DNA from: a virus
Taxonomy: Duplodnaviria > Caudoviricetes
Strand: one strand, 5' to 3'
IMG/VR virus record: IMGVR_UViG_3300017911_000749
Coordinates: 1-32,100 of that record
DNA: 32,100 nucleotides
Part shown: in pieces, positions 1-32,100 of the stretch
Position numbering within the stretch: the stretch's first letter is position 1
Layout of the letters: the number at the start of each line of letters is the position of its first letter
Made by a program: the position numbers and the translations under genes
The notes under the pieces: model-generated
Database searches by the model: none
The model's input: the letters and a program-made list of their open reading frames with translations, nothing else
What the model was told of the DNA's origin: nothing

Positions 1-1274
1 ACTGCTACAACGAATTTATTGTTTGAGTTTGTTATACCCTCTATATATCCACCAGCAGTATTCATCTCTAAATCTCTAGCAATACCACCAGTAGGTAAAA
101 AGTATCTCCACAAATAACTTTCAGATGAACTCTCTTTTATGCCACAGTACACACTATCTCGTGTAACAAACATAAAATGTGGTGTTGGGTCCACACCATC
201 TATAACCCATTCTTTTACTAACTGTCTGTTAGCTAGTATATATAAGTTATCTGCAACTGTAAGTTCTGCTCTATAGAACCTACCAACATCTCTACCTTTT
301 TCTTTTGTACCAAAAAATACTAAACCCTCTGTAGCAGCAATAGAATGTACTTCTTCAAAAGGTATTACTGTTTGTCCTTTAAGTGAATAAACTCCATCAT
401 CTTCTTTTATAGAATAGATATCACCATTAGTAGAAGCTGCAAGAATAACTGCACCACCATCTGTAACTTGTGATATGTGATGTGTGTCCTCAAAACTAAA
501 TAAAGCATCATTATCTTGTAAGTCTGATGAACTCCAGGTCTGACCAAATGGACTAATTGCCCATACTCTTTCAAGTTCTCCATCATCACCAGATATAATC
601 AATACACCTTTTACAAACCATACACCAGTAAGTCCTGCATTAGATGATTGGTCAGTTGTTCTCTCGTGCCAGGTAGTACCATCAAACTCTATAAGTTCTG
701 AACCAGATGTACCATCAGCAGTAGTTAAGAACAGTCTGTTACCTACAGCAGCAATACCAGTAAAGTTGTAATTTATTGTAAGTCCTGTACTTACAGCAGA
801 CCAGGTATCACCATTGTCTGTAGATTTGTATATGACTGCTTGGTCTGTTACATACAAATCACCATTAGTTGTTTGTGCTAAGTAGTTATTGGTGCCACTA
901 AAATTTATACCCTCATCTTGTGTGGTATGTAGTAGATGTACATTGTATGAAGTAACTTCATCTCCATGAAAAACATCTACACCTTTACTATCCCAAAACC
1001 TAGAAAAATCTACTTCTGTTGAGTTCCTTCTATGTGCTTTATCTAAACCACTACCACCAGAGAAATCTGTCCTGGAGTATATTTGACCGAACTCCTGTTG
1101 GAAATCTTCTGGAGTTTCGTTGGTGTTTATAGATTGTGCCTGGAGTTGTGCAGTATTAATACTCATCTGTCGTCCAGGACCAACAGCAAACCTTAGAAAT
1201 AAATCATCTAAGTTAGCTTCAAACCCTTGTGCTTCGGGTTGTGTGGTATTACTTGGTGAAGGTAATACAGCCAT
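1..1274 (-). CDS. Putative tail nozzle / tail tubular protein B-like beta-propeller protein (3' end runs off window)
   Basis: Absent from the ORF track because it has no stop in the window. ATG at 1274 overlaps the upstream TAA; reads MAVLPSPSNTTQPEAQGFEANLDDLFLRF... open to position 1. Beta-rich with an Asp-box KSTDNGDTW; follows capsid and adaptor genes. Confidence 0.65.
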   Translation of the reverse strand, partial: MAVLPSPSNTTQPEAQGFEANLDDLFLRFAVGPGRQMSINTAQLQAQSINTNETPEDFQQEFGQIYSRTDFSGGSGLDKAHRRNSTEVDFSRFWDSKGVDVFHGDEVTSYNVHLLHTTQDEGINFSGTNNYLAQTTNGDLYVTDQAVIYKSTDNGDTWSAVSTGLTINYNFTGIAAVGNRLFLTTADGTSGSELIEFDGTTWHERTTDQSSNAGLTGVWFVKGVLIISGDDGELERVWAISPFGQTWSSSDLQDNDALFSFEDTHHISQVTDGGAVILAASTNGDIYSIKEDDGVYSLKGQTVIPFEEVHSIAATEGLVFFGTKEKGRDVGRFYRAELTVADNLYILANRQLVKEWVIDGVDPTPHFMFVTRDSVYCGIKESSSESYLWRYFLPTGGIARDLEMNTAGGYIEGITNSNNKFVVA

Positions 1275-2176
1275 TATCCACTATAGTTTATGTTCATTAT
1301 TGATACTGGAGCTGGATACAAAGAACGTAAGTTACCTCTAGCTTCATCTATTAATAGTGACCTTAGTCGTAGTAATGCATTCCTTAATCTCTCACCAGAA
1401 CCAACTGGATAATTTTCTGCTGCTAATTTTTCTGTAATAAACTCTTGTGTTGTGGCATCTATATCTGTAGCACCTACAATATCTGCTACTGCACCAACCA
1501 TAACTATTTGCTGGTACTCATCTTCTAACAAACATGTTGTAGATAAATCATCTGTCTCTGCAGATGGTCTTACAAATTTTCTTTTAACAACTAAATAAAC
1601 TGTCTTACCATTAGATGTGTTGTAAAACTGTACAGCTGTATTTGTAGTAGATGGTGGAAAGTTCTTTAACAATTCAATACCAGCTGAAGTGTATTGTTCA
1701 CCACTAGCATTCTGTACATAGGAAGATAATACTTCTACTGTACTTTCAGCTACTTCTTGATATGTAGAGTTTGCTGTAGTTGTAAGTGTTGTTACGTTAT
1801 ATAGAGTTGGATACAGTCTTACAATATTATCTGATACTGCATCAAATACTGATTTACGTGGAAATGTTGGATTAATTGTTATTGTTGCTTCATCTGCGTG
1901 TGCAGCTGCAGTTGTACCAGTATGTCCTCTTGCTATTGTTAATGTTCTAGTAGAAGTGTTAGCTGCTGTAACTAACATAATCTCCTGGTCAACTTCTACT
2001 AAAGCACCATTACCTAATAGGTTCTCTTCTTCTGCAGAAAACAATCCAGCTTCATAAGTTAGTGTTGTTGCTGAATCTGTAATAGCACCATCTAATCTAG
2101 AGAACGCTGCTAAATCATCTGGTTTATTTAAAAAATCTCTGTAGATTCTATCTACTAATGTACTTACTGCTGCCAT
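1274..2176 (-). CDS. Putative head-tail adaptor / tail tubular protein A-like with inserted beta-rich domain
   Basis: 300 aa directly after MCP; helical N- and C-terminal parts flank a virion-type segment (LDGAITDSATTL...IARGHTGTTAAAH). Function inferred from synteny. Confidence 0.55.
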   Translation of the reverse strand: MAAVSTLVDRIYRDFLNKPDDLAAFSRLDGAITDSATTLTYEAGLFSAEEENLLGNGALVEVDQEIMLVTAANTSTRTLTIARGHTGTTAAAHADEATITINPTFPRKSVFDAVSDNIVRLYPTLYNVTTLTTTANSTYQEVAESTVEVLSSYVQNASGEQYTSAGIELLKNFPPSTTNTAVQFYNTSNGKTVYLVVKRKFVRPSAETDDLSTTCLLEDEYQQIVMVGAVADIVGATDIDATTQEFITEKLAAENYPVGSGERLRNALLRLRSLLIDEARGNLRSLYPAPVSIMNINYSG

Positions 2177-2190
2177 ATATCTTATATTAC

Positions 2191-2218
2191 TAGAGGGAGA
2201 AGTATTTATCTCCCTCTA
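2191..2218 (-). terminator. Hairpin after major capsid gene (terminator/attenuator or mRNA 3' stabiliser)
   Basis: Perfect 10-bp stem TAGAGGGAGA/TCTCCCTCTA with 8-nt loop; no clear U-tract. Confidence 0.6.
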
Positions 2219-2242
2219 ATAAATATACTATCTAACTACTTA

Positions 2243-3181
2243 TTAGGAAGTAGATAGGTTTGTAATTTTGCCATGGAATTGCTCTGGACCATATTCCAAA
2301 CCAATCTCTCCATAAACTTGGAACTTGTAAGCTGCTCCAGATTGAGCTAAAGGCTCAACGAAGAAGTGTCCTTTTCCTGGAATATCCAAGAATACTGGCT
2401 TACAGAACGCAAGGTCAGCAATAATGATGTCATCAGCTGGTAAGTGTCTGTCATAAACAATACCGATTTGACCGAAGTCAGTTTCGATTGTTGTTATGTT
2501 TACACCACCAATGCTTCTATCTCTTGGTGCAAGTGATAATGCACTTGAGTAGATTGATGATAATTGTTGCTTTTGGAAAGCGTTAGCAAAGATAACTGGT
2601 TGCTCAAAAGGCGCACCGTTATCTGCCATTGATTTTAACAATGAATCAACTTTAGCTTGGTCTAAGTCAGCTGCAGCTGCTGCAACTTCGTTAGTAGAGA
2701 TAGCTGCAAGCATACCTCTTGTTTTTCTAGCTGTTGATACATCTGTATCTGCAACATAAGTACCTTGCAAGAAAGAGAACTCAATGTCTCTAGCTGCTCT
2801 TTTCATAGCCATATCCAATTGGAAAGCTAATTCATCTTGTACTGGTTGGTTTCCTAAGATGGATTCTCCACTTAAGTTACCTGTTGCTGCTTGTTTTGTA
2901 TATGATACGTTTACACCATACTGCATGATTTGTGTTACGTTAGTAACTTCGCTTCTGCTTCTTTCAGCATATGTTGGGTCTGCACCTTCTACAGCTGCTG
3001 TTTGAGCTGCTGCTGCATTATCAACTGTTTGCCATGTGAATTGCTTAGAAGTAACTGACTTACCTCCAGTCATTCCACCAATAGCAGAAAGGAATGGTGT
3101 ATCGTTTGGAGTTACATTAAATAACTCACCCACGTAATTCGGGAGGTCATAAGAGTCTCCCATTCCGCTTACTGCACCCAT
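2243..3181 (-). CDS. Major capsid protein (HK97 fold, SU10-MCP/DUF5309-like)
   Basis: 312 aa; motifs PNDTPFLSAIG, FTWQTVD, AVEGAD, NVTQIM, ARDIEFSFLQG, ETDFG, GEIGLEY; AGGAG RBS; follows scaffold-like gene. Confidence 0.9.
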   Translation of the reverse strand: MGAVSGMGDSYDLPNYVGELFNVTPNDTPFLSAIGGMTGGKSVTSKQFTWQTVDNAAAAQTAAVEGADPTYAERSRSEVTNVTQIMQYGVNVSYTKQAATGNLSGESILGNQPVQDELAFQLDMAMKRAARDIEFSFLQGTYVADTDVSTARKTRGMLAAISTNEVAAAAADLDQAKVDSLLKSMADNGAPFEQPVIFANAFQKQQLSSIYSSALSLAPRDRSIGGVNITTIETDFGQIGIVYDRHLPADDIIIADLAFCKPVFLDIPGKGHFFVEPLAQSGAAYKFQVYGEIGLEYGPEQFHGKITNLSTS

Positions 3182-3195
3182 TTAAATCTCCTTTA

Positions 3196-3651
3196 CTATT
3201 CTTTTCGGGTTAATGCTTTTAATTTATCTGCTTTGAGATTAGCGCTAGTTTGCCAATCACCATCTGCCTGCGCTTGAGCAATCTGGTCATCTAATGAAAC
3301 TGGCTCTACAGGAACTGATGCTTCAATAACAGTGTCTAAATTGTCTTGACTAGAAACAACTCTTTGTCGCTGCAATTCTTCTTGGGTTGGTTCAGCTGGT
3401 GCATCTCCCCATCCATATTCAGATGCGAATTGTTTAATTGCGTCAGCTTGTAACTCACCTTTATACAAGTCTTTTAATGCTTTACCTGGACCAGTAGTTG
3501 GGTCAAAGCCAGCATCTTTGATAGCGTTAGCCATCTGTACTGATTTATATTCCTTCTCTATTGATTCAAGTTCTTTAATGCGTTCACGCATTTGCTTGAT
3601 AGCATTATTATCTTGTGTCTCTTCCACTGTATTCTCTACTTCGTTTTCCAT
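3196..3651 (-). CDS. Capsid scaffolding protein
   Basis: 151 aa, acidic, coiled-coil N-terminus, basic C-terminal helix, directly upstream of MCP; GGAGTAGGAG RBS. Confidence 0.7.
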   Translation of the reverse strand: MENEVENTVEETQDNNAIKQMRERIKELESIEKEYKSVQMANAIKDAGFDPTTGPGKALKDLYKGELQADAIKQFASEYGWGDAPAEPTQEELQRQRVVSSQDNLDTVIEASVPVEPVSLDDQIAQAQADGDWQTSANLKADKLKALTRKE

Positions 3652-3860
3652 TTATATCTCCTACTCCAAGTAATACTATTAACTGCATCATCCTTGGGTT
3701 TATGATGCGATAGGCGACAAAAAAATAATTAAGAATAACGAAAATTGCCAGCCACTTTAGGCTATTCAGATACTAGGCGAATTTAATACGCAGCTTACAC
3801 GCCAGATATAAGCTGGAGAGTGCAGCATCCATTTATAATCGGAGACGTCCGCAATCCGAT
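3652..3860 (-). promoter_or_regulatory. Structured 5' leader of scaffold/capsid operon
   Basis: Minus-strand TATAAT at 3867-3872; stems ATCGGA/TCCGAT (3838-3860), CCAG/CTGG and GCATCAT/ATGATGC (3685-3708); no ORF of note. Confidence 0.55.
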
Positions 3861-3879
3861 AATATAATTATATACTATA

Positions 3880-3972
3880 AAAATAAAATAGTGGGTTTTT
3901 TACACCCACTATTTTTATATTACGTACACGAAAGGAAGGTTATATCTAGTCCATTGCTGGAAAAGAATCCTT
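3880..3972 (-). ncRNA. Candidate small RNA carrying anti-RBS sequence ACCUUCCUUU
   Basis: Extended -10 TGTTATAAT at 3979-3987 (minus), ~90 nt with no convincing ORF, ends in terminator 3885-3915; contains a CCA-GCAA-UGG tetraloop hairpin. Confidence 0.55.
3885..3915. terminator. Intrinsic terminator, potentially bidirectional
   Basis: AAAATAGTGGGT/ACCCACTATTTT inverted repeat with T-runs on both strands. Confidence 0.8.
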
Positions 3973-3999
3973 AAAAAAATTATAACACAAAAAAAAACA

Positions 4000-4028
4000 T
4001 GTAACCTTTTTTTTATCACGTAGTCTAA
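4000..4028 (+). promoter_or_regulatory. ECF-sigma-type promoter motif copy 1
   Basis: TGTAACC-N16-GTCTAA, 26 nt before ATG 4055. Confidence 0.7.
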
Positions 4029-4054
4029 TTAGTGTAAGCGACAGAGAGGAAAAC

Positions 4055-4180
4055 ATGTACGGTGCATTTGATACTGTTGAAGAGTATGAAGCATTTGTAA
4101 AAGATGGTGACTGGTTTATAGATACAGAATCACCAGAGTATTGGAAGCAATTAATTGAGAATGCGAAGGAGGGTAAGTAA
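4055..4180 (+). CDS. Small acidic hypothetical protein (41 aa)
   Basis: MYGAFDTVEEYEAFVKDGDWFIDTESPEYWKQLIENAKEGK; GAGGA RBS; TAATG coupling to next gene. Confidence 0.7.
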   Translation: MYGAFDTVEEYEAFVKDGDWFIDTESPEYWKQLIENAKEGK

Positions 4181-4557
4181 TGGCTAAATATAAAGAGTTT
4201 GATAAAGGTGATTTATCTAAAAACGAATTACTAAAAGATAACTCGTATAACGATATTACTTATTCTATATTGGGTCACCAGCTTGATACAATCTGGTGGA
4301 AGCAAATTAACCATGAGAAGCTATCTACTGGTGAAGTTGGTAGCGGTTATCAAATTGATTTTGTAGATGGGACTCAGCTTAAGTTATCTACCTTACAGTT
4401 ATTCAGTATTATCAATGATTTTGACTTGACAAATATTGAAACTCATAGATGGACATTACATGAGCTAGATGCTGATACATGGAAGGGTAAAGTAAGAGAA
4501 GAAGAATTTTACATAGATGTTCATGATTCCAAAGTGTATGTAATGGAGGAAGAATAA
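4180..4557 (+). CDS. Hypothetical protein (125 aa)
   Basis: ORF track; AGGAGG RBS; coupled on both sides. Confidence 0.8.
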   Translation: MAKYKEFDKGDLSKNELLKDNSYNDITYSILGHQLDTIWWKQINHEKLSTGEVGSGYQIDFVDGTQLKLSTLQLFSIINDFDLTNIETHRWTLHELDADTWKGKVREEEFYIDVHDSKVYVMEEE

Positions 4558-4706
4558 TGTCTTGGTTTATTAATATAGATAATCTAGTTGTTGACATAGA
4601 GAACATTGAGGACTTACAAGATATGAGACGAGTCTTTTATGTAGCTTCTAAGAAACTAGGAGAGTTACAATATATAGATAAATACGAAAGGAGACATAAT
4701 GTTTAG
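4557..4706 (+). CDS. Small hypothetical protein (49 aa)
   Basis: MSWFINIDNLVVDIENIEDLQDMRRVF...; GGAGG RBS; TAATG overlap. Confidence 0.65.
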   Translation: MSWFINIDNLVVDIENIEDLQDMRRVFYVASKKLGELQYIDKYERRHNV

Positions 4707-4836
4707 TTGGCAGGGACTAATATTATTCTTAGGTGCATGTTACGGTATCTACTTGACAGGAGTTCTGTTAAGAGAACTAACTAACGATGCTAAAGAATCT
4801 ATTGCTATCTGGTTAGACGATAGAAAAAACAAATAG
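4699..4836 (+). CDS. Small single-TM membrane protein (45 aa)
   Basis: MFSWQGLILFLGACYGIYLTGVLLREL...; AAGGAG RBS; hydrophobic N-terminal helix. Confidence 0.65.
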   Translation: MFSWQGLILFLGACYGIYLTGVLLRELTNDAKESIAIWLDDRKNK

Positions 4837-4842
4837 TTTAAA

Positions 4843-4886
4843 GCAAAGCCCCGACTGTTTTTGTGTTTTCCAGTTGGGGTTTTTGC
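4843..4886. terminator. Bidirectional intrinsic terminator between convergent genes
   Basis: GCCCCGACTG/CAGTTGGGGT stem followed by TTTT, preceded by A-rich run. Confidence 0.75.
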
Positions 4887-5716
4887 TATTGTTCCTGGAT
4901 ACCAGTAACTCTAGAACCTCTTCTAGCTGCACCAGCAACTGGAGAGAATAAAGACCTCTCTTCTTCTTCTAATCTTTGAATGTTAGCTAACACGTCTGGG
5001 TCCTGGAATACAACAGCTTGTGTAAATTCTTCTAAGCCAATTCTCTCTTCAGTTTCTAAACCTCTTCTAGCTTGTAGTTCTTGTAGTCTAGGTAAGTCTC
5101 TTGAAGCTGCAGTATATAATTGTCTAGCTTGTTGCTGTGTTAATCCAGCTTTTCTTAATCCTTCTGCTTCTGTTCTTGTTATAGCAAAGCCAGCTCTTGC
5201 AGCTTCACCACCAATTTGTGCAGCAGTAATTCTACCTTCAATAATCTCTTCACCTATTGAAGGGTCCAATGCTCCCATGAATATAGCTTCTGGTGTTAAG
5301 TCAACATTGTAGTTTGTAGAGAAAAAGTTTTGTACTCCTTGAATGTTATCTACAATACCTTCATATGCTGCGCTTACTCTTTGTTGAAACTCTCTAGCAG
5401 ATACTTCACCTTCTAATAAACTTACAAATCTATCTGCTAATAATACTCTTGATGTTTGTTCTGGTATTCCATACTCCTGGAGTGTCCCAATATAAGATTG
5501 CTCTAACGCTTTATAAGTATTCTCGTTATACCTAACTTGTCCAGTAGCTGGATTATAGTTACCTGGAAACTCTGTTCTGTACTCTTCTGTCTGCCTAACT
5601 TCTTGTATAGCAGTAGTAGGATTACCAGACTTTGCCCATTCGGTTGCAAATAAATTAAGCAGCTCTGGTGACAGTTGTGGATATAAAGATTGTGCTTCTT
5701 CTAAATACGTAGCCAT
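4886..5716 (-). CDS. Putative internal virion/ejection protein (276 aa)
   Basis: Helical Ala/Gln/Glu-rich protein coupled to upstream gene in late operon; function from context. Confidence 0.5.
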   Translation of the reverse strand: MATYLEEAQSLYPQLSPELLNLFATEWAKSGNPTTAIQEVRQTEEYRTEFPGNYNPATGQVRYNENTYKALEQSYIGTLQEYGIPEQTSRVLLADRFVSLLEGEVSAREFQQRVSAAYEGIVDNIQGVQNFFSTNYNVDLTPEAIFMGALDPSIGEEIIEGRITAAQIGGEAARAGFAITRTEAEGLRKAGLTQQQARQLYTAASRDLPRLQELQARRGLETEERIGLEEFTQAVVFQDPDVLANIQRLEEEERSLFSPVAGAARRGSRVTGIQEQ

Positions 5717-7566
5717 TATTGATTAACTCCTAAGTTTGTTTCTACAGAACCAGCAGCTCCACCTAGTGCTTGCTGCAGCGCTTGTGTAGCTTCTACTGTA
5801 ACTTGTGATATGTTTTGTTCTAAACCTTTACTTCTAAGTATCTCTTGTCCTTGTTCATAATTGTTAGTAGCTACCATATCTTGCCACCAACCTTGTGTCT
5901 CATCAGCTTCTTGACCCCACATACTTCTAGTCATGCCACGCCAAGGTGCAGCAATGTCATCATATGTAAGTTCTGGATTAGTGTAATTAGGAAACAAAGC
6001 TAATCTAGATTGCTTCAAACTATCAATTAATGCTTGCTCATAGTCTGGATTGTTTCTCATTCTTCCAGCCTTCTCTGATACTTCTGTATCTGTTAAGCTG
6101 CCAAAGATTGGTCCAAGATATTGTGTATATAGTTTCTTAACTCTATCTTCTTGTTCAGCACTTCTATCTAGTCCACCAAGTCCAGCTGTATTTATGTATG
6201 AAGTAAAGTCTGCATCTCTTACACCAGTTCTAAATGGGTCTGCAAATAAAGCTAACTGTTCTGTTGTATATGCTTCGGACCATTGTCCAGATACCCACTT
6301 GTTTGCTATCCATGCAGATAACGCATCTGGTGCGCCTAACTCTTGATTTGTTTCTGGGTCATATCCACCAGATACACCAGCAGCTTTTAGTGCAGATGCT
6401 ACTTGTATCTTGTAGTCATTAGCTTTTTGTCTAGCTGTGCCTGGGTCTTTGTAGTATTCTCTTAGCCAATTACGTTCTGATTCTGTATGTGTCTTGTACC
6501 AATTAGTACCAAACCATTCTGATTCAGTTACATCTCTGTTTTCTAACGCAGCTTCAGCTAATACTTTTACTGAATCTGGGTCTAATAACCAAGGTTGTAT
6601 AGTTGCTTCTTGTGCTAAGTTCTCTGCAAAAGAAGTAAACGGATGTAGTGGTTGACCATCTGGACCATTAGCTGGAAGGTCTGCGCTATTACCAGCTATC
6701 ACTCCCATCAAATCTAAATCATCATTACTTAACATTGCATTGATATAGTAATCTTGTCCTGGTGTTACAATTCCAGCTTTGATTGGGTCATTGTATCGTA
6801 CTTCATAAAACATAAATATTGTGCTGCCTTCATATAACTCACCAGCTCCAGGGACTGCATATCTTAAATACAACTGTCCTTCTACATCTACTAAATCAGC
6901 ACCATCTGGAATATTGTTAAAGACATTTTTATTAGGATTCATACCTCGTTCACCTGGAGGTGGTTCACCTCCTCCACCACCACCTGTTTCTCCACCTGTT
7001 TCTCCACCTGTTTCTCCACCTGTTTCTCCACCAGTTTCTCCACCAGTAACAACCTTATCTACAACTGATTCTATATACTTTGTTTCTTCTTCTATCTGTC
7101 CTCTAAGGTCTATAGCTTCTTGAGACTCTACACCAGCAACTAAATCTGCTGCTCCTGGTATCAACAATTCTGTATCTTGTTTAAAATCTACTTCACCAAG
7201 TATTCCAGTCTCTACATAATTTCTAATATATTCTGTTTCTTTTTCTTCTAATGTTCTGACATCTACATTTGCAGGCGGATTTGCTTTCATCTTTGCAAAT
7301 TCCAACGCCTTCTTTACAGCTGTTTCATCATTTAATAATCTTTTAGCTTGTGCAAATGTAGGAGGAGGAGTAACTTCTTTCACTGCAGAAGCTAATGCAG
7401 CATCTACTTGCGGTGCTGGCTCACTAGCACTATCAATAATGCTTTTAATAATTGCTTCTGATAAATCTAATTTTCTAGTTAATGCAAATATTTGAGAACC
7501 AGTTAACTTATTTTTTTTAGCGTACTCTCTTAAATCAGCAATACTTTGTATATCGTTATAATCCAT
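5716..7566 (-). CDS. Putative internal virion protein (616 aa) with (GGET)n linker
   Basis: Long ORF, AAGGA RBS; Gly-rich linker separates two regions. Confidence 0.5.
   Translation of the reverse strand: MDYNDIQSIADLREYAKKNKLTGSQIFALTRKLDLSEAIIKSIIDSASEPAPQVDAALASAVKEVTPPPTFAQAKRLLNDETAVKKALEFAKMKANPPANVDVRTLEEKETEYIRNYVETGILGEVDFKQDTELLIPGAADLVAGVESQEAIDLRGQIEEETKYIESVVDKVVTGGETGGETGGETGGETGGETGGGGGGEPPPGERGMNPNKNVFNNIPDGADLVDVEGQLYLRYAVPGAGELYEGSTIFMFYEVRYNDPIKAGIVTPGQDYYINAMLSNDDLDLMGVIAGNSADLPANGPDGQPLHPFTSFAENLAQEATIQPWLLDPDSVKVLAEAALENRDVTESEWFGTNWYKTHTESERNWLREYYKDPGTARQKANDYKIQVASALKAAGVSGGYDPETNQELGAPDALSAWIANKWVSGQWSEAYTTEQLALFADPFRTGVRDADFTSYINTAGLGGLDRSAEQEDRVKKLYTQYLGPIFGSLTDTEVSEKAGRMRNNPDYEQALIDSLKQSRLALFPNYTNPELTYDDIAAPWRGMTRSMWGQEADETQGWWQDMVATNNYEQGQEILRSKGLEQNISQVTVEATQALQQALGGAAGSVETNLGVNQ
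6980..7047. repeat. 12-bp coding tandem repeat (CCACCWGTTTCT, five full copies plus a partial) encoding TGGE
   Basis: Directly visible. Confidence 0.95.
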
Positions 7567-7597
7567 TAAGTTCTTTCCTTAATTTATTGTACTTCAT

Positions 7598-9502
7598 TTA
7601 ATCTTTATTGTCCGATGTTATACCACGTAATCCTTTAAATAAAGTATCGTAGAATGGTTTTGTCAATTTGTATGTAATAGAATATTTATCATCTATCTTT
7701 CCGAAGTTATCAAAGAAATCTACATCTTTATCTATAGCTTTAGTTGCAGCATTAGCCACATCTGCCGCTAATACTAAGGTTTCATAGAACGCTAAAGCTG
7801 CTGCTGCTGGTCCAGTAACAGAAGCTGCACCGTACTTTGTACCTAATTTAGCTAAACCTTTTTCTATAACTTCTTGACCTACGTCTAACTTACTAAGATT
7901 ATTTAACACTTTAGATGCAAATTTAGGTTTAGTTTTAGTAATCTCATCTGCTTTTTTAATAGCTTCTTGTCCATGTGTATTGATAAATAAGTTTCTAGCT
8001 TGCTGTAATGTAGGCTTTTTAGCTACTGGTTCTGCTTCTGGCAGCTCTACAGTTAATCTAAAGTTCTGATTATCTAGTGGTTTATCTACTAAAGCATTTA
8101 CTAACTTTGTTACATCTTCATCTGTTGTGCCTGGAGCTTTCCACATTTCTAGTGTGTCGCTTGTATCAACTAAGTTAATTACAGATAAAGGAACTAAACC
8201 ACCTTTTCTTTTACTATATACCAGCATATCAACACCTACTTTGTTTGCTATAGATGCAATGTTTGCAGCTGGTGTCATATGGAATCTACCTACTTTGTTA
8301 AGTGATATATCTGGTGCTTTTAATAATGTTGCATCGTCTGCAAACTCCATTGGTATTTGTCTTAAAACACCGTCTGGTAAAACTTTAGGTTCATAACCAA
8401 CATCAAATTTTTTATCCATATATTCATTGACTGGTATGTTTGCAGCATAATCATACTTTTGTGGTAAAAATATTTTTTTTTTTTTTTCATCTCGTACTAC
8501 TGTACTTAGTGTTCTCATATAATCACCCATAGCAAAGATTGCACGTTCTTCTTTTTTTTTTTTTTTTTGATTTATTCTCCAGAAAAAATCTGCATCTCTC
8601 TTTAAATATGAGTTATATCTTGTGTTTAAAAACTCTTTCATATTGTCTTGCATAGATTTCAAGGTATTCATAGTCATAGTTTTATTTCTAGTAACTGGTA
8701 TATTTTCTAAATCTTCTATGTTTCTAAATCCAGGTTTTACTTCTTGTGTTAGTTTGTCTATTGCTGCTATTTGTTCTTTAGGTAAATTTGTTAAGACGTT
8801 TAATATATCTGTATAAAGTGCAGTTTCAACTACAACACCTCTAGTTATTGTTCCTACTTTTGCCCAGGTCATATGTCCTATAAGTGTCCTACCTATATCA
8901 AACACTTGCTGCTGCGCACCTACAATATTTGAAAACTTACCATCTTGTAATTGTTTAGCAATATCTAATGGAGTTGCATTAGGCTGCTTAGATAGTTTTT
9001 TTAACTCATCTATAGATTGGTCTATAGCGTTAGTTAATCCACCATTAGCTTGTTCAAATAAACTTAATCCATGAGCATCTACACCAGAATCAGCTATTCT
9101 CCTTACAGTTCCAGATATATCTTCTTCTAGTTCTATTAAGTTTGTTAAGGCTTTTCCTATGTTTTTTTCTGCATCTAGTGGATTTTTTTCTACAAAGATA
9201 TCTGTTAAAAAATCTTCTGTTCTTTCCGCTACATCAAAATGTGTATTACCTAATACTCCAATACCGCCTAATAAATCATCTATAATCTTTTTATCAAACT
9301 CTTGCGGATTTATTTTTAGAAAAGAAACTAAGTCATCATAAATATTTAATAACTGTTTTAAATCTTTTATCTCATAATTGTTTTTATAGATAATACCAGG
9401 GTCATAGTTACGTAAATAATCAATAGACCTTCTTGATATGTCTAGTGGTAATGTTACTGCTGTAGCGGCAGCAGCAGTCGTAACTATATCCTCTTCTTCC
9501 AT
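7598..9502 (-). CDS. Hypothetical 634-aa protein, probably virion-injected, with two poly-Lys tracts
   Basis: Long ORF among putative ejection genes; no family recognised confidently. Confidence 0.55.
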   Translation of the reverse strand: MEEEDIVTTAAAATAVTLPLDISRRSIDYLRNYDPGIIYKNNYEIKDLKQLLNIYDDLVSFLKINPQEFDKKIIDDLLGGIGVLGNTHFDVAERTEDFLTDIFVEKNPLDAEKNIGKALTNLIELEEDISGTVRRIADSGVDAHGLSLFEQANGGLTNAIDQSIDELKKLSKQPNATPLDIAKQLQDGKFSNIVGAQQQVFDIGRTLIGHMTWAKVGTITRGVVVETALYTDILNVLTNLPKEQIAAIDKLTQEVKPGFRNIEDLENIPVTRNKTMTMNTLKSMQDNMKEFLNTRYNSYLKRDADFFWRINQKKKKKEERAIFAMGDYMRTLSTVVRDEKKKKIFLPQKYDYAANIPVNEYMDKKFDVGYEPKVLPDGVLRQIPMEFADDATLLKAPDISLNKVGRFHMTPAANIASIANKVGVDMLVYSKRKGGLVPLSVINLVDTSDTLEMWKAPGTTDEDVTKLVNALVDKPLDNQNFRLTVELPEAEPVAKKPTLQQARNLFINTHGQEAIKKADEITKTKPKFASKVLNNLSKLDVGQEVIEKGLAKLGTKYGAASVTGPAAAALAFYETLVLAADVANAATKAIDKDVDFFDNFGKIDDKYSITYKLTKPFYDTLFKGLRGITSDNKD

Positions 9503-9504
9503 AG

Positions 9505-9594
9505 CTACGTTTTACTTGTAAATATCTTTTTATATCTGTTTCTTTTAGCTGCGTGGTTTAAAAAATATAATCTTTTTTGTTCTGCATTGGTCAT
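9505..9594 (-). CDS. Possible small basic peptide (29 aa)
   Basis: MTNAEQKRLYFLNHAAKRNRYKKIFTSKT fills the gap between two genes; weak RBS. Confidence 0.4.
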   Translation of the reverse strand: MTNAEQKRLYFLNHAAKRNRYKKIFTSKT

Positions 9595-9608
9595 CTGTTC
9601 TATGGGTT

Positions 9609-10322
9609 TCATTCTATTGCATCCAATACATCTTGCATTGTTATAGATTCATCTCTATTAACTTGTGTCTTAACTTGTGTTACGTTTTCACTTCCAGCTT
9701 GCTGTGGAACTTGTGCTTCAAAATCTAAGTTTCTAGGTACTAATGCAGATATCAACTGTGCAGCATATTGTTCTGCTGGATTAACAGTTGGTCCTAAATT
9801 ATCTTGTTCCATCTGTACATTAGGTTCTATAGTTTGTTGTTCTGATTGTTGTATGTAACTTTCAACTGTTGGATTAGAAGCTGTCTCTAAATTATCTTCA
9901 TATTTACCTAATACACTATTAACATACTCCTGGACATTAGGTCCAAATCCTTCTATGTTTCCTATATCACCAACAGAATCTATACCTAACTCTTTAGCCT
10001 TCTTAGCTCTAGCTGGTCCAGCATACCAAGCAACTGCTACTAAGTCCCAAGAACCATATGTGTTGTAATATTCTGTGAACTTATATGCAGCTACGATATC
10101 TTGCATCTCTGGTACTTTCCAATTAGCACCAGCATATCCAGCTTCTTCTGCCCACTTATCCCAGTTAATATCTAAGATACCGTAAGCACCTAATGCTTGA
10201 ACTTGTACTGGTTGTCCATCATAACCAATAATTGTTGTAGGCTTATGCTTTAGCTGATAGTTACCACCAGCATTCTCTTGCTCTCTAATTGATTCCATAA
10301 AAGCGATTAATTCTTGTGACAT
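9609..10322 (-). CDS. Virion-associated lysozyme-fold / lytic transglycosylase-like protein
   Basis: IREQENAGGNY (putative catalytic Glu), ALGAYGI, QDIVA..KFTEYYNTYGSW...AWYAGP. Start set at ATG 10322 just after the upstream stop. Confidence 0.7.
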   Translation of the reverse strand: MSQELIAFMESIREQENAGGNYQLKHKPTTIIGYDGQPVQVQALGAYGILDINWDKWAEEAGYAGANWKVPEMQDIVAAYKFTEYYNTYGSWDLVAVAWYAGPARAKKAKELGIDSVGDIGNIEGFGPNVQEYVNSVLGKYEDNLETASNPTVESYIQQSEQQTIEPNVQMEQDNLGPTVNPAEQYAAQLISALVPRNLDFEAQVPQQAGSENVTQVKTQVNRDESITMQDVLDAIE

Positions 10323-10323
10323 A

Positions 10324-11346
10324 TTATGCTGGTCTCCCACTGATGGCATTAAGAATAACAGACCTAGTATTGCGTGCAGAATAATTTTCTCCTAACCTAG
10401 CTTTTTCATTTACTAAGAGTTCATCTATGTTCTCTCTCATTCTACTCGTAGGGTCTATCTGTGTAAGACCTTGGTCACTTATTGCTTGCTGTACATTGTC
10501 AGCAGCATAATTACCATATTGTCCTGCGAGTAAATCTTCACCAGTAAATGCTGGTTGTGCTTGTGCTATCTGTCCTAATTCTTTTGATTGATTGTATGCA
10601 GCTTCAGAATCTTTATATAACTGGTTAGCAAGTAGTTTTAATTCATATGGAGAAGGGTCTCTGTTAACTTCTCTTGCGTAGTATGACTTAATTGCTTGTG
10701 CATTCGTTGCTGGGTCTTGTGGTAAAAACACGTCATCATCTGGTATTGTTGGTACTGGATTAGCTACAAATTCTTTTAATGTACTTCTCCAGGCAGCACC
10801 ATTCTGCTTTTCTGCTTCTGTAACACCAGCTCTATTAGCTCTAGCCAATACAAAAGTAAATGCTTGTTGTGTTGGTCCATCCCATTCTCCAGGTAAAAAT
10901 CCAGCACCTACGTTTAATAACTTAGCATTTATTAAATCTGCTTGTATTCCAGCAATCTGTTCTTCTTCTAAACCAGCAAATAAATTTACTAAATCTGATT
11001 CTGTATAAAAATCTGTAGCAGATTCTCTTGGTGGAATGTAATTAGCTGGTACTCCTAATAATGCTTCGGCACCACCATACAATCCAAACTGCTCACCAGC
11101 TGCTGCTAGTGCTGCATCATCTGCACCTATAGTTGTAATATCTGTACCAGATGTAGCAAAATCTACTATATATTCTGGTATCCCGTATGCAATTAAATAT
11201 TTAGCTGCTTCATCTACATTATTAGAACCGAGTATTTCTATTCTTTGGTCAGTTGTAATACCTATCTTATTCTGTCCTAGCGTAGCGCTATCATTGACTT
11301 GGAGTATTATCGTTTGTACTCTGTCTAAAAATTCATCAACTGTCAT
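10324..11346 (-). CDS. Putative internal virion protein with peptidoglycan-binding-like motif (340 aa)
   Basis: IQADLINAKLL...PGEWDGPTQQAF resembles a PG_binding_1-type helix-loop-helix; adjacent to transglycosylase. Confidence 0.5.
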   Translation of the reverse strand: MTVDEFLDRVQTIILQVNDSATLGQNKIGITTDQRIEILGSNNVDEAAKYLIAYGIPEYIVDFATSGTDITTIGADDAALAAAGEQFGLYGGAEALLGVPANYIPPRESATDFYTESDLVNLFAGLEEEQIAGIQADLINAKLLNVGAGFLPGEWDGPTQQAFTFVLARANRAGVTEAEKQNGAAWRSTLKEFVANPVPTIPDDDVFLPQDPATNAQAIKSYYAREVNRDPSPYELKLLANQLYKDSEAAYNQSKELGQIAQAQPAFTGEDLLAGQYGNYAADNVQQAISDQGLTQIDPTSRMRENIDELLVNEKARLGENYSARNTRSVILNAISGRPA

Positions 11347-14300
11347 ATATTCCTTTTAATAATTCTATATCTTCTTCCGCAGCTTGTAACTCTCTTTCAA
11401 AGATTTCTTTAGCTAGCGGTGCAAACTCTGGGTTAGTAACCAGTATAGCTTTCATTTTATCTCTTAATGCATTTCTATATGGTGCTAGTGCGTTAGCTTG
11501 TCTAAATGAGGTTTCCTTATAACCTAAATTTTTTGTTTCAGCAATAACTCTGTCTCTAAATTGTAAGTAATCTTTTAGACCTTCTGCTGCTGGATTGCCT
11601 ACTAATGGTGATTCTAATGCGTATGTAACTGGATTAATCCAAGTATATAGCTCATCAATTAAATCATCTATCTCTGGTTTTGTAGGTATATAATCTATGC
11701 TTCTACCATATCCAGGGTATCTCATAGCTATCTCTGCTTTTTTATTTAACTTAGCTTGATTAGATACATTGTCATTTTTAGTAAGTAATCCATTCTTCTT
11801 TAAAAAGTTTTCATATTCTATATTTCCTAACAAGATATTCTTTGCCTGGACCCATTGCTCTGGTGTTCTTGGTACTCTATCACCACTCAATAACTGGTTA
11901 TAGTATTGTTCGTACATAAACTCTGAATCAGTTTCATCTATTAAGAATGCATATGTTAGATTGAATTTCTCTACTAACTCTGGATTAGCTCTTTCCCATG
12001 CAGCACCATCTTCTGTTACTGGTCTTTTTCTAACTGTAGATGTTCTACTTGTAGCTATAGCAACTGGGTCAAAACCAAATCTATCTGTAAATACTTTTAC
12101 TGCAGTAGAACTATCTTGTACAGAGTTAGATATATTTCTATACTCTTCTGCTAATGTCTCAAACAAGTAAAACTGTCCAGTATCGTCTGATATTTCATAC
12201 TTAGGACTTACAATTCCCGATGGACCTAATGCTTGTGAGATGCTTCTAATAATAAATATTTTTCTTGCATAATCACCAGCAAGTTCAATACCAGCATTTA
12301 CACCTTCTGGAGTACTGTCATCAATCTGTCCAGCATATATCAATGCTTTGTAAACATCTATCTGTGTATTAGCAAACTGTCTTTTAGCGTCAGCTCCTCC
12401 TACTTCAAAAGCTGTTCCTAATTTCTTTAACCACGATGGTGCTGGAGTAATAGAACTTAATATTTCTGAAGCTGAACCTACTCTAGGAGGTGAAAAATCA
12501 CCAAACAATAATTGTTCTTCCCATTTACCAGGACGAAATACATTAAAGTATTTATTTATTATTGCAGCTGGAACTGTAATAGTTGGACCAAAACCAGGAA
12601 CTATATTGCCAGCTATGTTTAATGACGATGCAAATACTGGTAGATTTACTTTGACACCATTTTCTTCTAAGTCTTTAAACATAAACTTCTTAAGTAAACC
12701 TTCACCTGGATAACCAAATAATTCTTCTCCAGTATTAGGGTCTTTGTAAAAGAATCCTTTTTGTCCTTCGTCATCAAATATTGGGTTAGGTTCTTTTGCA
12801 GATTGTACAACTTGTTGCACTCTTCTAAGTGGTCGTCCACCTTCGTTCTTAACTAATCTACCCCAAGTTGTAAATATTTCTAAGTATGCTTCACCGAATG
12901 GAAACAATGCTCTTGTTGCATTACCTAATCTTGTTTTAGTAGTTACATCATATAACAACTTTTGTGTCTCTGATAGTGCATGTGCAGAGGAAACTTTATC
13001 TATAATCTTTATGTCATTTATTCCACCAGTAACACCTTTATAAGATTTAAGCTGCTTTAATATTTTTTGTTCTCTCTTAGTTCCAGTAGCTAAACCAGCT
13101 TCTTCAGCTTGCTTTACAACTTGCTTTAATGTTTTAGCGTTTAAATGCTGCGCAAAGTCTGATACCTTATTCCAATAATGAAACTTAAATGCTGGCGCTC
13201 TAGATAGTTTTCTAGTAGGTACAGTCATAAGCTGGTCAAACATTGTATCTACAAAGTCATCTAGTATTCTCGTTTGTTTTGATATAGAGTTCTTTAACTC
13301 ACCTCTAGCTTGTTCTGGTAAAACCTTAGTATATTTTTTAACAAAATCTTTTTTTAACTTATCTTGATTTTTTCTTAGCTGTGTAGTTATTGATGTGTAT
13401 TCTTCTGGGTCTAACTCACCAGCCCAATACTTTTTCAAATCTACATTTTCTAATCCTACTAACTCTTCAGCAGACATCTTTTCATCTGCTAATGCTTTTA
13501 ATAAATCTTCATTACCATTTTCATCAATCCAGTTTCTAGCTAATCTAGGCGCACCAGCTGGTGTAGTAGTAAATACTTTACCACCAGTAGATTGTGCTAA
13601 CGCAGCATTGACATAATGTACAAACTCTTCTGCTTTAGCTGCTCCTGGTCCGCTATTAAAACCAGCACCGTTAAATGAATGTCCTTTAGAACCAGTAACT
13701 TTTCTTATGTGTTTATTAAGTGCATTACCTTGTGTTTGTGATTCTTTTATAATTGCAGCTAACATTTTTTTTCTTTTACTTGGAATTGTTTCTAACTGAA
13801 CTTCAGCAAGCCTTCTAGATAATGGGTCAAACTTGTGCTGCATAAAGTTTCTAAAGGTAGCTTCTCCCCATGCTCTTTTGTTTTCAGAACGTGTAACTGT
13901 AGTAAACTCACCACTCTTACCCCATCCTTTACGCATAACAGTAGGGTTAACTGTTGCTTCTAAAAACTGTGCATTATCTTCAAATGTACCCATTAAGGTA
14001 TTAGCTGATTCTCTTTCTTTACCTATAGCTCTAGCAATAAAATCTGCTGGATGTGATATAACATTTGTTACACCAGATGTAGCTAACCTTAATTGTTCTT
14101 CTGCTATAACTCTTACTGTCCAGGCAGGTCTTAATAGCACTAATGGTTTAAACAATGAACCGTAATACCAATCTAAAAATCTACGTGCGCTTTGTGACGA
14201 ACCTCCCATAAATATCTTAGAACCTATAGCACCAAAACTTTTATCTAGTGTTTTAGCAGCTCTAACCATATCTAGTGGATTAGGTAATACTATTTCATCT

Positions 14301-15994
14301 GCAAGTTGTGTAGCTGTTAACGGGTCTAACAATTCTTCTACATTATTTAATTTACCACCTTGCAACTTTGCTAAGGTTTGTGTAATTGGTAAGTTTTTAC
14401 CTTCTGAATCTATACCGAAACTTTTTAATATACCTTTTTGTTTTTGTGCGTTACCTACGAATGCTGCTTGTACTTCTAATCCTTTATCTATTAAGTCTGC
14501 TTGAAACTGTGTAAGTTTCTCTCTACCACCTAATGCTTTTGTAACTTGTTGTTTCATACCTTTACCAGGTGCAGATAAGAACTTAACTAATAAATTAGCT
14601 GTTGCTGTTGGTGAATCTGCAGCATTAAGTGCTTTTATAGAGTCACTAATAAAATCATTTCTTACTTTTGTTCTAGTTGCTTCATCTAAAGAAGTAGTAG
14701 ATAAACGTATAAACCTATTTAGTTTTACTAATGCATCATCTTGATTTTTTGTAACTAACCTTGTACCGTATGTTCTCTCTAACATTCCAGTTAAGTTATT
14801 ACCTTTTGACTTTATTGTTGGTACTACATTCTTTGTTGATTCAATTAATAAGTTTTTCTTAATAAGGTTTTCTGTAAGGTCAGCATCTATTTCTTCAAAT
14901 GTCTTACCTTTGTTTTTTATTTTAAATTTTTCTAACTCATCATAAAACTTTACATTGTCAATATTATTTTTAGATGTAGCCATTATGTCTGTTGTTGAGT
15001 TTTCCCATAAATATTTTTTAAATCCTACACCAGCTTTACCAGATAAAAACTCCTGGACAGTAGGGCCAAATACAGTTTTTCTAGCACCAGACAGCAAACC
15101 AGTATTCTCAAATACTTTAGCTAAACCAGTTAAGTTTTCTAATTCACTAAATGTACCTCTAGCTTTTTGTGCTTTACTTATTCCAAATCCTAAAACAGAT
15201 ATTGGGTCTAAAAATATCTGTGCAATAATATCTATCGTTCCAGTCATATACTTGTAAGCAGCTGTACCAGGCTCTATAATTTCATCTACTGGTTTAAATA
15301 AATACCTACCAACTGTAACAGTAGGGTCTAAACCAGCTTCTTTAAATCTCTCTGCTCTCTCACCAACAAATTGTATTTGATTAGCTTTTTTCTTTTGTTC
15401 TTCATAAATACTTACACCTAATACATTATCTCTAACAAACTCTCTAGCTGTAAGTGGGTCAACACCAGCTGCTAATAAATTTTTATATTCTGGTGTAGTT
15501 GTTGGGTCTGTAGTTCCTAAAAACCATCCTTGACCCAAATCTACGTCTTGTCCAGCAGCTTTAGCAGAGTCTATCTCACCAAGTAGCGTAGCCTTACTTT
15601 TATCTCTAGCTTCTTCGTGAGACATACCTTGTTGTCTGCCTTCTAAATATCTAACACCTCTAGGTGCTGCTGATTCCCATAAGTTTTGAAAACCTATAAA
15701 TGCACCTCTAGTTGCTTTTCTTACAGCATCAGATAATTTACCAAAGCCTCCTTCTTCTTTTGCTATAGCTTCTTTAATAACTATCTGTTGTAATCTTGGG
15801 TCATCTGCAGCAATACCTAATTTAACTGCACCTACTAAAGAACCTTTACTTATTGACGGATATCTTGTAACAATAGCAGCAGCTCTTTTAGCTTCTTCTT
15901 CGTTTACTGGTGATGGCGCAGCTGCTTTACTTATTGCACGTTTTGTAGCTGAATCATCTTGGAACGATGCCGCATCAAAAATACTGTACGACAT
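11336..15994 (-). CDS. Large internal virion / DNA ejection protein (1552 aa)
   Basis: Size, helical composition and late-operon position; lacks tape-measure repeats and neighbouring tail tube/chaperone genes. Confidence 0.6.
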   Translation of the reverse strand: MSYSIFDAASFQDDSATKRAISKAAAPSPVNEEEAKRAAAIVTRYPSISKGSLVGAVKLGIAADDPRLQQIVIKEAIAKEEGGFGKLSDAVRKATRGAFIGFQNLWESAAPRGVRYLEGRQQGMSHEEARDKSKATLLGEIDSAKAAGQDVDLGQGWFLGTTDPTTTPEYKNLLAAGVDPLTAREFVRDNVLGVSIYEEQKKKANQIQFVGERAERFKEAGLDPTVTVGRYLFKPVDEIIEPGTAAYKYMTGTIDIIAQIFLDPISVLGFGISKAQKARGTFSELENLTGLAKVFENTGLLSGARKTVFGPTVQEFLSGKAGVGFKKYLWENSTTDIMATSKNNIDNVKFYDELEKFKIKNKGKTFEEIDADLTENLIKKNLLIESTKNVVPTIKSKGNNLTGMLERTYGTRLVTKNQDDALVKLNRFIRLSTTSLDEATRTKVRNDFISDSIKALNAADSPTATANLLVKFLSAPGKGMKQQVTKALGGREKLTQFQADLIDKGLEVQAAFVGNAQKQKGILKSFGIDSEGKNLPITQTLAKLQGGKLNNVEELLDPLTATQLADEIVLPNPLDMVRAAKTLDKSFGAIGSKIFMGGSSQSARRFLDWYYGSLFKPLVLLRPAWTVRVIAEEQLRLATSGVTNVISHPADFIARAIGKERESANTLMGTFEDNAQFLEATVNPTVMRKGWGKSGEFTTVTRSENKRAWGEATFRNFMQHKFDPLSRRLAEVQLETIPSKRKKMLAAIIKESQTQGNALNKHIRKVTGSKGHSFNGAGFNSGPGAAKAEEFVHYVNAALAQSTGGKVFTTTPAGAPRLARNWIDENGNEDLLKALADEKMSAEELVGLENVDLKKYWAGELDPEEYTSITTQLRKNQDKLKKDFVKKYTKVLPEQARGELKNSISKQTRILDDFVDTMFDQLMTVPTRKLSRAPAFKFHYWNKVSDFAQHLNAKTLKQVVKQAEEAGLATGTKREQKILKQLKSYKGVTGGINDIKIIDKVSSAHALSETQKLLYDVTTKTRLGNATRALFPFGEAYLEIFTTWGRLVKNEGGRPLRRVQQVVQSAKEPNPIFDDEGQKGFFYKDPNTGEELFGYPGEGLLKKFMFKDLEENGVKVNLPVFASSLNIAGNIVPGFGPTITVPAAIINKYFNVFRPGKWEEQLLFGDFSPPRVGSASEILSSITPAPSWLKKLGTAFEVGGADAKRQFANTQIDVYKALIYAGQIDDSTPEGVNAGIELAGDYARKIFIIRSISQALGPSGIVSPKYEISDDTGQFYLFETLAEEYRNISNSVQDSSTAVKVFTDRFGFDPVAIATSRTSTVRKRPVTEDGAAWERANPELVEKFNLTYAFLIDETDSEFMYEQYYNQLLSGDRVPRTPEQWVQAKNILLGNIEYENFLKKNGLLTKNDNVSNQAKLNKKAEIAMRYPGYGRSIDYIPTKPEIDDLIDELYTWINPVTYALESPLVGNPAAEGLKDYLQFRDRVIAETKNLGYKETSFRQANALAPYRNALRDKMKAILVTNPEFAPLAKEIFERELQAAEEDIELLKGIYDS

Positions 15995-15995
15995 G

Positions 15996-16370
15996 TTAAC
16001 CTTTTAAAATATTTGCTAAGAGTGGGTCACCAGTTAAATCAAAAAACTTTTGTATTAAGTTTTCTGTAGTTTCCATTGAGTCATCTGCACCTACTCCTGG
16101 ACCAAATGGTAATCCATCTTCTACTGGTCTCATCGGTTGGTCTGTAGTTCTAAATACACTTTGTTGTAATGCATTGTTTAATGCTTGTCCAGGTGTTTGT
16201 CCTGGTACTGGTGCAGGAGTTGGTGTAGGTTCACCTAAATTTAAATCTTGCACTTCGCTATTAAGAGCTTTAAGAGGTTCCTTCTCACCGTATGTCATTC
16301 TTGTTTGGTCTATGTAGTTATTAGATGCTGGCTTTACAGCATTATTTCTTTTAGTAATTCTCGTAGCCAT
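15996..16370 (-). CDS. Hypothetical Pro/Gln-rich protein downstream of portal
   Basis: ORF track 15996..16379; start uncertain, MATRITKR at 16370 preferred (AGGTGA upstream). Confidence 0.65.
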   Translation of the reverse strand: MATRITKRNNAVKPASNNYIDQTRMTYGEKEPLKALNSEVQDLNLGEPTPTPAPVPGQTPGQALNNALQQSVFRTTDQPMRPVEDGLPFGPGVGADDSMETTENLIQKFFDLTGDPLLANILKG

Positions 16371-16539
16371 CTTCATCACCTTCTTCTAAATTAATTATCT
16401 CTGTTACAAAATAAGTTGTAATAGTTCTAGGAAACCTTTTTAACTTTTGTATCTGTAAAAAATGTTCCATAAGAATGTCATCACCTTCTTCGTCAACATC
16501 CCATAAACTATTATCTACAATATCTTCAAACTCCATCAT
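16351..16539 (-). CDS. Small acidic hypothetical protein (62 aa)
   Basis: ATGA overlap with portal stop. Confidence 0.6.
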   Translation of the reverse strand: MMEFEDIVDNSLWDVDEEGDDILMEHFLQIQKLKRFPRTITTYFVTEIINLEEGDEDGYENY

Positions 16540-18257
16540 ACAATACCCAATGCTTGTTGAATAGAAGGAGCGGGTCCTGTGGTGGTTGGACCCTCACCTT
16601 CTAACAGGGGCTGCGTTGCTTGAACTTCTTCCTCTTCTGGAAAAAACTTATCTAAAATGTTTTGCTTATCAGATGGATTTTTTCTTATCTGTACAACTGC
16701 ACGTATAGCTTGTAAGTCACCAGTAGCAGCTCTTTGTAGTAAAGAATCTTCTAATACTTTATCCATCTTTTCTTTTGTAATTCTCTCATTGACTCTACTT
16801 AAGTCATCTAAACCATCTAAGTTTTCTTGTAGTGTCTGTGTGTCAATAACACCAGAACTAAGAAGCTGCAGCCCAGTTACAATCTTCTGCGGTTCATCGT
16901 AACCAGCCATAGCACCATACACTCTTCTTGTTTTGTAAGAACTTTGTATGTCTCTTTTTGGTTCATACGTTTCACTAAAAAATTTATTATCTCTATATCC
17001 AGATAGTTCTTTGACTTGTCCACCGTACATGTTCTCATCCCATTCAAGTCTTTTAGCATCTATCTGTTCTATAGCATCAGCCATAACGGTATGATATTCT
17101 CTAATCATAAGAGACATAGATGCGCCTAACTCTTCAAGTCCTCTACCAGTAGCAAAGCTAAGTGGTGACTGTGAATCATCAGTAGCTGGATAAGAAGCAC
17201 CAACACGTAGTTGTCTTTCTATTCTGTCTATTTGTTGAAAGATTTGATACGGTATGTTAGATGAAGGTTTAGATACTGTGCTTCCAGGAGAAAAATAGTT
17301 AACAGCAAATCTACCTTTTTTATACTGTCCAGATTCTAATTCACCAGTTATGTTAGTTTCTGTAAAGACTGCATCTTCCATCGCAATAATTGACATAACA
17401 TTAATTTTTGCCATAGAAGCCATAAGTCCTATTATCTGGTCATACTGTCCTTGCATCTGGTCAAAACTAAATTTCTTAGCTACAACAAATGATGGACCAG
17501 ATTTAATTGGGTTAGGAATAAAATCTAATATTGTAGAAGAAGTCATGTGGTAAATGTATGTACCTTCTTCGTTATAGTATTCAGATATCAAGTCACCTTC
17601 GTTATTTGAGTTTGCCCATGAACCGTTATATGCGTCCTGGTATGCAGATGCATAACCACTAGCAACATTCACTACATTCTTTTCTTTTTTAATCTTCTCT
17701 GCATATTGTGGATATATCTTAGCTAAAGAAGATTTAGGTACTCTACGTACAACAGACATCTCTTTAGGTGATTGGTCTGGACCAAAGTATCCAGGAAAAC
17801 AATTGTATGGGTCTCTTAGTTCAGCTACTGGATATGGTGTACCGTTCGCATCTTTTTTCTCTTTAATTACCCATGCAGCAAAACCATAGCCTGGTAACCA
17901 TCTACCAACTTGTGGCATTTGTAAATCTAATCTTTGTACATCATCATATGCAGTAATAATTCTTGCTATTTTATCTGCACGTTGTCTTGCACGTTCTGAA
18001 TCTTTATTGTTAGGTACATCAACTTTTAGATTAGGAATACGTCCTATCTTCTGTGCTAAGTGTTCTAAACCACTCATCATTAGGTTAGGCATTGGTACTT
18101 GCCAGTCCTGGAAACCTTTAACTTGGTCACCTAGTAAAGCTAAAATACCACTAGGTCCACCGTTCATAATAGAACGAATACGACCACGCATTGCATGATT
18201 ATCTTGATTATCGTAATGTAACTGCGTTATCTTATCTTGTAATTCACTCGTATTCAT
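16536..18257 (-). CDS. Portal protein
   Basis: 573 aa directly downstream of terminase; GYGFAAW..., RDPYNCFP and ATGRGLEEL segments fit podovirus-type portals. Confidence 0.8.
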   Translation of the reverse strand: MNTSELQDKITQLHYDNQDNHAMRGRIRSIMNGGPSGILALLGDQVKGFQDWQVPMPNLMMSGLEHLAQKIGRIPNLKVDVPNNKDSERARQRADKIARIITAYDDVQRLDLQMPQVGRWLPGYGFAAWVIKEKKDANGTPYPVAELRDPYNCFPGYFGPDQSPKEMSVVRRVPKSSLAKIYPQYAEKIKKEKNVVNVASGYASAYQDAYNGSWANSNNEGDLISEYYNEEGTYIYHMTSSTILDFIPNPIKSGPSFVVAKKFSFDQMQGQYDQIIGLMASMAKINVMSIIAMEDAVFTETNITGELESGQYKKGRFAVNYFSPGSTVSKPSSNIPYQIFQQIDRIERQLRVGASYPATDDSQSPLSFATGRGLEELGASMSLMIREYHTVMADAIEQIDAKRLEWDENMYGGQVKELSGYRDNKFFSETYEPKRDIQSSYKTRRVYGAMAGYDEPQKIVTGLQLLSSGVIDTQTLQENLDGLDDLSRVNERITKEKMDKVLEDSLLQRAATGDLQAIRAVVQIRKNPSDKQNILDKFFPEEEEVQATQPLLEGEGPTTTGPAPSIQQALGIV

Positions 18258-18261
18258 ATTC

Positions 18262-20157
18262 CTACCATGGTGCAGAGTTTAAGGAGCTTACATCAAAATT
18301 GCCATAGCTTGGTTGGTAATCGTATCCCATTTCTGCGATAAATTCCTTTTGTAATCTTCTTACAATCTTTATCGGAAACCAACTAGCCATAACTATATCT
18401 GACTTGTATCCTTTACTACTTGCCTTGTTAGCAGCATTTGAAAAATACAAAAGCTGCCTACGATATATATTACTCTTATTTTGTGAATCTGCACTACCAT
18501 AAGGAAGATTTACTAATCCTTTATCAAACAACTCACTCATAGAACCTACACCGAAGTATGGGTCAAATTTATTTTTTTGTGTTTGATGTCCTTCTAGGTG
18601 AATACCTTTAGAAGATGTCCACTCTTTTAGTTCTCTATCTTGTCTAATAGCACGTTGAAAACCATTCTCTTCAATAATCCAATGAGATAAACCATACTTT
18701 GCATACCATTCTTTTATTGTTTTAAATGCTTGTGGTATGCCGCCACCTTTAGTATTTTCTAAATCTACCATGTACAATTTACCTTCACTTACATGATATG
18801 CCCATAGGAAAGCTGCCTGGTATCCAGTAGCTGCTGGGTCTAATCCAGCAATAAGTCTTGTACCAGCTGGTATGTGTCCTACATTCCTAGATTCATCTCT
18901 AGCTGCATCTAAGGATTCTACCTTAAACATCTGTAATCCTTCAGAGAACGGTCTATTCAAATACACCATCTCAAAGATTGCTAAACCACCAGTTGTTTGT
19001 GCATTCCTTCTTTGTGCCATAAGCCACTTGTAACTTCTTTTGCTAGCCCATAACATATGTTTTTTATGGTCCTTCTCTGAACCAGAATCTATTGGTATCT
19101 CTAAATCATGTGCGGATTCTATAATCTTGTCCCACTCATCGTTATCAATTAAGGAATTATACAAATCATCGGGATGCTGCCGTGAACCTATAACAACAAT
19201 AGCTGTGTGTTCCTCTTTACGAGATGATAATGTTGTTGTCCACCATCTCTTAGTTTGTTCACGTGAACTAGGTTGTATTGTTGTACCGTGGTCCTCAATA
19301 TCGTCTGCAATAATCAAATCACAGTCACGAGATAGAATCTTACCACCTTTACCTACAGCTACCATAGTTGGTGATTTAATACCAGTTACTGTTCTTGTCT
19401 TAACTGTAAACTGTCCAGAACTCCAGGTCTTACCAGTTCTGCTTCTAGGTTTAAAAGTTTCTCCTGGTCCACAAAAATCTTCTATTAACTTATCGTTATT
19501 TTCTAAGTGGTCCAGAACCGCACCTACTGCATTCTTTGCAATATCTTCATTACCACCTACCCACATAATCCTTACATTAGGATTTTTACAAATCTGATAT
19601 ACAGCAAAGTGTGTAAGTAAATCTGTCTTACCATGTCGTGGTGGACTAAGTATCATTAACTGTGAACCGTTTTTAATTGATTTTAAAATATTTTTAATCC
19701 AGTTCTTGTGAAACTTAGCTGTCTCATAAGGTTTGCCAGTTTCTGTAACAAAGTATCTATCTCTAAATTTTTCAAAAGATTCTAATGATTTCTTTGCTTC
19801 TTCTGGAATATTCCAGTTCTCTCTAGCTTCTGCAGTAGCTTTATCTTCTTTATATGCAAGTAACATTCTTGCTACTACACTCTGGTCAACACCAATATCT
19901 TCTGCTACAAACTTCTGTGTAAACTGTCCTTCTACTAATTCTGCTGCATAGTTCTCTACGAAATATAAATAATGTTCTCCACGATTAGCACGTGCATTAG
20001 GTGATGTAGATAACTTTTTTTGTTCTTTTACTTCTGCAGCTTTTGACCTAGCATTCGCTGCTTTAGTACATTGCAACTTACAATATTTTTGACGTCCATG
20101 AGTTTGTTTAAATTTATCTCCACAATGCGGACACGATATTGTTTTTAAATTAGGCAT
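18262..20157 (-). CDS. terL: Terminase large subunit with N-terminal Zn-finger and HTH extension
   Basis: Walker A PPRHGKT, Walker B LIIADD, coupling motif VIGSR, RNase H-like nuclease AGLDPA, IIEENGFQ, SDIVMA. Confidence 0.93.
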   Translation of the reverse strand: MPNLKTISCPHCGDKFKQTHGRQKYCKLQCTKAANARSKAAEVKEQKKLSTSPNARANRGEHYLYFVENYAAELVEGQFTQKFVAEDIGVDQSVVARMLLAYKEDKATAEARENWNIPEEAKKSLESFEKFRDRYFVTETGKPYETAKFHKNWIKNILKSIKNGSQLMILSPPRHGKTDLLTHFAVYQICKNPNVRIMWVGGNEDIAKNAVGAVLDHLENNDKLIEDFCGPGETFKPRSRTGKTWSSGQFTVKTRTVTGIKSPTMVAVGKGGKILSRDCDLIIADDIEDHGTTIQPSSREQTKRWWTTTLSSRKEEHTAIVVIGSRQHPDDLYNSLIDNDEWDKIIESAHDLEIPIDSGSEKDHKKHMLWASKRSYKWLMAQRRNAQTTGGLAIFEMVYLNRPFSEGLQMFKVESLDAARDESRNVGHIPAGTRLIAGLDPAATGYQAAFLWAYHVSEGKLYMVDLENTKGGGIPQAFKTIKEWYAKYGLSHWIIEENGFQRAIRQDRELKEWTSSKGIHLEGHQTQKNKFDPYFGVGSMSELFDKGLVNLPYGSADSQNKSNIYRRQLLYFSNAANKASSKGYKSDIVMASWFPIKIVRRLQKEFIAEMGYDYQPSYGNFDVSSLNSAPW

Positions 20158-20162
20158 GCACG

Positions 20163-20345
20163 TTATTTATTCTTATCAGAAACTCTAGATTTTTGAACTT
20201 TTTTTATATCTACTTTTTTGCCTTCTTTATATTTTTTAGCAGTAGCTAATATCTCTAAAGCTCTTTTCTTTGCTGCTGCATCTGATAAACCTTCTAAGTA
20301 TTTAGCTGGTACACCATATCGATATGGTTGTGTTCTTTTAGCCAT
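20163..20345 (-). CDS. Small basic protein (60 aa, PAKYLEGLS motif)
   Basis: Very Lys-rich; coupled to upstream gene. Confidence 0.7.
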   Translation of the reverse strand: MAKRTQPYRYGVPAKYLEGLSDAAAKKRALEILATAKKYKEGKKVDIKKVQKSRVSDKNK

Positions 20346-20581
20346 TATTTTTTCTTACTACCTTTACGTAAATCTGTATCGTGTTTTTTAGAACCACCAA
20401 TGTAACTGTTTACTCTACCCATAGCCCATTGGTGCATACTTACTCCAGGTCTTGACCCAGAACTCATATAAGCTCCCATACCTCTACGATAAACAGTTTT
20501 TAAAGTACTTAGTGATATACCACTAGACTTTGATTTTTTCTGTAATGCTGATAATGCGTTAGCTGGTATTTTAGCTGCCAT
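20345..20581 (-). CDS. Small basic protein, DUF5824-like (78 aa)
   Basis: SGISLSTLKTVYRRGMGAY.SSGSRPG...QWAMGRVNSY motif recognised from memory. Confidence 0.65.
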   Translation of the reverse strand: MAAKIPANALSALQKKSKSSGISLSTLKTVYRRGMGAYMSSGSRPGVSMHQWAMGRVNSYIGGSKKHDTDLRKGSKKK

Positions 20582-20584
20582 TAG

Positions 20585-20842
20585 TTACCACATCTTGCAA
20601 GACCAATATCTTGCACTTGTCTTATCTTTAGCTGTAGAACATTTATGCCTGGCACGGAACGAAGCTCTAGCTTTTGGATTATCTTTACGAATCTCCATAT
20701 TTGGGTCTCCGAACATAATCTTTTTAACTTTCCCATTAGACATAACAAACACTTTAAATTTCTTTCTACCATGTCCTGGTTCACCTTTTTGTATTCTAGA
20801 AGGACTGTTTAACTTGACCTTCATTCCACGCCATTCAGCCAT
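20585..20842 (-). CDS. Small basic phage protein (85 aa, FGDPNM...FRARHKC...ARYWSC motif)
   Basis: Motif recalled from aquatic phage hypothetical proteins; coupled to upstream ORF. Confidence 0.75.
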   Translation of the reverse strand: MAEWRGMKVKLNSPSRIQKGEPGHGRKKFKVFVMSNGKVKKIMFGDPNMEIRKDNPKARASFRARHKCSTAKDKTSARYWSCKMW

Positions 20843-20907
20843 TACCTTTTGGTCCTGACTTTGTTACGTTTCATACCTTTTTTTGGCTTATAATGTTTAC
20901 CTGGCAT
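20842..20907 (-). CDS. Tiny Lys/Arg-rich peptide (21 aa)
   Basis: MPGKHYKPKKGMKRNKVRTKR; AGGAGA RBS; TAATG coupling to next gene. Confidence 0.65.
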   Translation of the reverse strand: MPGKHYKPKKGMKRNKVRTKR

Positions 20908-20928
20908 TTGTTCTCCTATACTTTAATT

Positions 20929-21135
20929 ATGGCAGAATACATATCGGGTAACAAGTACCCGAACTTCAAAAAGAATACACAGTATCAGAAAAACCGAATC
21001 TGCGTGCATTCTGCTTGTACTACCATCTTATCTCAATATAACAAATATAAATACTGTCATAAACATAAACCTAGAACTTTTCCAAGAATCAAAGGTAGAA
21101 ACATAGATGAGACTAAACAAGAGCCTTTAGAATAA
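20929..21135 (+). CDS. Small Zn-finger protein (68 aa; C-x4-C...C-x2-H)
   Basis: RICVHSACTTILSQYNKYKYCHKH; ATG 20929 lies 6 nt after TATACT (leaderless). Confidence 0.65.
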   Translation: MAEYISGNKYPNFKKNTQYQKNRICVHSACTTILSQYNKYKYCHKHKPRTFPRIKGRNIDETKQEPLE

Positions 21136-21331
21136 ACAAAAGGACCTAGTCTTTCCTCCAGGTCCTTAAGTCGTACAGTCTGTCCATTTACTGTGTTATG
21201 AAAGAATACGAATCAAAAGTCAACCTTATTCATCTATAACAATCCTAGAACTGTCTCGTGATGTTAAGCTATCTTTCTTTTCATATCTTTGCCTATATCC
21301 CCATACAGGCAACCTTAGACTTTCTAAGGTG
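21132..21331 (-). ncRNA. Candidate ~190-200-nt structured RNA / late-operon attenuator leader
   Basis: Minus TATAAT at 21337-21342; consecutive hairpins; ends in terminator 21140-21167. Confidence 0.55.
21140..21167 (-). terminator. Intrinsic terminator
   Basis: AAGGACCT/AGGTCCTT stem followed on the minus strand by TTGTTTATT. Confidence 0.7.
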
Positions 21332-21379
21332 TAATTATTATATATAATCTAGCGAGCAAAGCGAGCTAAAAAAAATTTT

Positions 21380-21532
21380 TTATTCGCTATTGTTAATCCC
21401 GTGATTAAGTATCTCCCAGACTTGTGTTAGCAAGTCATGCATCTCGTCATGTAATTTTTGGTTAGTAACATGATTGTTAATATCAAACATGACACCCTCC
21501 AAATCTTTTAGTATTTCTTTATATCTTTTCAT
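21380..21532 (-). CDS. Small hypothetical protein (50 aa)
   Basis: MKRYKEILKDLEGVMFDINNHVTNQKLHDEMHDLLTQVWEILNHGINNSE; AAGGT close upstream. Confidence 0.5.
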   Translation of the reverse strand: MKRYKEILKDLEGVMFDINNHVTNQKLHDEMHDLLTQVWEILNHGINNSE

Positions 21533-21646
21533 ACCTTATCTATAGAACAAGAGTTTTTTATATTTCAATAAATTGTAATTGAATATCCTTTATGATAAAG
21601 TTAACGAACTACAAACAACCAGGAGCAAGTAGCAAGATACAGGTAA

Positions 21647-21775
21647 AGCGGACATCGGGAGTACAAAAGTCTCACCTTACAGCCAGTAAGACCAACTAGA
21701 CAGACAAGTGAGATACCCAAGGTCTTGTAAAACATCCTAGTTTATAAAAAAAAATAACTAACACACTAGCCCGCT
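21647..21775. ncRNA. Candidate multi-stem structured element (strand uncertain)
   Basis: Nested stems AGCGGAC/GCCCGCT, TACAA/TTGTA, TCTCAC/GTGAGA, CTTAC/GTAAG, TAGTT/AACTA in a gap without a convincing ORF. Confidence 0.45.
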
Positions 21776-21813
21776 ATATTCAGAATGACCCAGGATAGAA
21801 TTTATTATTAATA

Positions 21814-21933
21814 ATGAATTGTAAAGAATGTAAAAGAAAATTAAAACAAGTAAGTGATGTACGAGTGATGTGTGATTCATCACCTAACATATGTACATTA
21901 TCTACAAAAGTTTTTAACAAACACAATATATAG
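21814..21933 (+). CDS. Possible small Zn-ribbon protein (39 aa)
   Basis: MNCKECKRKLKQVSDVRVMCDSSPNICTLS...; four Cys; no clear RBS. Confidence 0.45.
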   Translation: MNCKECKRKLKQVSDVRVMCDSSPNICTLSTKVFNKHNI

Positions 21934-22226
21934 TAGGTTTTTTTTAATCCACTTTATATAGTATTAAATTGGCAATAACTAAATCTAGTGTTACGAATAC
22001 GAATACCCACCCCTCAAATTTACATTCCCATTCATTGTCCTATAATACGTATTATGTTGCGTTGACGTGTCAATAAATATAGGCTTTTAAAAATATAATT
22101 CAATGTTTATAGGCTTTGTAAATAGGTGTAAAAAACTACCCCATATTTTTTTTATTTTGGGGATGGCATGGGTTAGATTGAGAAGGATTGTTAGATAATT
22201 CCTTCTAAAAAAAAATAAAATAATCT

Positions 22227-22256
22227 TGTAACCTTTTGTGACATGTGAAGCTCTAA
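22227..22256 (+). promoter_or_regulatory. ECF-type promoter motif copy 2 (leaderless)
   Basis: TGTAACC-N17-CTCTAA, 5 nt before ATG 22262. Confidence 0.65.
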
Positions 22257-22261
22257 GTAGC

Positions 22262-22861
22262 ATGAAAACAAAAACACAAAACACAATTACATTCTTGATT
22301 GGCGCTAGCGGTAGCGGTAAGTCAAGGCATGCAAGGAAACTTGCAAAAGATACAAATGCATTCATTATTGATGCTGATGAGATTAAATTAGCTCTTAATA
22401 AGAATATGCCAGTTGATTCAGATACTAATGCGGCTTTGCATCCAGCGGCTTCAGAATTATCTCAACAGCTGTTATTTAATTACATTTATAATCCAGATGC
22501 ATTCTTAGCTCGATACAACAAAGATACAGTTATTTTTGATAATCGTGGTAAAAATTGGGATAAGGTCCAGATGCGCATAGATGCCGCATTACAAGCTGGC
22601 TTTAAGGTCCGCTTCGTTTATGTAGAAAATAATCTTGCATCTTGCTTGCTCAATGTACATAGACGCAACCGTACTAGCGCTCGTAAAATGTTTTTATCCG
22701 TATGCGCTAAAGACTTCGGTGGTACTGTGTACACTTCAGAAAAACTCAAAGAATATGCGAAGGCTGGCTTGATTGAGTTAGACATTGTTGAAGGCTTCAA
22801 GTCAGTCAAAAATAGATTCTTAATAAATCTTTGTAACCTAATTGTAAAAGTAATAGTCTAA
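22262..22861 (+). CDS. Zeta-toxin-like / AAA_33 P-loop kinase
   Basis: Walker A GASGSGKS, IDADEIK, VIFDN, AGFKVRFVYV, NVHRRNRTSARKM lid. ATG 22262 preferred to GTG 22238. Confidence 0.75.
   Translation: MKTKTQNTITFLIGASGSGKSRHARKLAKDTNAFIIDADEIKLALNKNMPVDSDTNAALHPAASELSQQLLFNYIYNPDAFLARYNKDTVIFDNRGKNWDKVQMRIDAALQAGFKVRFVYVENNLASCLLNVHRRNRTSARKMFLSVCAKDFGGTVYTSEKLKEYAKAGLIELDIVEGFKSVKNRFLINLCNLIVKVIV
22832..22861 (+). promoter_or_regulatory. ECF-type promoter motif copy 3
   Basis: TGTAACC-N17-GTCTAA; the TAA is also the kinase stop codon. Confidence 0.7.
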
Positions 22862-22885
22862 ATAATAAAGGAAGGTAAAGACATA

Positions 22886-23101
22886 ATGAAAACATATAAA
22901 GAAATAATCAAAGACTGGAATAACAAATTCGATACAGTACGAATTGAATCTGGTGAATGGGTAAACGGTGAAGCAGCATTCAGAATGTACATTGAAGAAG
23001 GTCACACTGTTTATTACTCACTAAGTCACACACTAAAAGACTTCGTCAGCGGTAAGGAAATCTATCAATATTGTTTTGATAATTTTCTTCCAACCGTGTA
23101 A
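22886..23101 (+). CDS. Hypothetical protein (71 aa)
   Basis: ORF track; AAAGGAAGGT RBS. Confidence 0.75.
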   Translation: MKTYKEIIKDWNNKFDTVRIESGEWVNGEAAFRMYIEEGHTVYYSLSHTLKDFVSGKEIYQYCFDNFLPTV

Positions 23102-23126
23102 CCATTTAGTAAAAGTAGTAGTCAAA
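23097..23126 (+). promoter_or_regulatory. ECF-type promoter motif copy 4
   Basis: TGTAACC-N17-GTCAAA. Confidence 0.65.
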
Positions 23127-23145
23127 GATAAGGAAGGAAGGAAAA

Positions 23146-23643
23146 ATGGGTCAAGGTAATTGTTATCCAGCGGCATGGAATGCCATTAACTTTGTAAAAA
23201 AATCTGATGATTGGGTAGTGGTCCATGCGCTTAGAGATATCTTCAAAGGTGGTAATCACTTCGGTGGTCATGCATTCTTGTTAAATAAAAAAACAGATAC
23301 TGTTTACGATGACTCAATCAGCGCCAAATATATTGATGGTTCTGTTGACGGTGTTGTTGATGGTATGCCACTCAAAGAGTATGCAGAAAAAACTTATCTA
23401 TTAACTGAAGGTAAGTATGTCTGGAAAGAATACTCAATGAAAGAGCTTAACATTATTACTTTTATGCATGGATATCACAGTCCTTTTGACTTAGCCAAAG
23501 AGCGATGGGATTTATCACCAGAAGAATTTGAATCTAAGTTTCCTGGATTCAAAGACATTGCAGATTATATGAAAAATTATTTTCAGCCAACATTCGAGCC
23601 GCATTGGGTCGAGTTACAGAAGATGGCAGAGGAGGTGGAATGA
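23146..23643 (+). CDS. Protein with papain/transglutaminase-like Cys-His-Asp triad (165 aa)
   Basis: GNCYPAA, GHAFLL, VYD in the canonical order; AGGAAGG RBS. Confidence 0.55.
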   Translation: MGQGNCYPAAWNAINFVKKSDDWVVVHALRDIFKGGNHFGGHAFLLNKKTDTVYDDSISAKYIDGSVDGVVDGMPLKEYAEKTYLLTEGKYVWKEYSMKELNIITFMHGYHSPFDLAKERWDLSPEEFESKFPGFKDIADYMKNYFQPTFEPHWVELQKMAEEVE

Positions 23644-23762
23644 AAGTAAAAGAGTTGAAGGCAGCTGTAGAAGTCTTTGATGAATTTAAAGATGATGAGT
23701 TTGTCAAAGAGATGTGGTCTTACAATGAGTATTTATTTTATGTAACCTTATTCATTAGTTGA
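23640..23762 (+). CDS. Small hypothetical protein (40 aa)
   Basis: ATGA overlap; GGAGG RBS; MKVKELKAAVEVFDEF... Confidence 0.55.
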   Translation: MKVKELKAAVEVFDEFKDDEFVKEMWSYNEYLFYVTLFIS

Positions 23763-23769
23763 AGTCTAA
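23741..23769 (+). promoter_or_regulatory. ECF-type promoter motif copy 5
   Basis: TGTAACC-N16-GTCTAA. Confidence 0.7.
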
Positions 23770-23787
23770 GTAAAGGAAGGAGAAATT

Positions 23788-23934
23788 ATGAAGGAAGCAC
23801 AAGAGTTCTATGAGGCTTTAAAGATAGTAGTTAATTTAGATATGCATTCTTTAGATGAGTTTTCATACGACACATTTATGGAGTTAGAGACTGTATTACA
23901 TAAATACAAAACAGCACTGGAGGAAGAAGAATGA
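23788..23934 (+). CDS. Small acidic hypothetical protein (48 aa)
   Basis: AAAGGAAGGAG RBS; MKEAQEFYEALKIVVNL... Confidence 0.65.
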   Translation: MKEAQEFYEALKIVVNLDMHSLDEFSYDTFMELETVLHKYKTALEEEE

Positions 23935-24098
23935 AATCAATCTATAGAGTTGTGTTCTGGAATGATGATGGAGATATCAAAGTTACAGCACCAACAACTT
24001 TTGATGATGCATATAACACAGCAGAAAAATGGGATGGTGTTATCTACAGATTAGATAAAACACAACCACCAAAAACACGAGCAGAGGAGAAAAGATAA
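23931..24098 (+). CDS. Small hypothetical protein (55 aa)
   Basis: ATGA overlap; GGAGG RBS; MKSIYRVVFWNDDGDIKV... Confidence 0.65.
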   Translation: MKSIYRVVFWNDDGDIKVTAPTTFDDAYNTAEKWDGVIYRLDKTQPPKTRAEEKR

Positions 24099-24487
24099 TG
24101 TACACAAAAAAAACTGACTATCGCTGGTCAAGTACTGATAACGATGAAGAAGTATTAGAGCGTGGTGTTGATTACCATTATAAAATCTGGAATCAATCAT
24201 GTGCTAAGGATATATCAGTTCCATTTAGAATGAATGCAGCTTATGACTGGCATCCACCTTTAGATGTAGAAGAACAATTTGGTAGAACATACTGGACATT
24301 CTTTACCAGCCAATCTGGTGCGATTGCTTACGGTTCTTCAGATGTGCTGCACACAATTGACGCATTCATTAAAGTGCTAGAAGATATGAAGGCTACAGTC
24401 AAAGCTAATCCAGAACCAGAGTTTGAGTATGGTAAGTATCGTGAAAAAAAAGATGTAACCAATTCAGAAGAGATGGTGTCTAATTAA
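24098..24487 (+). CDS. Hypothetical protein (129 aa)
   Basis: ORF track; GAGGAG RBS; TAATG coupling. Confidence 0.75.
   Translation: MYTKKTDYRWSSTDNDEEVLERGVDYHYKIWNQSCAKDISVPFRMNAAYDWHPPLDVEEQFGRTYWTFFTSQSGAIAYGSSDVLHTIDAFIKVLEDMKATVKANPEPEFEYGKYREKKDVTNSEEMVSN
24454..24483 (+). promoter_or_regulatory. ECF-type promoter motif copy 6
   Basis: TGTAACC-N17-GTCTAA inside the 3' end of the upstream CDS. Confidence 0.7.
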
Positions 24488-24510
24488 CGTGAAACAAAAG
24501 GAAGGAAAAC

Positions 24511-24702
24511 ATGTTGGACTATGAGTTCTTCAAAGCAATCAGTGGATTGACTGATGAAGATTTAGAACTAACTAAAGACAGTGTGCTTAACTGCAATAAC
24601 TGTTTTGCTTTGATACCAGGTGAGATACTACAAGACGCAGGTAATGCGTTCTTCTTGAGTGATTACACTTGCGAAAAATGCCAGGAGCCATTGGGTTTAT
24701 GA
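24511..24702 (+). CDS. Small Zn-binding protein (63 aa; CNNC...CEKC)
   Basis: Two CxxC pairs; AAAGGAAGG RBS. Confidence 0.7.
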   Translation: MLDYEFFKAISGLTDEDLELTKDSVLNCNNCFALIPGEILQDAGNAFFLSDYTCEKCQEPLGL

Positions 24703-25055
24703 AGCAGGTAGCAACACTCTATGCAGTCAAGCCAGTCTTAGGTCCAAAGAAAGTCCAGTTCCTAAAAGAGCTGGGCTTTACTAAGGAAGCAGGTCAATGG
24801 ATGCTGCAAGGTAGCAAGCAAGAAATCCAGGAGCTTTGGGATGAGATAGATGTTTACAAAGATATCTATGGTAAGTGGGTAACCAAAGAGTTTCCAAAGA
24901 AGAACGGTTATCAAGATGCTTATTACAACAATAAGTATCCATTTAAGAATCACTACTGGAATAAATACAAGGTAGATTTTAGATTCTTCAATGACATTGA
25001 GATTGACTTTTACATGGAAGTCAAAGAAGTAGAAGAGGTATTAGCAGCAGCATGA
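24699..25055 (+). CDS. Hypothetical protein (118 aa)
   Basis: ATG 24699 (ATGA overlap) preferred to TTG 24669. Confidence 0.7.
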   Translation: MKQVATLYAVKPVLGPKKVQFLKELGFTKEAGQWMLQGSKQEIQELWDEIDVYKDIYGKWVTKEFPKKNGYQDAYYNNKYPFKNHYWNKYKVDFRFFNDIEIDFYMEVKEVEEVLAAA

Positions 25056-25240
25056 TATCAAATAAGTACGGACACACAAAGCTACATGACATGGTGCAAA
25101 CCCACTTCATGCAGCTGCGTACCAGGATAATGAATAAAGGCTTAGACATACACAAGTATAGAGAGTTCCAGGAACTCAAGAGAATCTATAAATGTTTTCT
25201 TGAATGTGACTGTAACTTTATTCACGATGTGGAAGTCTAA
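25052..25240 (+). CDS. Hypothetical protein (62 aa)
   Basis: ATGA overlap; ORF track. Confidence 0.6.
   Translation: MISNKYGHTKLHDMVQTHFMQLRTRIMNKGLDIHKYREFQELKRIYKCFLECDCNFIHDVEV
25211..25240 (+). promoter_or_regulatory. ECF-type promoter motif copy 7
   Basis: TGTAACT-N17-GTCTAA; TAA doubles as stop codon. Confidence 0.65.
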
Positions 25241-25268
25241 GTAATGTACACAATAAAAGGAGAGCATA

Positions 25269-25568
25269 ATGCCTAAAAGCATAGCAATACAAATAAAAGT
25301 AGTAGAAGAAAAATTAACTGAGCTGTACAAGTGGAGTGAAAACTTTCAGCCAGGTAGAAATCCTTTTGCTTTGTTCTTAGATATCATCGGTTATAGCGAT
25401 GAGATACTAGGTACAAATCTTATAGAAGAACCATCTAAGGTTCACGAGTTTATGGGTTTCACAGAGTACGTCATGTTAGGTGATGCACTTAAAGTATTTA
25501 ATAACAATGGATACTTGCAAGTGTATGAAGCATGCATGAACTTACTTAAATCAGAGGAGCAAGAATAG
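25269..25568 (+). CDS. Hypothetical protein (99 aa)
   Basis: ORF track; AAGGAG RBS. Confidence 0.75.
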   Translation: MPKSIAIQIKVVEEKLTELYKWSENFQPGRNPFALFLDIIGYSDEILGTNLIEEPSKVHEFMGFTEYVMLGDALKVFNNNGYLQVYEACMNLLKSEEQE

Positions 25569-25834
25569 AGTTTGCTTCTTGTGTTCGGTCTGGTTTCTGC
25601 TGCAAGCAGAGACCATGTCCGTTCGGTAAACCAACAAGCGAAGATAACTTAGCTTGTATTTATCTTGGTGGTGATGCACCAGGTAACTATTACTGCGAGA
25701 AGTATGACGAGATACAAGCTGGCATGCCAGATAACATGGCTGACTTCAGTCCAGCATTCGGTGGTGGTTGTTCTTCTCCGATGTTTAACCCCGACAGGGA
25801 TAAAGTATTATTAGAAATTAAAAGAAGGAGGTGA
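25565..25834 (+). CDS. Cys-cluster (YkgJ/CxxCxxCC-like) protein, 89 aa, apparent ATA start
   Basis: (M)EFASCVRSGFCCKQRPCPF...CIYL...YYCEKYDEI...FGGGCSS; GAGGAG 5 nt before ATA; in-frame stop at 25547 excludes an upstream ATG. Confidence 0.6.
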   Translation: MEFASCVRSGFCCKQRPCPFGKPTSEDNLACIYLGGDAPGNYYCEKYDEIQAGMPDNMADFSPAFGGGCSSPMFNPDRDKVLLEIKRRR

Positions 25835-25839
25835 TACTG

Positions 25840-25974
25840 ATGTGTAGTTTACAGGACTATTTGATGACCAGCATGGTTGCATTCATACTAGGACTGACTG
25901 CTGTCTCTGCATACTTCCATGCCTTGTCATGGTACGGATACAGAAAAGCAAAAAAACAATCCCGTAACTTATAG
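25840..25974 (+). CDS. Small single-TM membrane protein (44 aa)
   Basis: AAGGAGGTGAT RBS; hydrophobic core then basic tail. Confidence 0.65.
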   Translation: MCSLQDYLMTSMVAFILGLTAVSAYFHALSWYGYRKAKKQSRNL

Positions 25975-26017
25975 TTACGTGTATAATGGTTATTAATAAA
26001 CGTAAAAGGAGGTTACG

Positions 26018-26158
26018 TTGTCAAGCATCTGTATGATGTGTGGTAATCACACACACTTGGTAAACGCCAGGCATGTTTGCATAAATGATTTGTGCAAGAT
26101 GTACTTAGTGCCACAAGTAACACAAATTACTATTACAAATAACGCAATTTATTTGTAA
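26018..26158 (+). CDS. Small Zn-ribbon protein (46 aa, TTG start)
   Basis: AAGGAGGT RBS; CMMC...CINDLC; TATAAT at 25982-25987. Confidence 0.6.
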   Translation: MSSICMMCGNHTHLVNARHVCINDLCKMYLVPQVTQITITNNAIYL

Positions 26159-26183
26159 CCAAATTAAAAGTACAAGAGTCTTA
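26154..26183 (+). promoter_or_regulatory. ECF-type promoter motif copy 8
   Basis: TGTAACC-N17-GTCTTA before HTH gene. Confidence 0.65.
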
Positions 26184-26202
26184 TATAGACAGGAAGGAAT
26201 AG

Positions 26203-26415
26203 ATGACAGAAGTTAAATCACCATTGCTTAATGATTTGCGTATGGCTGCAATGAGTATTGATACGTTTACTAAGAAGCGTAACAATACAATTAAATATCT
26301 ATTTGAGAATAGACAGTCACAAAAAATAACAGTAGATACTATTGCAGAAGCAGCTGGCATATCACGTAAGCATGTTTACACAATAGCGAAGGAAGGTAAA
26401 GATGCCGAACTTTAA
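26203..26415 (+). CDS. Helix-turn-helix DNA-binding protein (70 aa)
   Basis: TVDTIAEAAGISRKHVYTI HTH motif. Confidence 0.8.
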   Translation: MTEVKSPLLNDLRMAAMSIDTFTKKRNNTIKYLFENRQSQKITVDTIAEAAGISRKHVYTIAKEGKDAEL

Positions 26416-27286
26416 TTTAGAGAACTACGAAACAGTAGAAGAACGACTATCTAAGTACTGGAAGGACCATCCCAATGGTAGGATATGGACCGAAGTAGTA
26501 CAGATTAGTGACGATGGTTCTATAGTAACAATTAAAGCATTAGTCTATAAAGACATAGAAGATGTCAACCCAGTTGCAACAGGTATAGCCCAGGAGACTC
26601 AAGGTCAAGGTGGGTTTGCTAACAAGGATGCCTGGATGGAGAACTGTGAGACATCAGCTATCGGTAGAGCTTTAGCCAACTGGAAATACCAGGGCAGCAA
26701 TAAGCCAAGACCAAGCAGACAAGAGATGAGCAAAGTATCTGACAAGCCAGCAGCCAAGGCAGCTGCGCCTAAAAAAAAAGATACAGCACCAGAGAAGGTG
26801 AAGTCCCCTTCTAATGAACTCAAGCAAATCATATTAGATATGTGTAATGGAGACAAAGACTTTGCAGCTAACGTATGGAAGGTTACAACTGCAAGGATGG
26901 ATGTTAAGAAGGAGATGCCTAAAGATGTAGCAGAGTACACAGATGATAACCAAAAAGTATTCATTGATGTAGCTGCTAAATATATTGACAAGCAAAAAAA
27001 AACTTTTGAAGAACGTCAAGGTAATTCAGAAGCAATAAACAATGTCATTGAAACTTTCGATGACGTAGAGATAAAAGAAGGAGAAGAAGATATGGCTAAT
27101 ATTCCAGACGGAGAGTGGCAAGGACAAGAGATGAGTGATGCACAGAAGAATTTTCTAAGTTCACTTATTGACCAAGCAATTGATGACGGTAAGGACCAAC
27201 TAGCAGCAGAAGCTAAGACCTTTATGAACAGCGGTAATGCTACAAAAGGTAAAGCATCTGAATGGATTGAGAAACTAAAGTCATGA
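26402..27286 (+). CDS. Putative single-strand annealing protein (Rad52/Sak-like) with acidic C-terminal region
   Basis: NYETVEERL...HPNGRI.TE...ATGIAQE...ENCETSAIGRALAN motif; family from memory. Confidence 0.6.
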   Translation: MPNFNLENYETVEERLSKYWKDHPNGRIWTEVVQISDDGSIVTIKALVYKDIEDVNPVATGIAQETQGQGGFANKDAWMENCETSAIGRALANWKYQGSNKPRPSRQEMSKVSDKPAAKAAAPKKKDTAPEKVKSPSNELKQIILDMCNGDKDFAANVWKVTTARMDVKKEMPKDVAEYTDDNQKVFIDVAAKYIDKQKKTFEERQGNSEAINNVIETFDDVEIKEGEEDMANIPDGEWQGQEMSDAQKNFLSSLIDQAIDDGKDQLAAEAKTFMNSGNATKGKASEWIEKLKS

Positions 27287-27555
27287 CGTACACACGAGTA
27301 GTGAAGGTTCCTAACGAAGGTACAGATACATACCGAGTGCTGCAAACTTTAAAGGCAGCCAACAATGAATGGGTATGTGGAGCTGACTTTCATAAAATGT
27401 ATCTGCCAACTTATGCACAACGTATTTCTGACCTACGTAAGATGGGTTACGGCATACAATCAGCACGATGCAGAGACCATTTGTTATGGAAGCACAATCA
27501 CAGAGGAGATATTGCAATGTATTTATTAACAGATGATGAGGAGGCACCGTTCTAA
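27283..27555 (+). CDS. Winged-helix DNA-binding protein (HTH_39-like)
   Basis: VLQTLK...YAQRISDLRKMGYGI motif. Confidence 0.65.
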   Translation: MTYTRVVKVPNEGTDTYRVLQTLKAANNEWVCGADFHKMYLPTYAQRISDLRKMGYGIQSARCRDHLLWKHNHRGDIAMYLLTDDEEAPF

Positions 27556-27737
27556 TGAATGAAGTAAAAGTAAAAGATGCAGACATATTAGTTCTAGTAA
27601 AAGAATTATTAACTAGAAGAGACAATGGAGTTCAGTTGTTTAGAGAAGCAACTATAACTGCTAAAGATGGAAGAGTGCAGCTGCTAGGAATCATGGCAGC
27701 TGTAGAGATGAAGCTAACAGATACAGAGGAGGAGTAA
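27555..27737 (+). CDS. Hypothetical protein (60 aa)
   Basis: Coupled; GAGGAGG RBS. Confidence 0.65.
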   Translation: MNEVKVKDADILVLVKELLTRRDNGVQLFREATITAKDGRVQLLGIMAAVEMKLTDTEEE

Positions 27738-27739
27738 CC

Positions 27740-27958
27740 ATGGTTATGGATATGATGGTTGAGGATAAAATCAAAGCCTCTGATATGTGGGAGATAAACA
27801 ATCCAAGAGTACATGCAGTCATGAGAAACTTGATGGTTCTTGTGGACCATTCAGATACAATACCAGATGAAATAACACATGAGGTTTTATCTTATGTATT
27901 GTCTTTGCTTGAAGCGTATGGTGACCCAAACTTTAAGGTACCAGTCCAGGCACAATAA
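27740..27958 (+). CDS. Hypothetical protein (72 aa)
   Basis: GGAGGAG RBS; coupled to SET gene. Confidence 0.65.
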   Translation: MVMDMMVEDKIKASDMWEINNPRVHAVMRNLMVLVDHSDTIPDEITHEVLSYVLSLLEAYGDPNFKVPVQAQ

Positions 27959-28245
27959 TGTACAGACCATTGCCAGATTTCCTGGCAGTACACCCTAGTT
28001 CAATAGATGGTGTTGGTATCTTTGCAATAGCAGACATACCAGCTGGTACATATATTGGATTAACTCATGTGCTTTGGTTCGGAGAGCCGAACAACTTATT
28101 GAGAACACCACTTGGTGGTTTTATAAATCATAGCGATACACCAAATTGCAAATTAAAAGGTAAGGTTATGAAACATTTATATGCAACAAGTGATATATCA
28201 ATAGGAGACGAACTAACTATTACGTATAGTTTGTATCAAGTCTAA
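27958..28245 (+). CDS. Minimal SET-domain protein-lysine methyltransferase
   Basis: SSIDGVGIFA..DIPAG (GxG), FINHSDTPNC (NHS), GDELTITY (ELxxxY). Confidence 0.85.
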   Translation: MYRPLPDFLAVHPSSIDGVGIFAIADIPAGTYIGLTHVLWFGEPNNLLRTPLGGFINHSDTPNCKLKGKVMKHLYATSDISIGDELTITYSLYQV

Positions 28246-29417
28246 AGAATCTTTAGGTTATCCCATCCTTTTTTATTTACAGTAAATGTAAGTACTCCAG
28301 GATGGGACCAAAGACCAGACCTTGCAGTAAAGTCAATGCTCTTATCTAAGCTAGGACTTTGGAACCATGTTCTATCACCTTGCTGCTTCGCACGAAAATG
28401 ATGATAGTGACCCGTAATTAAAATCTGTACGGCACTCATTGGTAAGAACCCATACATCTGGCCCTTCCACCAGTTCTCAATTTTATTTTCTGGATTGCTG
28501 CCGCTGCCACCAGTCATATGACCATGAGTCCAACCGCATGGTATCCCCTTGATATCCATTACCTGGTGAAAACCATCTGGTATATCTACAGTTACATTCT
28601 TATATCTCTCTTTATTTGCAGACATAATCTCTTCACATATTTGTAGATGCATCGTATCAGAGTTATCTAATCTAGTAGTAGCAACTTGACCTTTACTTGT
28701 CCTGGACATCTCACCATGGTTACCAGGCGCACCAGCAAGAACTAACTTATCAGCATGTGGTAAGAATGTATCTATAGTTTTCATAATCATAGACCTAGCT
28801 AATGCATATTGCTCAATCAGTGTGAGAGAAACATTGTGCGGCTGGCTCTCGTAAAAATGTGGTGTACAGTTTTCTGTAAGGTCACCTAATCCTATCATGT
28901 ATATCTCATCTATCTGGACCCCAGCTCTGCGCAGCTCTTTGATTCTGTTGACTGCATCTTGCAGCGCAACGTCATATCGTTTAATAGTGTTCTCTACACC
29001 AAAGTCTTTTTTACCTAGCTGCCAATCAGCCAGAAAGAATAAGAATGCAGTATCACCACCGTGAGTTTTAGATTTAAGTGGCGGCTTCTTACCAGCTTGT
29101 TTGAATAGAGCTTTAAAATATTTATCTTGTCCTGGATTCTTCTTACGTACGATACCTTTAAATGCGTAAAAGGTTTCTACTACACCACCTTTAAGCTGCG
29201 CATTCCAGGACGATGCACGTACTGTATCTACAATCTCATATATCTTTGGGTCAAAACCCCAGGTAAGAAGAATGTCATCAAACTTATTCCTAAAGTTTGG
29301 GTCCGTTCCTACATGTGTGATTTCACCTTGACCAGTAGCTTCGTTTATCTCTAGTCCAGGCTGCCATCCAGATTTATAAAAATTATTACCCCATTCTTGA
29401 GGTACTTTTTTAGTCAT
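28242..29417 (-). CDS. Calcineurin-like metallophosphoesterase (Mre11-like, actinophage type)
   Basis: ADWQLGK, LGDLTEN, PGNHGE, THGH, GHYHH; GGGAGG RBS. Confidence 0.85.
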   Translation of the reverse strand: MTKKVPQEWGNNFYKSGWQPGLEINEATGQGEITHVGTDPNFRNKFDDILLTWGFDPKIYEIVDTVRASSWNAQLKGGVVETFYAFKGIVRKKNPGQDKYFKALFKQAGKKPPLKSKTHGGDTAFLFFLADWQLGKKDFGVENTIKRYDVALQDAVNRIKELRRAGVQIDEIYMIGLGDLTENCTPHFYESQPHNVSLTLIEQYALARSMIMKTIDTFLPHADKLVLAGAPGNHGEMSRTSKGQVATTRLDNSDTMHLQICEEIMSANKERYKNVTVDIPDGFHQVMDIKGIPCGWTHGHMTGGSGSNPENKIENWWKGQMYGFLPMSAVQILITGHYHHFRAKQQGDRTWFQSPSLDKSIDFTARSGLWSHPGVLTFTVNKKGWDNLKIL

Positions 29418-29440
29418 AAACTAACCTCCCTGTTATAACT

Positions 29441-29450
29441 ATTATACACA
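29441..29450 (-). promoter_or_regulatory. Housekeeping-sigma -10 element for metallophosphoesterase
   Basis: TGTGTATAAT ending 23 nt upstream of ATG 29417. Confidence 0.55.
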
Positions 29451-29469
29451 GTCAAAGAGAGGTATTGTG

Positions 29470-29658
29470 TTATTTAGATATTTGTTTCTTAGCGAACTCT
29501 TTGATTACAACTAAAGCTGCACCAGCACCAGACATAGCAGCAAGCTGCAAAGCCGATGCGTCAACACCGACCAATGGAGCTACTGTCAAAGCCCCAATAA
29601 AGGCTTCAACAAATGTCCACAAAGTTTTCTCTAACATTCCTTTAAGTTCTTCACTCAT
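29470..29658 (-). CDS. Holin (r1t-like, 2 TM)
   Basis: LEKTLWTFVEAFIGAL...AGAALVVIK; overlaps endolysin stop. Confidence 0.75.
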   Translation of the reverse strand: MSEELKGMLEKTLWTFVEAFIGALTVAPLVGVDASALQLAAMSGAGAALVVIKEFAKKQISK

Positions 29659-30272
29659 TGTATTAGTTTTCCTAACTTTAATTTCTTTTGTATGTCCTCA
29701 AGTATAGCAATAATCTTATCCATTTTCTCCTCAAAACTTTGTGGTATATAGTTTTGTGGTGGACTGTCATTACTAACTTCTTGAACTTTTAAACCTTCTA
29801 TGATGTGTTGTCTCCAGGCATCACCAGGACAACTTGTTTGTTTAAACGATGAGTGTGGTCTTAGTTCTCCACCGACTTGTGAGTAGAGCCACTTAACAGA
29901 TTCAATAGCTTTATCTGAAGGTTTGTCGGCAGGTTTGCTACCACCAAGCCAACACACAGCAACATAATGCTTGTTATTGTAGTTAATCTCTTGCCTACTG
30001 TTACCACCTTGTGCTGCACTTCTGTTTCCAAATCCTCTACCTTCATAAATCTGTCCTGTATCTCCTACTAAAAAATTGTATGCTATATCATTCCAACCTC
30101 TATCAACTTGATGAAGTCTCTGTATAGTTTTAGCTTGGTCCATCTCTGCCTGGTTACCTACAGCTACTGGATAAGCAGACCAATGGATTACTAAACCTTT
30201 TACTTCTCCTAGTTTAGAGTATCTAGTCTTTGCTGGGTTAGCTCCCCAGCTATCTCTACTTATAATATTCAT
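29655..30272 (-). CDS. Endolysin, N-acetylmuramoyl-L-alanine amidase (Amidase_2/PGRP-like)
   Basis: IISRDSWGA, VIHWSA, GWNDIAYNFLV, IYEGRG, H...TSCPG Zn ligands. Confidence 0.9.
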   Translation of the reverse strand: MNIISRDSWGANPAKTRYSKLGEVKGLVIHWSAYPVAVGNQAEMDQAKTIQRLHQVDRGWNDIAYNFLVGDTGQIYEGRGFGNRSAAQGGNSRQEINYNNKHYVAVCWLGGSKPADKPSDKAIESVKWLYSQVGGELRPHSSFKQTSCPGDAWRQHIIEGLKVQEVSNDSPPQNYIPQSFEEKMDKIIAILEDIQKKLKLGKLIQ

Positions 30273-30281
30273 ATAAGTATC

Positions 30282-30476
30282 TTAGCCATTTAATTTAAAA
30301 AGTAATTCAGTAAAGTTACTTTCTAACATATCAAGTTCGCTATTCATCTCCTGGACCATAAGGTCACAACCTGTTTGATGCTGCTTTATTTCCTCTATTG
30401 AGTTAAATACCCAACCGAATGCACCAAGCATAGCTGATAAGACTACTGGTGCTAATACTTTTAAATCTATTTTCAT
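30282..30476 (-). CDS. Small membrane-anchored coiled-coil protein (64 aa)
   Basis: N-terminal TM then heptads; lysis-region location. Confidence 0.65.
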   Translation of the reverse strand: MKIDLKVLAPVVLSAMLGAFGWVFNSIEEIKQHQTGCDLMVQEMNSELDMLESNFTELLFKLNG

Positions 30477-30646
30477 AACATAAAGTTTCCGACAAGCGTT
30501 ATGATTGCAACGATTGTACCTAAGATTGTATAAAATTCTTTTCTATCTATTTTGTTTTCAAGTTTGTTATCAACTTCTTCAAGTTTATCCAACACCATAG
30601 TGAGCATCTCCTTCTGTGTAAATCCATTACCATTAGTGCTACTCAT
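30473..30646 (-). CDS. Small C-terminal-TM coiled-coil protein (57 aa)
   Basis: MSSTNGNGFTQKEML...ILGTIVAIITLVGNFML; coupled on both sides. Confidence 0.65.
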   Translation of the reverse strand: MSSTNGNGFTQKEMLTMVLDKLEEVDNKLENKIDRKEFYTILGTIVAIITLVGNFML

Positions 30647-30804
30647 TATGGTAAGTCATCCTCTGACATATAGATGTCATCTGACCAGGTGTATGCTTTG
30701 TCGAAGTAGTTACGATTTTCCCAGTCGTAGTTATTTATTCTTTTAATAAGATTATGAATATCTTTTAAAAAAAATCCTAATAAAAAACCTATGATGTAGT
30801 CCAT
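30646..30804 (-). CDS. Small hypothetical protein (52 aa), leaderless
   Basis: MDYIIGFLLGFFLKDI...; TGGTATAAT ends 6 nt before ATG. Confidence 0.6.
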   Translation of the reverse strand: MDYIIGFLLGFFLKDIHNLIKRINNYDWENRNYFDKAYTWSDDIYMSEDDLP

Positions 30805-30821
30805 TCGTGGATTATACCATA

Positions 30822-31559
30822 TTATTTATTGTCGTGTTTGTAGTTAACTCCACTAATTATAGATTTTTTAAATTCATTATCTATATCTTTATACTCTTGT
30901 TTAGTTCCAGGTCTGATATCTAATTCTAATTTTTCATTGTTTCTTTTGTAAATAAAACACTGTATTAATGGTGTACCACCTTGTACATAGAAATTAGTTT
31001 TTAATATTTCTAATGGAAATGTAGCAAAACCCCATTTGTCTGCTTCTACTATTGCAGGTAAACATCTAAACTCATCTCTAAAATGATAAAAGGGGTCAGT
31101 AAAATATATGTTATATCCTTCAGGTACAAATATTTTATATGGCATTTGTATTTTCATAATCATATTGTTAGCCAATGGTTTAATAGGTAAATGTTCAAAC
31201 TGTTCTTTAGAGTGATAGCTAATAAATTCAGGTTCTAATGGATATGGACCTGCTGCTCTTGATGATAAATCCCATCTTTGTTCTACAATATTATCTTCAA
31301 CTTCATTAGTATAAAACTTTAAATCACCCCATAAAGGTATTACAATTCCTTCACTTACGAAGTCCTGTATAGCAGGACAGTTTTTAATAGTTAATGGTTT
31401 GTGTAAACTTTTATTTTGTTCATATTTAAAATGTTCTAAGTGTGTTCCTAATTTTGTTTTCTTATACCAGTCAGGAAGCAACTTGTTAGTTAATACAGGT
31501 GGGTATAACTCTAATAGTGTTTCATATTCTTTTCTTTTAGGTATTACAGTTATTTTCAT
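30822..31559 (-). CDS. DUF6065-like beta-rich protein (245 aa)
   Basis: LPDWYK, TIKNCPAIQDF..G..IPLW.D, LPAIVEAD, GTPLIQCF; family name from memory. Confidence 0.55.
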   Translation of the reverse strand: MKITVIPKRKEYETLLELYPPVLTNKLLPDWYKKTKLGTHLEHFKYEQNKSLHKPLTIKNCPAIQDFVSEGIVIPLWGDLKFYTNEVEDNIVEQRWDLSSRAAGPYPLEPEFISYHSKEQFEHLPIKPLANNMIMKIQMPYKIFVPEGYNIYFTDPFYHFRDEFRCLPAIVEADKWGFATFPLEILKTNFYVQGGTPLIQCFIYKRNNEKLELDIRPGTKQEYKDIDNEFKKSIISGVNYKHDNK

Positions 31560-32098
31560 TTGTAAGTTTTACTTTGATGAATAAGTCTTGCATAATGATT
31601 TGCGACTTTTCTAGCAAAAGATATTTCTCTAAGAGTTTCGTATTCACCATCTTTCCAATAACCAGTTTTCATTTTCCAATTATCTCTTTTAAATGGAATT
31701 AATTGTGCTATTGGTGTTCCCATTTTTATAACACCTTCATGATGATTAGATACCCATACTGGTAAAGCAAAAGAAAATTCTGATACATCTGTATCTATAA
31801 TTGCAGGTAATGCTCTAAATGGATTATCGTGTTCTAATAGTGTAGGTAAAACTAAAGTAGAATATCCTTTAGGTGTAATAGGAATAGTTCCCCAATTTAA
31901 TTTACTAACATGTTCGTGATAGCCATAAGGTGGTTTTATTAACATTGAATTTTCTGAATGTAAAGTAAAAACATTAGCATTAAGTTTCCAATTAATATGA
32001 TATGAATTATTATCTGTTTGTTCTAATATTACTTCACATGGAAGTTCTACTGTATATCCTATTGTCATAGCATCAACAAAAGGAACACATTTACGAAC
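31556..32098 (-). CDS. Second DUF6065-like paralog (5' end beyond window)
   Basis: Frame stays open upstream of 32068 (VRKCVPFVDAMTIG); LPAIIDTD and GTPIAQLIPFKR match the neighbour. Confidence 0.6.
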   Translation of the reverse strand, partial: VRKCVPFVDAMTIGYTVELPCEVILEQTDNNSYHINWKLNANVFTLHSENSMLIKPPYGYHEHVSKLNWGTIPITPKGYSTLVLPTLLEHDNPFRALPAIIDTDVSEFSFALPVWVSNHHEGVIKMGTPIAQLIPFKRDNWKMKTGYWKDGEYETLREISFARKVANHYARLIHQSKTYK

Positions 32099-32100
32099 TG

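Follow-up and report, generated by a model that had tools for sequence, protein, structure and literature searches.

Does the short minus-strand interval at positions 3880 to 3987 encode a small RNA directed against the ribosome binding sites (RBS) of distant early genes, as an earlier note on this DNA had proposed? The window, i.e. the whole stretch of 32,100 nucleotides that was analysed, comes from a viral record estimated to be 84% complete. Head, terminase and lysis genes lie on its minus strand, and a block of small genes occupies the plus strand at about 22.2-28.2 kb; the plus strand is called early and the minus strand late below, labels that were assigned from gene content.

The interval contains an element, named unit A, composed of a −10 box, a hairpin capped by GCAA, the ACCUUCCUUUCG core and a terminator, all of them conserved. 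Related records that have it are called carriers. The parts of unit A and the two neighbouring promoter-like signals are the following:

3979..3987, minus strand: extended −10 box TGTTATAAT, assigned to the predicted RNA gene and read in the sequence
3880..3972, minus strand: predicted non-coding RNA of about 90 nt, its start placed from the −10 box (fold z score −4.2; alignments A1 and A2)
3968..3972, minus strand: 5′ AAGGA of the predicted RNA, whose invariant GGA would, in the predicted folds, pair with either CC of the seed but not both
3950..3961, minus strand: 4-bp stem with an invariant GCAA (GNRA-type) tetraloop, compensatory changes in two pairs
3927..3940, minus strand: seed ACCUUCCUUUCGUG, complement of AAAGGAAGGU, its 12-nt core kept in homologues
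3885..3915, minus strand: intrinsic terminator-like hairpin of 12 pairs, with T-runs on both strands and one compensatory pair
3867..3872, minus strand: separate −10 box TATAAT of the scaffold/capsid operon, found by sequence comparison in non-carriers too
4000..4028, plus strand: divergent TGTAACC-N16-GTCTAA promoter-like motif that overlaps the −35 region of the RNA promoter, TGTAACC being present here in 12 of 16 carriers

The extended −10 box and the terminator of the earlier note were both located where it had read them. Its description of some 90 nt devoid of a convincing open reading frame also held, and no plus-strand ORF beneath unit A is conserved. At the sequence level this is the stand-alone layout (promoter, no conserved ORF, intrinsic terminator) of a trans-encoded sRNA, and a short conserved seed complementary to distant sites fits the same class. 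The hexamer TATA(A/C)T was found in 16 of 16 carriers, the extended TG in just 7 of them. The promoter was missing from a consensus promoter scan of the window, and no −35 match was evident by eye. No Rfam family was matched at gathering level by unit A in the window and six loci. The RNA data consisted of contigs of one run, from a non-carrier relative; they cover the scaffold and capsid genes only, with zero cover on unit A or on the second unit (unit B) described below, which counts neither for nor against a transcript.

Next, the sites to which such an RNA could bind were examined. On the plus strand of the window, AAAGGAAGGT occurs at 3931 and 22867 only. AGGAAGG is found eight times on the plus strand (3933, 22869, 23131, 23135, 23774, 24499, 26191 and 26390) and never on the minus strand. 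One of these copies lies in unit A and the other seven at six early starts, which are the six places that had been cited:

22867..22876, plus strand: predicted target RBS of ORF 22886-23101, a 10-nt exact complement
23130..23141, plus strand: predicted target RBS of ORF 23146-23643, a double AAGGAAGG (motif match)
23772..23780, plus strand: predicted target RBS of ORF 23788-23934 (motif match)
24497..24505, plus strand: predicted target RBS of ORF 24511-24702 (motif match)
26191..26197, plus strand: predicted target RBS of ORF 26203-26415 (motif match), an ORF with weak helix-turn-helix matches below cut-off
26389..26397, plus strand: predicted target RBS of ORF 26402-27286 (motif match), an ORF with no Pfam match

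The syntenic counterpart of ORF 26402-27286 in a relative belongs to the Rad52/22 family. The motif stands at 6 of the 19 early genes and is missing from 13; AGGAGG was found at 6 of 24 plus-strand starts. That late starts avoid AGGAAGG was confirmed, since none of the 24 called minus-strand starts has it. These starts were taken from a simple gene caller, which chose internal starts for some long late genes, and the annotated starts of these miscalled genes likewise have no AGGAAGG. The best 7-mer of the RNA body matched 6 of 19 early SD windows, a result equalled by 31 of 5000 dinucleotide shuffles. The predicted binding energy of the seed was −11.7 kcal/mol for early and −5.9 for late starts, a gap that is not specific support because a plain 16S-tail probe reproduces it (−9.5 versus −5.6).

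Unit A is a real conserved element. A viral search with the terminator pattern, in which the seed was not used, gave 37 matches including 13 homologues, and a metagenome search with a terminator-plus-leader pattern, again ignoring the seed, gave 82 (49 homologues and 33 unrelated sequences). The 12-nt seed core was unchanged in 13/13 and 49/49 homologues respectively, two sets that overlap and include near-copies; the seed is kept, as had been anticipated, in relatives with AGGAAGG RBSs. A viral scan by the seed alone returned mostly chance matches among the matches listed. Unit A was present at 9 of 78 scaffold-gene loci, and in most others the upstream gene abuts the scaffold promoter directly, without such a terminator. 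Carriers correspond to one terminase clade (support 100/100). Among 15 additional records of this clade, four extend into the region and all four have unit A. The capsid tree scatters carriers among non-carriers (5 changes, no clustering), and clade-specific genes run from 4886 to about 28000. There is usually one orphan intergenic AGGAAGG copy per carrier, which is unit A itself. One record, L339, has a carrier-clade terminase (86%) yet GAAAGGA-type early starts; it is a short record and likely a recombinant.

The alignment of 22 distinct sequences showed a fixed order: TATA(A/C)T, GGA, GCAA-loop stem, seed, terminator. GGA lies 8-9 nt downstream of the −10 hexamer in 22 of 22. Pairing was found in 98.8% of the alignment cells. 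Compensatory changes affect two pairs of the GCAA stem (UA 16/GC 4/CG 2 and AU 18/GC 4), which also shows one C-G to U-G change, and one pair of the terminator (UA 13/GC 9). Compensatory cells numbered 19, compared to 5.2 (+/−1.6) in shuffles, and none of 500 shuffles reached this value. Support from covariation is nevertheless moderate, because two stricter counts were at shuffle level (3 pairs, 163/500; pair types, 409/500). Folding of the 93-nt unit gave z scores of −4.2 for the minus strand and also −3.1 for the plus strand; the GNRA loop and the C-G to U-G change favour the minus strand as that of the RNA. As for the suggestion that 5′ AAGGA folds onto the seed and could gate it, its GGA is invariant and would, in the predicted folds, engage one of the two CC and leave the seed partly open. 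The 5′ GG pairs, in predicted folds, with either the first or the second CC, the other being partly open, and the first CCUU and CCUUUCG have predicted mean unpaired probabilities of 0.27-0.61 and 0.41-0.88, respectively.

To follow seed and RBS across relatives, 33 related records and the window (16 carriers and 18 non-carriers) were compared. In the carriers, 73 of 239 genes on the early strand and 2 of 303 on the late strand have AGGAAGG in front of them; in the non-carriers, 6 of 274 early-strand genes do. The near-complete non-carriers contain 0-2 copies of AAGGAAGG. Ten of the non-carriers have another minus-strand unit, unit B, with a −10-like box, a UUCCUUUCU seed and a terminator. Its neighbours are a small gene on one side and a Rad52/22-family gene on the other, and promoter-like boxes stand there back to back:

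L309:1501-1549; also G018, G023, G025, G027, G028, G031-G034 and G036: unit B, antisense-like to AGAAAGGAA-spacer-(A/T)TGAATA

Unit B is complementary to the AGAAAGGA sites of its own genomes, where GAAAGG was found at 41 of 193 early starts, versus 5 of 193 for AGGAAGG. Four genomes with no detected unit have AGGAGG at 28 of 64 early starts and AGGAAGG at none. The last four records fall outside this three-way split, three having 1-3 early genes and G037 having no match to the Rad52-family gene. One phage family presents three states: AGGAAGG sites together with seed A, AGAAAGGA sites together with seed B, and canonical AGGAGG with no detected unit. Exact matches of at least 8 nt to seed A were found at 71 of 239 early starts in carriers, 18 of 193 in unit-B genomes and 0 of 64 in unit-less genomes; for seed B the counts were 9, 24 of 193 and 0 of 64. 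Seed A is therefore sharply matched to its early starts and seed B less so, 71 versus 9 being a much clearer difference than 24 versus 18. The predicted co-variation of seed and RBS was observed: the seed goes with AGGAAGG early RBSs and is absent where these are, and the sister group has another seed and another RBS. Since unit A and its RBS were inherited together, this co-occurrence amounts to only one or two evolutionary contrasts, and as both are constant within the clade there is no compensatory seed/RBS pair to count.

In several genomes, unit B is predicted to pair over about 20 nt with the adjoining Rad52-family start; the energy lies between −16 and −22 kcal/mol for 9 of 10. This gene may be its main target. 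Scanning by pattern gave 17 B-type loci, of which some lie in records already compared; plus-strand frames at these loci have 16-31 codons and an ATG or TTG start, and differ among loci. Unit B is not a detectable homologue of unit A, because a search of L339 and the 18 non-carriers with the unit A model (R1) gave no match at E <0.5; the best one, in L339, had an E of 0.65. A third type of seed was sought in the AGGAGG-using genomes and none was found, their sole orphan AGGAGG being inside a stem. The unit of G016/G021 does not fit the RBS of these genomes. The AGGAGG-using phages do have a conserved long intergenic hairpin with AGGAGG (G021:36470, G024:1248 and G016:23796, in reoriented coordinates), which was not counted as a seed because the complement lies within the stem. 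Finally, capsid genes do not separate carriers from non-carriers, which suggests shared hosts and would make a variant 16S tail of the host an unlikely cause of the RBS differences.

We consider it fairly probable that unit A is a trans-acting anti-RBS RNA that damps translation of about a third of the early genes. From its anatomy, conservation, complementarity and early-strand bias we infer transcription, pairing in vivo and repression as follows. The conserved −10 box would start an RNA of about 90 nt at about 3972, the invariant seed would base-pair with the AAGGAAGG RBSs of about a third of the early genes, and pairing would block ribosome loading, so that the targeted genes would be damped as a group. 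The target motif is the canonical AAGGAGG with one extra A, and the seed has the matching extra U. This extra A/U could be a private address of the phage, sparing late genes led by GGAG or AGGAG. The trans-acting off-switch of the earlier note agrees with the comparative results, but its reach was overstated: "early regulon" is too broad, because the motif stands at only about a third of early starts.

Some information on timing comes from the promoters. Eight TGTAACC-N16-GTCTAA-like motifs, similar to ECF-sigma promoters, lie upstream of plus-strand genes of the window (4000, 22227, 22832, 23097, 23741, 24454, 25211 and 26154, plus strand). Of the 16 carriers, 13 have the motif, the exceptions being G007-G009; of the 18 non-carriers, 17 lack it. 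AGGAAGG starts of carriers are enriched behind the motif (26/56 versus 47/183, p 0.005). TATAAT-type boxes precede the unit A RNA and the structural operons. Judged by promoter type only, the RNA would be timed like the structural operons, as opposed to the early genes, which in most carriers follow TGTAACC-type motifs. In 12 of 16 carriers TGTAACC overlaps the −35 region of the unit A promoter in the opposite direction, and the two divergent promoters could be mutually exclusive.

Four other explanations were weighed. Unit A might mimic the 16S 3′ tail, its main targets being host mRNAs or a host factor binding the anti-SD, with the match to early RBSs as a by-product. A GNRA hairpin followed by a CU-rich tail, as in unit A, does recall helix 45 plus the anti-SD, and the seed also cofolds well with AGGAGG and GAAAGGAG starts (e.g. 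−18.6 and −18.7 kcal/mol at 4180 and 4699). However, the canonical anti-SD core is CCUCCU, and the seed deviates from it exactly as the early RBS of carriers does, a deviation nearly missing in non-carriers; unit B deviates toward the RBS of its own genomes. We find this explanation unlikely.

The region could also be an insulator made of DNA, i.e. a two-way terminator and promoter between divergent units, in which AAGGAAGG would be a DNA or protein-binding motif and no trans pairing would occur. T-runs on both strands of the terminator, its position between the divergent cassette and the capsid promoter, the folding of both strands and the lack of a unit A transcript among the contigs of one RNA run (that of the non-carrier relative) are compatible with it. 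It leaves unexplained why an invariant GGA follows the conserved −10 box by 8-9 nt, why the stem of the GCAA loop shows compensatory changes and why a parallel unit B exists, and non-carriers enter the scaffold promoter without such a terminator. It appears improbable to us.

The two remaining explanations are best discussed with the known systems. Most of what is understood about how phages turn off the synthesis of early proteins comes from T4 RegB, itself a protein. RegB uses the GGAG SD motif as an address, early transcripts being inactivated while late ones escape (PMC3014915). Unit A would likewise use an SD motif as an early address; RegB differs in being a protein nuclease that needs S1, whereas the reader predicted here is an RNA and the address is the non-canonical AGGAAGG. 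The c4 RNA of P1/P7 pairs around the RBS of a phage mRNA and blocks its translation (PMC12197685), and unit A is similarly predicted to pair at phage RBSs. By the same account c4 targets the ant mRNA and serves immunity, whereas unit A has its own promoter and terminator, and a single seed that would serve many unlinked genes at a distance of about 19 kb. The c4 Rfam model gave no match at E up to 1 in the window and six loci. Comparison of 45 proteins with PHROGs and of 14 with Pfam revealed no antirepressor, and the predicted targets are six unlinked early genes. P22 sar and lambda OOP are cis-encoded and have single targets. Like aQ, they are short phage RNAs that repress phage genes by pairing (PMC12197685); for aQ, that review states a single target and cis encoding. 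Unit A, by contrast, overlaps no conserved plus-strand ORF. The sole match of the Rfam sar model had 24.8 bits, versus a cut-off of 43. Unit B, beside its likely Rad52-family target, is closer to the sar/OOP/aQ type than unit A. By analogy unit A would work like both c4 and RegB, and it belongs to neither kind. In the literature covered, which included few subscription papers, no phage sRNA aimed at an RBS common to early genes was found described.

The c4 comparison raises the question of whether pairing with AAGGAAGG would serve superinfection exclusion, or immunity of a carrier state against incoming kin, rather than lytic timing. A seed invariant throughout the clade would hit the early genes of every relative, a housekeeping-type promoter could fire without phage proteins, and P1/P7 heteroimmunity rests on c4 (PMC12197685). 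Against this, no tyrosine integrase, the only integrase family searched, was found in 5/5 near-complete records, and immunity determinants usually diversify, whereas the seed of unit A is constant. We regard a role in exclusion as quite improbable.

In the last explanation, the plus-strand AAAGGAAGGT would be a relic, once the RBS of a gene now lost by deletion, or would serve a tiny TTG-started peptide. This is largely refuted and highly improbable: strand and letters are those of early RBSs and a TTG lies downstream in 22 of 22 aligned sequences, but this TTG is the reverse of the GCAA loop, its spacing is 12-14 nt versus 2-11 nt (mode 6-7) at 73 real starts, the frames have 4-50 codons and are unconserved, a terminator lies just upstream on the plus strand, and a relic would not stay invariant amid diverging flanks.

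The anti-RBS reading of unit A can be extended to other phages. We propose, as a tentative idea, that a private non-canonical SD code and one RNA reading it evolved repeatedly, forming an RNA-only switch of translation from early to late, and that this would also explain the SAS of Cluster K mycobacteriophages. The SAS is a 13-nt motif at RBS position before non-structural genes (PMC3203893 and PMC11373665). As late as 2024 its role was stated to be unknown (PMC11373665). A SAS-like motif is reported for Microbacterium cluster EF (PMC7302621), and a single reverse SAS exists in four K1 phages (PMC3203893). We located that of Anaya and CrimD:

L370:26871-26883 (Anaya) and L371:25836-25848 (CrimD): reverse SAS in a hairpin loop, stem changes keeping the pairing

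In both it is intergenic and belongs to the loop of a long hairpin that follows a conserved TAGACT box by about 100 nt. By synteny its position corresponds to the late transcription start that PMC11373665 reports for Adephagia. The region has matches in 182 phage records. Among 11 phages examined, the loop was exact in 4, a CU-rich variant in 3 and absent from 4 (Pixie, Hurricane, Oscar and Chris). It is not obligatory, because phages such as Pixie lack it; Pixie retains 16 SAS in the compared part. A private motif at RBS position with a reverse copy is what carriers have as well, an analogy of layout only. SAS and unit A have no sequence relation, the early starts of the window having AGGAAGG-type motifs and not the 13-bp SAS, and the reverse SAS seems to lie in a late-transcript leader whereas unit A is stand-alone and terminated. 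The reverse SAS in its hairpin loop makes the anti-RBS idea testable in a cultured phage. If the idea is true, one small RNA addressing a regulon by its RBS variant would be a compact RNA solution to early shut-off, and would give a reason for the over-conserved RBS motif on non-structural genes of some phages; matched seed/RBS pairs could serve as orthogonal translational repressors.

The host was also considered. The best annotated relatives of the capsid are from mycobacteriophages and Propionibacterium phages, which infect Actinobacteria (44-46% identity). That the host is a marine actinobacterium of low GC, for instance Ca. Actinomarina (32.5% GC and two sigma factors; PMC7771536), is no more than a guess. 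The sole GTDB match, one 4.6-kb contig binned in a Gammaproteobacteria MAG, was not trusted as a sign of the host. A homologue search with ORF 20893-21135 returned 5 proteins and was uninformative on the host. No tRNA gene was found in the window, and no phage sigma factor in 5/5 near-complete records.

Some other observations concern neighbouring genes. The early block encodes a P-loop kinase-like protein (22262-22861, plus strand; AAA_33, also Zeta_toxin family) and a SET-domain protein (27958-28245, plus strand; PF00856, E 6×10−11). Four small divergent ORFs (4055-4836, plus strand) lie amid structural genes, downstream of the promoter-like motif at 4000; homologues of the first two exist in 5/14 and 3/14 carriers respectively, and in no non-carrier.

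Two further non-coding elements were noticed. The scaffold gene has a leader of about 210 nt (3652-3862, minus strand), conserved and structured in carriers and non-carriers and with no Rfam match; in 16 sequences, compensatory changes affect 7 of 34 predicted pairs, and the predicted fold joins a CUCC to a GGAG close to the RBS of the scaffold gene. A third non-coding unit, at 21140-21186 (minus strand), consists of TGGACA-x-ACT(G/A)TACG followed by a terminator hairpin, and was found in 13 of 34 records, carriers and non-carriers alike.
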